Shown here: positions 1-64,000 of the stretch, one piece after another
Layout of the letters: each line of letters opens with the position of its first letter
How positions within the stretch are numbered: the first letter of the stretch is position 1
Made by a program: the position numbers and the translations under genes
DNA from: Bacillota bacterium
Lineage (GTDB): Bacteria; Bacillota; Clostridia; Christensenellales; Borkfalkiaceae
Assembly (NCBI GenBank): GCA_019423125.1
Contig: JAHZBZ010000006.1
Location: 42,404-106,403, forward strand
Reading direction: 5' to 3'
Length of the DNA stretch: 64,000 nt
Notes under the pieces: model-generated
The model's input: the letters and a program-made list of their open reading frames with translations, nothing else
What the model was told of the DNA's origin: nothing
The model's database searches: none

Positions 1-1260
1 ATCCTCGCGCTCGTGCTCTCGGAGACGGGCGAGGAGGCGCGCCTGCTCTCCCTGCCCTGCGGCGGCGAGCGGGTGCGGCGGGTACACCGCCTGATCGCGG
101 AGGCGGGCGAGCTGAGCGTCGGGGAGTTCCTCGAAAAGCTCAGAGACGGCGGCTATAAGGTCGGGTTCTCGGAGAGCGGCGGCGAAAACGCCGTGCGCAT
201 GATGTCCATGCACGCCGCGAAGGGGCTGGAATTCCCCGTCGTCATCGTCGCGGGGCTCAACGAGACGTTCAGCACCAAGGATTTCCGCGGCACCTTTTAC
301 GACGACGAGTGGGGGTTTGCGATGCAGGCGTACGATACGCAGGCGCGCACCCGCCGCGAGACCCTCCTGCGCGCGCTCCTGCGCCGCCGCATGGTGCACC
401 GCCGCGCCGAGGACGAGATGCGCCTGCTCTACGTCGCGCTCACCCGCGCGCGCAACAGCCTGCACCTCGTGTTCTCCAAGCGGCAGGCTTTCGACGCGGA
501 CAAGGTCGCCGAGGCGACCAATTTCGCCTGCTTCATCGACGCCGATCTGTTCGCGTCCGACGAATCCCCCGTGTTCGCTGCGCAGACCGCCCCGCCCGCG
601 GCACGTGTACTGACGGCGGAAGGGGACGCGCGCGTCCGCCGCGCGGTGGAGGCGCAGTATGCCGCGCCCTATCCGCACGCCGACTCGCTGAACATCCCCG
701 TCAAGACGAGCGCTTCCGCGCTCCTGCGCGCGCGGCGGGAGGAGGAAGGGCAGTCCTTCGAGCGCCCGCCCGCGGATGCGGAGGCGCAGGACGCCGAGAC
801 GGGCACCGCCTATCACGCCTTTCTCGAGCGGGCAGACTTTTCCGCGCCGCCCGCCGAAGAGGCGGTGCGCCTGTACAGAGAGCTGTGCGCGGAAGGGGAG
901 ACCCGTCTTGACGAGAAGAAGATGAGGGACATCCTCTCCCTGCCCATTTTCCGCGAGCTGGAGGGGTACACGCTGTACCGCGAGCGGGAGTTCCTGCTCA
1001 CCCTGCCCGCCTGCGAGGTGTTCCCCGTCTCCGCGCGCGACGAGGTGCTGGTGCAGGGCGTCATCGACCTGATGGCGGTGCGCGGCGGGGAGTGCCTGGT
1101 CGTCGACTACAAGTTCTCCTCCCATTCGGCAAAGCGGCTGGCGCGCGATTACGCCCCGCAGCTTTCGGTGTACGCCGCGGCGGCGCGGCGGGCGGCGGGC
1201 GTCGAGAAGGTGCGCACCTGCCTTCTCAACATCCTGCGCGGCGAGATCGTCGACGTGTAA
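1..1260 (+). CDS. addA: ATP-dependent helicase/nuclease subunit A (AddA/UvrD-like), C-terminal part; 5' end lies outside the window
   Basis: The reading frame is open from nt 1. It has UvrD-type helicase C-terminal motifs (VRMMSMHAAKGLEFPVV, LLYVALTRAR) followed by a PD-(D/E)XK nuclease-like end (VIDLM...VVDYKFS). Confidence 0.8.
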   Translation: MLALVLSETGEEARLLSLPCGGERVRRVHRLIAEAGELSVGEFLEKLRDGGYKVGFSESGGENAVRMMSMHAAKGLEFPVVIVAGLNETFSTKDFRGTFYDDEWGFAMQAYDTQARTRRETLLRALLRRRMVHRRAEDEMRLLYVALTRARNSLHLVFSKRQAFDADKVAEATNFACFIDADLFASDESPVFAAQTAPPAARVLTAEGDARVRRAVEAQYAAPYPHADSLNIPVKTSASALLRARREEEGQSFERPPADAEAQDAETGTAYHAFLERADFSAPPAEEAVRLYRELCAEGETRLDEKKMRDILSLPIFRELEGYTLYREREFLLTLPACEVFPVSARDEVLVQGVIDLMAVRGGECLVVDYKFSSHSAKRLARDYAPQLSVYAAAARRAAGVEKVRTCLLNILRGEIVDV

Positions 1261-1320
1261 GGGGGCTGTCAGGAGCTCCCCACGCGAAAAGCGACGCGAT
1301 TTTCCCGTAAACGACAAAAA

Positions 1321-1345
1321 GTCCCGCATAAAAGCGGGGCTTTTC
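1321..1345 (+). terminator. Intrinsic terminator after addA
   Basis: GTCCCGC-ATAAAA-GCGGGGC hairpin followed by TTTT. Confidence 0.5.
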
Positions 1346-1366
1346 GGCTATAATCGGGAAAAACCG

Positions 1367-2023
1367 ATGGGAGGAAACAACACCTTGACACCAATTACAG
1401 ACCTCTTGGGCGAAGCGCTCGCGCGCGTCGGCGAGGCGTGGAGCGACGCGCTCGTGCTGACCCTGCTCGCATTGCCCTTTGCCTTTCTTCTTGCGGCGGC
1501 GCTCCTTGCGCTCTCGCCCGCACTGCGCCCGCGTTCGCGGCGCTGGGCATTGTATGCGGGCGACGCCGCACTGCTCGTCCTTCTCGCGTGTTCGCTGTAC
1601 GCGGGGGAGCGCATCCTGCCGCTCGTCCTGCTCGCAAAGGCGGCGCAGATCGTGCTCTACGGGCTCGTCTGCGCCCTTCCCGCAAAGGTGCGGGAGAAAA
1701 AGCCCCGCGCGAAGAGGGCGCCCGTGTTTGAGGAGGGAGAGCGCGAATGCGCCGGAAAGGAAGAGACGCTCCCGCCGAAAGTGCGCTGTTTCGGCGAGGA
1801 GGATGTGCCCGCGCAGGTGAAGGACGTGCGCACCGAGTACGCGCAGTCTGTGCTCGAGCGCCTGCGCGAGATGCCGCTGGGCGCGGGCGACCGCCTCGAA
1901 GCGGAAAAATTCGCCGCGCTCCTGTCCGTGTATTCGCAGAAGACGCTCACCGAGAAGGAGGCGGAGTCGCTCAACGACATCCTCGCCGCCCTGCTCAAGA
2001 TGATGGCAAAATACGACTTATAA
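1367..2023 (+). CDS. Hypothetical membrane protein
   Basis: 218-aa ORF with three hydrophobic segments, then a charged C-terminal half. Composition is coding-like and no family was recognised. The start codon has a weak SD. Confidence 0.5.
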   Translation: MGGNNTLTPITDLLGEALARVGEAWSDALVLTLLALPFAFLLAAALLALSPALRPRSRRWALYAGDAALLVLLACSLYAGERILPLVLLAKAAQIVLYGLVCALPAKVREKKPRAKRAPVFEEGERECAGKEETLPPKVRCFGEEDVPAQVKDVRTEYAQSVLERLREMPLGAGDRLEAEKFAALLSVYSQKTLTEKEAESLNDILAALLKMMAKYDL

Positions 2024-2662
2024 CCCCGAGCGCGTGCACAGCAGGGTGAGTTCGAACAGCTTCTGGTTGGCGAGCGCGCGGCGTATGGTCTCCGCGCCGA
2101 CGACGGTGCCGCGGCGCGCGAGCACGTTCCCGCGCGCGTCCAGAAGATCCGCAGGCAGCGTCTTGCCCGTGAGCAGGCGGCTGCCTGCGTTGTTTTTGCG
2201 GGCGGGCGGCTGTTCCTGCGGCGCGGGGGCGGGCGCGGGGGCGGGTGCGGGCGTCTGTTCGCGCTCGGGCAGAAGGATGGCGCAGTTCTCGCCCGCGCGC
2301 AGGCGGGAAGGGGACACCGTTCTCCCGTCCGAAAGCTGTACGGAAAGGATGTTGCACCCGTCCGCGAGCAGGTCCTCGATCTGCCCGACGAACTCCCCCG
2401 CGGGGGTATAGACCGCGCGCGAGAAGGGGGCGGGCACCGCGCGTTCGCAGGGGCGTCGGCGCAGGGTGAGCACCATGGCGGCGTCCCGCCCCGGCTTGAT
2501 CGCCGAATAGGGAAGGGAAAATTCCTCCTCTTCCTCGTCGCAGCATTCCGCGTTGCGGATGTGCCGCAGGGTGCGGTCGGTCGAAAGGCCGCGTATGTAG
2601 CCCGCCCGCTCGCCCGTGCGGGTGAGGAGGGGCATTCCGATGAGTTCTCTTGCGCTTTGCAT
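2018..2662 (-). CDS. PRC-barrel-like (YlmC/YmxH-type) domain protein with a (PA)n linker
   Basis: The N-terminus (ELIGMPLLTRTGERAGYIRGL) resembles PRC-barrel sporulation proteins. There is an internal TPAPAPAPAPAPQ linker and a second similar half (LLTGKTLPADLLDARGNVLARRGTVV). Confidence 0.5.
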   Translation of the reverse strand: MQSARELIGMPLLTRTGERAGYIRGLSTDRTLRHIRNAECCDEEEEEFSLPYSAIKPGRDAAMVLTLRRRPCERAVPAPFSRAVYTPAGEFVGQIEDLLADGCNILSVQLSDGRTVSPSRLRAGENCAILLPEREQTPAPAPAPAPAPQEQPPARKNNAGSRLLTGKTLPADLLDARGNVLARRGTVVGAETIRRALANQKLFELTLLCTRSGL

Positions 2663-2814
2663 GGTTCGTACTCCTTGTCCGAAGTCTTTTTTAATATTTA
2701 TATGGAAACGCGCGCGCGAAAATGTCTTTGCGCGCGTTCGTTCTTTGTCGAGTGCGGACGGACGTTGACAATTCGCGGCGAAAGGTTTATAATAGAAAAA
2801 AAAGGAGGGACATC

Positions 2815-3315
2815 ATGAGCGAAAGACATCTCGTTCTGGTAAAAGAGGGGGAGCGCGTTGCGCTCGCGGAGTACATCGCGCAGCTGTGGCATGCGGCGTA
2901 CGACGAACTGCTCGGAAAAGAGCAGGTGGACTACATGACCGCGCATTTTCAGAGCGCGGGCGCGATCGCGGGGCAGATCGCCGAGGACAACTACATCTAT
3001 TTCTACATAACCGAGCGGGGCAAAAAGCGCGGGTATGTCGCCGTCGTGCCCGAGCCTTCGCGGCTGTTCCTCTCCAAGATCTACCTCGACCCGGACCTGT
3101 ACGGCAGGGGGCTGGGGCAGACCATCCTGGGCGAGATCGCGCACATGGCGCGCCGCCTCGGTCTGGACAGCGTGTACCTGACCGTCAACAAGGGCAACGC
3201 GCGCGCCATCCGCGCCTATGAAAAATTCGGGTTCGTCCGCACCGATTCCGTCGTCACCGACATCGGAAACGGCTTCGTGATGGACGACTACGTCTACGAA
3301 TACAAGCTCGCATGA
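2815..3315 (+). CDS. GNAT family N-acetyltransferase
   Basis: AAAGGAGG lies 6 nt upstream of the ATG at 2815. GNAT motif A is present (YGRGLGQTILGEI...NARAIRAYEKFGF). The stop overlaps the next start (ATGA). Confidence 0.8.
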   Translation: MSERHLVLVKEGERVALAEYIAQLWHAAYDELLGKEQVDYMTAHFQSAGAIAGQIAEDNYIYFYITERGKKRGYVAVVPEPSRLFLSKIYLDPDLYGRGLGQTILGEIAHMARRLGLDSVYLTVNKGNARAIRAYEKFGFVRTDSVVTDIGNGFVMDDYVYEYKLA

Positions 3316-3953
3316 AAGAGCTTCTCGCCGCGCTGGAGGCAGGGCGGCACGAGCGCATCCCCGCGCTGGTCGAGGACAGCCTGACGCGCCATTCTCCGCA
3401 GGCGGTCTGCGACGCGCTCACGGAGGGGATGGGTCGCGTCTCCGCGCGCTACCGCGCGGGGGAGCTGTTCCTGCCCGAGGTGTTCGCCTGCGCGCGCGCG
3501 ATGAACGCCGCGCTGACGGCACTTCGGCCCGCGCTCGGGAACAGGCGTTTTCTCGCCCGCGCCGCCGTCTGTACGGTGCGCGGCGATCTGCATGACGTGG
3601 GCAAGAACATCGTGAAGATGTTTCTGGAGAGCGCGGGATTCGAGACGGAGGACCTCGGCGTCGACTGCCCGCCCGAGCGCGTCGTGCGGGCGGCGCGGGA
3701 GGGCGCGCGGCTCGTTTGCCTCTCCTGCATGCTGACCACCGCCCTTCCCGCGATGGAAGAGACGGTCCGCGCTCTCGAGCGCGCGGGCGTGCGCGGGAGA
3801 ATCAGGCTGATGGTGGGCGGCGCGAGCGTCACGCAGGCGTTTGCCGAGCGCATCGGCGCGGACGCCTACACCGAGGACGCCGCCGCGGCGGCGCAGACCG
3901 CGCGCGCGTTTTTTGAGGAGGAAAGGGATGGAGCTCCGCGTAAAGACGGGTAA
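3312..3953 (+). CDS. Cobalamin (corrinoid)-binding protein, MtaC/MtbC-like
   Basis: Carries the DxHxxG motif (DLHDVGKNIV), SxL (SCMLTT) and GG (MVGGA), plus an N-terminal helical cap. The 213-aa size is typical of methyltransferase-cognate corrinoid proteins. Confidence 0.85.
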   Translation: MKELLAALEAGRHERIPALVEDSLTRHSPQAVCDALTEGMGRVSARYRAGELFLPEVFACARAMNAALTALRPALGNRRFLARAAVCTVRGDLHDVGKNIVKMFLESAGFETEDLGVDCPPERVVRAAREGARLVCLSCMLTTALPAMEETVRALERAGVRGRIRLMVGGASVTQAFAERIGADAYTEDAAAAAQTARAFFEEERDGAPRKDG

Positions 3954-5331
3954 AACCGAGCGCGTTCTCCCCTTCGAGGAGGGGGAGACGCTTTTGTCCG
4001 CCCTCGCGAGGGGCGGTTTTTTGCTGCCCGCCGACTGCGGCGGCAGGGGCACCTGCGGCAAATGCCTCGTGCGCATCGAGGGGGAGCGCGCGCCCGTCCT
4101 CGCCTGCCGCACGCCCGCGCGCGCCTGCACCGTCCTCCTCGAAGGGGCTCTGCGCGCGACGGGGGAGGGCCTGTGCGGCGAGAGGACGCGCTTTTCGGGC
4201 GGCGGAGAGGGGTTTGCGCTGGCGGTGGACGTCGGCACGACCACGCTCGCCTATGCGCTCTGCGACCTCGCGGCGGGCAGGGTGATCGCGCGGGCGGCGG
4301 AGCGCAACGCCCAGGCGTCTTTCGGCGCGGACGTTCTCAGCCGCATCTCCGCCGCGGAGGCGGGGAACGCGGAAAAACTCTCCGACTGCGTGCGCGGTCA
4401 GATCGCGGCGCGCGCTGCGCGGTTTTCGCGCGAATGCGGCGCGCCCCTTCGCACGATCGCGGTCTGCGGCAACACCGCCATGCTCCATCTTCTGCGCGGC
4501 GCGCCCGTCGGCGGGCTTGCGCGCGCGCCCTTCGCGCCCGCCTTTTTGCGCGCGGAACGGCTCACCCTCGCGGGACTGCCCGCGCCCGTGCTCTTTCTGC
4601 CCTGCGCGTCCGCCTTTCTCGGCGCGGACGCGGTCGCGGCGGCAGTCGCGGCGGGGCTGGACGAGCGGGAGGGCGCGCTCGCCGACCTCGGCACGAACGG
4701 CGAACTGCTCGTCAACGCGGGCGGGCAGATATACGGCGCTTCCGCGGCGGCGGGGCCCTGTTTTGAGGGCGCGAGCATCGAGTGCGGCATGGGCGGGCTC
4801 GCGGGCGCGATCTCGTCCGTCCGCGCGGAAAGGGGCAGGGTGGTCTATACGACGGTGGACGGCGCGCCCGCGCGCGGCATCTGCGGCGCGGGGCTGATCG
4901 ACGCGGTCGCGACCTTTCTGGACGCGGGCGTGATCGACGCCGGCGGCAGGATGCCCTGCGGCAGGGCGGACCTCGCCGAAGGGGTGTACCTGACGCAGAA
5001 GGACGTGCGCGCCTTCCAGCTCGCCAAGGCGGCGGTGCGCGCGGGGCTGGAAGTGCTCTTTGCGCGCGCGGGCAGGCGGTTCGACGACGTCTTCGTTGCG
5101 GGCGGGCTTGGATTTTACCTGAACGGGCAGTCCGCAAAGCGCGTGGGGCTGTTCCCCGCGCAGGCGCGCCTGCTCCCGCTCGGAAACGCGGCGCTGGACG
5201 GCACGGCGGCTTGCCTGTTCGAAGGGGACGCGCTCGCGCGCGCGCAGGCGTTTGCCGACCGCGTGCAGACGCAGGAGCTCGCCTCGAACGAGAGTTTCAA
5301 CGCGCTGTTTTTGCAATACATGGGATTTTAG
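3928..5331 (+). CDS. Corrinoid activation/regeneration protein (RACo/RamA-like; 2Fe-2S ferredoxin domain + ASKHA ATPase domain)
   Basis: The N-terminus has CGGRGTCGKC...LAC (plant-type 2Fe-2S), followed by an ASKHA phosphate-1 motif (LAVDVGTTTLAYAL). The ATG at 3928 is preceded by GAGGAGGAAAGGG. Confidence 0.8.
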   Translation: MELRVKTGKTERVLPFEEGETLLSALARGGFLLPADCGGRGTCGKCLVRIEGERAPVLACRTPARACTVLLEGALRATGEGLCGERTRFSGGGEGFALAVDVGTTTLAYALCDLAAGRVIARAAERNAQASFGADVLSRISAAEAGNAEKLSDCVRGQIAARAARFSRECGAPLRTIAVCGNTAMLHLLRGAPVGGLARAPFAPAFLRAERLTLAGLPAPVLFLPCASAFLGADAVAAAVAAGLDEREGALADLGTNGELLVNAGGQIYGASAAAGPCFEGASIECGMGGLAGAISSVRAERGRVVYTTVDGAPARGICGAGLIDAVATFLDAGVIDAGGRMPCGRADLAEGVYLTQKDVRAFQLAKAAVRAGLEVLFARAGRRFDDVFVAGGLGFYLNGQSAKRVGLFPAQARLLPLGNAALDGTAACLFEGDALARAQAFADRVQTQELASNESFNALFLQYMGF

Positions 5332-5356
5332 AGCGGCTCCGCCGCGGGAGGTCTTT

Positions 5357-6724
5357 ATGAAGCTCAACTATCGCTCCACCTTGCTCGTGGGGTTCGCCTT
5401 TTTCTCGATCACGCTGTTCTGGCAGGTGTACGACAGCATGATCCCGAAGGTTTTGGAAAACGTGTTCGGGTTCAGCAACACCATGCGCGGTTTCATCATG
5501 GCGCTGGACAACATCGTGGCGCTGGCGATGCTCCCGCTGTTCGGGCACCTCTCCGACCGCACGAAGACGCGCTTCGGCAAGCGCACGCCGTACATCGTGT
5601 GCGGCACCGTCCTCTCGGCGGCGGCGTTCGTCGCGGTGGGGGTGTGCGCGAGCCCCGGCATGCTCGCGCCCTTCATCGCCGTGCTCGCGCTCGATCTGCT
5701 GTTCATGAGCTCTTACCGCTCTCCCGCGGTCGCGCTCATGCCCGACATCACGGTCAAGCCGCTGCGCAGCCGCGCCAACGCGATCATCAACCTGATGGGC
5801 GCGGTGGGCGGCATCCTCGCGCTCGTCATGATGATGGTGCTCGTCACCGACGAGCCCTCCTCCTACCTCTCCTCTTTTGTCGGGACGGCGATCGTCATGC
5901 TCCTCTCGCTCGCGTTCTTTCTGATCTTCGTGCGCGAGAAGAAGCTGGTGCGCGCGCGCGAGGAAGAGGAAAAGCGGCTGGGCATCGCGGAGGACAACGA
6001 GGAAGTTTCGGAAGGGGAAAAGGGCGCGCGCCCCGACCGCGCACAGCGCAGGAGCATGCTCTTTTTGCTCCTGTCCGTCGTGTTCTGGTTCATGGCGTAC
6101 AACGCGGTCACTTCCTCTTTCTCGGTGTACGCACAGCTCGTGTGGGGGATCGGCGGCGGAGATTTCTCTCTTCCGCTCATGATCGCGAGCGGCGCGGCGA
6201 TCGTCGCGTATGTGCCCGTCGGCATGCTCGCCGCGCGGCTGGGAAGGCGCAAGACCATCTTCGTCGGGCTCGGCTTTCTCTTCCTCGCCTTTCTCGGCGC
6301 GACGGTGTTCGGCACCACCTATTTCGGCTTCGACATCGACTTCTCGCACGGAAATTACTTTTCGGACGGCTGGTTCTACCTGATCTGCGTGTTCTTCGCG
6401 CTGTGCGGCATCGGCTGGGCGACCATCAGCGTCAATTCCTACCCGATGGCGGTGGAAATGAGCCGCGCGGGCAACGTCGGAAAGTACACGGGCTATTATT
6501 ACACCGCTTCCATGCTCGCGCAGTCTGTCACGCCCTTTATCTCGGGCATCCTGATGGACCTCGGCACCGCGGCGTTCGGCGCGCGTGAGGAGGGCATGAT
6601 GCTCCTCTTCCCGTATGCGCTCTTCTTCGTCCTGCTCGCGGCTCTCACGATGTGCTTCGTCCGCCACGGCGACGCGAGGCCGCCCGCACGCGCGGGGATC
6701 GAGGCGTTCGACGTCGAGGACTAA
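5357..6724 (+). CDS. MFS transporter (GPH/SLC45-like)
   Basis: About 12 predicted TM segments with a central charged loop (REEEEKRLGIAEDNEE). Has a GKRTPY-type motif after TM2. Confidence 0.8.
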   Translation: MKLNYRSTLLVGFAFFSITLFWQVYDSMIPKVLENVFGFSNTMRGFIMALDNIVALAMLPLFGHLSDRTKTRFGKRTPYIVCGTVLSAAAFVAVGVCASPGMLAPFIAVLALDLLFMSSYRSPAVALMPDITVKPLRSRANAIINLMGAVGGILALVMMMVLVTDEPSSYLSSFVGTAIVMLLSLAFFLIFVREKKLVRAREEEEKRLGIAEDNEEVSEGEKGARPDRAQRRSMLFLLLSVVFWFMAYNAVTSSFSVYAQLVWGIGGGDFSLPLMIASGAAIVAYVPVGMLAARLGRRKTIFVGLGFLFLAFLGATVFGTTYFGFDIDFSHGNYFSDGWFYLICVFFALCGIGWATISVNSYPMAVEMSRAGNVGKYTGYYYTASMLAQSVTPFISGILMDLGTAAFGAREEGMMLLFPYALFFVLLAALTMCFVRHGDARPPARAGIEAFDVED

Positions 6725-6769
6725 GCTCTTTAAAAAGCGAAAAAAGCGCGCCTGCGCGGGGAGTCCCCC

Positions 6770-6935
6770 GCGCAGGCGCGTCGGTTTTGCGAAAAAGAGA
6801 GGAGCGCGCCGCGCAGGCGCGTCGGTTTTGCGAAAAAGAGAGGAGCGCGCCGCGCAGGCGCGTCGGTTTTGCGAAAAAGAGAGGGGCGCGCCGCGCAGGC
6901 GCGTCGTCTTGCAAAAAGACAAAAGGGGAGCGCCG
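6770..6935. repeat. Tandem repeat, 41-bp unit x4 (last copy diverged)
   Basis: GCGCAGGCGCGTCGGTTTTGCGAAAAAGAGAGGAGCGCGCC begins at 6770, 6811, 6852 and 6893. Each unit carries a short GC hairpin followed by a T-rich stretch. Confidence 0.85.
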
Positions 6936-6952
6936 CAGATGCGGCGCTCCCC
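6911..6952 (-). terminator. Intrinsic terminator for the minus-strand small gene
   Basis: GGGGAGCGCCGC-AGAT-GCGGCGCTCCCC (6925-6952), followed on the minus strand by TTTTGTCTTTTT. Confidence 0.6.
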
Positions 6953-7007
6953 CCTTGTCATTGGTATGCCCGCGAAGCGAGCATGCGGGAAGGAGTCATC
7001 GTATTTT

Positions 7008-7193
7008 TCAGAGCTTTCGCACGGAGATCTCGAACCTCTCCCCGTTCGTGAAACATACGTTCAGCCGCGCGTCACCCGCGTACTCCGCTTTCGCCGTGAA
7101 GAAATCCTCCACCAGCGGGAGAAGCTCTTCGGCAAAGTTGGAGCTCTCCACGGAGTACGCGTGCTTTCTTGTCTTTCGGATATCGTTGTTCAT
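7008..7193 (-). CDS. Small hypothetical protein (61 aa)
   Basis: The ATG at 7193 is preceded by AAGGAGGG at good spacing, and a terminator lies downstream. No family was recognised. Confidence 0.45.
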   Translation of the reverse strand: MNNDIRKTRKHAYSVESSNFAEELLPLVEDFFTAKAEYAGDARLNVCFTNGERFEISVRKL

Positions 7194-7352
7194 ACGTTTT
7201 TCGCCCTCCTTCGGCGTTAGAAACAGTATATACCATTTTTCCGACATCGTAAAGGAAAACTCCGCAGGAAAAAACACTCTTCCTGCCGCTTCCTGTCTTT
7301 GTTTGTCATTTTTTGTCGAACGCGCTTTTTGCGCGGCAGACGGGCGCGTTTG

Positions 7353-7381
7353 TTGCCTTTTTTTTCGCGGCGTGCTATAAT
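7353..7381 (+). promoter_or_regulatory. Sigma-70-like promoter of queH (possibly giving a leaderless mRNA)
   Basis: TTGCCT (7353-7358), 17-nt spacer, TGcTATAAT (-10 at 7376-7381). The queH ATG starts 7 nt after the -10 element. Confidence 0.45.
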
Positions 7382-7387
7382 GTGTGC

Positions 7388-8017
7388 ATGAATAAACCCG
7401 ACTACAACAGGTTGATGAAAGAGGAGATGAACGCGGCGCCGCAGGGTGCGCGCCTGCTCCTGCACAGCTGCTGCGGACCCTGTTCCTCGCGCTGTCTCGA
7501 GGCGCTTATCTCCCGCTTTTCGGTCACCGTCTTTTACTACAATCCCAACATCGCCGACCCCGCCGAATACGCCCTTCGCAGGCGCGAACAGCTCCGCTTT
7601 CTCGCCGAGACGGGCTGGGCGGACAGCCTCGACGCGCCTTACGACCCCGAACGCTTTCTCCGCTTGGTGCGCGGCATGGAAAAAGAGCCCGAGGGCGGCG
7701 CCCGCTGCGAAGTTTGCTTTCGCCTCCGCCTCGAAGAGACCGCCCGCGCCGCAAAGGAACACGGCTTTGCCTGTTTTGCGACCACTCTCTCCGTGAGCCC
7801 GCACAAGAACGCGCCCCTTCTCAACGCGATCGGCGAGGAGCTCTCTCGAAAATACGGCGTGCCCTGGCTGCATTCCGATTTCAAAAAGGAGAACGGCTAT
7901 CTGCGCTCCGTTCAGCTCGCAAAGCAGCACGCGCTCTATCGCCAGAACTTCTGCGGCTGTCCCTTCTCCGCCCGCCCCGAACAAAAAAATTTCCCTTCCC
8001 CCTCGCAAAACATTTGA
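7388..8017 (+). CDS. queH: Epoxyqueuosine reductase QueH (DUF208)
   Basis: LLLHSCCGPCSS and CEVCFRLRLEETA motifs, with C-terminal YRQNFCGC. Confidence 0.85.
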   Translation: MNKPDYNRLMKEEMNAAPQGARLLLHSCCGPCSSRCLEALISRFSVTVFYYNPNIADPAEYALRRREQLRFLAETGWADSLDAPYDPERFLRLVRGMEKEPEGGARCEVCFRLRLEETARAAKEHGFACFATTLSVSPHKNAPLLNAIGEELSRKYGVPWLHSDFKKENGYLRSVQLAKQHALYRQNFCGCPFSARPEQKNFPSPSQNI

Positions 8018-8064
8018 CGGGCGGGGAATTTTTTTGTATAATAAATGCAACTAATTTGGTTGCA
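8014..8064 (+). promoter_or_regulatory. Promoter of the isc operon with a candidate Rrf2 operator
   Basis: TTGACG (8014-8019), 17-nt spacer, TATAAT (8037-8042). Immediately downstream is the inverted repeat TGCAAC-N7-GTTGCA (8046-8064). Confidence 0.45.
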
Positions 8065-8105
8065 ATTACGGAAGGCGTCCCGAAGGGGGCGGAAGGAGAA
8101 GAAAA

Positions 8106-8531
8106 ATGAGGCTCTCGTCCAAATCGCAGTACGGGCTGAAGGCGTGTTACATCCTGGCGCTCAACTATCCCGAAAAGTGCGTGAGCGCGTCCTCTTTGGA
8201 AAAGGAGATCGCGGTCTCGGGAAAATACATCGAAAAGATCATGCGCATGCTCTCGGCGAAGGGCATCGTGCGGGCGGAGCGCGGGGTCTCGGGCGGGTAC
8301 CGCCTGACGCGCGCGCCGGAGAAGATCACGATCGGCGACGTCGCGCGGGCGCTGGAGGACAACATGGAGATCGTGGACTGCGTGACCTTCTGCTGTCCCA
8401 ACTGCGCGACGGGCGAGGTCTGGCGCCGCCTGTACGACGGCATCAACGGCGTGCTGGATTCGATGACGCTGCAATCCATGATCGACGACTACGGCAGGGA
8501 AGGCATCTGCAAATGCCGCCATGCGGGCTGA
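8106..8531 (+). CDS. iscR: Rrf2 family transcriptional regulator (IscR/CymR-like)
   Basis: The N-terminal wHTH (MRLSSKSQYGLKACYILAL) is typical of Rrf2. Has a Cys cluster (CVTFCCPNC) and sits at the head of the iscS-iscU cluster. Confidence 0.8.
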   Translation: MRLSSKSQYGLKACYILALNYPEKCVSASSLEKEIAVSGKYIEKIMRMLSAKGIVRAERGVSGGYRLTRAPEKITIGDVARALEDNMEIVDCVTFCCPNCATGEVWRRLYDGINGVLDSMTLQSMIDDYGREGICKCRHAG

Positions 8532-8543
8532 GAGGAAAAGAAA

Positions 8544-9734
8544 ATGAAAGAGATCTATTTTGACCACGCGGCGACGACGCCCGTCGATCCCCGCGTGCTG
8601 GAAAAGATGCTTCCCTTTTTTGCGGAGAATTTCGGAAACCCCAACTCCCAGCACCTGTTCGGCAGGCGCGCGGTGGAGGCGGTGGACGCCGCGCGCGATG
8701 AGATCGCGCGCCTGTTGGGCGCAAAGCCCTCCGAGATCTACTTCACGTCGGGCGGCACCGAATCGGACAACTGGGCGATGCGCGGCGCGGCGCACGCGAA
8801 CGCGCACAGGGGCAGACACCTCGTCGTGAGCCGTATCGAGCATCCCGCCATGCTCTCCACCGCGAAGGAGCTGGAAAAGGAGGGGTTCGAGGTCACATAC
8901 GTCCCCGTCGACGAATACGGCAGGGTAGACACGGATGCGTTTGCGGCTGCCCTGCGCGCGGACACGGTGTTCGCGGGCGTGATGACGGCGAACAACGAGA
9001 TCGGCACTCTGCAGCCCGTGCGCGAGCTGTACGCGCTCTGCCGCGCGCGCGGCATTCCCTTCTTCACCGACGCGGTGCAGGCGGCGGGCATTCTGCCCGT
9101 AGACGCGTCCATGGCGGACATGATCTCCCTTTCGGGGCACAAGTTCTACGGCCCGAAGGGGGTAGGGGTGCTGTACGTGCGCACGGGTCTTAAACTCGGC
9201 AAGATCGTGACGGGCGGGCATCAGGAGCGCTCCATGCGCGGCGGCACGACCAACGTTCCGGGCGTGGTCGGGCTCGCCGAGGCGCTCCGCCTCGCCGTGC
9301 TGGAGCGGGAGCGCGACGCGGCGCACGAGCGCGCCCTTCGCGATCGGTTCGTCTCCCGCGTGCTCGCGGAGATCCCGTACGTCAAGTACAACGGGCACCC
9401 GACCGAGCGCCTGCCAGGGAACGCGAATCTTTCCTTCCGCTATGTGGAGGGGGAGTCCCTGCTGTTCAGCCTCGACCTTGCGGGCATCGCCGTGTCCAGC
9501 GGCTCGGCGTGTTCTTCGGGTTCGCTGGAGCCCTCGCACGTCCTGCTCGCGACGGGCATGAGCGAGGGGCTTGCGCACGGCTCGCTGCGCTTCTCCTTCG
9601 GCAGGCACAACACCGCCGAGGAGGTCGATCTTGCGGTGGACAGGCTCAAAGAGATCGTCGTGCGGCTGCGCGCGCTCTCGCCGCTCTTCCCCAAAGAGCT
9701 TAAAAACGAAGTATACGAGAGAAAGGAGGACTGA
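8544..9734 (+). CDS. iscS: Cysteine desulfurase (NifS/IscS, class I)
   Basis: PLP-lysine motif SLSGHKFYGPKGVG and active-site loop SSGSACSSG. Confidence 0.9.
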   Translation: MKEIYFDHAATTPVDPRVLEKMLPFFAENFGNPNSQHLFGRRAVEAVDAARDEIARLLGAKPSEIYFTSGGTESDNWAMRGAAHANAHRGRHLVVSRIEHPAMLSTAKELEKEGFEVTYVPVDEYGRVDTDAFAAALRADTVFAGVMTANNEIGTLQPVRELYALCRARGIPFFTDAVQAAGILPVDASMADMISLSGHKFYGPKGVGVLYVRTGLKLGKIVTGGHQERSMRGGTTNVPGVVGLAEALRLAVLERERDAAHERALRDRFVSRVLAEIPYVKYNGHPTERLPGNANLSFRYVEGESLLFSLDLAGIAVSSGSACSSGSLEPSHVLLATGMSEGLAHGSLRFSFGRHNTAEEVDLAVDRLKEIVVRLRALSPLFPKELKNEVYERKED

Positions 9735-9737
9735 AAG

Positions 9738-10121
9738 ATGTACACGGAAAAGGTGATGGAGGCGTTCCGCAACCCGAAAAACGTGGGCGAGATAGAGAAC
9801 TGCGACGGCATGGGCATGATCGGCAGCGAGGCGTGCGGCGACATCATGCAGGTGTTCCTGCGCGTGGAGGAGGGGGTCATCACGGACGCGAAGTTCAAGA
9901 CCTTCGGCTGTGCCGCGGCGATCGCGACCTCTTCGACGGCGACGGAGATGATCAAGGGCAAGACGGTGGACGAGGCGCTCGAGCTGACCAACAAGAAGGT
10001 GGTGGAGGCGCTGGGCGGGCTCCCGCCGCAGAAGATCCACTGCTCGGTGCTCGCCGAACAGGCGATCCGCGCCGCCATCGAGGACTACAAAAAGCGGAGG
10101 GGCGAAGATGCGCAAGGCTGA
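9738..10121 (+). CDS. iscU: Fe-S cluster assembly scaffold (IscU/NifU N-terminal type)
   Basis: CGD, FGCAAAIA and IHCSVLA motifs; 127 aa. Confidence 0.9.
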   Translation: MYTEKVMEAFRNPKNVGEIENCDGMGMIGSEACGDIMQVFLRVEEGVITDAKFKTFGCAAAIATSSTATEMIKGKTVDEALELTNKKVVEALGGLPPQKIHCSVLAEQAIRAAIEDYKKRRGEDAQG

Positions 10122-10599
10122 CCGCGCGATCGAAGACGAGGCGGAGAGGTTGGAAGCGCTCCTCTCCTGCGACTGGCTCACCCTCTCGCTCGCGGACGAG
10201 GACGGCGCGCCCTATTGCGTGCCGCTCAATTTCGGCGCGGAGAAAACGCGCGAGGGGGTCGCATTGTACTTTCACTGCGCGCGCGAGGGCAAAAAGCTCG
10301 ATCTTCTGCGCGCGGACGGGCGCGTCGCCTTCTGCGCGGCGCGGCTGCACCGCGTCTTCAACAAAGGGGTGGCGCCCTGCGGCTGGACGAGCGATTACAC
10401 CAGCGTTTGCGGCAGGGGCGAGGCGGAGATCCTGCGCGGCGAAGCGGAGCGCCTGCACGGGCTCAAGGTGCTGATGCGCCATTACACGGACGAGCGGTTT
10501 TCGGACGAGAGCTTCGCGCCGCGCGCGCTCGCACTGTGCGAAGTGGTGCGCGTCCGCGTGCGCGAATGGACGGGCAAGCGCCTCGTGCGCCCGGAATGA
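10108..10599 (+). CDS. Pyridoxamine 5'-phosphate oxidase family (NimA-like flavin-binding) protein
   Basis: 163 aa with split-barrel-like sequence (PYCVPLNF...LYFHCAREGKKLDLL...VAFC). Overlaps iscU by 14 nt. Confidence 0.65.
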   Translation: MRKADRAIEDEAERLEALLSCDWLTLSLADEDGAPYCVPLNFGAEKTREGVALYFHCAREGKKLDLLRADGRVAFCAARLHRVFNKGVAPCGWTSDYTSVCGRGEAEILRGEAERLHGLKVLMRHYTDERFSDESFAPRALALCEVVRVRVREWTGKRLVRPE

Positions 10600-10604
10600 C
10601 GAAA

Positions 10605-10756
10605 GGGCGGCGCGCAAAGGTTCCCTTTGCGCGCCGCCCGCGAGATGAGAGGGCAACGAGAGGCAAACGCCCGCCTGCGCAAAGGAATTTGCGCAGGCGG
10701 GCGTTTGCCTTGCCGCACGGTCTGCGGGCGCGGTTTTTTTGAAAAACCGCGCCCGC
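10605..10756. terminator. Three consecutive GC hairpins between convergent genes
   Basis: Perfect or near-perfect palindromes at 10605-10639, 10664-10707 and 10724-10756. The last has an A/T loop and works in both orientations. Confidence 0.55.
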
Positions 10757-10769
10757 AGTGTCAAATTTG

Positions 10770-11603
10770 TCATTTTCCGAGCTCGAAGAGCAGGTCGGAA
10801 AGCGTTGCGAGCTGTTCGGGCGAGAGCGTCTCGCCGCGCGCCTTTTCGGGCACGCCCGCGCGCGCGAGCAGGTCCTGCGCTTCGGCGCGGCTGAGCGAGA
10901 AGGCGTTGACGAGGTTGTTTTCCAGCGTCTTGCGCCGCGAGAGAAAGGCGGCGCGCACGGTGTCGCGGTAGCACTTTTCGCTCTTTACGGGGATGCGTCC
11001 CTCCTCGAAATCCAGCCGCACGACGGCGCTGTCCACGTTGGGCACTGGCACGAACAGATTGCGCGGCACGTTGCGCACGATGGCGGCGGACGCCCTGCGC
11101 GCGACGGCGGCGGTGATCGCGCCGTATTCGGGGGTGCCCGCCTGTGCGCACAGCCGCTTTGCGACGTCGTCCTGCACCATGACGACGAGGCGCACCGCCT
11201 TTTTGCTCCCCTCGACGAACTTCATCAGAAGGGGGGTGGTGATGTAGTAGGGCAGGTTCGCGATGACGATGTAGGGGGGAAGCTCCGCCTCGACGGCGGA
11301 AAGGTCCGCCTTGAGGAAGTCCTGAAAGCGCACTTCGGCGTTGGGCACGTCCGCAAGCGTCTCCGCGAGCACGGGCCGCAGTTTCTCGTCTATCTCGTAG
11401 GCGATCACCCGCTTTGCCGTCTGCGCGATGGCGCGCGTCAGCGTCCCCGCGCCGCACCCGATCTCGAGCACGCAGCTCTCCGCGTCCGCGCCCGCGTCCG
11501 CGACGATCGCGCGCAGCAGGTTCGCGTCGGAGAGGAAGTTCTGCCCGAACTGTTTTTTGAAGGAAAAGCCGTGTTTTGCGAGCAGAAGCCGCAGATTTTC
11601 CAT
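10770..11603 (-). CDS. rsmA: 16S rRNA (adenine1518/1519-N6)-dimethyltransferase RsmA/KsgA
   Basis: KKQFGQNFL at the N-terminus, SAM motif VLEIGCGAGTLT, and NLPYYITTP. Confidence 0.9.
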   Translation of the reverse strand: MENLRLLLAKHGFSFKKQFGQNFLSDANLLRAIVADAGADAESCVLEIGCGAGTLTRAIAQTAKRVIAYEIDEKLRPVLAETLADVPNAEVRFQDFLKADLSAVEAELPPYIVIANLPYYITTPLLMKFVEGSKKAVRLVVMVQDDVAKRLCAQAGTPEYGAITAAVARRASAAIVRNVPRNLFVPVPNVDSAVVRLDFEEGRIPVKSEKCYRDTVRAAFLSRRKTLENNLVNAFSLSRAEAQDLLARAGVPEKARGETLSPEQLATLSDLLFELGK

Positions 11604-11732
11604 AATTTCTCTCCCGTCCGTTGAAATATCCGCCCGCAGTTCGGGCATACTGTCAAAGAAGCGAGCGGGGAACTCCCGCCGCCGAGACAAATGAGAAAGG
11701 GAGACCGCTTTTTGCGCGGTTTCCCGATTTTT

Positions 11733-12335
11733 TTATTCGCTGTCCGCGATATAGGGGCGCACGCGCAGCGTCACGCCGCAGTTTTCGGCGATCTCGCGGC
11801 ACAGCGCGATCTTCTCGGGTCCGATCACGTCCACGACCGAAAACCAAACCTTCGCGCCGTGCGCCGCGCATTTTTTCGCAAAATCCTGCAGCCCTTCGAA
11901 CGCCGCGGCGCCGTAGGCGGGGCGGCACAGCTTTACATAGTCCTCCGCCGTCCCCTCGTTGAGGCTGACGTTGATCTCGTCCACCGCCTCGCACAGCTCC
12001 TTCGTCACGTCCCGCTTTGCGAGCATGTTCGCCTGTCCGTTGGTGTTCAGCCGCACGAGCGCGCCGCGCGCGCGGAGCGCCCTGCCCACTTCGAGCAGGG
12101 TGTCGAGGCGGATGGTCGGCTCGCCGAACCCGCAGAACACGTATTCGCGGTATTTTTTTATGTCCGCAGGGATGCGTTCGAGCACTTCCTGCGCCGTCGG
12201 CTCGTGCTCCAGCCACAGCTTGTGCCCGAAATAGGTCGTGTGTTCGTTCCGCACGCAGAAGGTGCAGTCGTTGGAGCACTTGCTCGTCAGGTTTATGTAG
12301 AGGTTTTCGCCCAGTTCGTAGGTATAGTTGTCCAT
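11733..12335 (-). CDS. Radical SAM protein, TatD-associated type
   Basis: CSNDCTFC (CxxxCxxC) lies near the N-terminus. About 200 aa, immediately downstream of tatD. Confidence 0.75.
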   Translation of the reverse strand: MDNYTYELGENLYINLTSKCSNDCTFCVRNEHTTYFGHKLWLEHEPTAQEVLERIPADIKKYREYVFCGFGEPTIRLDTLLEVGRALRARGALVRLNTNGQANMLAKRDVTKELCEAVDEINVSLNEGTAEDYVKLCRPAYGAAAFEGLQDFAKKCAAHGAKVWFSVVDVIGPEKIALCREIAENCGVTLRVRPYIADSE

Positions 12336-12351
12336 ATTTCTCCTTTTGCGC

Positions 12352-13119
12352 TCACAGGGAAAAGAGCGCGTGCGCGTTTTTCTCGATCTCGTCGGCAAGT
12401 TCTTCCGGGGGCACGCCGCGCAGTGCCGCGAGCTTTTCGTATACATACACGACGTTTTTGGGTGCGTTGGGTTTTCCGCGGTGCGGCTCGGGCGTGAGAT
12501 AGGGGCAGTCCGTCTCCGCGAGGATGCGGTCTTTTGGCACGATCTTTGCGACTTCGTCCAGGCGCCGCGCGTTTTTGAAGGTGACGGGCCCCGCGAAGGA
12601 GATGTACAGCCCGAGCTTTAAATACTCCTTCGCCGTCTCGGGGCTCCCCGAAAAACAGTGCATGACTCCGCCGTATCTGAGCTTCCCGCGGTTGTCGCGC
12701 AAGATCTGCAGCGTGTCCGCCGCCGCGTCGCGGCTGTGGATGCTCACGGGCAGTTCAAGCGCGCAGGCAAGCTCGAGCTGTGCCGCAAAGGCGTGCTTTT
12801 GCGCCTGCTCGTCCGTGCCGTCGTAGTGATAGTCCAGTCCGATCTCGCCCACTGCGACCCCCTTTTCGGAGCGCAAAAGCTCCGCCGTTTCGCAGAGCGC
12901 GCGCTCGGAAAATCCTTCGAGATTGGAGGGGTGAAACCCCGCCGCGAAAAAGACCCCGTCGTTCTGTTCGGCGATGCGCGCCGCAAGCGCGGAAGAGGGT
13001 AGGTCCCAGCCCACGCAGATCACCTTTTTCACGCCCGCCTGCGCCGCCTCCGCGAGCGCCTCGCGCGCGTCGCCGTAGCGATCTTCGTAATTCAAGTGTG
13101 CGTGCGTGTCGATGAACAT
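12352..13119 (-). CDS. tatD: TatD family metal-dependent hydrolase
   Basis: MFIDTHAHL start, GEIGLDYHY, SIHSRDA, VMHCFSG and ETDCPYL motifs. Confidence 0.9.
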   Translation of the reverse strand: MFIDTHAHLNYEDRYGDAREALAEAAQAGVKKVICVGWDLPSSALAARIAEQNDGVFFAAGFHPSNLEGFSERALCETAELLRSEKGVAVGEIGLDYHYDGTDEQAQKHAFAAQLELACALELPVSIHSRDAAADTLQILRDNRGKLRYGGVMHCFSGSPETAKEYLKLGLYISFAGPVTFKNARRLDEVAKIVPKDRILAETDCPYLTPEPHRGKPNAPKNVVYVYEKLAALRGVPPEELADEIEKNAHALFSL

Positions 13120-13148
13120 TTCTTTCGTCCTTTTTTTTGATATTCTCT

Positions 13149-13177
13149 ATTTTATATTTTTTGTCCGCGTTCGTCAA
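13149..13177 (-). promoter_or_regulatory. Sigma-70-like promoter of tatD
   Basis: On the minus strand: TTGACG (13177-13172), 17-nt spacer, TAAAAT (13154-13149). Confidence 0.5.
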
Positions 13178-13329
13178 GGAGTTCGCCGCCCCCGCAAAAA
13201 AAAGAGCGAATACCGCCCTCGTCCCGCTTCGCCGCGCCCGTCTGCTTCCTCGCAACAGCCTGAAACTTTAGCGCTTTCGCAAAAGGATCGTTGCCTTTGC
13301 GTCGTTGCGCGATGCTCGCCGCCGCGCTC

Positions 13330-13545
13330 GCGCGTCCGCCCGCCTGCGCCACGCCGCACGTTCGCGCCGCCTGCCGCAAGCACGTCCGCACGCCGCCCGC
13401 CTGCGCCACGCCGCATGCCTGCGCCGCGCCGCCCGCCTGCGCCACACCGCATGCCCGCAAGCACGTCCGCACGCCGCGCACCTGCGTCACGCCGCATGCC
13501 TGCGCCACGCCGCACGTTCGCGCCGCCCGCGTGCAACGTCCGAAA
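13330..13545. repeat. GC-rich degenerate short tandem repeats
   Basis: Reiterated CCGCCCGCCTGCGCCACGCCGCA(T/C)G... modules. The ORFs across them translate to PAPRR/ACATPHA low-complexity strings. Confidence 0.6.
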
Positions 13546-13570
13546 GTTCGCCGCCATAAATAATAACCTC

Positions 13571-13858
13571 GCCTCTGCCTTGTTGCGCGGCGGCGTATGG
13601 CGCAAAAACCGCATAGCGTTTTGCACATTTTGCGTCTGCGCCATGTCGTATGCGCGCGTGCTCGTCAGTTTGAAAGTTTTCGCCCTCCGAAAAGAGGGGA
13701 AAATCCGCCTCTGCCTTGTTGCGCGGCGGCATATGGCACAAAAACCGCAGAGCGTTTTGCACATTTTGCGTCTGCGCCAATCGTATGCGCGCGTGCTCGT
13801 CAGTTTAAAAGTTTTCGCCCTCCGAAAAGAGGGGAAAAATCCGCCTCTGCCTTGTTGC
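13571..13858. repeat. Tandem repeat, 136-bp unit x2.1
   Basis: GCCTCTGCCTTGTTGCGCGGCGGC... restarts at 13571, 13707 and 13843. The two full copies differ at only a few positions. Confidence 0.85.
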
Positions 13859-14134
13859 CCGTCCGCGCCGCCGTTCTCGAGCTTTCCTGCGCGGCACCCG
13901 CGCCGCAAGCGCCGTTCTTCCCGCGCAAGGCGCGGCGCGAAAAAGGGAGCTTTTTTTGCGGACGTATGTGCTCCTTGCGCGCCGAATCGGAAAAAACTTT
14001 CGCGATCGCGAAAAAAATAAACCCGCCCGCGCGGGGGCGCGGGCGGGGAGGTGGGAGATAGGCGCGCCCTTCCGCTTTCGCGGAATGGAAGGGAGAGATG
14101 AGGCGCGCCCGTCCGAAGGTGTGGGCAATTGTTC

Positions 14135-14170
14135 TGAAAAAAGAGCGGGGAATTCCCCGCCCCTTTTTTC
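14135..14170. terminator. Bidirectional intrinsic terminator downstream of metG
   Basis: GCGGGG-AATT-CCCCGC stem (14145-14160) flanked by an A-run (14135-14142) and a T-run (14164-14169). Confidence 0.6.
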
Positions 14171-14349
14171 CGGGATAACGCCGCACCCGTCCCCCGGCTA
14201 TGGAAAATTTCTCATTTGTTTTATGTCCGAAAAACAAAAAACGCGCGGTGCGGGCAGAACGTTACAAACATTCTACGCCTTCGCGCGCGTTTTGTCCACC
14301 ACCTTTTTGTCGAAATACCGCGACAAAGGGTTTACATTTTGATTTTTTT

Positions 14350-16320
14350 TCAGAAAATTCCGCTTCCGTCCTCGATGGGAGAGGCGGGAGAGAGCAGGCT
14401 GAGCTTGCCCTCGGCGTTCTCCGCGCACAGGATCATTCCCTCGCTGAGGATGCCGCGCAGTTTGACGGGTTTGAGGTTCGTGACCACGATCACGCTCTTT
14501 CCGATTATCTCTTCGGGCGAATAGTGCTTCGCGATGCCGCTGACCACGGTGCGCACTTCGTTGCCGATCTGCACGGTGTTTTTGAGCAGTTTGTCGCTCT
14601 TTTCCACCTTCTCGGACGCGATGACCTTGCCCACCTGCATGCGCACTTTCGCAAAGTCCTCGATGGAGATCTCGGCGGGGTATTCGGGCTCGTGTCCCTT
14701 GGCGGGCTTTTCGGCGGGCTTTTTCGTCTTGTCCGCCTTTTCCGCCTCCGCGTGCAGTTTTTCGTACATCGCCTCGACGTCCTTGTAGTTCTTGCGCTCG
14801 AACAGGTGCGTCTCTGCGGGGGAGACGGCGGTTCCGTTTTCGAGCATGCCGAACGTGCCGAGCTGAGAATAGGGGCGGAGCGACACGCCGAACTGCGCGA
14901 ACACCTTTTCCGCCGTCGCGGGCAGGAAGGGCTGCAGGAGCGAAGTCGCGATGACGATGCTCTCCGAGAGGTTGTAGAGGACCGTCGAAAGCCTGTCGCG
15001 CTTTGCCTCGTCCTTGGCGAGCTGCCAGGGCGCGGTCTCGTCGATATATTTGTTGCAGCGGCGCAGGAAGGTGAAGATCTCGCCCAACGCGTCGGAGACC
15101 TTGAATTCGTCCATCTTCGCCGCGACTTTTTCGTAAAGCGCCGTCGCCATGCCTTTGAGCTCGCCGTCCACGGGTTCCGCCGCGCCTTTGTCGCACAGCT
15201 TACCGTCAAAATAGCGCAGCGCCATCGCCGCCGTGCGCGAGACGAGGTTTCCGTAGGTGTTGGCGAGGTCGGAGTTCACGCGCTCGTTGATGAGCTCCCA
15301 GGTGATGTTCCCGTCCCCCTCGAAGGGCATGTCGTTCAGCACGAAATAGCGCACCGCGTCCACGCCGAACACCTTGACAAGTTCGTCCGCGTAGATCACG
15401 TTTCCGCGCGACTTGCTCATTTTGCTCCCGTCCATGAGCAGCCAGGGGTGTCCGAACACCTTTTTGGGCAGGGGAAGCCCCAACGCCATCAGGAAGATGG
15501 GCCAGTAGATGGTGTGGAAGCGGATGATGTCCTTTCCGATGACGTGCGCGTCGGCGGGCCAGTATTTTTTGAACAGCCCGCCGCTCTCGCCGTCTGCGTC
15601 GTAGCCCAACCCCGTGATGTAGTTGGTCAGCGCGTCCAGCCACACGTACACGACGTGTTTGGGGTCGAAATCGACGGGGATGCCCCACTTGAAGGAGGTG
15701 CGCGACACGCACAGATCCTGCAATCCGGGCTTCAGGAAGTTGTTGACCATCTCGTTCTTGCGCGAGACGGGCGTGATGAATTCGGGGTGCTGTTCGTAGT
15801 ATTCGAGCAGTCTGTCCGCGTATTTGCTCATGCGGAAAAAGTACGCCTCTTCCTTCGCGGGCTTCACCTCTCTGCCGCAGTCGGGGCACTTTCCGTCCTT
15901 GAGCTGGGAGGGGGTCCAGAACGCCTCGCAGGGGGTGCAGTACATCCCCTCATACGTCCCCTTGTAGATGTCGCCCTGTTCGTAGAGCTTTTTGAAGATC
16001 TTCTGCACCTGGCGCTCGTGATCCTCGTCGGTGGTGCGGATGAATTTGTCGTAGGACACGTTCATCAGGTCCCAGATCTCGCGGATCTGCCCCGCGACGC
16101 CGTCCACGAACTGCTTGGGCGTCACGCCCGCGGTCTTTGCCTTTTCCTCGATCTTCTGTCCGTGCTCGTCCGTGCCCGTCTGAAAGCGCACGTCAAAGCC
16201 CTGGTTGCGGCGGAAGCGCGCGATCGCGTCCGTCAGCACGATCTCGTAAGTATTCCCGATGTGCGGCTTGCCCGAGGTGTAGGCGATCGCCGTCGTGATG
16301 TAGTAGGGTCTTTTCTGCAT
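14350..16320 (-). CDS. metG: Methionine--tRNA ligase with C-terminal tRNA-binding (EMAP/Trbp111-like) domain
   Basis: HIGN (class I HIGH) at AYTSGKPHIGN, KMSKS, a zinc knuckle (CTPCEAF...CPDC), and a C-terminal VTNLKPVKLRGILSEGMIL. Confidence 0.95.
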   Translation of the reverse strand: MQKRPYYITTAIAYTSGKPHIGNTYEIVLTDAIARFRRNQGFDVRFQTGTDEHGQKIEEKAKTAGVTPKQFVDGVAGQIREIWDLMNVSYDKFIRTTDEDHERQVQKIFKKLYEQGDIYKGTYEGMYCTPCEAFWTPSQLKDGKCPDCGREVKPAKEEAYFFRMSKYADRLLEYYEQHPEFITPVSRKNEMVNNFLKPGLQDLCVSRTSFKWGIPVDFDPKHVVYVWLDALTNYITGLGYDADGESGGLFKKYWPADAHVIGKDIIRFHTIYWPIFLMALGLPLPKKVFGHPWLLMDGSKMSKSRGNVIYADELVKVFGVDAVRYFVLNDMPFEGDGNITWELINERVNSDLANTYGNLVSRTAAMALRYFDGKLCDKGAAEPVDGELKGMATALYEKVAAKMDEFKVSDALGEIFTFLRRCNKYIDETAPWQLAKDEAKRDRLSTVLYNLSESIVIATSLLQPFLPATAEKVFAQFGVSLRPYSQLGTFGMLENGTAVSPAETHLFERKNYKDVEAMYEKLHAEAEKADKTKKPAEKPAKGHEPEYPAEISIEDFAKVRMQVGKVIASEKVEKSDKLLKNTVQIGNEVRTVVSGIAKHYSPEEIIGKSVIVVTNLKPVKLRGILSEGMILCAENAEGKLSLLSPASPIEDGSGIF

Positions 16321-16461
16321 GATTCCCTCCGTGCGTAAAAAAGTTTGTCTGTCGTTCCTCATTATACCGCATTTTTCCGAGATTGTAAACCTCTTTTTGT
16401 GAAAGTTCGCCCGCATATCCCGCCTTTTGCGCGCATACGCATAAAAAAAGAGGTCTGTCCC

Positions 16462-17010
16462 ATGAATTTGTTTTTTGTTATCGTCTTTCTCGTCGCGTCC
16501 TTCGCGCTCTGCCTGCGCGACCCCGCCGCTTTTCTGCCCGCCCTTCTGGACGGCGCAAAGGACGCCGTCGCGCTCTGCATGTCCCTCGCCTGCGTGTACG
16601 CGGTGTGGCTGGGCTTTCTGAAGATCGCCGAGGACGCGGGCGTCCTGCGCGGTATGTCGCGCGCGATGCGGCCGATCACGCGCCGCCTCTTCCGCACGGA
16701 CAACCCCGCGGCGCTCGAAAAGATCGCCGTCAATCTCTCGGCGAACTTTCTCGGAATGGGCGGCGCCGCGACGAGCGCGGGCGTGGACGCGATGCGCCTT
16801 CTCGCCGCGGAAGGGGAGTTCTCGCGTGCGATGTTCTTCGTCGTGAACTGCGCGGGCGTACAGCTCCTGTCCACCACGGTTCTCTCCCTGCGCGCCGCCG
16901 CGGGCGCCGCGCAGGCGTTCGACGTCGTTTTGCCCATCTTGCTCTCCTCCGTGCTCGCCCTGCTCGTCGGCGCGGGGCTCGTCTTTCTCGTCTACGGGAG
17001 GAAAAAATGA
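16462..17010 (+). CDS. spmA: Spore maturation protein A (nucleoside-recognition/Gate domain membrane protein)
   Basis: NFLGMGGAATSAG motif, polytopic, with an ATGA overlap onto spmB. Confidence 0.75.
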   Translation: MNLFFVIVFLVASFALCLRDPAAFLPALLDGAKDAVALCMSLACVYAVWLGFLKIAEDAGVLRGMSRAMRPITRRLFRTDNPAALEKIAVNLSANFLGMGGAATSAGVDAMRLLAAEGEFSRAMFFVVNCAGVQLLSTTVLSLRAAAGAAQAFDVVLPILLSSVLALLVGAGLVFLVYGRKK

Positions 17011-17507
17011 ACTACTTTCTTCCCGTTCTGTTCGCGGCGGTCATCCTCTTCGCCTGCGCTAAAAAGGTCAGGGTGTACGACAGCTTCGCCGCGGGCGCGG
17101 CGAATGCGCTCCCGCTTTTGAAAAATCTCTTTCCCTTTCTCGCCTCCGTGCTCATCTTGAGCTCGCTTTTCGAGGCGAGCGGCCTCTCCGACGCGCTCGA
17201 AAAGGCGCTCGCGCCCGCCTTCTCCTTCGTCGGGATCCCGCCCCAGCTCGCGGGGCTCGTGCTCGTCAAGCCCTTTTCGGGCAGCGGCGCAACCGCCGTT
17301 CTGTCCGAAGTCTTTGCCGAATACGGCGTCGAATCGTACATCGCGCGCTGTGCCTGCGTCGTGTACGCCGCGGGGGAAACGGTGTTCTATCTCTCCGCCG
17401 TCTATTTCGCGGGCATCAAGGGAAAAACCGCCCTTCCCGTCGCCATCGCGCTCGTCGCAAACTTCATCGCCGCGATCGCGGGATGCTGGCTCTGCCGCGT
17501 GTTCTGA
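17007..17507 (+). CDS. spmB: Spore maturation protein B
   Basis: VKPFSGSGATAVLSEVF and GETVFYLSAVYF motifs; paired with spmA. Confidence 0.75.
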   Translation: MNYFLPVLFAAVILFACAKKVRVYDSFAAGAANALPLLKNLFPFLASVLILSSLFEASGLSDALEKALAPAFSFVGIPPQLAGLVLVKPFSGSGATAVLSEVFAEYGVESYIARCACVVYAAGETVFYLSAVYFAGIKGKTALPVAIALVANFIAAIAGCWLCRVF

Positions 17508-17683
17508 TAAAAATGTGAATTTTTAACCTTTTCATTTTCAGTCTGTTCATTTATGTAAAAAATTCACACAAATCGACGATTTTCGGGATATTTCCACCGA
17601 AAAGGACCAAAAGTGATAAAATATAACAATTTTTGAAAAGAAAAAATATTTCAAAATTTTTAGAAAAAAAATTAAAAAAGCAC

Positions 17684-17712
17684 TTTACAATTGGCGGCGG
17701 ATTGAATATAAT
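17684..17712 (+). promoter_or_regulatory. Near-consensus sigma-70 promoter with A/T-rich upstream tract; no CDS downstream
   Basis: TTTACA (17684-17689), 17-nt spacer, TATAAT (17707-17712). Preceded by about 45 nt of A/T runs (17641-17683). Confidence 0.6.
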
Positions 17713-17763
17713 AGGGGTGTAATCAAACGAAGAGCGCAGGCGCCTTTGTTTGGTTACCTCAAT

Positions 17764-18036
17764 AGCTCATCATTTTCCCCCTTATCATATTTGGGTCGGG
17801 CGCAAGCCGCAAGGCTGCGCGTCCGATTCACCGCTCACAATGCGGACGAAAGTCCGCTTCCCATACAGCTCATCATTTTCCCCCTTATCATATTTGGGTC
17901 GGGCGCAGACCGCAAGGCCGCGCGTCCGATTCACCGCTCACAGTGCGGACAAAAGTCCGCTTCCCATACAGCTCATCATTTTCCCCCTTATCATATTTGG
18001 GTCGGACGCAGAACCGCAAGGCTCTGCGTCCGATTC
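17764..18036. repeat. Tandem repeat family A, 103-bp unit x2.65
   Basis: AGCTCATCATTTTCCCCCTTATCATATTTGGGTCGG... restarts at 17764, 17867 and 17970. Confidence 0.9.
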
Positions 18037-18039
18037 CTT

Positions 18040-18409
18040 TTTCCGCGTTTTTTCAGTCCGCCGCGCCGAAAGAAAAAGGTCCGACCGAAAGGGCTGGCAA
18101 ATTTCCACGTTTTTTCAGTCCGCCGCGCCGAAAGAAAAAGACCCGCCCGAAAGGGCGGGCAAATTTCCGCGTTTTTTCAGTCCGCCGCGCCGAAAGAAAA
18201 AGGCCCGACCGAAAGGGCTGGCAAATTTCCGCGTTTTTTCAGCCCGCCGCGCCGAAAAAAAGACCCGCCCGAAAGGGCGGGCAAATTTCCGCGTTTTTTC
18301 AGTCCGCCGCGCCGAAAGAAAAAGACCCGCCCGGAAGGGCTGGCAAATTTCCGCGTTAATTCAGTCCGCCGCGCCGAAAGAAAAAGACCCGCCCGAAAGG
18401 GCGGGCAAA
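18040..18409. repeat. Tandem repeat family B, 60-62-bp unit x6 (hairpin-containing, terminator-like on the minus strand)
   Basis: TTTCCGCGTTTTTTCAGTCCGCCGCGCCGAAAGAAAAAGACCCGCCCGAAAGGGCGGGCAAA restarts at 18040, 18102, 18164, 18226, 18286 and 18348. Confidence 0.9.
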
Positions 18410-18410
18410 A

Positions 18411-18442
18411 AGGGGCGCCTCTTTTGCGAAAGAGGCGCCCCT
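18411..18442 (-). terminator. Strong hairpin; intrinsic terminator for metF-metH
   Basis: AGGGGCGCCTCTTT-TGCG-AAAGAGGCGCCCCT (14-bp perfect stem), followed on the minus strand by TTTTT. Confidence 0.65.
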
Positions 18443-18444
18443 TT

Positions 18445-18612
18445 GATATTCCGGCGGTTTACCGATATTTCAGTTGTCTGGTGATATTTCGTCGGTTTGG
18501 GATATTTCAGCTGTCTTGTGATATTTCGTCGGTTTGGGATATTTCAGCTGTCTTGTGATATTTCGTCGGTTTGGGATATTCCGTCGGTTTTGTGATGTTT
18601 CATCGGTCTGCG
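18445..18612. repeat. Direct repeat family C, 9 copies of GATATTYC-N11 at 18-19-bp spacing (iteron-like)
   Basis: GAT(A/G)TT begins at 18445, 18464, 18483, 18501, 18520, 18538, 18557, 18575 and 18594. Two alternating subtypes give a 37-bp higher-order unit. The last copy overlaps the metH stop codon. Confidence 0.85.
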
Positions 18613-21002
18613 GGGGAGGGGAAGACCTCCTGCGCGAATCTTACGCTCGCGTTCGCGTCCTTGCAGTATCGGTCCGCGCCGATCTTTTTTGCGTAGTCGG
18701 CATTGAGCACGGCGCCGCCGACCATCACGCGGCAGTCGGGGCATTGCTCGCGCAGGAGTTTTATGGTCGCCTCCATTGCGGGCACGGTGGTCGTCATCAG
18801 TGCGGAGAGCCCGCACAGGCGCACCTTTTCCTCCCTGCAGCATCGGACGATCTCCTCGGGCGGGACGTTTTTCCCCAGGTCGATCACGCGGTAGCCGTAA
18901 TTTTCGAGCACGGTGCGCACGATGTTCTTTCCGATGTCGTGTATGTCGCCGTGCACGGTCGCGAGCACGATGATGCCGCCCGTTGCGCCGCCGCCCTGCA
19001 GGCACTTTTTGACCTCCGCAAAGCACCCCTTCGCGCATTCCGCGGCGGAGACGAGCTGGGGCAGGAACAGCGTGCCCTTTTCAAAGGCGTCGCCCACCTC
19101 GTTGAGCGCGGGGATGAGGTAGTCGTTGACGACCTCGAGCGGGGGCACCTTTTTCAGGATGTCCGCGCACAGCTTCGCCGCGTCGGGGGAGCCTTTCCGT
19201 ATCGCGAACATCAGCGCGCCGCGCTCGTCCGTCGCGCCTTCCTGCGCCGCCGCGGGGGCAGGCAGTGCCGCGCCGATCCGCTCGCCGCGCGCGGGCACGG
19301 GCGCAAAATTCGCGTACCGTTCGGAGAATTCCGCGCAATTCGCGTCCTTTCCGCTCAGCGTGCGGTATGCCGCGACCGCCTGCATGTTCTCGGGGATATT
19401 GGGGTTGAGGATGGGCAGATCCAGCCCCGCAAACAGCGCCGCCGTCAGGAAAGAGGAGTTGACGATCGCGCGCGCGGGCAGGCCGAAGGAGATGTTGCTC
19501 ACGCCGAGCACGGTGCGCACGCCCAGCCGCTTCTTCACTTCGCGCACGGCGCGCAGCGTCTCGCGCGCCTGCGCCTGTTCCGCGCTCACCGTCAGCGTCA
19601 GGCAGTCGATGAACACGTCCTCGCGCGGGATGCCGTATGCCTTTGCGGCGGCTACGATCTTCTCCGCGATCGCGACGCGCTCTTTTGCGGTGCGCGGGAT
19701 GCCGCGCTCGTCCATGGTCAGCCCGACCACGGCGGCGCCGTATTTTTTGACGACGGGCAGCATCGCTTCGAGCACGCGGTCCTCGCCGTTGACGGAGTTG
19801 ACGATCGCCTTTCCGTTGCAGGCGCGCAGGGCGCGCTCCACCGCGTCCGCCTTTCCGCAGTCTATCTGCAGGGGCAGATCGCACGCCGCCTGCACTTCGT
19901 ACACGAGGCGGGGGAGCACCGCCGCCTCGTCCAGCTCGGGAAGGCCCGCGTTGACGTCGAGGATGGCCGCGCCCGCCTCCGCCTGTTCGATCGCCTGTTC
20001 GCGCACAAAGGCGTAATTTTCGGAAAGGAGCGCCTGTTTCATCGCCTTTTTGCCCGTCGGGTTGATGCGTTCGCCGATCACGCGCACGTCGTCGATCTCG
20101 ACGAGGCGGGAAGGGGAGCACACCGCACAGCGGGGGCGCGCTCTTCTCTTTTTCGGCTTGCGCCCGCCGATCAGCGCGCGCAGTTTTTCAATGTATTCGG
20201 GCGTGGTGCCGCAGCATCCGCCCAGCACGCGCACGCCCATGCGCAGGAACTCCCTGCACGCGTCGCAAAATTGCGCGGGCGACACGTCGTAAAGCAGGTT
20301 TTCGTCGGGAAGCCCCGCGTTCGCCTGCACGATCACGGGCTTGTCCGTGTATTCGAGGATGCGTTTGACCACGGGCACGAGCGCCTGCGGCCCGAGCGAG
20401 CAGTTCACGCCCACGCCGTCCGCGAGCGGCGAGGCGGCGAGCGCATAGCAGGCGGGGTCGCACCCGACGAAGGTCCGCCCCGTGGCGTCGAAGGTCATCG
20501 TGCACAGCACGGGCAGGTCGCAGTGTTCGCGCGCCGCGAGAAGCGCCGCGCGCAGTTCGCCGAGGTCGGACATGGTCTCGATGAGCACGAGGTCGCACCC
20601 GTCCTTGCCCGCCTCCACCATCCGCGCGAAGGCGTCGTATGCCTGTTCGAAGGTCAGCTCGCCCGCGGGCGCGAGCAGTTTTCCCGTGGGGCCGATGTCC
20701 AGCGCGACGAACTTGTCCTTCGCCGCCTCGCGCGCGATGCGCACCGCGGCGCGCACGAGTTTGTCGGAGAGGTCTGCATCGCCCGTCTTGACCGCGTTCG
20801 CGCCGAAGGTGTTCGCGGTGATCACGTCCGCGCCCGCCGCGGCGTATTCCTCGTGGATGGAGCGGATGAGTTCGGGGCGCTCGAGGTTGAGCAGTTCGGG
20901 CAGTGTGCCCGTCTTGTCCGTCTTTTTTTGCAGGACGGTGCCGAACGCGCCGTCGAAGAGCACGATGTTCTCGCGCAGAAATTGCGAAAAATCCATGTTC
21001 AC
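18600..21002 (-). CDS. metH: Methionine synthase MetH (homocysteine-binding + pterin-binding + B12 cap/B12-binding domains; no C-terminal reactivation domain)
   Basis: The N-terminal Hcy S-methyltransferase domain is followed by VIGERINPTGKK (pterin-binding) and HGDIHDIGKNIV (DxHxxG). The 800-aa protein ends right after the B12 domain. Confidence 0.95.
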   Translation of the reverse strand: MNMDFSQFLRENIVLFDGAFGTVLQKKTDKTGTLPELLNLERPELIRSIHEEYAAAGADVITANTFGANAVKTGDADLSDKLVRAAVRIAREAAKDKFVALDIGPTGKLLAPAGELTFEQAYDAFARMVEAGKDGCDLVLIETMSDLGELRAALLAAREHCDLPVLCTMTFDATGRTFVGCDPACYALAASPLADGVGVNCSLGPQALVPVVKRILEYTDKPVIVQANAGLPDENLLYDVSPAQFCDACREFLRMGVRVLGGCCGTTPEYIEKLRALIGGRKPKKRRARPRCAVCSPSRLVEIDDVRVIGERINPTGKKAMKQALLSENYAFVREQAIEQAEAGAAILDVNAGLPELDEAAVLPRLVYEVQAACDLPLQIDCGKADAVERALRACNGKAIVNSVNGEDRVLEAMLPVVKKYGAAVVGLTMDERGIPRTAKERVAIAEKIVAAAKAYGIPREDVFIDCLTLTVSAEQAQARETLRAVREVKKRLGVRTVLGVSNISFGLPARAIVNSSFLTAALFAGLDLPILNPNIPENMQAVAAYRTLSGKDANCAEFSERYANFAPVPARGERIGAALPAPAAAQEGATDERGALMFAIRKGSPDAAKLCADILKKVPPLEVVNDYLIPALNEVGDAFEKGTLFLPQLVSAAECAKGCFAEVKKCLQGGGATGGIIVLATVHGDIHDIGKNIVRTVLENYGYRVIDLGKNVPPEEIVRCCREEKVRLCGLSALMTTTVPAMEATIKLLREQCPDCRVMVGGAVLNADYAKKIGADRYCKDANASVRFAQEVFPSPADR

Positions 21003-21874
21003 GCCTCAGAGTTGAGTTCTTTCAGGATAGGCGCGACGCTCTCGGTGATGCGCCGCGCGACGTAGGTGTTGTTCATGACATAGAGGTGCACGCCGCGCAC
21101 GCCCGCGGAGAGCAGGTCGACGATCTGGTCGACGGCGTAGGCGATGCCCGCTTCGAGAAGGGCGTCGGGCTTGTCCTCGAACCGCGCGATCATGCGCGAG
21201 ATCTTTGCGGGGATCTTCGCGCCCGAGAGGCGGATGATGCGCTCGACGTGGTTTTTGCGCACGAGCGGCATGATGCCCGCCTGCACGGGCACGCGGATGT
21301 CCGCCGCCTGCAACAGGTCGGCGAAGCGGTAGAAATCCTCGTTGTCGAAGAACAGCTGGGAATTGAGGTGGGTGACGCCCGCGTCGATCTTGTATTTCAG
21401 GTTGCGCACGTCCTGCGCGAGCGAGGGCGCGTCGGGGTGTCCCTCGGGATAGCAGGCGCCCGCGATGTCGAACCCGCCCTTTTCGCGGATGTAGGCGGCG
21501 AGGTCGGAGGCGTGCGCGAAGTCCTCGGAGAGGGGCGCGCCTTCGATGCGGTCGCCGCGCAGCGCGAGCACGTTGCAGATGCCGTTTTCGCGCAGCTGGG
21601 CGAGCGAGGCGTCCACCGAGCGCTTGTCCGCGTTGATGCAGGTCAGGTGCGCGAGCGGCTCCACGCCGCAGTCTTTGACCGCGCGCGCGATCTCCGCCGT
21701 GCGGGAATTGCCGGAGCCGCCCGCACTGCACGTCACCGAGATGTAATCGGGGCGAAGGTCTGCAAGCTCGCGCACGGTTGCGAGCACTTTGTCCACTTCC
21801 GTCGTCGGCTTGGGCGGGAAGATCTCGAAGGAATAGACCGCTTTTTTCCGATCGAAGAGCTGAGAGATGACCAT
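20999..21874 (-). CDS. metF: Methylenetetrahydrofolate reductase
   Basis: YSFEIFPPK, SVTCSAGGS and HLTC motifs. GGAGGA lies 8 nt upstream of the ATG at 21874. Overlaps the metH start by 4 nt. Confidence 0.9.
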   Translation of the reverse strand: MVISQLFDRKKAVYSFEIFPPKPTTEVDKVLATVRELADLRPDYISVTCSAGGSGNSRTAEIARAVKDCGVEPLAHLTCINADKRSVDASLAQLRENGICNVLALRGDRIEGAPLSEDFAHASDLAAYIREKGGFDIAGACYPEGHPDAPSLAQDVRNLKYKIDAGVTHLNSQLFFDNEDFYRFADLLQAADIRVPVQAGIMPLVRKNHVERIIRLSGAKIPAKISRMIARFEDKPDALLEAGIAYAVDQIVDLLSAGVRGVHLYVMNNTYVARRITESVAPILKELNSEA

Positions 21875-22024
21875 GTTTTTGTCCTCCGCGGGCACGCCCG
21901 CGCTGTTTATTTCCATTTATTATACATGAAAAGCGCCGCGAACGCAACTTTTTTTAAAAAAGTTCTATTCCCGCCCGTCGCAGCATAAAATAGAATCACA
22001 CAACAACAGAGCGGAGGATTTGCC

Positions 22025-22750
22025 ATGAGTGACACCATCGACTATGCGGAGATGCTCGAAATACCCGTCAACACGCTGAACGTGACCAAAAAGCGCAGCC
22101 GCAAAAAGAAGGAAGAGGACCTCAAAGAACAGGTCGTCGAAAAAGTGAACGAGCGCGCCCGCGCGCAGGAGGAGAACGTCGTGGACTACGGCGCCCTCGC
22201 CGAAAAGAGCGCGCCGCCCGCAAAAAAATTCCTGGAAAACAAGCTCCTGCTCGCGGAATTCGTCGCGGTGCTCGCGCTCTGCGCGGGCATTCTCCTGACC
22301 AACATCTTCTATCCCGCGAGCGCGATCAACACCTTCTTCCGCGGCATCGTGGAAGGCATGCAGACGGAAGCGGTGGACGAACGCGATTACACCGAGCTCG
22401 AAGCGGGCTCGATCGTGCGCGACGAGAGCATCGCGTGCACCGTCACCGACGCGGGCGTTCTCACCTTCACGGGCACGGCGAGCGTCTATGCGCCCTGCGC
22501 GGGCACCGTCGAGCGCGTGAGCGAATCGGGCGGCACGTACACCGTCGAGATCCGTCACACCTCTTCTTTTTCCACCGTGCTCTCGGGGCTGACCTATTGT
22601 TACTATGCGGCGGGGGAGGAGGTCCTTCCCACCATCCCCGTCGGGTATTCGGACGGGAGCGCGGCGGTCAACGCCTCGCTGTACGACGACGGGTCTCTGA
22701 TCCGCTCCTATTCGGTGAGCGAGACGGGGGACATCGTCTGGAATGTCTGA
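22025..22750 (+). CDS. SpoIVFA-like membrane protein with degenerate M23/LytM domain
   Basis: Single TM (LLLAEFVAVLALCAGILLTNIFY). The C-terminus is M23-like (YAPCAGTVERVSESGGTYTVEIRHTSSFSTVLSGL) but I could not see the catalytic His motifs. Lies directly upstream of, and overlapping, spoIVFB. Confidence 0.55.
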   Translation: MSDTIDYAEMLEIPVNTLNVTKKRSRKKKEEDLKEQVVEKVNERARAQEENVVDYGALAEKSAPPAKKFLENKLLLAEFVAVLALCAGILLTNIFYPASAINTFFRGIVEGMQTEAVDERDYTELEAGSIVRDESIACTVTDAGVLTFTGTASVYAPCAGTVERVSESGGTYTVEIRHTSSFSTVLSGLTYCYYAAGEEVLPTIPVGYSDGSAAVNASLYDDGSLIRSYSVSETGDIVWNV

Positions 22751-23606
22751 CGAAAAGCGAAAAAGAGCGCGGCGCGCCTTCGGGGTGCACCCGCTCTTTC
22801 TTCTGTTCGGCGCTTATTACGCGCTGACGGGCAGGGCACTGCTCTTTCTGAGCGCGACCTGCGCGGCGCTTCTGCACGAGGCGGGGCACGCGCTGTACGC
22901 GGCGCGCATCGGCTGCCGCCTGGACAGGGTGTGTCTGCTTCCCTGCGGCGCGATCGTCACGGGCGACGTTCAGGGCATCTCCCTCTCCGACGAGATCCGT
23001 CTCGCGCTCGCGGGGCCGTTCGTCAACGCGGTGTGCGCGTTCGGCTTTTTTGCGCTGTGGTGGGTCTTTCCCGAGACCTATCCCTATACGGACACGGCGG
23101 CATACGTCTCGCTCACGCTCGCGCTCGTAAACCTTCTGCCCGCGCTCCCGCTGGACGGCGGGCGGGTGCTCCGCTGTCTGATCGCGCGCAAAAAAGGGGA
23201 GGCGTGCGCCCGCCTCTGGCTTCGCGTGAGCGGCGTGCTCGTCGCGGCGGCGCTTCTGGCGCTGTTCGTGCTGTCGCTGTTTTCCGAGCCCAATTTCACC
23301 CTCCTGTTTTTCCCGCTGTTCGTGCTCGCGGGCACATTCACGGGCAAGGACTGCCGCTACGAGCGCATCCGCTACGACTTCTCGCGCGAGTTAAAGCGCG
23401 GCGCGCCCGTGCGCAAGATCGCGATCGGAAAGGACTGCCGCGTGCGCAGGATCCTGCCCTTTTTGCAGAGCGGGAGCCTGCTCGAGCTGGAAGTGACGGA
23501 CGAAAACGGGGAGTTTTTGTGCGCGCTCTCGCAGCAGGAAGTGCTGGAAATGCTCGAAAAGGCGGACATTTACCGCCCGATCGGGGAGTATCTGTCCGAT
23601 ATGTGA
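22743..23606 (+). CDS. spoIVFB: Stage IV sporulation intramembrane metalloprotease SpoIVFB (M50 site-2 protease with C-terminal CBS-like domain)
   Basis: HEAGHAL (HExxH) and NLLPALPLDGG motifs within TM segments. Confidence 0.8.
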   Translation: MSDEKRKRARRAFGVHPLFLLFGAYYALTGRALLFLSATCAALLHEAGHALYAARIGCRLDRVCLLPCGAIVTGDVQGISLSDEIRLALAGPFVNAVCAFGFFALWWVFPETYPYTDTAAYVSLTLALVNLLPALPLDGGRVLRCLIARKKGEACARLWLRVSGVLVAAALLALFVLSLFSEPNFTLLFFPLFVLAGTFTGKDCRYERIRYDFSRELKRGAPVRKIAIGKDCRVRRILPFLQSGSLLELEVTDENGEFLCALSQQEVLEMLEKADIYRPIGEYLSDM

Positions 23607-23635
23607 CAAAATCCTGCCGAAAACGGCACAAAAAA

Positions 23636-23700
23636 ATGCAAATGTAAAAATGCAAATGTAAAAATTTGCCGTTGACAAAAGGCAAAGCGGATGTTATACT
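23636..23700 (+). promoter_or_regulatory. Promoter of the LytTR two-component operon with upstream direct repeats
   Basis: ATGCAAATGTA occurs at 23636-23646 and 23650-23660. Then TTGACA (23672-23677), 17-nt spacer, TATACT (23695-23700). Confidence 0.45.
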
Positions 23701-23781
23701 TATCAGCAAAGCGGCGCCCTGCCCCGCCCGAAGAAGCGGGGCAGGGCGCACGGGAGAAAACGCGGGAAGAAGGGAAAAATC

Positions 23782-24495
23782 ATGCAGGTCGTCAACATCG
23801 CCGTCGTGGAGGACGAAGAAAATTACAGAAACACGCTCACGGAATACATCCGCCGCTTTCAGGAAGAGGAGGGGATCCGCTGTCCGATGCACGTGTTCAA
23901 GAACGGGATGGAATTTCTCGTGGATTTCAAGCCCGTCTACGACGTGGTATTCATGGACATCGAGATGCCCGTGATCAGCGGATTGGAGACGGCGAAGCAC
24001 ATGCGCGAGACGGACAAGGAGGTCAGCCTCATCTTTGTCACGCGGATGGGACAGTATGCGATCAACGGCTACGAGGTGGGCGCGCTGGACTTCATCCTCA
24101 AACCCGTGGGATATTACAACTTCTCCCTCAAGCTGAAAAAGGCGATCGCGGCTTCCCGCAGGACGGGCAAGTGCATCAGCGTGGGAAACGGGGAGAACGT
24201 GCGAAAGGTCAACCTCGGCGAAGTGCTGTACATCGAGGTGCTCAACCACGAACTCGTCTATCACACGGCGGGCGGGAACATCTCTGCACGCGGCTCTCTG
24301 TCCGAGCGCGAAAAGGCACTGGAAGGGGACAATTTTTCCCGCTGTAACAACTGCTATCTCGTCAACATGAACAAGATCGCAGAGATCAGGGGCGTGACGC
24401 TCCTGCTCGAAAACGGCGAAGAGCTCGCCATCAGCCGTTCGCGCAAGGCGGCTTTCCAGGAAAAATTCATTGAGTTTCTCGGAGAGAAGAGCTGA
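23782..24495 (+). CDS. LytR/AlgR (LytTR) family response regulator, AgrA-like
   Basis: REC domain (VVEDEE...DVVFMDIEMP) plus a C-terminal LytTR domain (FSRCNNCYLVNMNKI). Confidence 0.9.
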   Translation: MQVVNIAVVEDEENYRNTLTEYIRRFQEEEGIRCPMHVFKNGMEFLVDFKPVYDVVFMDIEMPVISGLETAKHMRETDKEVSLIFVTRMGQYAINGYEVGALDFILKPVGYYNFSLKLKKAIAASRRTGKCISVGNGENVRKVNLGEVLYIEVLNHELVYHTAGGNISARGSLSEREKALEGDNFSRCNNCYLVNMNKIAEIRGVTLLLENGEELAISRSRKAAFQEKFIEFLGEKS

Positions 24496-25760
24496 TGTTT
24501 GCGACCGTACTGCAATTCGCGTTTTACTATCCGCTCAAGGTCATCGTATTTTTGCTCTTCTTCACCGTGCCGCTCAAGCGGCGCAAGTATTTTTATTTCC
24601 GCGCCGCGGGCTTCGGCGTCCTGTACATCCTCTCCTTTTTCTTCATCCCGATCACGCAGGGCTCTCTCTACAACGTCGTGCTCTTCACCCTGTCCATGCT
24701 CTGGATGTTCGCCTGTTTCAAGAGCACGGTGTACGCGCTCATCTACACGGCGGTCGGCGCCTTTGCGGGCTATCACATCTCCCGCTATCTGTTTGAACTT
24801 CTCAGCATCCCGCTGGACATCCCGTCCGCGGGTTTTGCGGACTTTTTTTTGTCGCTGTCGCTCTGTTTCTTCGTCGCGGCGGTCTGTTATTTTTTGCTCG
24901 TGCGCAAGGTGCGCGACATCTACATGATCGGTGACGTCAGCATCCTCGTCAACTCTGCGATCATCCTCGGGCTGACCATCATCTGCGGCGAACTCATCCC
25001 CGAGGGAAAGGACACCGTCAACATTCTCTACTACGTCTATGCGGTCGTGAGCTGTGCGCTCGCGCTCAACGTGCAGTACGGGCTCCTTCGTCGAACGGAG
25101 CTCGAAAACGAAAAGAAGAGCATGGAAAACCTGCTCAGCCTCGAGCGCAAGAACCAGGAGGTCTCCCGCCGCAGCATCGAGATGGTCAACATGCGCTGTC
25201 ACGACCTCAAACACCAGATCGAGCTGCTCGAGAGCGAAAAGACGGATTCCCGCCGCCGCGATCAGCTGCTCGGCGAGCTGCGCCGCACCGTCTCCGATTA
25301 CGAGAGCGTGTTCAACACGGGCAACGAGGCGCTGGACACCGTTCTCGCCGAAAAATCCTTTCTTTGCAAGAAGAACGGCATCACGTTCAGCTATATCGCG
25401 GACGGAAAGTCGCTCGCCTTTCTCTCGGACGTCGACGCCTACACGCTTTTCGGCAACGCGCTGGACAACGCGATCGAGGCGGAGCTCAAGGAGCCGGACC
25501 CCGAAAAGCGCATCATCAGTCTCTCCGCGTCCAAGGTATGCGGCTGTGTGCGCGTGCGGGTGGAGAACCACTTCGAGGGCGAGCCTGAATTCCGCGACGG
25601 CCTTCCCGTGACGACCAAGGGCGGGGAGGGCGTCCACGGCTACGGAACGAAGAGCATCCGTTACATCGCGGAAAAATACGGCGGGACGCTCACGATGGCG
25701 GCAAAGGACGGGATGTTCACCGTCAACATCCTGTTCCCGCCCTCCGCGCAGGCGCAGTGA
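24495..25760 (+). CDS. Sensor histidine kinase, AgrC/HPK10-like (GHKL ATPase)
   Basis: Six to seven N-terminal TM segments, H-box MRCHDLKHQIELL, N-box FGNALDNAIEA and G-box GYGTKSI. Confidence 0.8.
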   Translation: MFATVLQFAFYYPLKVIVFLLFFTVPLKRRKYFYFRAAGFGVLYILSFFFIPITQGSLYNVVLFTLSMLWMFACFKSTVYALIYTAVGAFAGYHISRYLFELLSIPLDIPSAGFADFFLSLSLCFFVAAVCYFLLVRKVRDIYMIGDVSILVNSAIILGLTIICGELIPEGKDTVNILYYVYAVVSCALALNVQYGLLRRTELENEKKSMENLLSLERKNQEVSRRSIEMVNMRCHDLKHQIELLESEKTDSRRRDQLLGELRRTVSDYESVFNTGNEALDTVLAEKSFLCKKNGITFSYIADGKSLAFLSDVDAYTLFGNALDNAIEAELKEPDPEKRIISLSASKVCGCVRVRVENHFEGEPEFRDGLPVTTKGGEGVHGYGTKSIRYIAEKYGGTLTMAAKDGMFTVNILFPPSAQAQ

Positions 25761-25932
25761 AGGCGACGTGCAAGTTACGCGCGCAAACGCATGGGTTGCG
25801 ACAGGCGGGCGGGGAAGTGCGCAGTCTCGCTGCCGTTTGCGCCCCCGCGCGCACTTGCGCGCGCTCATGTGGTAGAATAGAATTGCGAATCGGACGCGGG
25901 TCGGTCCCCGCGTGTTTTCAGAGGGAGAAATT

Positions 25933-26556
25933 ATGCTGAAGGGCAAACGACAATTTATCGTTCTACTCGTTGCGGCGCTTCTCGTGGTCGCGGCGATCGT
26001 CTATGCCGCGGTCTATTCGGCACAGCGCGGGAGGGCGGACCCTTGGACGGGCAGCCGCGAGTATGTCTTCGAGGCGGAGGACGCGGCGCTGGAAAACTGC
26101 GACGTCGTCGAGGTGGAAGAAAAATACGCCGCGCACGGCGGGGAGACGGTGGGCTACCTGAAAGACGGTTCCGCCATCGTCTGGGAGATAGACGCCGCGG
26201 AAGCGGAGGAGGACGCGCTGCTCGTCGTCCGCGTCTCCTGTCCGCTCGGATGGGTCGGTACCTTCAACCTCCCGCAGGCGTTCCTGTTCGACGGGCTGTA
26301 CACGCTCACCGTCAACGGCGCGGAGACGGAGACGGGCGCGCGTCCGCTCGGTTCGGTGGACGTGTCCGATCACTATAACTATTATTACTGGGCGGAGGTC
26401 GCCGTCGAGATCGAGCTTTCGGCGGGCAAAAACGTCGTTTCGCTCTCGTTGACCAACCGCCAGAACAACGTCTATGCGTCGGCGGGCACGGTCGACTGCA
26501 TCACGGTGAAGTGCGAGACAGAGCTGAGCGCCGTCGCGGCGGAAGCACAGCGCTGA
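25933..26556 (+). CDS. Membrane-anchored protein with one CBM6/35-like carbohydrate-binding module
   Basis: N-terminal signal-anchor (FIVLLVAALLVVAAIVYAAV). The module opens with YVFEAEDAALENC, like the modules of the next protein. Confidence 0.6.
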   Translation: MLKGKRQFIVLLVAALLVVAAIVYAAVYSAQRGRADPWTGSREYVFEAEDAALENCDVVEVEEKYAAHGGETVGYLKDGSAIVWEIDAAEAEEDALLVVRVSCPLGWVGTFNLPQAFLFDGLYTLTVNGAETETGARPLGSVDVSDHYNYYYWAEVAVEIELSAGKNVVSLSLTNRQNNVYASAGTVDCITVKCETELSAVAAEAQR

Positions 26557-26571
26557 GCAAAAGAGAGAAGG

Positions 26572-26614
26572 GGGAGCGGAAGGCGCGCGGGCGCGTCCGC
26601 TCCCTGTTTTTTTT
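26572..26614 (+). terminator. Intrinsic terminator
   Basis: GGGAGCGGA...TCCGCTCCC stem followed by T8. Confidence 0.7.
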
Positions 26615-26824
26615 GCCGCGGCGGGCGCGGCCTGCGGGTTACGCAAAAAAACCGCCCGGTTACGACAGCGCGCGCATTATCTGCGCGCAAAGAGGCGCGG
26701 CTTACGGAAAAAACCACACAAAATACAAAAATATTGCTATGATAGTCGTGCAATCGGGGTCCGAGGGGGCGCGGGGCCGTCGCCCCGCAAGCCTTGCGGA
26801 CCCAAGAAAAAAAAGGAGCAGATT

Positions 26825-29194
26825 ATGAAAGGAAAAGTGGCAAAGATGAGAACTTTCGCGAGCGTTCTCGCGATCTTTCTGGCGACGGCATGCCTGTTTT
26901 GCTTTGTCGCATGCGGCGGAAACGGCGATCCCACGCCCCCGCCCGACGGCGGCAAAGACGACGTCGCGGTGACGGAGGTCATCCTCGAGCTGGACAAGGC
27001 CTCTGCGCGCGTCGGCGAGACCATCGGCGTGAAGGTCACCATGAAACCCAACAATGCGACGGACAAGAGCTATTCGCTCTCCACCAACGACGAATCGGTC
27101 GCAAAGGTGACCGAAGACGGCACGTCCGTCGAGTGCCTCAGCGCGGGCACCGTCATCGTGACGGCGCGCTCCAAGAGCACGCCCGCCAAAAAGGCGGAGG
27201 CCACCCTCACCGTCCTTGGCACGGATGAGAGCGGCCGCTACGAAAACCTGTTCGAAGCGGAAGACGCGACGCAGGGCCACGCCGAGGGCAGCACGATGCA
27301 CACCGAATACGTCACCGACGACCGCCTCAGCGGCACGGGCGTGGTCGGCACCTTCAGCAAGGGCGACCGCCTGATCTGGGGATTCGAGGCGAGCGAGGCG
27401 GACGACAATGCCGCCCTGCGCATCCGCCTGATGGGACCCAGCGGCTGGCTGGGCATGTGGGATTCCATTCCCTATACTTTCGCGGACTGGTACACCGTCA
27501 AGGTGAACGGCAAGACGATCGACACGGAGAACATCCGCATCGAGGGCACCGCGAACCAGGGCGCCGTCGCGGATTACTATGCGGTCAAGGACGTCGAACT
27601 GGGCGGCATCTCGCTGCAGAAGGGGCTCAACGTCATCACCTTCGTCGTCTCCAACCGCTTTGACGTCACTTCGATCAACGAGGGCATCTACAACGGCAAC
27701 ATCACCTGCCTGGGCAACGTGGACAGCATTACGGTGCTCAGTTCCAAAGACCTGACTTTCGTCGAGAACACCGAAGAGGTGGAAAATCCCGATCCCGACG
27801 TCGCGTTTGCTTCCCTGAAGATGGAGGCGGAAGCGGAGAAGACGCGCGTCTATGAGAGCGCGGACGTCCCGAAGGCGGATCTTTCGGGCAAGACCTTCGC
27901 GGAGTTCAAGGAAAACATGAACGTGATGTTCGGCATGAACGCGGACACGGCGAAGAAGGTCCGCTTCACGCTCCGCGTCGCTTCTCCGTATAAGACGACG
28001 GCGGCGCCCATCGAGGATGTCGCGCTTTCGGACATGATCTCTCTCACCCTCAACGGCAAGAAGATCGACCTCGGCTCGCTGACCGTGCGCGGCTGCGACG
28101 AGGTCAACACCAAGGAAAACTTCACCGAGCTCACGACGGGCTGGACCGAACTCTCCGAAGGGGAGAACGTGCTCAACGTCGTGGCGAAAAAGATTGACGG
28201 TTACGCATACCTCGGCGGACTTGACTTCGTCGTCGCGGAATACGTTTCGGGCGAGGTCGCCGCGCAGCTCGTGGAAGAGCCGCAGCCGCAGACGACGGTG
28301 CGCCTCGAGGCGGAGGCGGAGACGACCAAGCTGGTCGGCTATACGCTTGCGGACGGCGCGACGAGCGTCGAGTTCAAGGATGCGTACAAAGTCGAGACGG
28401 ACAAATACGTCAACAAGCTTGAGACCAACAAGATCATCTTCGGCATCGAAGCGGATCAGGCGACCTATGCGACGATCAAACTCCGCGTCGCGGCGCCTTA
28501 CATCAACGCGCAGACGGCGGCGGAAGACGTTACTCTGGGCAACATCGGCGATCTGTGGGTGAACGGCGTCATGGTCAGCACGCCAGAGATCGTCAGGGGC
28601 AACGGCGCCCTCGGCGACAAGGAGAACTACACCGAAGTGGAGATCGAGACGCAGATCGAACTGCGTGCGGGCAAAAACAGGATCGTCTGGGAGGCGCAGA
28701 ACTACACGGACAAAGACTACGAGTTCCTCGGCGCGCTGGACTACATCGAGCTGACCTCTTCCGCTTCGCTCACCGCGTATGAAGTCAACTTCTGGACGGA
28801 CCGCAACAGCTACTTCGACGACGGCAACAACGAGCCCATCTGGGTGACCTGCGACGCCGTTTCCGAGAGCACGCCCGACAACTGCTGGATCGCAGTTTAC
28901 AGGGTGGGCGACGCCATCGAAGAGAACAGCGTCGGCTCTCTGTATTACTACTACCCGACCAACGCGAAGTGGAACACGGACGGCGTCGCGCACCTCGGCG
29001 ACAGGGTCAACATCCTCACGCAGAACCCCAACAGCGAGCGGCCTCTGATCGACGCGACGACGGGCGGCATGTATCTGATCGTATACTTCGAATGGGACGG
29101 CAAGAACGCGCAGAACGGCTATACGATCACCGATTACGTCACCATCGGCGTGTGGGACGATCCCGCTCTGTACGGCGGGTATGTCGAGGCCTGA
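26825..29194 (+). CDS. Surface lipoprotein with a Big_2 (Ig-like) domain and several CBM6/35-like modules
   Basis: Lipobox LFCFVAC|GG. Has a Big_2-like segment (VTEVILELDKASARVGETIGVKVTM...VIVTARS). Repeated modules begin FEAEDATQ, MEAEAEKT and LEAEAETT. The start could instead be the ATG at 26846. Confidence 0.7.
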   Translation: MKGKVAKMRTFASVLAIFLATACLFCFVACGGNGDPTPPPDGGKDDVAVTEVILELDKASARVGETIGVKVTMKPNNATDKSYSLSTNDESVAKVTEDGTSVECLSAGTVIVTARSKSTPAKKAEATLTVLGTDESGRYENLFEAEDATQGHAEGSTMHTEYVTDDRLSGTGVVGTFSKGDRLIWGFEASEADDNAALRIRLMGPSGWLGMWDSIPYTFADWYTVKVNGKTIDTENIRIEGTANQGAVADYYAVKDVELGGISLQKGLNVITFVVSNRFDVTSINEGIYNGNITCLGNVDSITVLSSKDLTFVENTEEVENPDPDVAFASLKMEAEAEKTRVYESADVPKADLSGKTFAEFKENMNVMFGMNADTAKKVRFTLRVASPYKTTAAPIEDVALSDMISLTLNGKKIDLGSLTVRGCDEVNTKENFTELTTGWTELSEGENVLNVVAKKIDGYAYLGGLDFVVAEYVSGEVAAQLVEEPQPQTTVRLEAEAETTKLVGYTLADGATSVEFKDAYKVETDKYVNKLETNKIIFGIEADQATYATIKLRVAAPYINAQTAAEDVTLGNIGDLWVNGVMVSTPEIVRGNGALGDKENYTEVEIETQIELRAGKNRIVWEAQNYTDKDYEFLGALDYIELTSSASLTAYEVNFWTDRNSYFDDGNNEPIWVTCDAVSESTPDNCWIAVYRVGDAIEENSVGSLYYYYPTNAKWNTDGVAHLGDRVNILTQNPNSERPLIDATTGGMYLIVYFEWDGKNAQNGYTITDYVTIGVWDDPALYGGYVEA

Positions 29195-29204
29195 ACGGGT
29201 GGAT

Positions 29205-30623
29205 ATGAACAGACGTAAATATTTCGGGGCAAGGGCGATCGCGGCGGCGCTCGGCGCAGCGCTGCTGCTCTCCGCCTTCGCCGGGTGCGGGGGAGAAGTT
29301 CCCCCGCCCCCGGACGAAGGGGACGACCCCGCGCCCGATGCGGTGTCGCAGTATTACGACATCGCCTTTTACAGCGAGACCGAACTGAAAAACTGCGCGG
29401 AAGGGCTTGTCCTCGTGACGAAAAAGGCGGATCCCGACGAAGCGGGGACATGTCTTCGCCTGTGCTGGGGCACGGACGACGGGGCGCTGGAGGGCTACAG
29501 CCCGCTTGCCTCGTTCGACAACTTGAGCGCGGGGGAATACGAATTTGAATTTCCCGACAATGCGCTCATCCCCGAAGGTGCGACCAAGCTCCGCGCGGAG
29601 CTTCTCGACGCGGAGGGCAACGTTCTGGACGCGGGGAGCACGGGCGTGGAGGCGTACAAGCAGGAGAGCGAACTTCTCTACGAGTTTCAGGTGATCAGCG
29701 ATCAGCAGCTCTCCGCCTTCGACGCCTTTTACAGGCGCTCGGAGAAGACCTTTGCGGACATCAGGGAAAATTCCCCCGATTCGGTGCTCATCGCGGTCAA
29801 CGGCGACATCGTCGACGAGGCGAATGCGGCTTTTTACGACCGCTTTTACGAGTCCTATTCCGCCGTTTACGGCGATGAAGGGACGCAGATGCTGGTCGGG
29901 CTGGGCAACCACGAGTTCATCGTGCAGAGCGAGAACGACCGCTACGACGGCGTGAGCGAAGCGGAGCTTGCGCGGCGCTACGAGCAGCGGCTCGCGCTCT
30001 GGAAGCAGAAGACGGGCAACGATTCCCCGTATTTTGCGCGCGAGATCGAGGGAAGCTGGTTCATCTTCCTGGGCACGACGGCGATGCCGCGCGAGCTGGA
30101 CGGCAACACGCGCGCGGACTGCACGCTGGGAGCCGAGCAGCTCTCCTGGCTGGAGCGGACGATGGAGGAGGCGGGCAGGAGCGGCAAGCCCATCTACCTG
30201 TTTTCGCACGGTTCGCTGCGCGACACGGTGAGCGGCTCGCTGACAGACCTTTCGCAGACGTGGTACGGCTATTCGGAAGAGGAGGAGCAGGCGCTCCGCG
30301 CCATTCTCGGCAAGTATCCGCAGACGCTCGTCTTTTCTTCCCATTCGCACTGGTCTTTCGAGAGCGAGTCCCCCTATCTGATCGGGGAGGATTCCTTCTC
30401 CTGCTTCAACACGGCGGCGATCGGCTATCTGTGGCAGGGCACGGGCGGCGGCGAGCATTACGGCGGCGGCGACTATGAAAACGGCGGCGCACAGGGGCTT
30501 TACGTGCGCGTCTACGAGGACTACGTCGCGGTGCTCGGGCGGCAGTTCGAGGCGCTGGACGGCGAGAGCAAGTACTGGTACAGCGGGTACCAGGTGATCC
30601 TGCCGACGGGAGCAGGGGACTGA
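29205..30623 (+). CDS. Lipoprotein, calcineurin-like metallophosphoesterase with an N-terminal domain of unknown function
   Basis: Lipobox LLSAFAGC|GG. Metallophosphoesterase motifs VNGDIVDE, GLGNHEF, LFSHGSL and SSHSHW. Confidence 0.75.
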   Translation: MNRRKYFGARAIAAALGAALLLSAFAGCGGEVPPPPDEGDDPAPDAVSQYYDIAFYSETELKNCAEGLVLVTKKADPDEAGTCLRLCWGTDDGALEGYSPLASFDNLSAGEYEFEFPDNALIPEGATKLRAELLDAEGNVLDAGSTGVEAYKQESELLYEFQVISDQQLSAFDAFYRRSEKTFADIRENSPDSVLIAVNGDIVDEANAAFYDRFYESYSAVYGDEGTQMLVGLGNHEFIVQSENDRYDGVSEAELARRYEQRLALWKQKTGNDSPYFAREIEGSWFIFLGTTAMPRELDGNTRADCTLGAEQLSWLERTMEEAGRSGKPIYLFSHGSLRDTVSGSLTDLSQTWYGYSEEEEQALRAILGKYPQTLVFSSHSHWSFESESPYLIGEDSFSCFNTAAIGYLWQGTGGGEHYGGGDYENGGAQGLYVRVYEDYVAVLGRQFEALDGESKYWYSGYQVILPTGAGD

Positions 30624-30633
30624 GGAGGATTCA

Positions 30634-33582
30634 ATGAGGACGAAAAGTTTTTTTTCAAAGATAGCATTCGGAATTTTATGCGTGTTCTGCGCGGCGATCA
30701 TCGCCGGCAACGTGGTGTGCTTCAATGTGCTGGGCGTCGATTTCATCACGGCGGCCATCTCGGGAACGGGCGCGACCTACGGCGACACTTCGAGCGCCGA
30801 GCTGGGCGCGGAGCTCGTCAAAAAAGTGAGCGAAGAGGGCACCGTCCTTCTCAAAAACGAGAACGACACCCTGCCCCTCGACCTCACGAAAAACAACAAG
30901 GTCAACGTGTTCGGTTACACCGCGCTGGACAACGCATGGGTGTTCACGGGCGTGGGTTCGGGCTCCTGCAAGCCGGACCCCGAAAAGCGCGTCGGCATCC
31001 TGCAGGGTCTGACCAATGCGGGGTTTGAGTACAACGCCGATCTCATTCAGGCGTACAAGGAGGCGATCCCCTCGAACGACGCATGGATGTCCATGAATCA
31101 GAACGGCAAGATCCTGCAGCCGGACAACTCCTTCTATTCGGACGAGCGCATGCAGGCGGCGCGCAATTTCAGCGACACGGCGATCGTCGTGCTTTCCCGC
31201 AACAGCGGCGAGAACGTCGGCGAAGTGCCCACCGTCTCGGTGGATTACCTCACGGGCAAGACGGACGAGTCGCGCAGCTATCTCGACCTCTCCGCAAAAG
31301 AGGAGTACATGCTCGAAAAGGTGACTTCGACCTTTGAAAAGGTCATCGTCATCCTCAACACCTCCAACAACATGCAGTGCGGTTTCCTCACCGACGAGGG
31401 CATCGACGCGGCGCTCTATTGCGGTCCGACGGGACTTTGCGGCGCGGAGTCGGTCGCGAACCTGATCGCGGGCAAAAAGACGGTCAAGACGGAGGAGGGT
31501 GAAGAGGAAGTGCTCATCAGCCCGAGCGGCAGGCTCGCGGACACCTATGCCTATGATTACAGCAGCGAGCCGGGCTTTGCGAACTACGCGGTGCGCAACA
31601 AATCGGCGACGGGCGGCAACATCGTCTATCAGGAGGACATCTATTTCGGCTATCGCTGGTACGAGACGGCGGCGGAAGAGGGGTTCATCAAGGACTACTA
31701 CGATGCGGTCATCTATCCCTTCGGCTACGGGCTTTCCTATACCACGTTTGACTGGACGCTGAAAAAAGTCAGCGTTCCGAACGGCTCGAAGATCGAAAAA
31801 GACACGGAGTTCAAGCTGACCGTCACCGTCGAAAATACGGGCGATTATCCCGGACAGGACGTCGTGGAACTGTATTTCCGCACCCCTTATACCCCGGGCG
31901 GCATCGAAAAGAGCTCGATCACGCTGGGCGATTTCGCAAAGACCTCCGTGCTCCGTCCGGGCGAGAGCCAGGACGTGACGCTCACGCTGACCGCCTATGA
32001 CATGGCGTCTTACGACTGCTATGACAAGAACGGCAACGGGAACACGGGCTACGAGCTGGACGGCGGAAAGTATACCCTCGAGCTCAAGACGGACGTGCAT
32101 ACCCTCAAGGACATGAAGAGCGCGACTCTCTCCTATTCGGTAGACAAGACCATCCTGTTCAGCGAAGATCCCGTGACGGGTTACGACGTCATCAACCGCT
32201 TTACGGGCGACGAGGCATATGCGGGCGTTTCCATCGACGGCTCCAACGTGGGGCTCAAAGAGAAATACCTGACCCGCGAGGACTTTTACGGCTCTTTCCG
32301 CGACCGTCAGTCGCCCCTTCCCGAGGACACCGACAAGGTGGTCAAGGGCAGGCTGTATGCGTCGGGTGCGAACAACACCGACGAGATGCCCGTGTTCGGC
32401 GCGTACAACGGTCTGTACATCATCACAAAGGCGGACGGCACGAAGGCGTCCGCGGAGGAGCTCAAAGACGCGGAAGGGCTGGTGTTCAACGACGAGCTCG
32501 TCGACCGCCTGACCGCCGACTACGACGGCGCGCTCTGGGATCAGCTCGTCGACCAGATGACCAAAAAAGAGGTGCGCGACCTCGTCGAGAAGAGCGGGTT
32601 CGGCTCCGCGGCGATCGAATCCATCGGCAAGGTGGAGACGCTGGACTTCGACGGCCCGAGCGGGTTCAACGAGAACACGCAAAAGCCCGCCGAGGACAAG
32701 TCCGCGTGGACGAGCTATCCCGCCGAGTGTCTGGTCGGGTGCTCGTGGAGCGAGGCGATCTCCAACGAGATCGGGCAGTCTGTGGCGTATGAGGCGTCCA
32801 AGAGCGGCATCAGCGGCTGGTACGCCCCCGGCGTCAACCTGCACCGCTCCAACTACAACGGCAGGAATTACGAGTATTACAGCGAAGATCCCGTGATCTC
32901 GGGCAAGCTCGCGGCGGCGACCATCATGGGCGCGAAATCGGGCGGACTGTATTGCTATCTCAAGCACTTCGCGCTCAGCGAGGAAGGGGACAACGCCAAG
33001 GGCGTCGACACCTGGATCACCGAACAGAACTTCCGCGAGATCTATCTCAAACCCTTCGAGATCGCCGTGAAGGCGGGCGCAAACGCGATCATGACCGCGT
33101 TCAACCGCATCGGCCCCGTCTGGGCGGGCGCGAATTACGATCTCCTGACCGAGGTGCTTCGCAACGAGTGGGGATTCGTCGGCTCCGTCGTCACCGACTG
33201 GAGCAGCGGCGACGAGATCATGAACACGCCGCGCGGCGTGCGTGCGGGCAACGACCTGTGGCTCAACCCGATGGCGCAGAACTATACGCCGCTGGACGAG
33301 AACGACCCGACGGAAATGTACTGCGCGAAACTTGCGGCGAAGAACAATCTCTATACATATGTTTCCACGTACAAATACGCGCGCGACTTTGACAGTGCGG
33401 ACAATCCCTATCAGGTCGTGGCGGGCGTGCGCACGGCAGGGAGTGCGGACTACTGGTGGATCTGGCTTCTGGGCGCGATCGATGCGGTGTTCTTTGCGGG
33501 CACCCTCGCGCTGGGGCTGTACCTGTTCGTTCCCTGGAACAAGATACTCGGCAAAAGGCAGAACGCTTCCGACGCGGAGTGA
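30634..33582 (+). CDS. Glycoside hydrolase family 3 enzyme, domain-permuted, with N- and C-terminal TM anchors
   Basis: A GH3 C-domain-like segment comes first (GTVLLKNENDTLPL...VNVFG). Next is an Fn3-like segment (TVENTGDYPGQDVVELYF). The GH3 catalytic barrel comes last (CYLKHFAL...GFVGSVVTDWSS). Hydrophobic segments sit at both termini. Confidence 0.85.
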   Translation: MRTKSFFSKIAFGILCVFCAAIIAGNVVCFNVLGVDFITAAISGTGATYGDTSSAELGAELVKKVSEEGTVLLKNENDTLPLDLTKNNKVNVFGYTALDNAWVFTGVGSGSCKPDPEKRVGILQGLTNAGFEYNADLIQAYKEAIPSNDAWMSMNQNGKILQPDNSFYSDERMQAARNFSDTAIVVLSRNSGENVGEVPTVSVDYLTGKTDESRSYLDLSAKEEYMLEKVTSTFEKVIVILNTSNNMQCGFLTDEGIDAALYCGPTGLCGAESVANLIAGKKTVKTEEGEEEVLISPSGRLADTYAYDYSSEPGFANYAVRNKSATGGNIVYQEDIYFGYRWYETAAEEGFIKDYYDAVIYPFGYGLSYTTFDWTLKKVSVPNGSKIEKDTEFKLTVTVENTGDYPGQDVVELYFRTPYTPGGIEKSSITLGDFAKTSVLRPGESQDVTLTLTAYDMASYDCYDKNGNGNTGYELDGGKYTLELKTDVHTLKDMKSATLSYSVDKTILFSEDPVTGYDVINRFTGDEAYAGVSIDGSNVGLKEKYLTREDFYGSFRDRQSPLPEDTDKVVKGRLYASGANNTDEMPVFGAYNGLYIITKADGTKASAEELKDAEGLVFNDELVDRLTADYDGALWDQLVDQMTKKEVRDLVEKSGFGSAAIESIGKVETLDFDGPSGFNENTQKPAEDKSAWTSYPAECLVGCSWSEAISNEIGQSVAYEASKSGISGWYAPGVNLHRSNYNGRNYEYYSEDPVISGKLAAATIMGAKSGGLYCYLKHFALSEEGDNAKGVDTWITEQNFREIYLKPFEIAVKAGANAIMTAFNRIGPVWAGANYDLLTEVLRNEWGFVGSVVTDWSSGDEIMNTPRGVRAGNDLWLNPMAQNYTPLDENDPTEMYCAKLAAKNNLYTYVSTYKYARDFDSADNPYQVVAGVRTAGSADYWWIWLLGAIDAVFFAGTLALGLYLFVPWNKILGKRQNASDAE

Positions 33583-33596
33583 GCTGCCCCAAGAGC

Positions 33597-33631
33597 GCAG
33601 AGCGGAAGATCTCTTCCGCTCTGCATTTTTA
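33597..33631 (+). terminator. Intrinsic terminator after the GH3 operon
   Basis: GCAGAGCGGAAG-ATCT-CTTCCGCTCTGC followed by ATTTTT. A second hairpin plus T6 lies at about 33639-33684. Confidence 0.75.
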
Positions 33632-33837
33632 TGCGTCGGAAAGAACGTCTGCACACAGATTGTTGCGCAGGCGTTCTTTTTTCGGAATATTCTTTTAAAA
33701 AAAATGCAAACCCCCCTTGTCAAAGCCGCAAATGTGTGATAAAATGAAAAAAGGAGCCTTTTCCGACTCGATCTGTATTTCATTTTGCGCGAAACTGCGG
33801 CTTTGCTGCGGTTTTACGCCGCAGGTTTATCATATCT

Positions 33838-35322
33838 ATGCAAAAAAATATGTATTTTGATTTCTTCGGGAAGGACTGCTTCGGTGCAGTCGCCGAAGAC
33901 GGCAGACTGGTCGAATTCCACCTGGATTCGGACAGCGCGTCTGAGATCTCGGGAAACATCTACAAGGGCCGTGTGGTCAACGTCTTGGACGGGATGCAGG
34001 CGGCGTTTGTCGCGTTCGGCAGGGAAAAGAACGGGTATCTGTACGCGGGGGACATCCCCTGTGCGGCGGAGATCGGACAGTCCGCCGCCGAACAGAAGCT
34101 CAACGTGCGCGTGGGGCAGGAAGTGATGGTGCAGGTCTCAAAATCCCCCATCGGCACCAAGGGCGCGCGGTTGAGCATGAACCTATCCTTTGTGGGCAAA
34201 AACCTGATCTTTCTCCCCACGGCGGATTTTTGCGCCATCTCGCGCAAGATCACCGACGAGGGCATGCGCGCGCGCATGGAGGAGTGGCTGGAAAAACTGC
34301 GCGCGGACGGCGGCGGCTTCATCATGCGCACCAACGCGCAGAGCCGTACCCTCAAAGAGCTTCGCCACGAGGAAAAATACCTGCGCGAGCTGTACAACGC
34401 GACGCGCGCCGCCTACGAGAACGCCTGCGTCGGGGACATGATCTACCGCAGCGAGGACGTGCACGCCCGCCTTTTGCGCGACTTCGATCTCGACAGCATC
34501 GACAAGGTGTACATCGGCAACCGCGAGGCGTATGCCCGCGTGGAGGAGATGCTGCGCAAGACGCGCTACCGCTGCAAGGCGGAGCTGTACACGGGCACGC
34601 GCGAGATGTTCGATCATTTCGGGCTGGAACAGCAGATCTACGAGCTGATGAGCCCGCGCGTCGCGCTGGAGAGCGGCGCCTATCTCGTCTTTGACAAGAC
34701 GGAGGCGCTGACGGCGATCGACGTCAACACGGGCAAATTCACGGGCGAGACGGGGCTGGAAGACACCGTCTACCGCACCAACCTGCTCGCCGCGCGCGAG
34801 ATCGCGCGGCAGGTGCGCCTGCGCAACATCGGCGGCATCGTCGTCGTCGATTTCATCGACATGGAGAGCGCCGAGCACCGCGCCGCCGTCGTAGAGGAGC
34901 TGGAAAAATACCTGCGCGAGGACCGCGCAAAGTGCAACGTCTCCGCGATGACCGAGCTCGGGCTCGTGCAGTTCACCCGCAAGAAGGTCAAGACGGACAA
35001 CGTCTCCATGCTCACCAAGAGCTGTCCCTACTGCAAAGGCTCGGGCATCGTCCTGTCCGATTCCTACATCGCCTTCCGCATCCAGATCGCGCTCAAGCGT
35101 TTGTTTTCGGACGGGTACGAGAATGCGATCGTCGAGCTCAACGCTGGCATCTACGCCTGCATCGTCGGGAAAAGGCTTTTCAGCAAGCTCGTGCGCGGGG
35201 AATGGCGGGACAAGCGGGTGTACATGATCCCGCACCGCACCTTCCACGACGAGTATTTTGTCGTGCGCGGGGACAACAACCCCGTGCTCACCCTTCCCGA
35301 CACCGCAAAACTGCTCTACTGA
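33838..35322 (+). CDS. rng: Rne/Rng family ribonuclease (RNase G-like)
   Basis: N-terminal S1 domain (GNIYKGRVVNVLDGMQAAFV), then AIDVNTGKF and GGIVVVDFIDM catalytic-core motifs, and CPYCKGSG. No SD is evident before the ATG at 33838 or 33850. Confidence 0.85.
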   Translation: MQKNMYFDFFGKDCFGAVAEDGRLVEFHLDSDSASEISGNIYKGRVVNVLDGMQAAFVAFGREKNGYLYAGDIPCAAEIGQSAAEQKLNVRVGQEVMVQVSKSPIGTKGARLSMNLSFVGKNLIFLPTADFCAISRKITDEGMRARMEEWLEKLRADGGGFIMRTNAQSRTLKELRHEEKYLRELYNATRAAYENACVGDMIYRSEDVHARLLRDFDLDSIDKVYIGNREAYARVEEMLRKTRYRCKAELYTGTREMFDHFGLEQQIYELMSPRVALESGAYLVFDKTEALTAIDVNTGKFTGETGLEDTVYRTNLLAAREIARQVRLRNIGGIVVVDFIDMESAEHRAAVVEELEKYLREDRAKCNVSAMTELGLVQFTRKKVKTDNVSMLTKSCPYCKGSGIVLSDSYIAFRIQIALKRLFSDGYENAIVELNAGIYACIVGKRLFSKLVRGEWRDKRVYMIPHRTFHDEYFVVRGDNNPVLTLPDTAKLLY

Positions 35323-35632
35323 CGCGAGTCGGAAAGTTTTTACAATTTTTTCAAACAAAAGGGGAATTTTTATTACATCTATTTCGTATAATAGAGGTGC
35401 AAAGAGGGCGTGCGCAGGCCCGCGGCGCGGGGAAAACCGCGCAAAGAGCCGTCCGCAACGCGCCCGCCGCATCCCCCGCCGGAGAGGAAGGGGGGCTTTG
35501 TATTTTTCTGCGCGCCGCGCGCATTGCGGAAATCGCGGCAAGAGCGTCTTTCGCTCCCTTGAACGAAGAATTGCCCTTCTTCCTTGCGGGAAGGAGGGCG
35601 TTTTTCATTCTTTTGCGGTCTTACAGTGTTTC

Positions 35633-35676
35633 GGCGCCTGCCCGCGCAAAATTTGCGCGGGCAGGCGCCTTTTTTT
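35633..35676 (+). terminator. Intrinsic terminator (plus-strand orientation)
   Basis: GGCGCCTGCCCGCGCAAA/ATTTGCGCGGGCAGGCGCC near-perfect palindrome followed by T7. Confidence 0.7.
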
Positions 35677-36089
35677 CAGCCGAGCCGCTTTTCCATGCGG
35701 ACGTGGGGCACGCCCTCGTCCGCCTCCGCCTCGCACGAAAAGCGGTAGCCGCAGCTCTCGTAAAAGCCGCGGGCGCGCGTCTGCGCGCACAGCGAGCACG
35801 CCTTCCCGCCCCGCCGCTTGATCTCCGCCTCCGCCGCGCGCAGAAGTTCCCTGCCCAGCCCGCCGCCGCGGAATTTTTTTCGCACCGCGAGCCTTCCGAT
35901 GTGCCAGCCCTCCGAAAAATAGACGCGGCACACGGCGGCGGGTTCGCCGTCCGCGTACAGCACGAGGTGCGCCGCCTGCGCGTCCGTCTCGTCGAATTCG
36001 CGGCAAAATCCCTGTTCGCGCACGAACACCTCTTCGCGTATTTCCTTTGCGTCCCGCGAGAGCGCGGAACAGCTCACTTTCAGTTCCAT
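35676..36089 (-). CDS. GNAT family N-acetyltransferase (YjcF-like)
   Basis: FVREQGF near the N-terminus and a motif A-like RKKFRGGGLGRELLRAAE. The start was chosen at MELKV (36089). Confidence 0.7.
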   Translation of the reverse strand: MELKVSCSALSRDAKEIREEVFVREQGFCREFDETDAQAAHLVLYADGEPAAVCRVYFSEGWHIGRLAVRKKFRGGGLGRELLRAAEAEIKRRGGKACSLCAQTRARGFYESCGYRFSCEAEADEGVPHVRMEKRLG

Positions 36090-36205
36090 GCCCGCAGTAT
36101 AGCGCATTTCCCGCCCGCGCGCAAGTGTTTTTGCGGCGGCGAGCAAAAAACCTTTTGCCCGATCCCCGCATACAATGTAGAGATTTCTCTTTTCAAGGAG
36201 GCGGG

Positions 36206-36832
36206 ATGGGCTATAAGATCATGAGCCCCGGCACGGTCACGATCGGGCCGCGGGTACGCATCGGAGAAGGGGCGACCATTTACCCCAACAACCACCTTCT
36301 GGGCGACACGACGGTGGGGGCGGGCGCGGTGCTCTATCCGAACAACATCGTCGAGGACAGCGAGGTGGGCGAAGGCGCCCGCCTGACGGCGAGCGTCGTG
36401 CGCGGCGCGAAGATCGGCGCGGGCGCGGAGGTGGGGCCGTTCTGCACCCTCCGTGCGGGCGCGTGCGTGGGCGAAAACTGCCGCGTCGGGGATTTCGTGG
36501 AGATCAAGAACGCCTCGATCGGCGCGCGCACCAAGATCGCGCACCTCGCCTACGTCGGCGACGCGGACGTGGGCGAGGCGTGCAACATCGGCTGCGGCGC
36601 CGTCTTTTGCAACTACGACGGCAGGAAAAAGAGCCGCACGCGGATGGGCAGCGGCTGTTTCGTGGGGAGCAACGTCAACCTGGTCGCGCCCCTCAGCCTC
36701 GGCGACGGCTGTTACATAGCGGCGGGCACGACCGTCACGCGCGACGTGCCCGCGGGCGCCTTCGTCATCGGACGGGTGCGGCAGGCGGAGCGGGGAATGC
36801 CCGCATCCCTTTCGGAGGGCGGCAATGGCTAA
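36206..36832 (+). CDS. Left-handed beta-helix acetyltransferase equivalent to the C-terminal (GlcN-1-P N-acetyltransferase) domain of GlmU
   Basis: Hexapeptide repeats plus a GlmU-type segment (GDFVEIKNASIGARTKIAHLAYVGDADVGEACNIGCGAVFCNYDGRKKSRT). Only 208 aa, so no uridyltransferase domain. AAGGAGG precedes the ATG. Confidence 0.8.
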   Translation: MGYKIMSPGTVTIGPRVRIGEGATIYPNNHLLGDTTVGAGAVLYPNNIVEDSEVGEGARLTASVVRGAKIGAGAEVGPFCTLRAGACVGENCRVGDFVEIKNASIGARTKIAHLAYVGDADVGEACNIGCGAVFCNYDGRKKSRTRMGSGCFVGSNVNLVAPLSLGDGCYIAAGTTVTRDVPAGAFVIGRVRQAERGMPASLSEGGNG

Positions 36833-38114
36833 GTATTTCGGCACGGACGGCATCCGCGGCGTCGCGGGGGAGGATTTGACCGCGCGCGTCGCCTTTGCGC
36901 TCGGCAACGCGCTCTGCCGCCTGCGCGAAAAGCCGCGCGTGGTGCTGGGCAGGGACACCCGTCCCTCTTCGCCCATGCTCGCGCTCGCGCTCGCGGCGGG
37001 GGTCGCGAGCGGCGGCGGGAAGGTGCTGGACGGCGGCGTTCTGCCCACGGCGGCGGTCGCCTTCTTCGTCCGCAGGGAGGGCGCCGATTTCGGCGCGGTG
37101 GTCAGCGCCTCGCACAACCCCGCGCGCTACAACGGCCTCAAACTCTTCGACGAGAACGGCTGCAAGCTGTCCGAGCGCGCCGAGGAGCGCGCGGAGAAGT
37201 TTTTCGGCGATTACCTGCACGCGCCGTCGCTCTCCTGCGGCGTGCGCGTGCCCCTGCGCGGCAAGGGCGCCTACGCCGATTCGCTCGCCGAGGACGCTGA
37301 CCTGCGCGGAAAGACCTTCGTCCTCGACTGCGCTTTCGGCGCGGCGGGCAGAGTCGCGCCCGCGCTCTTCCGCCGCCTGGGCGCGAAGGTGATCGCGCTC
37401 AACTGCTCGGGAGACGGGCGGCGCATCAACGACGGGTGCGGCGCGCTGTATCCCGCCTCCGTCTGCCGTGCGGTGCGCGAGACGGGCGCGGACGCGGGGT
37501 TTTGCTACGACGGGGACGCCGACCGCCTCATCGCCTGCGACGAGCGCGGGAACATCGTGGACGGCGACAAGGTGCTGTGCATCTTCGCGCGCGAACTTCA
37601 CCGCGCGGGGAAGCTGACGGGCGGCATCGCCGTGGGCACGGCGCACACCAATTCGGGGGTGGAGCGGGCGCTCGCGCGGGAGGGGATCACCCTTCTGCGC
37701 ACGGACGTCGGCGACAAATACGTCGCGGAGTGCATGCGCAGGACGGGCGCGGCGGTGGGCGGGGAACAGTCGGGGCACGTCATCCTCGCCGCGCGCACGA
37801 CGACGGGAGACGGCATCCTGACCTCGGTGCGGCTGGCGGCATTGCTGAGAGGGCGCAGGCTCTCGGAGCTTTCGGATTTTCCGCTCTTTCCGCAGTACAA
37901 TCTCAGCGTGACGGTCAAGGACAAAGTGCGCGTGCTCGGCAACGCGCAGGTACAGGCGGCGTGCGAGCGCGAAAAGGCGGGCGTCGCGCGGCTGATCGTG
38001 CGCGCGTCGGGCACCGAACCCGTCGTGCGCATCTTCGCGGAGGCGGAGGACGTGCGCGCCGCAAAGGCGGCGTGCGAGCGGGTGCGGCGTGCGGTCGCGC
38101 TCGCCGAAAAGTAG
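36825..38114 (+). CDS. glmM: Phosphoglucosamine mutase
   Basis: MAKYFGTDGIRG start and active-site SASHNPARYNGLK. Confidence 0.9.
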   Translation: MAKYFGTDGIRGVAGEDLTARVAFALGNALCRLREKPRVVLGRDTRPSSPMLALALAAGVASGGGKVLDGGVLPTAAVAFFVRREGADFGAVVSASHNPARYNGLKLFDENGCKLSERAEERAEKFFGDYLHAPSLSCGVRVPLRGKGAYADSLAEDADLRGKTFVLDCAFGAAGRVAPALFRRLGAKVIALNCSGDGRRINDGCGALYPASVCRAVRETGADAGFCYDGDADRLIACDERGNIVDGDKVLCIFARELHRAGKLTGGIAVGTAHTNSGVERALAREGITLLRTDVGDKYVAECMRRTGAAVGGEQSGHVILAARTTTGDGILTSVRLAALLRGRRLSELSDFPLFPQYNLSVTVKDKVRVLGNAQVQAACEREKAGVARLIVRASGTEPVVRIFAEAEDVRAAKAACERVRRAVALAEK

Positions 38115-38123
38115 GAGGGGAGT

Positions 38124-39908
38124 ATGTGCGGCATCGTCGGCTGTTTTGCGAAAGAGAGGTGTTACGAGCGGCTGTTCGGCGCGCTTTTGCGGCTGGAATA
38201 CCGCGGCTATGACTCGGCGGGCATCGCCGTCCTGCGGCGGGAGGAGGGGTGCGGCGGGCGCATTTCCCTGCGCAAGCGAAAGGGCGGGGTCGCGCGCCTT
38301 GCGGGCGAGCGGCTGGAGGGCGACGTCGGGATCGGGCACACCCGCTGGGCGACGCACGGCAGGCCGAGCGACGTCAACGCGCACCCGCATTGCAGCGGGA
38401 AGTTCGCGCTCGTGCACAACGGCATCGTCGAAAACTGCGCCGCCCTGCGCGAAGAGCTCGCGAAAGAGGGGGTGCGCTTCGTCTCGGAGACGGACAGCGA
38501 GGTGATCGTGCGGCTCATAGACCGCGCCTACCGCGGCAACTTCTTTGCGGCGGTCTGCGAGGCGTGCGCGCGGGTGGAGGGCGCCTTTGCGATCGCCGTG
38601 CTGTGCGAGGATTTTCCCGGCGAGCTCATCTGCGCGCGGCGCGGAAGTCCGCTCATCGCGGCGGCGGGCGGCGGCGCGCTGTACGTGTGCAGCGACATCC
38701 CCGCGCTGGACGACGCCGATTTCATCTGCCCGATGCAGGACGGCGAATTCGTGCGCATCCGCGACGGCGCGATGTGGTTTCTGGATGGCGAGGGCAACGT
38801 GATCCCCAAGACCTTCACCCGTCCGCCCGTCTGCGCCCGCCTGCGCGAGCGCTCCGCAAAGAGCTGCATGGAAGAGGAGATCTTCGAGATCCCGCGCGCC
38901 CTTTCGGACACCCTCGCGGGCATGCGGGAGACGGATTTTGCGCCCGCGGCGCGCGTCCTGCGCGCCGCAAAGCGGGTGTTTGCCGTCGCCTGCGGCACGG
39001 CGTATCACGCCGCCCTGCTGTTCAAGGACGCGCTGGAGCGCGACGCGCGCATCCCCGTGCTCTGTCAGCCCGCCTCCGAATTTCGCTGCCGCGATCCGCT
39101 CGCGGGGGAGGGGGACGTCGTCGTCGCGGTCAGCCAGAGCGGGGAGACCGCGGACACGCTCGCGGCGGCGCGGCTGGCGCGCGGGCGCGGCGCGTTCGTC
39201 GTGTGCGTGACCAACGTCGCCTGTTCCACCCTCGCGCGGGAGAGCGACTTCGTGCTCGCGATGTGCGCCGGCCCCGAGATCGCCGTCGCCGCGACCAAGA
39301 GCTACAACTGTCAGATCCTCTGCCTGTACTACCTCGCGGCGATGGTCTGTTTCTACAAATTCTGCGATTTTCCCGCCTGGTTCTCCGCGCTGGATTCTCT
39401 GCCCGCGGCGACGGCGCAGACCTTTTCCCTCTTCCCGCAGATGCACTCCCTCGCAAATTCCCTGCGTGGCGTGCGCGCGCTCTATTTCATCGGGAGGGGC
39501 GAGGACGTGCGCACGGCGAGAGAGGGCGCGCTCAAGGTCAAGGAGATCGCCTACGTCTTTGCGGAGGGCTACGCCGCGGGCGAGCTCAAGCACGGCACCC
39601 TCGCGCTCATCGAGGAGGGGTTCCCCGTGTTTGCGCTCTCCACGAAGGCGGAACTTCTCAAAAAGACGGAGAGCGCGCTCGAGGAGGTGCGCTCGCGCGG
39701 CGGGCTCACCGTGCTCTTTTCGCAGTATGCGGAGGCATTGGAAAGCTCGTGCGCGGACGTGTGCGTCCGCCTTCCCGAGGCGGACGAGCGGCTCATGCCC
39801 CTGCTGTCCGTCATCCCGCTGCAATACTTCGCGTGCAGCATGTGCCTGCTGCGCGGCTACGACCCCGACCGCCCGCGCAATCTCGCGAAATCTGTTACGG
39901 TGGAATAA
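38124..39908 (+). CDS. glmS: Glutamine--fructose-6-phosphate aminotransferase (isomerizing)
   Basis: MCGIVG N-terminal nucleophile, two SIS domains, and a C-terminal ...NLAKSVTVE. Confidence 0.95.
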   Translation: MCGIVGCFAKERCYERLFGALLRLEYRGYDSAGIAVLRREEGCGGRISLRKRKGGVARLAGERLEGDVGIGHTRWATHGRPSDVNAHPHCSGKFALVHNGIVENCAALREELAKEGVRFVSETDSEVIVRLIDRAYRGNFFAAVCEACARVEGAFAIAVLCEDFPGELICARRGSPLIAAAGGGALYVCSDIPALDDADFICPMQDGEFVRIRDGAMWFLDGEGNVIPKTFTRPPVCARLRERSAKSCMEEEIFEIPRALSDTLAGMRETDFAPAARVLRAAKRVFAVACGTAYHAALLFKDALERDARIPVLCQPASEFRCRDPLAGEGDVVVAVSQSGETADTLAAARLARGRGAFVVCVTNVACSTLARESDFVLAMCAGPEIAVAATKSYNCQILCLYYLAAMVCFYKFCDFPAWFSALDSLPAATAQTFSLFPQMHSLANSLRGVRALYFIGRGEDVRTAREGALKVKEIAYVFAEGYAAGELKHGTLALIEEGFPVFALSTKAELLKKTESALEEVRSRGGLTVLFSQYAEALESSCADVCVRLPEADERLMPLLSVIPLQYFACSMCLLRGYDPDRPRNLAKSVTVE

Positions 39909-39947
39909 CCCGCCCGTTCCCTGCGCATACTGATGCGGGAGGGAACT

Positions 39948-40391
39948 ATGGAAAGAGACAAAAAGGGAAGCGAACTTCTCGCAGAAGTCTATCGCAACAC
40001 GCACTACGCGATCGCGTCCATTTCGGACATCCTGCCCGAGACGGAAGAGGGCGCGCTGCGCGAAGAGATCAAGCGCATGCACGAGGGCTACGAGCGCATC
40101 GGCGGCAGGGCGGCGCAGATCGCAAAGGAACGCGGCGTTCAGCTGCGCGAGCCCAACCCCGTCAAGCGCGCGATGATGTGGGGCGGCGTCAAGCTCAACA
40201 CGATGAAAGACGGCTCGGAAGAGCACATCGCGCAGATGCTCACGCAGGGCACCGTGATGGGCATCACCTCGCTCTTCCGCTCCATCGGCGAGGCGAAGGA
40301 CGACGCGGAACGGGACGTCCTGGAGCTCGCGGGCGATCTGCTCGCGATGGAACAGGACTACGAACAGGCGCTCAAAAAATATCTCTGCTGA
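39948..40391 (+). CDS. Hypothetical protein (helical, about 147 aa)
   Basis: GGGAGGGA lies 4 nt before the ATG at 39948. A strong terminator hairpin follows at about 40399-40440. No family was recognised. Confidence 0.5.
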   Translation: MERDKKGSELLAEVYRNTHYAIASISDILPETEEGALREEIKRMHEGYERIGGRAAQIAKERGVQLREPNPVKRAMMWGGVKLNTMKDGSEEHIAQMLTQGTVMGITSLFRSIGEAKDDAERDVLELAGDLLAMEQDYEQALKKYLC

Positions 40392-40447
40392 GTGCGCCAA
40401 AAAGAGGGCGCGGACGGAAAAAAACCGTCCGCGCCCTTTAAAAATGC

Positions 40448-40569
40448 TTGACTTGTATCCCTTTATAAGATAAAATAGAGCATGAGCCGCTCGTAGCGGG
40501 CTTTTTAAGTGCGCGCTTTTTCGCGCCGCCTTGGCACACGGCGAGACTGGAAAGAGGAGGTATTCTATT
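40448..40569 (+). promoter_or_regulatory. rplU promoter and about 87-nt leader with a terminator-like hairpin (candidate L21-leader-type attenuator)
   Basis: TTGACT (40448-40453), 17-nt spacer, TAAAAT (40471-40476). The leader has GAGCCGC-TCGT-AGCGGGCT followed by TTTTT, then a second GC hairpin before the SD. Confidence 0.45.
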
Positions 40570-40875
40570 TTGTACGCAATCATCGAGAACGGAAACAAGC
40601 AGTATAAGGTTTCCGAGGGCGACGTCGTCCGCGTCGAAAAACTCAAGGCGGATGTGGGCGAGTCGGTCGAATTCAAAGTCGTCATGGTCTCCGACGAGAA
40701 CGGGGTCAAGACGGGCGCAGACGTCGCGGGCGCGAAGGTCGAGGCGAAAGTCGAGGCGCAGGACAAGTTCAAGAAGATCATCGTCTTCAAGTACAAGCCC
40801 AAGAAGAACGAGCGCAAAAAGCAGGGTCACAGACAGCCCTTCACCGCAGTCAAGATCGAAAAGATCGTGCTGTAA
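40570..40875 (+). CDS. rplU: 50S ribosomal protein L21 (TTG start)
   Basis: (M)[26 protein letters not shown] lies upstream of the TTG at 40570. Confidence 0.9.
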
Positions 40876-40898
40876 TCGAACACAGGAGGTAAAATAAA

Positions 40899-41177
40899 AT
40901 GATGTTCATCAATTTATTTGCTCATAAAAAAGGAACGGGCTCGTCGCACAACGGAAGAGACAGCGAGGCGAAGCGCCTCGGCGTAAAGCGTTCGGACGGC
41001 CAGGAAGTGCTCGCGGGCAACATCCTCGTCCGTCAGCGCGGCACCAAGTTCCACGCAGGCAACAACGTCGGCATCGGCAAGGACGACACTCTGTTCGCTC
41101 TGGTCGACGGCGTCGTCCGCTTCGAGAGACTGGGCAAAGACAAAAAGCAGGTCAGCGTCTACGCGAAGGCCGAGTAA
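40899..41177 (+). CDS. rpmA: 50S ribosomal protein L27 with a short N-terminal extension
   Basis: [36 protein letters not shown] lies 9 nt upstream. Confidence 0.95.
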
Positions 41178-41190
41178 AAAAAGACACGCA

Positions 41191-41230
41191 TCGTCCCGAA
41201 GCATTCGCTTCGGGACGATTTTTTCTTTTC
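41191..41230 (+). terminator. Intrinsic terminator after rpmA
   Basis: TCGTCCCGAAGC-ATTC-GCTTCGGGACGA followed by TTTTTTCTTTT. Confidence 0.8.
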
Positions 41231-41343
41231 GGTTGTCTTTTTTTCGGGTGTATGATAAAATGAGGGCGTAAAAACGGGAAGCCGTACGCTTTTGAAAAAA
41301 AGCGCCGCGCGGCATTTTCAAAAACCGAAAGAGGAGGAAGACC

Positions 41344-41859
41344 ATGGCGAAGATCCTGACGGTGTATTTTTCCCGAAAGGGAGAGAACTATTGGAAGGGC
41401 GCCGTGCGCGATCTGGAAAAGGGCAACACCGAGATCGCGGCGGAGTTCGTGCAGAAGGCGGTGGGCGGCGCGCTCTTTGAGGTGCAGACGGCGGAGGACT
41501 ACCCCGCCGAATACCGCGCCTGCTGTGCGCAGGCGGCACGGGAACTGCGCGAAAACGCGCGCCCCGCGCTGAAAGCGCTTCCCGCAGAGGCAAAGGAGTG
41601 CGACGTCCTGTTCCTCGGCTATCCCAACTGGTGCGGCACCATGCCGATGGCGCTGTTCACCTTTTTGGAGAGCTTCGATCTTTCGGGCAAGACGATCGCG
41701 CCCTTTTGCACCAACGAGGGCAGCGGCATGGGCCGCAGCGAGGCGGACATCGCAAAGCTCTGCCCCGGCGCGCGCGTCGCAAAGGGACTGTCCGTGCGCG
41801 GGTGCGAGGCGGCGCAGTCGGAGGCGCGCATCGCGGAATGGGCAAAGGCCAACCTCTGA
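41344..41859 (+). CDS. Flavodoxin family protein
   Basis: KILTVYFSRKGEN start (flavodoxin-like fold P-loop equivalent). 171 aa, with GYPNWCGTMP. Confidence 0.7.
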   Translation: MAKILTVYFSRKGENYWKGAVRDLEKGNTEIAAEFVQKAVGGALFEVQTAEDYPAEYRACCAQAARELRENARPALKALPAEAKECDVLFLGYPNWCGTMPMALFTFLESFDLSGKTIAPFCTNEGSGMGRSEADIAKLCPGARVAKGLSVRGCEAAQSEARIAEWAKANL

Positions 41860-41974
41860 CCCTTTTCCGAGAAGACAAGAGAACGCCCTGCGGCGCAAGG
41901 CTTGCGCCACAGGGCGTTTTTTCGGCAGGGCAGACAAAAAAGACGGGGCGTGCGATCGCACGCCCCGAAGGATG

Positions 41975-42277
41975 TCAGCCGACGATGTTTACGAATTGTG
42001 AATAGGTGTTCGGGAAGAACAGGAACACGACGATGAGCGCGCACAGCGCGAGGAAGATGATCTGGAAGAGGAAGTTGCGCTTGGACATCGCCTCACAGCC
42101 GACCACGCCGACGAGGACGAGCGAACCGTAAGCGCGGATCACTTCGAACACGTTGTAGACGGAATCGGGCAGGAAATTGAAGTTGGAGTTGATGATCAGC
42201 AGGGCATAGACGATGACGAGAAGCACTGCGAGGATCTCGCCGATGATGTCGAACACCTTTTCAAAACTTTTGAACAT
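41975..42277 (-). CDS. Small membrane protein (100 aa, 3 TM)
   Basis: Hydrophobic throughout. A terminator hairpin plus T-run lies downstream at 41942-41970 (minus strand). No family was recognised. Confidence 0.5.
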   Translation of the reverse strand: MFKSFEKVFDIIGEILAVLLVIVYALLIINSNFNFLPDSVYNVFEVIRAYGSLVLVGVVGCEAMSKRNFLFQIIFLALCALIVVFLFFPNTYSQFVNIVG

Positions 42278-42387
42278 GGAATAGACCTCCTTGTTTTTCC
42301 GCGTTGCGGTTTTTCTCTATTTTACCTTTTTTTTCCGCATTCGTCAACCCCTTGCCCCGAAAAGGAATGTGAAAAAATACGACGCGG

Positions 42388-42930
42388 TCAATAGGGCTTT
42401 TTTTCGTCAAACTGTTCGGTGCCGTCCACGGCGGCGATCACCTCGTCGAGATCGAGCTCGTTTCCCTCGGCGTCTTGGGGGCGGGAGGGGATGAACACCC
42501 TTTTTCCGAATCCAGCGGCGAACTTGCGCTCGAAGTATTCGCTCACGGCATTGACGAACAGTCCCCAGAGCAGGAAGGGCACGGAGATGCAGGTCATGAC
42601 GACGGAGACGACGTTGTCCGCATGCACGGCGGAAAAGATGAAGCCGAACGCCAGCGCCGAGCAGAGCAGCTGTACGGCGTATTTTGCCATCTTGACGAAG
42701 CGGTGCAGCTTCGGGCGCGGCTTGTTGCGCAGGTTGATGCGGTAGCTGAGAAATGTGATGATGCAGGACAAAAACAGCGCGACGCCGATCATGCACAGCA
42801 GTGCGATGCCCAGCGGCGAGCGGTAGGTCAGGTAGTAGTACAGCGCATATGCCGAATACAGCGCATACCCCGCGCAGAAGACGCAGCTGAGCACAAATTT
42901 TGAAGTTTTTATTTTTTGTCTGAAACTCAT
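42388..42930 (-). CDS. Hypothetical membrane protein (180 aa)
   Basis: Start taken at MSFRQKIK (42930). Four TM segments followed by an acidic tail. Confidence 0.5.
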   Translation of the reverse strand: MSFRQKIKTSKFVLSCVFCAGYALYSAYALYYYLTYRSPLGIALLCMIGVALFLSCIITFLSYRINLRNKPRPKLHRFVKMAKYAVQLLCSALAFGFIFSAVHADNVVSVVMTCISVPFLLWGLFVNAVSEYFERKFAAGFGKRVFIPSRPQDAEGNELDLDEVIAAVDGTEQFDEKKPY

Positions 42931-43135
42931 CGATCGTCCGCCGGATTTTGCTTTTGTACAGTAAGTATAGTATGAAAAGCGCGTTTTGGCAATCTTTTTA
43001 AGAAGAATTTTGCGATATTTTTGCGCGAAAAAACCGTTTTTTTGTTTACAATGCCGCGCGGCGCGTGTTATAATAAGTGAAATAACGCATTTTTTATGTG
43101 CGCGGGCGCATATCCGCGCAAAAAGGGAGAGTGCA

Positions 43136-44029
43136 GTGCAGGAAATTGTCTTTCCCTCCGAGTATTTTTCTCCGCGCGCCACGCTGACCTGCGGGCAGGT
43201 GTTCCGCTTTCGCGAGCTCGGGGAGGACTTTCTCCTCTTTGCGGGAGAGCGGGCGTGCCGCATCGGCGAGCGGGAGGGACTCGTGCACATACTCTGCGAG
43301 GACGCCGCGTTTTTTGAGGAGTATTTCGACTTAAAGCGGGACTATGCCGCAATCTGTGCGGCGGCGCAGGCGGGCTCAGATCCCTTCGTCTGCCGCGCGG
43401 CGCAGTGCGGCAAGGGCATCCGCATCCTGCGGCAGGACCCCGCCGAGACCATCGTCTCCTTTCTGCTCTCGCAGAACAACAACATCCCGCGCATCCGCTC
43501 TCTTCTCTTCCGCCTTTGCGAGGCGCTCGGCGAGCGCCGCAGCTTTTGCGGTGAGGAGTACTTCACATTCCCCGCGACGGAAAAGCTCGCTTCGGCAGGG
43601 GAGGCGTTCTATCGGGAGTTGGGCTTCGGCTACCGCGCCGCCTATCTCGCGCAGACTTGCGCGCGGCTGTGCGAGCGCATGCCCGACCCTTCGCTTTCCA
43701 CCAAAGAACTTCGCGGACAGCTTTTGTCCCTGCCCGGCATCGGCCCGAAAGTCGCGGACTGCATCCTGCTTTTCGGGTATGCGCGGACGGAGGCTTTTCC
43801 CGTCGACACATGGGTGGAGCGTATCTACCGCGAACGGATGGGCGGAGCGCTCAGAGACAGGGAAAAGATCGCGGCATATTTCCGCGGACGGTTCGGCGCC
43901 GAGGGCGGGATCGTACAGCAATATCTCTTTTATTACGAGAAGGAGGAACGAGAATGGCATCGATCACGATTGACGAAAAGGTGTGCAAAGGGTGCGGGCT
44001 CTGCGCCGACGCATGCCCCAAAAAGGTGA
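43136..44029 (+). CDS. 8-oxoguanine DNA glycosylase/AP lyase (HhH-GPD, OGG family)
   Basis: HhH-GPD segment LLSLPGIGPKVADCILLFGY...FPVDTWV. The GTG start at 43136 lies 5 nt after AAAGGGAGA. The 3' end overlaps the next CDS by 76 nt. Confidence 0.7.
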   Translation: MQEIVFPSEYFSPRATLTCGQVFRFRELGEDFLLFAGERACRIGEREGLVHILCEDAAFFEEYFDLKRDYAAICAAAQAGSDPFVCRAAQCGKGIRILRQDPAETIVSFLLSQNNNIPRIRSLLFRLCEALGERRSFCGEEYFTFPATEKLASAGEAFYRELGFGYRAAYLAQTCARLCERMPDPSLSTKELRGQLLSLPGIGPKVADCILLFGYARTEAFPVDTWVERIYRERMGGALRDREKIAAYFRGRFGAEGGIVQQYLFYYEKEEREWHRSRLTKRCAKGAGSAPTHAPKR

Positions 44030-44160
44030 TCTCGCTGAGCGAGCACCGCATGAACGCGAACGGATATTTCGTCGCGGAGGCGGTCAACCCGCAGAACTGC
44101 ATCGGCTGCAGCTTCTGCGCGATCATGTGCCCCGATTGTGCGATCGAGGTGGACAAATAA
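43954..44160 (+). CDS. 4Fe-4S dicluster ferredoxin (delta subunit of 2-oxoacid:ferredoxin oxidoreductase)
   Basis: Two CxxCxxCxxxCP motifs (CKGCGLCADACP and CIGCSFCAIMCP); 68 aa. Confidence 0.8.
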   Translation: MASITIDEKVCKGCGLCADACPKKVISLSEHRMNANGYFVAEAVNPQNCIGCSFCAIMCPDCAIEVDK

Positions 44161-44217
44161 TTTTCAGGATCTGAGAAATGATCTGCCGCGCCCCGCGCGG
44201 CGGAAGGAGTTATATCT

Positions 44218-45297
44218 ATGGCAAAGATACTTTTACACGGAACGGAGGCGATCTGCGAGGGCGCGATGCGCAACGGCTGCCGCGCGTTTTTCGGCTATCC
44301 CATCACCCCGCAGAACGAGGTCCCCGAATACATGTCCGTCAAACTGCCGCTCATCGGCGGCACCTTTGTGCAGGCGGAGTCCGAAGTCGCCGCGATCAAC
44401 ATGGTCTACGGCGCGGCGGGCGCGGGCATCCGCGCGATGACGAGCTCTTCCAGCCCCGGCGTCAGCCTCAAACAGGAGGGCATCTCCTACATCGCGTGCG
44501 CGCGCATTCCCTGCGTCATCGTCAACATCATGCGCGCAGGCCCCGGTTTAGGCGGCATCCTGCCCGCGCAGGGGGATTACTTCCAGGCGACCAAGGGCGG
44601 CGGCCACGGCGACTATCACCTGATCGTCCTCGCGCCCTCCTCGGTGCAGGAGGCGTGCGACTTCACCTACCGCGCGTTCGACCTCGCGGACAAATACCGC
44701 GTCCCCGCGATGATCCTCGCGGACGGCATGATCGGCCAGCTCATGGAGCCCGTCGAACTCCCGCCCATGCGCGATCTGCGCGAGATCCCCGAAAAGGATT
44801 GGGCGACCAGCGGTCACTACGGCAAGGACAGGCGTGTGCTCAACTCCCTGCTCATCAAGCCCGAAGTGCTCGAACCGCACGTCAACGAATTGCAGCGCGT
44901 CTATGACGAGATCTACCGCAACGAGCGCCGCGCGGCCTCTTACCGCACGGAGGACGCGGAGATCGTCCTCACTGCATACGGCACCGTCGCGCGCATCTGC
45001 AAGAGCGCGGTCAACAAACTGCGCGAGCGCGGCATCCGCGCCGGCTGCATCCGCCCGATCACCCTGTATCCCTTCCCCGACGATGCTTACATCGCCTGCT
45101 GTGAGACCGCGAAGGTCTTTCTCAGCGTCGAGCTCTCGCTCGGACAGATGGTGGAGGACGTGCGCCTCGCGGTCAACGGCAGGGTGCCCGTGCGTTTCTA
45201 CGGCAGGACGGGCGGAAACGTGCCTGACGAGGACGAGATCGTCGAGGCGGCGGTCCGCGCGCTCGAAGAGGTCAAAGCGGAGGGTTCTCGCAAATGA
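44218..45297 (+). CDS. 2-oxoacid:ferredoxin oxidoreductase alpha subunit (KorA/VorB-like)
   Basis: [27 protein letters not shown] and the typical alpha-subunit length. Position in a delta-alpha-beta-gamma operon. Confidence 0.9.
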
Positions 45298-46040
45298 AAG
45301 TGTTTAAGAAGACGCAGATGCTGACGGACGCCCACATGCACTATTGCCCCGGCTGCACGCACGGCATCGTGCACAGGCTGGTCGCGGAGAGCATCGAAGA
45401 GCTCGGACTTCAGGAAAAATGCATCGGCATCGCGCCCGTCGGCTGCGCGGTGTTCGCGTACGATTATTTCAACTGCGACATGCAGGAGGCGGCGCACGGC
45501 CGCGCGCCCGCGGTCGCGACGGGCATCAAGCGCTGTCTGCCCGACCGCACGGTGTTCGTCTACCAGGGCGACGGCGACCTCGCTTCCATCGGCATGGCGG
45601 AAACGGTGCACGCGGCGGCGCGCGGCGAGCACATCACCATCATCTTCATCAACAACAGCATCTACGGCATGACGGGCGGCCAGATGGCGCCCACCACGCT
45701 CATCGGCCAGAAGGCGACCACCTGTCAGAACGGCCGCGATCCCGCAGTCAACGGCTATCCCATCCGCATCTGCGAGCTGCTGTCCACGCTGGACGCGCCT
45801 TATTACATCGAGCGCGTCTCCACGCACGACGTCAAACACGTCCTCGCGGCGAAAAAGGCGATCAAAAAGGCGCTCCGCTTCCAGTCGGAGGGGCGCGGGT
45901 ATACCTTTGTCGAGGTGCTCGTTTCCTGCCCGACCAACTGGCACATGGCGCCCGTAGACGCGCTCCGCTTCATGGGCGAAGAGTGCACAAAGACTTTCCC
46001 TCTCGGCGTGTTCCGCGACAAGTCGGCAGGGGAGAACTGA
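45294..46040 (+). CDS. 2-oxoacid:ferredoxin oxidoreductase beta subunit (TPP-binding)
   Basis: [12 protein letters not shown]...[14 protein letters not shown]-binding motif. Confidence 0.9.
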
Positions 46041-46058
46041 GCGAGGAGGAAAGAGAAC

Positions 46059-46595
46059 ATGATCCGTATTTTATTGGCGGGCCAGGGCGGCCAGGGCGTG
46101 CTCAGCGCGGGGAAATTCCTCGCCGAGAGCGGACTGCACGAGGGCAAGGAGGTCTCCTATCTCCCCGCGTACGGCCCCGAAATGCGCGGCGGCACCGCGA
46201 ACTGTTCGGTCATCATCGCCGAGGAGGAGATCGCGTCGCCCCTCTGCAACAACCCCGACGTGCTCATCGCGCTCAACGGTCCCAGCTTTCATAAATTTGC
46301 GCCCCGCGTGAAGAGCGGCGGCATCATCCTCGTCAACGGCTCCGTTTCCGACTGCTATGCGGGGCGTGACGACGTGCGCATCTGCGACGTCGCCGCAGGC
46401 GACATCGCCCTCGAGGCGGGCGACGTACGCTCGGCGAACATGGTCATGCTCGGCGCGTTCATCGCGCTCACGGGCGCCGTCAAGGAGCGCAGTATCTTCA
46501 ACTGCCTGAACGAAAAGTTCGTCGGCAAGCCGCATGTACTCGATTGCAACCGCGCCGCTTTCGAAGCCGGCGTTGCCGCGGTCAAAAAGAGCTGA
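46059..46595 (+). CDS. 2-oxoacid:ferredoxin oxidoreductase gamma subunit
   Basis: LLAGQGGQGVLSAGKFLA...YGPEMRGGTANC. Confidence 0.9.
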   Translation: MIRILLAGQGGQGVLSAGKFLAESGLHEGKEVSYLPAYGPEMRGGTANCSVIIAEEEIASPLCNNPDVLIALNGPSFHKFAPRVKSGGIILVNGSVSDCYAGRDDVRICDVAAGDIALEAGDVRSANMVMLGAFIALTGAVKERSIFNCLNEKFVGKPHVLDCNRAAFEAGVAAVKKS

Positions 46596-46634
46596 ATTAC
46601 TGCTCCGGCGGCAAAGGAAAAATGTTCAGGGAAA

Positions 46635-46662
46635 AACCGTCCGTTTTTTCGGGCGGTTTTTT
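46635..46662 (+). terminator. Intrinsic terminator after the oxidoreductase operon
   Basis: AACCGTCCG-TTTTTT-CGGGCGGTT followed by TTTT. Confidence 0.75.
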
Positions 46663-46671
46663 ATCGTTTGA

Positions 46672-46700
46672 TTGCATTTGAGCGGAAACGGTGCTATAAT
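46672..46700 (+). promoter_or_regulatory. Sigma-70-like promoter (extended -10) of the lipoprotein gene
   Basis: TTGCAT (46672-46677), 17-nt spacer, TGcTATAAT (-10 at 46695-46700). Confidence 0.55.
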
Positions 46701-46813
46701 ATAGCCAATCCCATGCAGCTGCAGCTGCGGATTTTTGAACCAAAAATCCGTGTACGTTTATCGGAAAACGGTATAAAGGCGCACTGCATGGCGAAAAAGG
46801 AGGAAGTGCAGGA

Positions 46814-47572
46814 ATGAAAAAAGTGATCACAGGTATTCTGGCGGCGCTTCTGGCGCTGTCTGCGGGCGCGTTCTTCGCCGCCTGCGGCGGGGCTCCGGAT
46901 GAAGGGGACGACAACACCGATCCCACCGTCTACACAGTCACCGCCGAGGAATCGGATTTTTACGACGTGAACGGGCAAACGCGCTCTGCGACCGCGGGCA
47001 GCGCGGCATATGTCGCAATTGAACCGCAGTTTGACGCGGTCAGCATCGACAAGGTTCTTTTCAACGGGCAGGAATGCACGGAGAGCGCAACCGAGGCGAA
47101 CCGCTACGAATTCACCATGCCAGCGGCAAACGTCGAAATCACCGTCGAATACAGCTTTACCGACAACGAGTCGGATAACTTTTTGGAGTGGAACAGCGAA
47201 AATCCTTCCTCCTTTGTCATGACGACCGATGCGGAGGAAGAGCGGTACAATCCGCAATACGATACAAGCGGGAATCGGCTGACGGCGGATGTATTTAAGT
47301 CTCCGTCGCAATCGGGCGGCTATTTTTCCAGTCATGAGGAGACGGCGTTTTCCATGAATCAAGACGTCATCCCCGACGAAGCGTTGAGCGTTTCTGCTCT
47401 CCACGCAAACAGCAATTATCCGAACGATGCAACGGGATTTGAAGTCAGGATCGACCGTTCGAAAATCAGCGCCGGCACCGCGCAAATCGTGCTCCGCGTC
47501 GAAAACGAGCATAAATTCGGCGACGCGGCTCTGCTCGTCATCACCGTCGAAGTTACGGACGCGGCAGCTTAA
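46814..47572 (+). CDS. Hypothetical lipoprotein
   Basis: Lipobox GAFFAAC|GG. AAAGGAGG lies upstream. No family was recognised. Confidence 0.6.
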   Translation: MKKVITGILAALLALSAGAFFAACGGAPDEGDDNTDPTVYTVTAEESDFYDVNGQTRSATAGSAAYVAIEPQFDAVSIDKVLFNGQECTESATEANRYEFTMPAANVEITVEYSFTDNESDNFLEWNSENPSSFVMTTDAEEERYNPQYDTSGNRLTADVFKSPSQSGGYFSSHEETAFSMNQDVIPDEALSVSALHANSNYPNDATGFEVRIDRSKISAGTAQIVLRVENEHKFGDAALLVITVEVTDAAA

Positions 47573-47590
47573 ATTATCTAAAATTGACAA

Positions 47591-47625
47591 AAGGCTCTCC
47601 CTGCGGAGAGCCTTTTCTCTTTCTC
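47591..47625 (+). terminator. Intrinsic terminator
   Basis: AAGGCTCTCC-CTGC-GGAGAGCCTT followed by TTCTCTTTC. Confidence 0.7.
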
Positions 47626-47883
47626 GGGCGGGCAATTTTGTTGCCGCCTTTTTGCCAATCTCGCCTGCGGTTGCCTGCGGCGCGGTTTGTACGTCGTTCC
47701 GCCCGAGGCGTCGGCGCCGTGCAGCGGATCGCCGCCCGGGAGGAGGGGCGCGCAATGCCCCGTCCGTCCGGCTCCCGGCAAAGGTTCGCCGCCCTTGTGC
47801 GGCAGGGTATCCGTACCGCATGCCTCCCGCGGGGCAAGGGGAAGCCGTATAACGGAACGCTTTCGCTCCTTGCGCAAATAAAG

Positions 47884-48413
47884 AAAAACCCGAGCCGCCT
47901 AAAACAGCGCCTCGGGCATAGAATTTCGTATTCAGTTGTAGGGGAACCGATCAGACGGCATCTCTACGTTTACGCTATAATCAGCGCGGCAGCCTCCCGC
48001 CAGCTGTTCGCTCGGCTACGCCGCTATCATTTTCAGATTTACGTCTTTTAAGCCGTTCCCGTCCTAAAATCGTACATTGGACCGCCCTCCGTTTAAGCAA
48101 GTTTCCTCAGGTCGGATTTGTACATACAGTACCTCCCTTGCCCGTCTTGCGTGGAGCACCCCTCTCTTCGTGTCTTGCAGCACTCTTTTCCGATCGCCGT
48201 AGTGTGATGCGAAGAGACCGAATGTTCCCGCTCGATTGCCCTCGCAAAATTCTTTACCTTTCTCCTTTCCTTTTTACCCCTCGCGCCGATGTTCTTTGTG
48301 CACATTTCCTTAGGAAGAAACCGACGCAATCAAGTGTGTTGGGAGAGGGCAATTCTGCGTGCCGTCCGAGCTTGAGTCGTACCGAGGGAAAGATGGGATT
48401 TTTCCCTTAGGTC
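47884..48413 (-). ncRNA. Candidate large (~0.53 kb) structured noncoding RNA, class unassigned
   Basis: Bounded by a consensus promoter (48420-48447) and an intrinsic terminator (47884-47916). GC is about 50% against about 65% in the flanks. No credible ORF in any frame. Long-range complementary segments are present. See the findings. Confidence 0.5.
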
Positions 48414-48419
48414 ACTTTT

Positions 48420-48447
48420 ATTATACCATGCTTTTCCGTTTTGTCAA
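48420..48447 (-). promoter_or_regulatory. Consensus sigma-70 promoter driving the ncRNA candidate
   Basis: On the minus strand: TTGACA (48447-48442), 16-nt spacer, TATAAT (48425-48420). An A/T-rich tract lies immediately upstream (48448-48480). Confidence 0.65.
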
Positions 48448-48494
48448 GGGGGAAATGTGAAAAAAATTAAAATTTTTTGTGAAAAACTCACGGC

Positions 48495-49694
48495 TTATCG
48501 CAGGGTGTCGAAGCGGATGTCAAAGGCGGGGCGAAGCCCCTGCGGCAACAGGTCCTTCACTTCATTATATGCGCGCGGGTGAAAGCGGTGCAGCTTTTGC
48601 GCCGCGTCGAACAGGTCGCATCCCGCCGCCGACGCCTTTTCCAATACGGAAGAAAGAAGCGCTTTGAACTTTTCTTCGGCGGCGCGCAGTACATGTTCGG
48701 GCACGATCGAAGTCTCGGCGATCTCCACGAGGCTCGCGCTCTTGTTCGCGTCGGTGACCTGTGCCGCAACGCGGATGCGGAAGGTCAGGCGGGGCACGCC
48801 GCCCGGCGCGTCCGCCTTCACGCTCCGCTTTTTGATCTTCATCTTGAGCGAATAGGTCACTTCCTCTCCCTCTTCAAGGACGGTCACCTTTCCCTCCGCG
48901 AGGTCGGTGGGGGAGCAGGCGAGGTTGAACGCGAGCGTCTCCTCGTCGTCGAGCACGGCGGCGCGCTTTCCGCCCGCGAACAGCATCGTCCTTGCGGCGT
49001 CGATGATCTCCTCCCCGTTTTTTTGTCCCTGCGCCTGTCCGCCTTCCTGCGCGGCGGCTGCGACCCCGCCGCTCTGCGGCGCGCCGCTGTCCCCGCTCGC
49101 TTCCTGTTTTGCGGCGAGAAAGGGCAAAAATCCGCTTCTCCCCTCCGAAAAATACCCCTTGGTGAAGTCTCTCAGGTTGATCGCGGTGATCCTGCCCGTC
49201 TTCTGCGCCTCGTCCGAGAGCACCTTTGTCACCGCGGAAGAGGTGAGATCCCCCGCGGGCGTCTTTGCGGAAAACAGCTCCTTTGCCGTGCCGCTGCACA
49301 CCGCGACGAGGCAGGAATCCTCCACAAATTCACTTCGCAGGAAATAATCGAGCACGGTGAACACGTCCTTTTCCGCCGTCTGCTCTCCGAGCAGGATGAG
49401 CCTGCAATGCACGAGGGTCGGGTACCACCCCGTCCGCCTGTTGAGCTCGGCGATCGCCTCGCCCATCGTCGCCGCGCCCTCGACGGTCACGTTGCTCGCG
49501 CCGCCTGTTCCGCTCGAATCGGGAACTGCGATCTGCGCGGTGACGTCCAGCCCGCCCTCTTCCGCCGCGTCGATCCCGATCGCGGTTACGATGGAGGTGC
49601 TGTGGATGTCGATGAGCCCGAAGTCGTTGGTGAAAAACAACAGCAGCAGAAACGCCGCGAAGAAGGCAACTGCCTTGCTGAACACTCTACGCAT
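48495..49694 (-). CDS. Ger(x)C family spore germination lipoprotein
   Basis: N-terminal signal, then FGLIDIHSTSIVTAIGID typical of GerAC/GerKC. Third gene of a ger operon. AAGGGAGGAAG lies upstream of the ATG at 49694. Confidence 0.85.
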   Translation of the reverse strand: MRRVFSKAVAFFAAFLLLLFFTNDFGLIDIHSTSIVTAIGIDAAEEGGLDVTAQIAVPDSSGTGGASNVTVEGAATMGEAIAELNRRTGWYPTLVHCRLILLGEQTAEKDVFTVLDYFLRSEFVEDSCLVAVCSGTAKELFSAKTPAGDLTSSAVTKVLSDEAQKTGRITAINLRDFTKGYFSEGRSGFLPFLAAKQEASGDSGAPQSGGVAAAAQEGGQAQGQKNGEEIIDAARTMLFAGGKRAAVLDDEETLAFNLACSPTDLAEGKVTVLEEGEEVTYSLKMKIKKRSVKADAPGGVPRLTFRIRVAAQVTDANKSASLVEIAETSIVPEHVLRAAEEKFKALLSSVLEKASAAGCDLFDAAQKLHRFHPRAYNEVKDLLPQGLRPAFDIRFDTLR

Positions 49695-50763
49695 TTTTCT
49701 TCCTCCCTTTCGCGAATGCGAAGAGGGCGGCGAGCGCGGGCAGAAGGTAGGCAAACAGCAGCGGCAGGAACCACAGCCGTTCGATCACGATCTGTTGCAA
49801 TTCGCGGTATGCGCCGCTGAAGAAAACGCTCGCCGCGAGCAGCGCTCCGTTGAGCAGGAGCGCGGGCACGAGCGGCTTGCACCCGATCGCCGATTTTGCG
49901 CAGTGCACGCTCAGCTGCATGGGCAGGCACGCCGCAAAGGAGAGCACGAGCGAGAGCGCATACACGAAGAGCAGGTCGATCCTGCCCAGCGAAGTGAACG
50001 CGGTCGTGTATTTTGCCGTCTGCGAGAGCGCGTATTGCTGGCTGAGCGACGTCTGCGCATAGATCCCGTAAAAGCACCCGAGAAAGAGCAGGGTCGCCGC
50101 CGCGCCGACGGCGTATCCCGCCGCGAGCTTTGCCGCGTCCCCCTTTTTCCGCTCGAAATGCCCGAGGAAAAAGAGCGGGTACAGGCAGTTCGCGTATTTT
50201 TCGATGCCGAACAGTCCGCCCTTGGCGATGCCCTCCGCGCCCGCGCCGCCCAGCGGCAGCAGCGCCGAGAAGTCCGCTTCGGGCAGGGAGAGCAGGAGAA
50301 GGGCGGAAAAGCAGAGCGCGAAGACGGGCAGAGACAGGTCCGCCGCCCGCCCGACGGCGCAAAATCCCTTCGTGCAGGCGTACAGGCTCACCGCGAAAAA
50401 GGGGATGAAGGAGAAAAGGGAGGGCACGTTCTCGTAAAAGGCGTGCAGGACAAAGATCTTCTGTTCGAGCAGGGGAAAGAAGGATGCCCATGCGAAATAC
50501 AGACAGAAGAGCAGATAGACGGCGCGCGCGAACGGCCGCCCGACGCCCTGTTCCAGAAGTCCGAACAGCGTCTTGTCCGTGCGTTTGGACATCGCAAACA
50601 CGAGCGCGAGCATCCCGCCCTCGAGCGCGATGCACGCCGCCGCCGAAAACAGAAGGTCGTTCCCCGCATAGTAGGCGAGGGTGGACGGGTATACGAGAAA
50701 GCGCGTCGCGGGGAGCACGACGGCGTAGAGCAGGGCGATCTGCCGCACGTTGATCTTATCCAT
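49687..50763 (-). CDS. Spore germination protein, GerAB/GerKB-type (APC-like permease)
   Basis: MDKINVRQIALLYAVV start, about 10 TM segments. Overlaps both neighbouring ger genes. Confidence 0.8.
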   Translation of the reverse strand: MDKINVRQIALLYAVVLPATRFLVYPSTLAYYAGNDLLFSAAACIALEGGMLALVFAMSKRTDKTLFGLLEQGVGRPFARAVYLLFCLYFAWASFFPLLEQKIFVLHAFYENVPSLFSFIPFFAVSLYACTKGFCAVGRAADLSLPVFALCFSALLLLSLPEADFSALLPLGGAGAEGIAKGGLFGIEKYANCLYPLFFLGHFERKKGDAAKLAAGYAVGAAATLLFLGCFYGIYAQTSLSQQYALSQTAKYTTAFTSLGRIDLLFVYALSLVLSFAACLPMQLSVHCAKSAIGCKPLVPALLLNGALLAASVFFSGAYRELQQIVIERLWFLPLLFAYLLPALAALFAFAKGRKKNA

Positions 50764-52246
50764 GAGACCCCTCCTTTTTGAGCCTGCGCCTGTTCTTTCC
50801 GCGGAAGACCGCGGGGCGGGTGTCCAGCGCATAGAGATCCGCTTTGTAGAGCGAGTCGCGCAGGTCTTTGCCGATGAGCGGCGAAAAGGGCGCGAGCAGG
50901 GGCGTGCCGTAGCTGTCCTCGGAGATCAGGATCCAGAGGATGAGCGCGGCGAGCAGTACGATGCCGTAGGTGCCGATGCTCCCCGCGACCACGATGAAGG
51001 CGAGGCGGAGCATGGACAGGGTGCCCGTCAGGTCGGGCACGGTGTATGCCGAGATTCCCGAGAGCGCGACGATGATGATCGCGGGCGAGGAGACCAGCCC
51101 CGCCTTGACCGCCGTGTCGCCGAGCACGAGCGCTCCGATGACGGACAGCGCGAGCGCGACGTATTTTGGCATGCGCACGCTCGCCTCGATGAGGATCTCG
51201 AGCACCACGAGCAGGAAAAACAGCTCGAGGCTGGGCGAGAGGGGGATGTCGCGGATGCCGCCCGAGATGGTCATGAGCAGGGCGAAGGGCAGGATCTGCA
51301 GTTTGAACAGCTGAGCGGCGATGTAAAAGGCGGGCAAAAGCAGGGAAAAGAGCACCGCGCACAGCCGCAGGGCGCGCGAGAGCGTCGCCCGCCAAGGCGA
51401 GACGAAATAGTCCTGCGCGCTCTGAAAATCCTCCGCGAGCATGTAGGGCAGGGTGAGGGCGATGGGCGAGCCGTCCGTCAGCACGGCGACGCGCCCCTCG
51501 AGCAGTTTTGCGCACAGCACGTCCGGCTTTTCCGTCGTCCCGATCTGCTTGAACAGCGAGAAGGGGCGGTCCGCGAGGAATTTCGCGACGTAGGAGGAGT
51601 CGGGGATGCCGTCGATCTGCACCGCGCCCAGCTTTTCCTGCACCTTTTTCACCAGCTTTTCGTCCGCGATGCCTTCGAGGTACGCGACGCAGACGAACGT
51701 TCGGCTCTCCCTGCCCGACTCGCTGAGCAGAAAGCGCAGTCGCGGCGTCTTGAGCCGCTTGCGGATGAGCGCCATGTTCGTCTTGACGTCCTCGATGAAC
51801 CCCTCGCGCGGGCCCTTGACGGTGACGGAGGTCTGCGGCTCGGTGATCGCGCGCATGGACACCCGTTTCGTGCCGCACACGATGCCCCCTTCGGCGCCGT
51901 CGAGAAAGAGCACGGGGTTCCCCGCGAGCACTTCGGCGGCGGCCTCGTCCGCGTCGTCGCATTCCCTGCATTCGGGGAAGAGGAGCGTCCGCATCGCCTC
52001 CGCGCGGCTCTTCGGCGCGTCCTGCGCCGCGAGCGGCCGCGCGATCAGCTCGCCGAGCAGCTGTTTGTCCGTGATCCCGTCCGTGTACACGGTGACGCAC
52101 GCCGCGCCGTCGCGGGTCGCGAACGCGAAGGTCAGCACGTCCTCCGCGGGCAGGATCTGTTTGAGCGTGCGCGCGTTTTCGCGCGCATCTTTTCCGAAAA
52201 TTGCCTTTTCCACGCCGAGAGTTTGTGCAAAACGCGGAAAAATCAT
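50756..52246 (-). CDS. Spore germination protein, GerA(A) family
   Basis: The conserved core GIPDSSYVAKF...SPIALTLPYM... is followed by C-terminal TM segments. The N-terminal boundary is uncertain: the ATG at 52246 has no SD. Confidence 0.8.
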   Translation of the reverse strand: MIFPRFAQTLGVEKAIFGKDARENARTLKQILPAEDVLTFAFATRDGAACVTVYTDGITDKQLLGELIARPLAAQDAPKSRAEAMRTLLFPECRECDDADEAAAEVLAGNPVLFLDGAEGGIVCGTKRVSMRAITEPQTSVTVKGPREGFIEDVKTNMALIRKRLKTPRLRFLLSESGRESRTFVCVAYLEGIADEKLVKKVQEKLGAVQIDGIPDSSYVAKFLADRPFSLFKQIGTTEKPDVLCAKLLEGRVAVLTDGSPIALTLPYMLAEDFQSAQDYFVSPWRATLSRALRLCAVLFSLLLPAFYIAAQLFKLQILPFALLMTISGGIRDIPLSPSLELFFLLVVLEILIEASVRMPKYVALALSVIGALVLGDTAVKAGLVSSPAIIIVALSGISAYTVPDLTGTLSMLRLAFIVVAGSIGTYGIVLLAALILWILISEDSYGTPLLAPFSPLIGKDLRDSLYKADLYALDTRPAVFRGKNRRRLKKEGSHG

Positions 52247-52248
52247 GC

Positions 52249-52287
52249 AAAAAAACAAACGGCCCCGCGCGATCTCGCGCGGGGCCG
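52249..52287 (-). terminator. Intrinsic terminator of the upstream minus-strand gene
   Basis: CGGCCCCGCGCG-AT-CTCGCGCGGGGCCG palindrome, followed on the minus strand by TTTGTTTTTTT. Confidence 0.75.
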
Positions 52288-52302
52288 TGCCCGAGGAAAA
52301 AC

Positions 52303-52782
52303 TCAGAGTGCGGAGAGCGTCTTTTCGAGCAGGGGCGCGACGGCGTCCGCCGCCTCCCCGCCGATGTGCTCTTCCAGGCGCTGTCTGCCCAGCGCGGCGT
52401 CCTCGGCATAGGCGTCGGCGATGTTCTTTGCCTCCTCTTCGGAAAGGGCGGCATACGCCTGCGTCAGCGCGAGCACGCACGCGGTACGCACGTCCGTCTG
52501 CTTTGCGTCCGTCTGCCCGAACACCACCTGTACCACCGTCGCGAGCGACCCGCAGGTGACGCCCTTTGCGACGACTTCCGCGTCGAACGTACCCGTCGCG
52601 GCGGCATATGCCGCATACAGCGCGATGCCGAGCAGGAAGGGCATAAGCCCCGCCGTGCGCGCGCCGAGCTGCCGAAACAGCGTCTTGCGCAGGAGAAGGG
52701 AGAGCCCCCACACGGCGAAGCCGATCAGGATGACGTCCGCGTTGAACTGCTTGAGATAGTTGAAAAACTGAAACACGTCCAC
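52303..52782 (-). CDS. Hypothetical membrane protein (GTG start)
   Basis: 159 aa with 2-3 TM segments and an Ala/Glu-rich tail. No family was recognised. Confidence 0.45.
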   Translation of the reverse strand: MDVFQFFNYLKQFNADVILIGFAVWGLSLLLRKTLFRQLGARTAGLMPFLLGIALYAAYAAATGTFDAEVVAKGVTCGSLATVVQVVFGQTDAKQTDVRTACVLALTQAYAALSEEEAKNIADAYAEDAALGRQRLEEHIGGEAADAVAPLLEKTLSAL

Positions 52783-52922
52783 TGCAACCGCCTTTTCGTG
52801 ACAAAAGCGGCGGCGCGCGCAAAACTGCGCGCGCCGCCGCCCGTCCGATGATTGAATTTTTCCCGCCGCAATACCATTGTACTATAAAACTGCGGCGCGT
52901 TCCAGTTTTTCTGCCACTTTTT

Positions 52923-55223
52923 TCACGCCGCGGAGAACAGCCGCACGGCGATGGCGGTCATGTCGTCCTCCGCGGTTCCGCCCGCCCGTTCGAGCGCGGC
53001 GCAGAGCAGTTTTTCGGCGAGCGTCTGCGGGTTGTTCGCCCGCTCCGCGCCCAAAAATTCCGCGATGTCCGCGCTCGAGCCGAATGCCGCCGTGATCCCG
53101 TCGCTGAGGAAGAGGAGCACGTCTCCGTCCGAGAGGGTGCGCGTCAGGGTGGTCGGGCGCACCCCTTCGAGGATGCCCAGCGGCAGGGAGTCGCTCTCGA
53201 GGATCTCCACGCTCTTTTCGCCGATCAGGAAGGCGAGCGGCGAGCCGATCTTTACGATGTCCGCCCGCCCCGTGTCCAGATCGACGGCGGCGGCGTCCAT
53301 GCACGCGAAATTCTCTTCCCCGTCCAGCGCGAGCAGGCGGTTGACGGTGTCCAGCGCGAGCTCGCCCTGCATTCCCGCGCGGTAAAAGCTCTCGAGCAGG
53401 GAGAGCGCGCAGTCGGAGATTCGCCGCGCGCGTTCGCCGCTGCCCATGCCGTCTGCGAGCGCAAAGAGGAAGGTGCGTTCGTCTATTTTCTGCACCGAAT
53501 GGGTGTCTCCGCACGCCGCCTCGCCCTGTTTGGTTCGGCTCGCCACGCCGAACGCGGCGTCCAGCTTGGGCCGCTTTTTGAACAGCCTGCATGCGCGCCC
53601 GCCGGGCAGCATCCGCTTTTCGGAGAGCGCGAGCGGCACGCCCAGCGCCCGCTCCGCCGCGCGCCGCATCTTTTCGCCGTCCGCGCTCTCGGGCGCGGTG
53701 ACGAACACCTCTTCCTGCGCGAAGAACACCTCGTCGCACCCGATCCCCGCCCGTGCGAGCGAATCCTGCACCTTTTTCTCCGCCTCCGAAAAGGCGCCGA
53801 CGGGCGCGCTCTGTTCGAGCGCGAGCGCCTTGAGCAGGTCGGCGAGCGCGTGCGCCTGGTCGGCGAGCAGCCGCCTTCCCACCGCGGCGTTTTCCGCTTC
53901 CGTCTCGCGGCGGCGGAATTCGACCAGCTGTCGGTTGAGGCAGAAGAGCAGGGAAGAGGGGTTTCTGCACTTTGCGGCGAGCGCCGCGGGCATGTCGATT
54001 AGGTTTACCTTTCCCTTCGAGCACCCCACGCCGATCAGCCGCCGCAGTTCCTCCTCCCGTCCCGCGCAGTCTCCTGCGGCGTCACAGCCCGCGCACACCT
54101 CCGAGAGCACCGCCTGCAGGAGCAGTCCCTCCGCCGCGCCGCGCACGGGGTCTTCTCCCTCCTGCGGTGCGAGCGCGCCCTCGATCTCGCGGAACGCCGC
54201 CGCGGCGTCGAACAGCCGGTTTCCGATCAGCGCGCGGTTGCGGTTGATGCTCGCCTTCGTGAGCTGTCGCTCGCCGTACTGCGCGAGCCTGTTTGCGCCC
54301 GCGTCGAGCAGCGCGTTCGGCAACAGCGCGAAGAGCGCGCAGGGCAGAAAGGGCGCGAGCAGTCCGTAGTAAAAGGCGGGCGCGGAGAGAAAGGCGGCGC
54401 TCCCGCCCGCAAACGCCTCGAAGAAGTGCACGAGCACCGCGCAGAAGAACACGGCGAGTGCGGCGGGGAACTTCCCCGTCCGCAGAAAGCACAGACACAC
54501 GGCGGCGTAGAGGGTGAAAAACCCGAGCGCCCCCGCCGAGAGCTGCATCGCCTCCACGCTCTCGCAGATGGCGGCGGGCAGTGCGAGCGGCACGGCGCAG
54601 AACATCGCGTCCCCCTTCCTGCGCAGCGCACAGCACAGCAGAAGCAGAAAGAGGGAGACCCCTTCGGACACCGCCGCACCCGCGCAGTTGTACAGCCCGA
54701 TCCCGATCGCCGCGGCGGCGGCGCCGCACAGAAGCGGCTCTTCGGGCGCGAGTTTTCTGCGGAACGCGCGAAACAGCGCGCACCGCAGCGCGACGGCGCA
54801 CACGCACCCGAGCAGGAAGATCGCGGCGGCGAATACGGCGGCGCGCAGGAGATCGCCGTACACATAATTCCCGTAGAGGAAGAGATATGGCGCGAGCGAG
54901 GCGACGAGAAGGAGCGCCGAGGCGGCGCGCGGGTTTTTCCCCGCCCGCGCAAACAGGAGAAACCCTCCGCTCAGCAGAACGGTGTGCGCCGCGTGCACGA
55001 GAAAGGGGATCCATCCCGCCGCGAGCGACACCGTGCCCGCCGCGAGCGCACACAGCCCCGCGGCGAGCGGGGAAATGCCGCACACGAGCGCCGCGTACAG
55101 CAGTGCGAGCGAGAAGGGTTCGAACTGCGTCGCCGTGAAGTCGAGCAGAAACATCCCCGCCGCGAGGGCGAGGTAAAAGAGCGCCGTCTTGTACGAGTGG
55201 CGCAGAGAAAATTTTTCGGGCAT
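52923..55223 (-). CDS. spoIIE: Stage II sporulation protein E (polytopic N-terminus + PP2C phosphatase)
   Basis: About 10 TM segments, then a C-terminal PP2C domain (GDTHSV...FALADGMGSGERA...LLFLSDGI...DDMT). Confidence 0.85.
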   Translation of the reverse strand: MPEKFSLRHSYKTALFYLALAAGMFLLDFTATQFEPFSLALLYAALVCGISPLAAGLCALAAGTVSLAAGWIPFLVHAAHTVLLSGGFLLFARAGKNPRAASALLLVASLAPYLFLYGNYVYGDLLRAAVFAAAIFLLGCVCAVALRCALFRAFRRKLAPEEPLLCGAAAAAIGIGLYNCAGAAVSEGVSLFLLLLCCALRRKGDAMFCAVPLALPAAICESVEAMQLSAGALGFFTLYAAVCLCFLRTGKFPAALAVFFCAVLVHFFEAFAGGSAAFLSAPAFYYGLLAPFLPCALFALLPNALLDAGANRLAQYGERQLTKASINRNRALIGNRLFDAAAAFREIEGALAPQEGEDPVRGAAEGLLLQAVLSEVCAGCDAAGDCAGREEELRRLIGVGCSKGKVNLIDMPAALAAKCRNPSSLLFCLNRQLVEFRRRETEAENAAVGRRLLADQAHALADLLKALALEQSAPVGAFSEAEKKVQDSLARAGIGCDEVFFAQEEVFVTAPESADGEKMRRAAERALGVPLALSEKRMLPGGRACRLFKKRPKLDAAFGVASRTKQGEAACGDTHSVQKIDERTFLFALADGMGSGERARRISDCALSLLESFYRAGMQGELALDTVNRLLALDGEENFACMDAAAVDLDTGRADIVKIGSPLAFLIGEKSVEILESDSLPLGILEGVRPTTLTRTLSDGDVLLFLSDGITAAFGSSADIAEFLGAERANNPQTLAEKLLCAALERAGGTAEDDMTAIAVRLFSAA

Positions 55224-55403
55224 GGTACCTTTTCCTGTGTCTTGTATTTTTTCACATTGTACCACGCACGCGCGCGCGGGCAGTGTCCCTTTTTGCCCCG
55301 TTTTGCCCCTTTTTGGCGAAAACGCGCCCCTTTCGGGCAAGCCGCAAGGGAAAAATGCCCGCGCCCGAAAAAATTTTCGGCAGGTGCTTTTCGGGCGGGA
55401 AGG

Positions 55404-55468
55404 GCAAAAGGCCGCGCCCCGCGGGGCGCGGACCCGAATCAAAAAAAACCGCGCCCCGAAGGGCGCGG
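55404..55468 (-). terminator. Two tandem intrinsic terminators after mnmG
   Basis: CCGCGCCC-CGAA-GGGCGCGG (55449-55468) followed on the minus strand by T8. GGCCGCGCCCC-GCGG-GGCGCGGACC (55410-55435) followed by CTTTTG. Confidence 0.7.
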
Positions 55469-55477
55469 CGGAGCCGT

Positions 55478-57352
55478 CTATTTTTTGTTGAGGGAGAGAT
55501 AGACCATCAGAACGGAGATGTCCGCGGGGCTGACCCCCGAGATCCTGCCCGCCTGGCCGAGGTTTTCGGGGCGGATCTTGTTGAGCTTCTGCCGCGCTTC
55601 GAGGCGGAGCCCGTCTATCTTTTCGTAGTCGATCTCGTCGGGGAGCTTTCTGTCCTCCAGCTTTTTCGCCTTTTCGATCTGTTCCAGCCCGCGCTTGAGA
55701 TACCCTTCGTAGCGCACGTCGATGCAGGCGGTCTCAACGTCGTCCGCGCGTTCGCCCTTCAGCACGCCGAACCGCGCGCAGATGTCCGCTTCGGGGATGC
55801 CGCGGCGGAGCATGTCCTCGTAGGAGACGCCGCCCGCAGGCGCGGGGAAGCCGTGTTCCTGCAAGAATTCCTTGCAATCCTTGGGGGAAACGCGGGTGCG
55901 GAGCGCCTCGGCGATGCGCGCGAGCGCCTCTTTTCTCGCGAGGAAGCGCGCGTACCGCTCGGGCGTGACCAGTCCCGCCTCGTATCCCTTCTGCGTCAGG
56001 CGCAGGTCCGCGTTGTCCTGCCGCAGGTGGATGCGGTGCTCGGCGCGCGAAGTCATCATGCGGTAGGGCTCGTTGGTGCCCTTTGTCACGAGGTCGTCGA
56101 TGAGCACGCCGATGTATGCCTCGTCGCGGCGCAGGATGAGCGGCGGCATGCCGCGCAGTGCGAGCGAGGCGTTGAGCCCCGCGACCAGCCCCTGCGCCGC
56201 CGCCTCTTCGTAGCCGCTCGTGCCGTTGATCTGCCCCGCCGTATACAGTCCCTTCACCTTTTTGAACTCGAGGGTGGGCAGAACGTCCAGCGTGTCGATG
56301 CAGTCGTATTCGATCGCGTAGGCGTAGCGCAGGATGCGCACGTTCTCCAGCCCCGCGACGGTGCGGTACATCTCCCGCTGTACGTCGTGCGGGAGAGAGG
56401 AGGACATCCCCTGCACATACACCTCGCTCGAGCCCGCGCATTCGGGCTCGAGGAAGATCTGGTGCCGCTCCTTGTCCGCGAAGCGCACGACTTTGTCCTC
56501 GATGGAGGGGCAGTAGCGCGGCCCCGTTCCCTTGATCGCGCCCGAAAAGAGGGGGGAGCGGGAGAGGTTGGCGCGGATGATCGCGTGCGTCTTTTCGTTG
56601 GTGTAGGTCAGCCAGCAGGGGGTCTGTTCCTGCGGCACGCCGTCCGAGAGATAGGAGAAGGGATATACGCCCGTGTCTCCGTCCTGCCGCTCGCATTTGG
56701 AATAGTCGATGGTGCGCCCGTCCACGCGGGCGGGGGTGCCCGTCTTGAACCTTCGCACGGAAAAGCCGAGCTCCTGAAGGTTTTTTGTCAGCTCGGTCGC
56801 GGGCGCAAAGCCGTTCGGCCCCGCGCTCTGGCGGTATTCTCCCGCAATGACGTCGCTGCACAGATACACGCCCGTCGCGAGCACGACGGCGCGGGCGCCG
56901 ATCTCCTCGCCGAAGGTGGTGCGCACGCCGCACACCCTGCCTTTATCCGTCAGCACCTGTGCCGCCTCGCCCTGCGCGAGGGTGAGGTGCGGGGTGTGTT
57001 CGAGCGTCTTTTTCATCTCGGCGTGGTAGGCGTGCTTGTCCGACTGCGAGCGCAGGCTCTGCACCGCGGCGCCCTTTCCGACGTTGAGCATGCGGATCTG
57101 CAGCGCCGTCTTGTCCGCATTGACGCCCATCTCGCCGCCCAGCGCGTCGATCTCGCGCACGAGATGCCCCTTCGCGGTGCCGCCGATGGAGGGATTGCAC
57201 GCCATGAACGCGATGCTGTCGAGGTTGAGCGAGAGCAGGAGGGTCTCGATGCCCGTCCGCGCGAGCGCGAGCGCGGCTTCACAGCCCGCGTGCCCCGCGC
57301 CGACGACGACCGCGTCGTACCCCTCCGTTTTGAATCTGTTGGAAACCTGCAT
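55478..57352 (-). CDS. mnmG: tRNA uridine-5-carboxymethylaminomethyl modification enzyme MnmG (GidA)
   Basis: YDAVVVGAGHAGCEAA FAD motif and GPRYCPSIEDK. Confidence 0.95.
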   Translation of the reverse strand: MQVSNRFKTEGYDAVVVGAGHAGCEAALALARTGIETLLLSLNLDSIAFMACNPSIGGTAKGHLVREIDALGGEMGVNADKTALQIRMLNVGKGAAVQSLRSQSDKHAYHAEMKKTLEHTPHLTLAQGEAAQVLTDKGRVCGVRTTFGEEIGARAVVLATGVYLCSDVIAGEYRQSAGPNGFAPATELTKNLQELGFSVRRFKTGTPARVDGRTIDYSKCERQDGDTGVYPFSYLSDGVPQEQTPCWLTYTNEKTHAIIRANLSRSPLFSGAIKGTGPRYCPSIEDKVVRFADKERHQIFLEPECAGSSEVYVQGMSSSLPHDVQREMYRTVAGLENVRILRYAYAIEYDCIDTLDVLPTLEFKKVKGLYTAGQINGTSGYEEAAAQGLVAGLNASLALRGMPPLILRRDEAYIGVLIDDLVTKGTNEPYRMMTSRAEHRIHLRQDNADLRLTQKGYEAGLVTPERYARFLARKEALARIAEALRTRVSPKDCKEFLQEHGFPAPAGGVSYEDMLRRGIPEADICARFGVLKGERADDVETACIDVRYEGYLKRGLEQIEKAKKLEDRKLPDEIDYEKIDGLRLEARQKLNKIRPENLGQAGRISGVSPADISVLMVYLSLNKK

Positions 57353-57472
57353 GGTCTTGCCCCCGAAAACACAAGTGCAAAAGACCTTCGCCTTTTGCAC
57401 GGTGAAAAATTTTTTGTTGAAAGCCGCATTTGTCCGCGGCGCGAACGGATGCGCCTCATGCGCTCCGCTTTG

Positions 57473-58825
57473 TCACTGTTTGAGGATGATGTTGCGGATG
57501 TCTTCCACCTCTTTTGCGATGCGGTCGTTGACCTTGATCAGGTTGGAGACCTTCTCGCGGGAGTGGATGATGGTGGTGTGGTCGCGCCCGCCCAGCGTCT
57601 CGCCGATGGAGACGAGCGGGATGTTCATGATCTCGCACATCAGGTAGGCGCAGATCTGTCTGGGCTGGACCAGCTCCTTTTTCTTGCTCTTGCCCAGAAG
57701 CTTGTCCCGCGTGATCTTATAGAAGGAGCACACGCTGCCGATGATCTTGTCCGAAGTGACCGCCTCGTGCTCTTCGCTGACCGCCTCGTTGAGCGCGGTG
57801 CCCGCGAGCTCGAGGGTGATGGGTTTTTCGTGCAGCTTGCTCGCAAAGACGACCTTTGTCAGCCTGCCTTCGAGGGTGCGCACGTCGGTGCCCGAGTCGC
57901 GCGCGAGGAATTCGAGCACGTCCGCGGGGATCACCGCCTTGCGTTCGAACGCCTTTTGTTTGAGGATGGCGATCTTGGTCTCGTTGTCGGGCGGCTGGAT
58001 GTCCGCGATCAGCCCGCCTTCGAAGCGGGTGCGGAGCCGCTCTTCCAGCGTGGCGATCTCCTTGGGCGGGACGTCCGAGGTCAGAACGATCTGTTTGTTG
58101 TCCGCCTGCAGGGCGTTGAAGGTGTGGAAGAGCTCCTCCTGCACCGCCTGTTTCTTGGCGAGGAACTGCACGTCGTCGATGAGCAGAACGTCCACGCCGC
58201 GGTAGCGGTTGCGGAAGCGCGCCTGCAGGTCGCGGCTGTTGTTGCCCTTGTTCAGGTAAATGGAGTCGATGAGCTCGTTGATGAACTTCTCGCAGGTGGT
58301 GTAGAGCACGCGCAGAGAGGGCTTGTGCAGGTTTATGTAATTGGCGATGGACTGCAAAAGGTGCGTCTTGCCCAGCCCCGAAGCGCCGTAGATGTACAGG
58401 GGATTGAAGTTCGCGCCGGGGTTTTTCGCGACCGACTGCGCCGCCGCGAACACGAACTCGTTGCTCTTGCCCGCGACGAAGGATTCGAAGGTGTAGCGCG
58501 GGTCAAGGGAGGAGGGCACGTAGTCCTCTTCCGAATCCTCCTCGGCGCTCGTGAAGTACACTTCGTCGTTTCCCTCGACGATCAGCTCGAAATCGGTGAT
58601 GCCCGTGTCCGCCTTGCGGAAGGCCGCCTTGATCTTGTCGGTGAGGTTTTTCCCGATGTAGTTTGCGAACAGTTCCGCGTCCGTGCGCAGCACGATCTTC
58701 GTGCCGTCGATGTCCACGGGCACGAGCTTTGAGATGTAGGTGTTGTAAGTCACCGTGGACATGCTCTCCTGCAGCGTCTCGCGGATGTGCTTCCACAGAA
58801 ATTCGTACTGATTGTTTTCGGACAT
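57473..58825 (-). CDS. dnaA: Chromosomal replication initiator protein DnaA
   Basis: Walker A (GASGLGKTHLL), LLIDDVQFL, and a domain IV segment (RQICAYLMCEI...SIGETLGGRDHTTIIHS). Confidence 0.95.
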   Translation of the reverse strand: MSENNQYEFLWKHIRETLQESMSTVTYNTYISKLVPVDIDGTKIVLRTDAELFANYIGKNLTDKIKAAFRKADTGITDFELIVEGNDEVYFTSAEEDSEEDYVPSSLDPRYTFESFVAGKSNEFVFAAAQSVAKNPGANFNPLYIYGASGLGKTHLLQSIANYINLHKPSLRVLYTTCEKFINELIDSIYLNKGNNSRDLQARFRNRYRGVDVLLIDDVQFLAKKQAVQEELFHTFNALQADNKQIVLTSDVPPKEIATLEERLRTRFEGGLIADIQPPDNETKIAILKQKAFERKAVIPADVLEFLARDSGTDVRTLEGRLTKVVFASKLHEKPITLELAGTALNEAVSEEHEAVTSDKIIGSVCSFYKITRDKLLGKSKKKELVQPRQICAYLMCEIMNIPLVSIGETLGGRDHTTIIHSREKVSNLIKVNDRIAKEVEDIRNIILKQ

Positions 58826-59033
58826 AAATAACCTCGGAACTTTTGTCTTTTTCGTTAAAATGTGTTATAATAATGGCGAAAGTCGCCCCCGCAGGGGCGC
58901 AAAACCGCGGCCCCTCGCCAAACGGGTGCCGCGTGCCTGTGTTCGGATTCTATTATAATATAAAATTCCGAGAAACACAAGCTAAAATGCCGCTATTTTT
59001 TTCAGAAAAATCTGCCGCCCGGGAGATGTGAGA

Positions 59034-60119
59034 ATGTTCATCCGCACCCTTTCCCTTAAAAATTTCAGAAATTACGAGGACGAGGAATTCACTTTTTCCG
59101 ACGGCCTGAACGTGCTCTACGGCCGCAACGCGCAGGGCAAGACCAACTGCGCGGAGGCGGTGTTCTATCTCTGCGCGGGCGTGTCTCCGCGCGCGCGGAA
59201 GGACCGTCAGCTCATCCGCACGGGCGCGGAGAGCGCGCAGGTCCGCGCCGCCGCACACAGCCGCTTCGGCGAGATCTCCATCGAGGCGGAGATCTTCGAA
59301 AACCGCCGCGAGATCCGCGTCAACGGCATCCGCATCGCAAAGAACGCCGACCTGTTCGGCAACATCAACGGCGTCTTTTTCAGCCCCTCCGAGCTTCGGC
59401 TCATCCAGGACGGCCCCGAAGAGCGCAGGCGCTTTCTCAACGTCTCGCTCTCTCAGCTCTCGGGCGCCTATTATACCGCGCTCGTCCGCTACAACAAGAT
59501 CCTCGAACAGCGCAACGCCCTGCTCAAGAACCGCGATCTGGAACTCGTCTTCGAGACGCTGCCCGTCTGGGACGTACAGCTCTGCCGCTATGCGGCGGAA
59601 CTCGTCCTTCGCCGCGGCGAATACCTCGAAAAGCTCGCGCCCGCCGCCGCGGACATCCACGCCCGCCTCACCGACGGAGCCGAGCGCCTCGAGATCGGCG
59701 CCGAGCGGCACCTCGGCGCGGACAGGGAGGAGATCGCGGCGGCGCTCCTTCGCGAGATGAGCGCAAATTACGAAAAGGACGTCCGCCTCGGGTTCACGAC
59801 GGCGGGCCCGCACCGCGACGACCTGCGCATCCTGATCGACGGCAAAGAGGCGCGCGCCTTCGGCTCGCAGGGCCAGACGCGCACGGCGGCGCTTTCCGTC
59901 AAGCTCGCCGAGGTGGAGATCTTCCGCGAGGTCGCGGGGGAGAGCCCCGTGCTGATCTTAGACGACGTGATGAGCGAACTCGACCTCGCCCGCCGCCGCA
60001 AACTGCTCGCCTATCTGGACGGGGTGCAGACGCTTCTCACCTGCACGCACACCGAAAAGGTGCTGTTCGGAAAGCAGGTCAACAAGATCCGCATCGTCGG
60101 CGGAAAGATCAAAAGATGA
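59034..60119 (+). CDS. recF: DNA replication and repair protein RecF
   Basis: LKNFRNYE...GRNAQGKTN Walker A, GPHRDD, and LILDDVMSELD. Confidence 0.9.
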   Translation: MFIRTLSLKNFRNYEDEEFTFSDGLNVLYGRNAQGKTNCAEAVFYLCAGVSPRARKDRQLIRTGAESAQVRAAAHSRFGEISIEAEIFENRREIRVNGIRIAKNADLFGNINGVFFSPSELRLIQDGPEERRRFLNVSLSQLSGAYYTALVRYNKILEQRNALLKNRDLELVFETLPVWDVQLCRYAAELVLRRGEYLEKLAPAAADIHARLTDGAERLEIGAERHLGADREEIAAALLREMSANYEKDVRLGFTTAGPHRDDLRILIDGKEARAFGSQGQTRTAALSVKLAEVEIFREVAGESPVLILDDVMSELDLARRRKLLAYLDGVQTLLTCTHTEKVLFGKQVNKIRIVGGKIKR

Positions 60120-60336
60120 CATCCGCGCCCGACGCCCTTTCGGAAAGAGTGCGGGCGCAAGCGCTTTTTAAAACTTGAGAAGGAGCGAAAGCTCCTTTTT
60201 TCGTGTGTCTGCCTGCGCTTCGCGGCAGGGGCGGGAAGGCGCGCCGCTGACAGATTTTGACACGTTTTTTGCAATACGTCTGTCGGATTTTGCGTCATAT
60301 CCTGCGCATACTGTGAGAAAAGAGAGGGTCGGACAG

Positions 60337-61749
60337 ATGAAGAAGAGGATGAAAGGATTTTGCACTTTGCTGTCCGCGGCGCTCGCCGCGGGCATTTTGC
60401 TCTGCGGCACAGGCGCATCGCCCGCGCGCCTGCCCCGCAACTGTTTCGTGGACGGGACGGACGTGTCCCGCCTCACGCGCGCGCAAGCGCTCGAACTGCT
60501 CAGCGAGCGGTGCGAGGAAGAGTTCGCGGGCGCAAAGCTGTGCATCGCGGCGGGCGGGCGCGAATACGTCTTTGCCGCGCCCGAGCTGTACGTGCGCACG
60601 GACGCAAAGGAAGTGTTGCGCGGCATCGTGCGCGGCGGAAAATACCCGCTGGAAAAGCGGCTGTGCCTGCGCGGGGAGGAGAGCGCGATCGCGCGCGTCT
60701 GCGAGGATGCCTATCGTCCCTGCGTCAACGCGCGCGTGCTCGCGGATGCGGACGGGGTGCGCGTGCTCCCTTCGTCGCAGGGGGTGCGCGTGGACGCCGT
60801 GCGTTTGCGCGCGGACGTCGGTGCGGCTCTGTCGGCGGGCGGCGGCAGGATAGAGGCGTGCCTTCTGTCCATATTGCCCTGCGTCTCCACGGAGCAGGCT
60901 CAGCGGAGCGCGGCGTGCGTCGCGCGCTTCACCACGCGGTTCAGCACGGGCAACGCGCCGCGTTCGGGCAACATTGCGCGGGCGTGCGAGCTGATCGGCT
61001 GCCGCACCCTCGCGCCGGGGGAGGTGTTCTCCTTCAACGGAACGGTGGGCAGGCGCACGCGCGAGAACGGATTTGCGGAGGCGCCCGTCATCCTGGACGG
61101 CGAGTTCGTGCCCGGCGTGGGCGGGGGCGTGTGCCAGGTCAGCACGACGCTCTACAACGCCGCCCTTCTCGCGGGCTTTGACGTGCTCGAATGCCATCCG
61201 CACAGCCTCGCGGTCGGGTATGTGGAGCCCTCTTTCGACGCGATGGTGAGCGGGGAGAGCGATCTGCGCTTTCAGAACACGCTGGGCTGTACCGCGTATG
61301 TGCGCATGGTCGCGGGGGCGGGCTTTGTGACCGCGGAGGTGTACGCCGAGGAGAGCGACCGCAGCGTGACGCGGCAGAGCGTCGTGACGGGCAGGATCGC
61401 TCCGCCCGAGCCCGAGGTGCGCGAGGGGGAGGAAGACTGCGAGATCCGCGCCGCCAAGGAAGGACTTTCCAGCGAGGGCTGGCTGATCGTGCGCGAGGGC
61501 GGAAAGGAGCGGCGCGTCCGCCTGCGCAAAGACCGCTATGCCGCGGTGCGCGGCGTCGTGCAGAAGCGGAAAGAGGAGCAAAAAGATGGGGAGACGGAGA
61601 GGGGCACGGCAGGAGAGAAACAGCCTGCCACATGCGCGCGCGGGACAGAACGCGCGGGTGCGCGTATAAATCTTTTCGGGAATCTCCGCCATATACTTGA
61701 TAAATCGGGAAAAAAATGTTACAATGGAGAGAATAAAATGGCACAATGA
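60337..61749 (+). CDS. VanW family protein (secreted/membrane-anchored)
   Basis: N-terminal signal-anchor. VanW core FSFNGTVGRRTRENGFAEAPVI...GGGVCQVSTTLYNAAL. Confidence 0.8.
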   Translation: MKKRMKGFCTLLSAALAAGILLCGTGASPARLPRNCFVDGTDVSRLTRAQALELLSERCEEEFAGAKLCIAAGGREYVFAAPELYVRTDAKEVLRGIVRGGKYPLEKRLCLRGEESAIARVCEDAYRPCVNARVLADADGVRVLPSSQGVRVDAVRLRADVGAALSAGGGRIEACLLSILPCVSTEQAQRSAACVARFTTRFSTGNAPRSGNIARACELIGCRTLAPGEVFSFNGTVGRRTRENGFAEAPVILDGEFVPGVGGGVCQVSTTLYNAALLAGFDVLECHPHSLAVGYVEPSFDAMVSGESDLRFQNTLGCTAYVRMVAGAGFVTAEVYAEESDRSVTRQSVVTGRIAPPEPEVREGEEDCEIRAAKEGLSSEGWLIVREGGKERRVRLRKDRYAAVRGVVQKRKEEQKDGETERGTAGEKQPATCARGTERAGARINLFGNLRHILDKSGKKCYNGENKMAQ

Positions 61750-61773
61750 ACTCATTTTCGGAGACAAGAGGTT

Positions 61774-63156
61774 ATGCAGAGAACGCACATTCGTCAACTT
61801 TACAGGTGCGCCGCCGCGTATGACGGCAAAGAGGTCACAATCTGCGGCTGGGTCCGCACGTTGCGCGATTCCAAGGCCTTCGGCTTTATCGAGCTCAACG
61901 ACGGCAGCTTTTTCAAGAACTGCCAGGTCGTGTTCGAGCGGGACAAGCTCGCAAATTACGACGAGATCGCGCGCCAGAACGTCGGCGCGAGCCTTGTCGT
62001 GACGGGCAAGGTCGTCTGCACGCCGCAGAACAAACAGCCCTTCGAGATCAAGGCGTCTGCTGTCGAAGTGATGGGCGCGTCCACGCCCGATTATCCGCTG
62101 CAGAAAAAGAGGCATTCGATGGAGTTTCTGCGCGAGATCGCACACCTGCGCCCGCGCACGAACACCTTCAACGCGGTGTTCCGCATCCGCAGCGAGGCGG
62201 CTTTCGCCATCCACAAGTTCTTCCACGACCGCGGCTTCGTCTACGTCCACACGCCCATCCTCACGGGCAGCGACTGCGAGGGCGCGGGCGCGATGTTCCA
62301 GGTGACCACCCTCGATCTGGACAAGATCAAAGGTGAGGTGGACTACAAAAAGGATTTCTTCGGCAAAAAGGCGTCCCTGACCGTGTCCGGACAGCTGGAC
62401 GTCGAGACGTACGCGATGGCGTTTTCGGATGTGTACACCTTCGGTCCCACCTTCCGCGCCGAGCGCTCCAACACCACCCGCCACGCGGCGGAATTCTGGA
62501 TGATCGAGCCGGAGATGTCGTTCTGCGACCTCGCGGGGGACATGGACGTCGCGGAGGCGATGGTCAAGGCGATCATCCGCCACGTCAAGGAAGCGTGCCC
62601 CGAGGAGCTGGCTTTTCTCAACGCCTTTGTCGACAAGGAGCTCATCGCGCGGCTGGACAACGTGCTGGAGAGCGAATTCGTGCGGCTTTCCTATACCGAG
62701 GCGGTCTCCATCCTCGAAAAGGTCAAGGACAAATTTGAATTCCCCGTATATTGGGGGTGCGATCTGCAGAGCGAACACGAGCGTTATCTGACCGAGCAGG
62801 TGTATAAGAAACCCGTGTTCCTCACCGATTATCCCAAGGAGATCAAGGCGTTTTACATGCGCCTCAACGACGACGGCAAGACGGTCGCGGCGGCGGACCT
62901 GCTGGTTCCCGGAATCGGCGAGCTGATCGGCGGATCTCAGCGCGAAGAGCGCGAAGACGTGCTCCTTGCGCGCATGAAGGAGATGGGGCTCCGCGCGGAG
63001 GACTATTCGTGGTACATAGACCTCCGCCGCTACGGCGGAACGGTGCACGCGGGCTTCGGGCTCGGCTTCGAGCGCATGATCATGTACCTCACGGGCATCG
63101 CGAACATCCGCGACGTTCTGCCCTTCCCGAGAACAGTGGGGAATTTGGAGTATTGA
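61774..63156 (+). CDS. asnS: Asparagine--tRNA ligase
   Basis: Class IIb: N-terminal OB fold, motif 2 [21 protein letters not shown] and motif 3 GFGLGFERM. Confidence 0.95.
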
Positions 63157-64000
63157 GACAGTTCACGCGTTGTGTTCACGAATTTTCTTTTGAGCTGACA
63201 AAAGAAAATTCCGTGAGTTTGAGGAAAACCCCTGCGTTCGCCGCATTTTGGCGGCTCTGCGCACGGAAAACAAACTTCGCGCGTTTCTCGTAAAAGAGAT
63301 ACTGCGAAACGCTTGATTTTTAGGGGACAACCGCCGCGCGCCTGCGGCTGACGGCGTTTTTCCCCTCTGCGAAAATGTTTAAGGGCTCCCTTATTATCAT
63401 AATTTTCGCATTCACCTCTTTCGGTGCGCCGCCCCGCGGCGTGTCGGGAAAAAGTCAAAAGTGTGATTTTGACTTTTTCGAAAACAGTTCACGCGTTTCT
63501 CGGCGAGCTGACGCCTGCGAAACGCCGTGAGTTTGAGGGGAAACCCGAACGGTTTTCCCCTCTGTCCGCGATATAATAAGGGCACGCCATATAAAATCGC
63601 GGACATTCACCCCATCCGTGCGCCGCTTTTGCGGCGTATCGGGAAAAAGTCAAAAGTGTGATTTTGACTTTTTCGTTCTTTTAATAAAAACCTGCAAAAA
63701 CGGAAATCGCAATTTTCGTTTTTGCACTCAATTTGCGCGTATGCGCCTCAGCGGGTGAATGCGCGCGATTCTGACAAGGGTGTGCCCTTATTTTATCGCG
63801 CGCAGAGGGCAGGGCCCTCTTCCTCACGAAATTTTCTTTTGTCAGCTCAAAAGAAAATTTGTGAACTTATCGCCGCAGAGAGAAAACAGGCGGTCAGCCC
63901 GCAGAGCGGGCGTGCCCGCGGGTTTTCTCTAAAACTCAAGCGAATCGCAGCATCTCTTTTGCGAGATTCGCGCGAAGCTTCTATTTTATTCTGCGCGAGG
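63157..64000. repeat. ORF-free mosaic of direct and inverted repeat modules with long A/T-stem palindromes
   Basis: Direct copies start at about 63158 and about 63483 (ACAGTTCACGCGTT...GTGAGTTTGAGG...). An inverted copy lies at about 63740-64000. Identical 13-bp-stem palindromes lie at 63448-63479 and 63643-63674. A palindrome at 63177-63215 recurs at 63825-63863. Confidence 0.75.

Follow-up and report, generated by a model that had tools for sequence, protein, structure and literature searches.

A candidate dual-function structured RNA with two micro-ORFs, linked to the gerA operon of uncultured gut Clostridia

Results

Judged from comparative sequence data, the locus is a genuine gene that has a strong promoter and encodes a highly folded RNA in uncultured gut Clostridia. 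The explanation that we favor, and to which we give an even chance, is that of a new structured RNA of about 530 nt, dual in function and coupled to translation, that would also serve as the mRNA for one or two micro-peptides. From the 5' end, a domain of about 280 nt (P1 to P7) is closed by P3 and, by prediction, P2, whose 3' strand would coincide with the Shine-Dalgarno (SD) sequence of ORF1. ORF1, ORF2, a 3' domain of about 120 nt, the single-stranded AACUGAAUA, and a terminal hairpin follow. An earlier note on this DNA had proposed an ORF-free large structured non-coding RNA. The promoted, terminated, and structured gene of unfamiliar class was borne out, whereas the ORF-free part was not, as two SD-preceded micro-ORFs lie within the RNA.

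Gene boundaries, promoter, and terminator

Coordinates refer to the window, the whole 64-kb stretch of DNA that was analysed. The transcription unit is delimited by the following features.

47884-48413, minus strand: RNA gene, 530 nt, with full-length nhmmer matches at 30 other loci
48413 (G), minus strand: predicted RNA 5' end, where the invariant GACCnAAGGG begins, placed by promoter spacing and the onset of conservation
48420-48447, minus strand: sigma-70-type promoter, TTGACA, 16 nt, TGgTATAAT (extended -10)
48449-48482, minus strand: A/T-rich UP-like tract, 5' of the -35 hexamer, read from the sequence
47884-47917, minus strand: terminal hairpin and U-run, GCCCGAGGCGCUGUUUUAGGCGGCUCGGG and then UUUUU; intrinsic terminator in the window

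The earlier note had described a perfect minus-strand promoter with a UP-like tract, and this description holds. The hexamers TTGACA (48447-48442) and TATAAT (48425-48420), the latter within an extended -10, score 12/12, and the arrangement TTGACA-N16-18-TATAAT, for which 100 shuffles give an expectation of 0.00, is present twice in the window. In the homologs, TTGACAA and TGnTATAAT are unchanged (20/20), and a AAAAATTTTTTTCAAAA-like UP tract is kept in the same number. The hairpin with a T-run that had been proposed as a terminator was likewise seen, at 47917-47884, and the RNA 3' end was placed after its U-run. The stem covaries among homologs (CCCGAG/CUCGGG, CCCGCGG/CCGCGGG, and CCCGCAG/CUGCGGG). 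A simple terminator scan flags only the inner stem (47908-47894), and about six lineages have a weak U-tail. With the promoter and the terminal hairpin kept in 20/20 homologs, we infer an independent transcription unit, and the consensus sigma-A promoter with its UP-like tract would provide high-level stand-alone transcription.

The depressed GC content noticed earlier was also found, with 51.7% in the RNA vs 62.3% in the whole window, and the 200-nt profile runs at 0.43-0.53 within the locus vs 0.60-0.70 in the flanks. Purines predominate on the RNA strand (A 28%, G 29%), and public gene callers place spurious ORFs over the RNA. A decayed protein-coding gene, a mobile-element remnant, or an assembly artefact would fit the GC content below that of the surroundings, the long junk ORFs overlapping the locus, and the mosaic character of the window relative to the homologous locus L091. 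This explanation is refuted for practical purposes, as neutral decay is incompatible with the covariation described below. Moreover, the ORFs of 78, 90, and 155 aa, which the earlier note had already called junk, are conserved in no homologs, and the indels of the 5' domain are not multiples of three, so the frame is broken. Distant blastn against phage and plasmid collections resulted in no match, and window-type sequence was found again at 99.4-100% identity in independent assemblies.

Searches for known RNA families

The whole window was submitted to Rfam 15, whose families include OLE, ROOL, GOLLD, raiA, 6S, RNase P, SRP, tmRNA, T-box, and riboswitches, at the gathering score, and no match was obtained. 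At E <= 10, the region 47600-48700 yielded two chance-level matches, SNORD49 with 18 bits (gathering score 37) and P37 with 14.6 bits. At E <= 5, nine homologous loci yielded six scattered weak matches, with no family in more than one locus. ARAGORN found no tRNA or tmRNA in the window, which, together with Rfam, agrees with the earlier note, where no tmRNA features could be found. ROOL, OLE, and GOLLD, previously suggested as possible identities, gave no covariance-model match and, within the reach of such models, are excluded. Viral contigs scanned with the ORF1 pattern gave 0 matches, and the literature searched for the peptide strings and for gerAC-linked RNAs held nothing relevant. The RNA would thus represent a previously undescribed class, outside the known RNA families.

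Secondary structure and covariation

The two domains and the segment that precedes the terminator comprise the features below.

48381-48412, minus strand: P1 hairpin, ACC/GGU and GGGAAA/UUUCCC, 100% paired
48137-48371, minus strand: body of the 5' domain, closed by P3 and holding P4, P5, P6, and P7
48235-48353, minus strand: P5, 48353-48345 AUUGCCCUC with 48243-48235 GAGGGCAAU, enclosing P6 (48329-48281) and a purine-rich joining region
48152-48228, minus strand: P7 arm, stem 48217-48210 UCUCUUCG with 48170-48163 CGAAGAGA
47942-48060, minus strand: 3' domain, closed by H6 (48060-48055 GGGAAC with 47947-47942 GUUCCC)
47929-47937, minus strand: AACUGAAUA, unpaired, after the 3' domain and before the terminator, invariant in 19/19 aligned RNAs

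Covariation among the homologs is strong in all domains tested. In P1, A-U changes to G-C at two positions (AU:15 GC:4; AU:16 GC:1). Both long-range pairings put forward from the window sequence proved to be helices that covary in relatives, ATTGCCCTC/GAGGGCAAT being P5 and TCTCTTCG/CGAAGAGA the P7 stem. Compensatory changes affect 8/9 pairs of P5, 6/9 pairs of P6a, and 16/16 pairs of the two outer helices of P7, which encloses an invariant UCACAC (48207-48202) and a hairpin with the loop AUCGGAAAAGAG (48194-48183). P3 pairs GCUCG (48371-48367) with CGGGC (48144-48140), and duplex folding regained the P2/P3 layout in most lineages despite differing sequences (for instance, GUUCG/CGGAC and GCGCG/CGCGC). 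Within the 3' domain, H8 (48046-48042/47957-47953) and H7 (48038-48035/47963-47960) are accompanied by H4 (48024-47986) and H5 (47985-47974, loop GAUUAU). In L090, L102, and L103, H6 is formed by GGGGAC or GGGGCA with GUCUCU.

The sub-domain covariance models were seeded with the window sequence alone. Pairs were counted on alignments that had been fitted to the structure of the window, which inflates the paired percentages and, to a lesser degree, the compensatory counts; with this, 90.5% of the cells in the 5' core were paired vs 77.2% after shuffling, 88.5% vs 65.1% in P7, and 93.4% vs 79.1% in the 3' domain. Compensated pairs amounted to 25/36 in the 5' core (11.8 +/- 1.9 in the shuffles), 19/23 in P7, and 21/27 in the 3' domain (10.2 +/- 1.6 in the shuffles). 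For each of the three regions, 0/500 shuffles matched the observed number of compensated pairs or percentage paired. In a control with partners slid by 1-3 columns, just 40-53% of the cells paired.

The minimum free energy of the single sequence is unexceptional (z = -1.38), and therefore the case for structure rests on the comparative data. When RNAalifold was applied to full-length MAFFT alignments, misalignment of the variable helices left nothing but fragments and a few spurious long-range pairs; sub-domain covariance models were used instead. Three candidate pairings were discarded. The pyrimidine tract CCCUCUCCC, considered as an anti-SD for the ORF2 SD, pairs with the purine strand of P5 and AGGG, with strong covariation. 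A local hairpin with an ACGC loop clashes with P5 in L094 and is inconsistent across lineages. A tertiary pairing between UCACAC and AUGUGC is unsupported, as L083 reads UGCG there. The GC-rich spacer gave no fold signal.

Homologs and the gerA neighborhood

The 30 loci that carry the RNA besides the window were recovered by different routes. The 19 distinct homologous RNAs share the promoter, a length of 510-539 nt, and the 3' hairpin. All 11 loci sampled solely via divergent GerAC proteins have the full-length RNA. A metagenome scan with a degenerate ORF1 pattern gave 12 matches, and 12/12 were full-length RNA homologs; because they were found by the ORF1 pattern, these loci are unusable for judging ORF1 conservation. 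The DNA sequencing runs behind L105-L113 include SRR29409643, SRR32392003, and SRR35949885.

48495-49754, minus strand: gerAC, Ger(x)C spore-germination lipoprotein, upstream neighbor outside the RNA; Pfam PF05504 and PF25198, assigned on the identical protein P0001

Upstream of the RNA, and on the same strand, is the gerA-gerB-gerC operon, and a convergent gene encodes a 252-aa protein with a lipoprotein-like N-terminus; both neighbors had been correctly named in the earlier note. In all loci examined, gerAC is a neighbor of the RNA. In nearly all of them, the RNA lies directly 3' of gerAC on the same strand, the genes further on differ, and the gap ranges from about 45 to about 400 nt. No conserved element was found 3' of the terminator across lineages. 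The RNA-bearing lineages have GerAC proteins merely 45-60% identical to that of the window, and between the window and L001, the RNA is 72% identical and GerAC just 52%. This tight linkage across GerAC proteins of 45-60% identity suggests a role in spore germination.

The same arrangement could reflect a cis-acting 3' element of the gerA operon, that is, a terminator, a processing or stability module, or a 3'-UTR-derived regulator of how the germinant receptor is expressed. The position directly after gerAC, with variable genes beyond, would fit such an element. In addition, the window shows no obvious terminator from the gerAC stop (48495) to the promoter of the RNA, and therefore gerA read-through would end at the RNA terminator. 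We consider this explanation very unlikely, however, due to the RNA's own invariant consensus promoter and UP-like tract in 20/20 homologs and the variable gap to gerAC. In L097, moreover, the RNA is intact about 2 kb from gerAC and on the opposite strand. Furthermore, a profile HMM, the covariance model R3, and motif regexes found the RNA absent from 79 more distant Christensenellales-type gerAC loci, where two borderline R3 matches sit in protein-coding-looking sequence.

The 5' and 3' parts of the RNA are modular according to strain comparison. Two alternative 3' domains occur within one species, with the junction exactly at the end of ORF2, and the 3' domain is exchanged between strains with the 5' domain and the ORFs unchanged.

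Two micro-ORFs within the RNA

The earlier note had seen no coding signal and no SD in the locus, which is contradicted by two micro-ORFs, one at 48125-48093 behind GGGAGG and the other at 48077-48048 behind GGAGGG.

48132-48137, minus strand: SD1 (GGGAGG), with GGAGGUACUG invariant, predicted partner ACnnCUC at 48380-48374 (helix P2)
48093-48125, minus strand: ORF1, 10 codons and stop, MYKSDLRKLA
48079-48090, minus strand: SD2 (GGAGGG), in a small GGA...UCC hairpin predicted by RNAalifold, nearly invariant
48048-48077, minus strand: ORF2, 9 codons and stop, MYDFRTGTA

The ORF1 family has 10-12 codons and the pattern MY[K/R]SDLRKLx. Its conservation was evaluated on the 11 GerAC-derived loci, L001, and the window, and the peptide is kept in 12 of these 13 lineages, which were found independently of the ORF1 pattern. 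The pN/pS ratio is 0.12-0.17 vs 1.09 and 1.41 in the other two frames, the pairwise values being non-independent since the 13 lineages are related. The codons for Ser, Leu, and Arg vary freely, including switches between CUN and UUR and between AGR and CGN. The stop codon alternates among TAA, TGA, and TAG with the frame kept, and the two length changes (L093 and L095) involve whole codons. By this substitution pattern, ORF1 bears a coding signature, is under protein-level purifying selection, and is presumably translated. The label of a purely non-coding RNA is therefore most likely wrong.

That label corresponds to a structured RNA, for instance a ribozyme, a sponge or scaffold for proteins, or an ornate RNA that forms oligomers, with incidental ORFs shaped by RNA-level constraint. 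Dense covariation throughout the RNA would fit it, and so would nucleotide-level invariance, which is seen in the SD-like GGAGG motifs and in AUGUAC. The Tyr codon is always UAC, AAA-CUU is nearly invariant, and synonymous changes in ORF2 covary with a distant strand. The codons UAC, AAA, and CUU of ORF1 are indeed more invariant than coding alone demands, which points to an extra RNA-level or protein-binding constraint. However, a column-pair scan for an RNA-level partner of the ORF1 columns, itself too permissive, gave no stacked helix, and a non-coding RNA accounts poorly for the synonymous variation, for six-fold Leu and Arg codons that change family at a constant amino acid, for two length changes of exactly one codon, and for stops that swap identity in the same frame. 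We consider it improbable.

The evidence on ORF2 is of another kind. Its family pattern is MYx[FLYAV]xxG[TA][VAIG]x, with 9-10 codons in 20/20 homologs. The Gly-Thr codons are the 5' strand of H6, and the ORF2 variation is explicable by RNA pairing alone; its translation is plausible from the sequence. The distance from the ORF1 stop to ORF2 is 12-15 nt, and the predicted SD2 hairpin falls here. As for P2, the duplex of ACnnCUC with GGGAGGU, beside P3, folds in most lineages, is nearly invariant, and covaries weakly. Both P2 and the SD2 hairpin lie beyond the reach of the covariation test because they are nearly invariant.

Proposed mechanism

In the predicted fold, SD1 belongs to helix P2 and SD2 to a small hairpin, and the last codons of ORF2 form a strand of H6; on this basis, we propose that RNA folding and translation are coupled. 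The fold of the 5' domain, possibly affected by a bound ligand or protein, would govern access to SD1. A ribosome on ORF1 would open the SD2 hairpin, and a ribosome on ORF2 would melt H6, along with H8, and remodel the 3' domain. The state of translation would be tied to the conformation of the RNA, as in translational attenuation, and the output would be the RNA and its own peptide, not a downstream gene. A more specific version is a new class of translation-gated RNA machine, in which a micro-ORF relay would connect two exchangeable domains that fold independently, and the passage of ribosomes would switch the conformation of an abundant RNA; the nascent MY[K/R]SDLRKL and a ligand of the 5' domain might tune the switch. 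The RNA, with or without the peptide, would regulate spore germination or the exit from dormancy in a family of gut Clostridia. We advance this version speculatively and deem it rather unlikely.

A simpler possibility is an mRNA for a micro-peptide with regulatory UTRs, in which nothing but the 10-aa peptide, possibly together with that of ORF2, acts as effector. The 5' domain would act on SD1 as a riboswitch-like or protein-binding sensor, and the 3' domain would merely stabilize or terminate the transcript. The strong protein-level selection on ORF1 is in line with such an mRNA, and so are the predicted pairing of SD1 within the helix that closes a large covarying domain, a layout known from translational riboswitches, and a 3' domain that is swappable between strains with the 5' domain and ORFs unaltered. 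Nevertheless, the 3' domain, with 21/27 pairs compensated and the invariant loops GAUUAU and AACUGAAUA, exceeds the needs of a stabilizer, and known aptamers give no match. A trans-acting peptide of 10 aa would also, to our knowledge, be shorter than the functional bacterial small proteins. The 14-aa peTrpL comes near (PMC7298713). On the whole, this possibility seems unlikely.

The conserved amino-acid sequence of ORF1, within 10-12 codons, together with the next SD in a predicted hairpin 12-15 nt past the stop, also raises the possibility of an orphan ribosome-arrest sensor, in which the nascent ORF1 peptide, responding to a peptidyl transferase center (PTC) antibiotic or a metabolite, stalls the ribosome and unmasks SD2, in the manner of the cat and cmlA leaders. 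The M-x-K-[S/T]-D of ORF1 presumably resembles the cat-86 leader MVKTDKISS, which we take as a lead only. The literature searched contained neither leader sequence. In none of the lineages, however, is the RNA followed by a gene for resistance or biosynthesis; the downstream ORF has 9-10 codons, and the genes after the RNA converge on the locus or differ between lineages. Attenuators are not known to carry a 280-nt covarying upstream domain, and the variable C-terminal residue of ORF1 argues against arrest at termination. An arrest sensor is, in our assessment, quite improbable.

Significance

Large structured bacterial RNAs of unassigned function are rare, and new biochemistry has come from them more than once. 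The present locus is a well-supported further example, from uncultured gut Clostridia, and its distinctive trait is the apparent embedding of conserved micro-ORFs in the helices that close both domains. If the coupling is real, the locus would offer a natural case of a stable RNA, with no downstream gene to control, that is remodeled by ribosome traffic, and its peptide would be among the shortest under clear purifying selection. The two exchangeable 3'-domain alleles in one species constitute a natural domain-swap experiment. A covariance model for the RNA would improve annotation, which now contains spurious ORF calls.

Comparison with known systems

With the large ornate RNAs (OLE RF01071, ROOL, GOLLD, and raiA motif RNA), the present RNA shares a size of several hundred nucleotides, many covarying helices, invariant unpaired nucleotides, hosts among anaerobic Firmicutes/Clostridia, a stand-alone promoter, and a function not deducible from sequence. 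It differs in giving no covariance-model match at the gathering score or at E <= 10 and in its much narrower distribution. OLE is associated with oapA, and ROOL and GOLLD with prophage or tRNA regions, whereas the neighbor here is gerAC. We know of no conserved SD-preceded ORFs under protein-level selection in OLE, ROOL, GOLLD, or raiA. Oligomers have been reported for other ornate RNAs.

Structure, probable abundance, and an internal reading frame of about 10 codons are traits that the present RNA has in common with the tmRNA (ssrA). However, the present RNA has no tRNA-like domain according to ARAGORN and Rfam, its ORFs have a canonical SD and AUG, whereas the tmRNA tag frame has neither, and its peptide does not finish with the usual ALAA-type degron.

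Translational riboswitches also have a covarying, conserved domain, and its closing helix takes in the SD of the next ORF, as is predicted here for P2 and SD1. In the present case, there is no aptamer match, the domain is larger than typical aptamers, and the putatively controlled ORF has 10 codons in a transcript that stops about 200 nt further on, with no conventional gene.

The attenuation leaders (cat-86, cmlA, ermC, and msrD) similarly combine a very short ORF of conserved amino-acid sequence with a next ribosome-binding site in a nearby downstream hairpin, which is predicted for SD2, and a ribosome on ORF1 could plausibly unmask SD2. In contrast to them, the present locus has no regulated downstream gene in cis, carries covarying domains of 280 nt upstream and 120 nt downstream, and is chromosomal and gerA-linked rather than resistance-linked.

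The dual-function sRNAs (RNAIII/hld of S. aureus, SR1/SR1P of B. subtilis, and rnTrpL/peTrpL of S. meliloti) consist, as proposed here, of an independent structured transcript with a tiny peptide. RNAIII, at about 514 nt, is close in length to the present RNA. In the case of rnTrpL, both the RNA, as an sRNA, and its 14-aa leader peptide peTrpL act in trans (PMC7298713; bioRxiv 10.1101/606483). There is no sequence or structure homology with these RNAs, and the peptide here is shorter (10-12 aa) and encoded by the first of two tandem ORFs. As in the dual-function sRNAs, an independent unit and a small ORF with a coding signature were found, here read from nucleotide data; the present RNA, unlike them, is predicted to build both SDs and the end of ORF2 into domain-closing helices.

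Gene boundaries

On the minus strand of the window (48413-47884) lies a genuine RNA gene that is conserved, covaries densely, has no known relatives, and contains micro-ORFs. Judged from its sequence, it is a new RNA family, and the arrangement of its parts is, as far as we can tell, also new. The promoter proposed in the earlier note was recovered on the minus strand as TTGACA (48447-48442), a 16-nt spacer, and TGgTATAAT (TATAAT 48425-48420), which matches at 12/12 positions and has an extended -10. TTGACA-N16-18-TATAAT is found at two sites in the 64 kb, where shuffles predict 0.00; the second perfect promoter, TTGACA-N17-TATAAT at 2765-2793 (plus strand), precedes AAGGAGG and an ATG (2816) that opens an ordinary ORF. 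The proposed A/T-rich UP-like tract upstream of the -35, the terminator (a hairpin and then UUUUU, 47917-47884), and the depressed GC content were also confirmed, the 530 nt between promoter and terminator having 51.7% GC against 62.3% for the window. The RNA strand is rich in purines.

The -35 TTGACAA, TGnTATAAT, the UP-like tract, and the 5' start GACCnAAGGG are invariant or conserved in every lineage, and the RNA length (510-539 nt) and the terminal hairpin are retained across all lineages. In about six lineages (L092, L081, L101, L099, L093, and L097), a YUUAUCC-like sequence replaces the U-run after the terminal hairpin, which may there be a processing/stability hairpin or a non-canonical terminator. 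The RNA terminator is separated from the lipoprotein gene's bidirectional terminator (47589-47616) by an ORF-free spacer of 267 nt (47617-47883, 69% GC), which is conserved in the L083 group only and gave no fold signal (z = -0.76).

Homologs and genomic linkage

In the first scan, the upstream GerAC protein was the query against representative genomes, which resulted in 80 loci from Christensenellales-like uncultured Clostridia. Only one of them, L001, has a homologous region, in the same position; the RNA region has 72% DNA identity with the window, whereas GerAC has just 52% protein identity. The profile HMM, the covariance model, and the motif search did not find the RNA in the 79 more distant gerAC loci; it is therefore limited to a single clade and in tight linkage with gerAC. 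A metagenome scan with a degenerate pattern of the most conserved block returned 12 loci, all of them full-length RNA homologs; because this pattern presupposes the ORF1 peptide, these loci are unusable for judging ORF1. For an ORF1-independent sample, 120 GerAC homologs were clustered at 80% identity, and one contig was taken from each of 11 unseen clusters. The full-length RNA was present in 11 of 11, directly behind gerAC on the same strand in all except L097, where, alone among the lineages, the intact RNA (6405-6914, minus strand) lies about 2 kb downstream of gerAC on the opposite strand, past an alpha/beta-hydrolase gene. The genes beyond the RNA vary by locus (2-oxoacid:ferredoxin oxidoreductase, ABC permease, sugar kinase, acetyltransferase). 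The finding has a restricted reach, because the RNA is confined to a narrow set of uncultured gut Clostridia related to Christensenellales; it is well worth following up at the bench despite this.

The mechanical gerAC ORF of the window (48495-49754, minus strand) has a TTG start and 419 aa. Because its identical counterpart in the database, P0001, is 399 aa long, translation probably starts 20 codons further downstream.

RNA structure

The single-sequence minimum free energy is unexceptional (z = -1.38), so evidence for the structure was sought by comparing relatives. The architecture was derived from per-sequence folds laid on the alignment and from RNAalifold runs on sub-alignments, which were mutually consistent. 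Three covariance models, with the structure encoded for the window sequence alone, were then used for aligning the relatives.

Compensatory change in three regions of the RNA (window RNA positions)
54-186, 5' core (P4, P5, P6): paired cells 90.5% vs 77.2% shuffled; both-side changes in 25/36 pairs vs 11.8 +/- 1.9
186-262, P7 arm: paired cells 88.5% vs 65.1% shuffled; both-side changes in 19/23 pairs, 86 cells vs 28.4
352-474, 3' domain (H6, H8, H7, H4, H5): paired cells 93.4% vs 79.1% shuffled; both-side changes in 21/27 pairs vs 10.2 +/- 1.6

In each region, 0/500 shuffles matched the observed compensatory-pair count or percent paired, and sliding the partners by 1-3 columns lowered pairing to 40-53%. 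The percentages paired are somewhat flattering, since the alignments were fitted to a window-derived structure and the aligned RNAs share ancestry. Fitting alone would much less readily produce so large an excess of compensatory cells. Among relatives, P1 exchanges A-U for G-C pairs, and P3 and the terminal hairpin vary in sequence and keep their pairing. Both long-range pairings suggested earlier are confirmed in this architecture, ATTGCCCTC/GAGGGCAAT as helix P5 and TCTCTTCG/CGAAGAGA as the P7 stem.

Micro-ORFs

Two tandem reading frames sit in the most conserved block of the RNA.

Features of the ORF block (window, minus strand)
48137-48132: SD1, GGGAGG
48125-48093: ORF1, predicted product MYKSDLRKLA
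48090-48079: predicted SD2 hairpin, GGAGGGCGGUCC
48077-48048: ORF2, predicted product MYDFRTGTA

ORF1 was evaluated in 13 lineages found without its pattern (the 11 GerAC-derived loci, L001, and the window). The peptide MY[K/R]SDLRKL plus one or two variable residues is present in 12 of the 13, with Ser encoded by four codons, Leu and Arg swapping between both of their codon families, and the stop being TAA, TGA, or TAG. Only two length changes occur, each an exact one-codon insertion. Pooled pairwise pN/pS is 0.12-0.17 at pS 0.69, against 1.09 and 1.41 when the same nucleotides are read in the other two frames, and no stacked RNA partner was found for the ORF1 columns. On these grounds, we conclude that ORF1 is probably translated, with a peptide sequence that matters. 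In L100 (4548-5077), ORF1 reads MYNFYSRKLA; codons 3-6 depart from the family consensus and resemble the ORF2 N-terminus (MYNF or MYDF), a possible sign of gene conversion between ORF1 and ORF2.

ORF2 is constant at 9-10 codons with the pattern MYx[FLYAV]xxG[TA][VAIG]x. Its Gly-Thr codons make up one side of H6, and where their third positions change, the opposite strand changes to match. Its translation is plausible given the strong SD, and sequence evolution falls short of proving it.

GGUAC or GUAC stands at four invariant sites (48378-48382, 48129-48133, 48120-48123, and 48072-48075): as CGGUAC after P1, as GGAGGUACUG at SD1, and as AUGUAC at each of the two start codons. Tyr is encoded by UAC in 40 of 40 ORF copies examined. 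This recurrence suggests a repeated protein-binding or pairing motif beyond coding.

The long ORFs listed in the earlier note do exist at the locus. Public gene calls also overlap the RNA in L096 (2718-3311, minus strand, 197 aa) and L102 (4446-4631, plus strand, 61 aa; 4739-4843, minus strand, 34 aa); they are without Pfam hits and are probably spurious ORFs atop an unannotated RNA gene.

Polymorphism of the 3' domain

The window and L091 come from the same species (97-99% identity in the flanks, 99.5% in GerAC), and window positions 46538-48052 have no counterpart in L091, the breakpoint inside the RNA being the end of ORF2. Among L104-L113, the window-type allele recurs in L104, L106, L107, L110, and L112, and the alternative allele in L105, L108, L109, and L111. 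Since both are found in independent assemblies, a chimeric assembly is ruled out as the source of the difference, and the polymorphism is real. In the window-type cassette, which is similar to the L083/L088 lineage, the RNA 3' domain and the GC-rich spacer are joined by a lipoprotein-like gene of 252 aa, and the oxidoreductase gamma gene contributes its 3' end. In the L091-type cassette, the RNA 3' domain is a different one and the lipoprotein gene is missing; directly after the RNA, a tandem array of 11.7 copies of a 24-nt unit (ATCTCCCCTTTCGCCCCTGCGCAA; L091:10180-10457) replaces the spacer and lipoprotein gene. This natural swap at the ORF2 end shows the two domains of the RNA to be separable modules that meet at the ORF block.

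Proposed relay

P3 and P2 close the 5' domain; P2 is a predicted pairing of ACnnCUC, just past P1, with GGGAGGU, which is SD1. The predicted SD2 hairpin is small (GGA/UCC) and lies 12-15 nt past the ORF1 stop. The end of ORF2 falls within H6, which closes the 3' domain, with the ORF2 stop codon between H6 and H8; this domain is followed by an unpaired AACUGAAUA, which is invariant, and then by the terminal hairpin. Such geometry is expected if folding and translation exclude each other stepwise. ORF1 would be gated by the 5' fold, its translation would unmask SD2, and translation of ORF2 would open the 3' domain. This relay is our preferred mechanism, with the chances about evenly balanced: the anatomy is observed, and the relay is what we infer from it.

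Comparison with known systems

No Rfam family matched the locus, in agreement with its earlier description as an unknown class, and a tmRNA search was likewise negative. Phage and plasmid collections gave no similarity, and the literature search found nothing relevant. ORF1 MY[K/R]SD resembles the cat-86 leader MVKTD, which we treat only as a lead.

The locus partly shares the traits of large ornate RNAs such as OLE, ROOL, and GOLLD, but it lacks the covariance-model match that defines them. It also has some traits of arrest-peptide attenuators, but not their defining regulated downstream gene. Although it has no homology to any dual-function RNA (such as RNAIII, SR1, or rnTrpL/peTrpL), the two testable features of that group appear to be present in its sequence. 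In kind, the locus mixes traits of three groups: large ornate RNAs, dual-function RNAs, and arrest-peptide attenuators.
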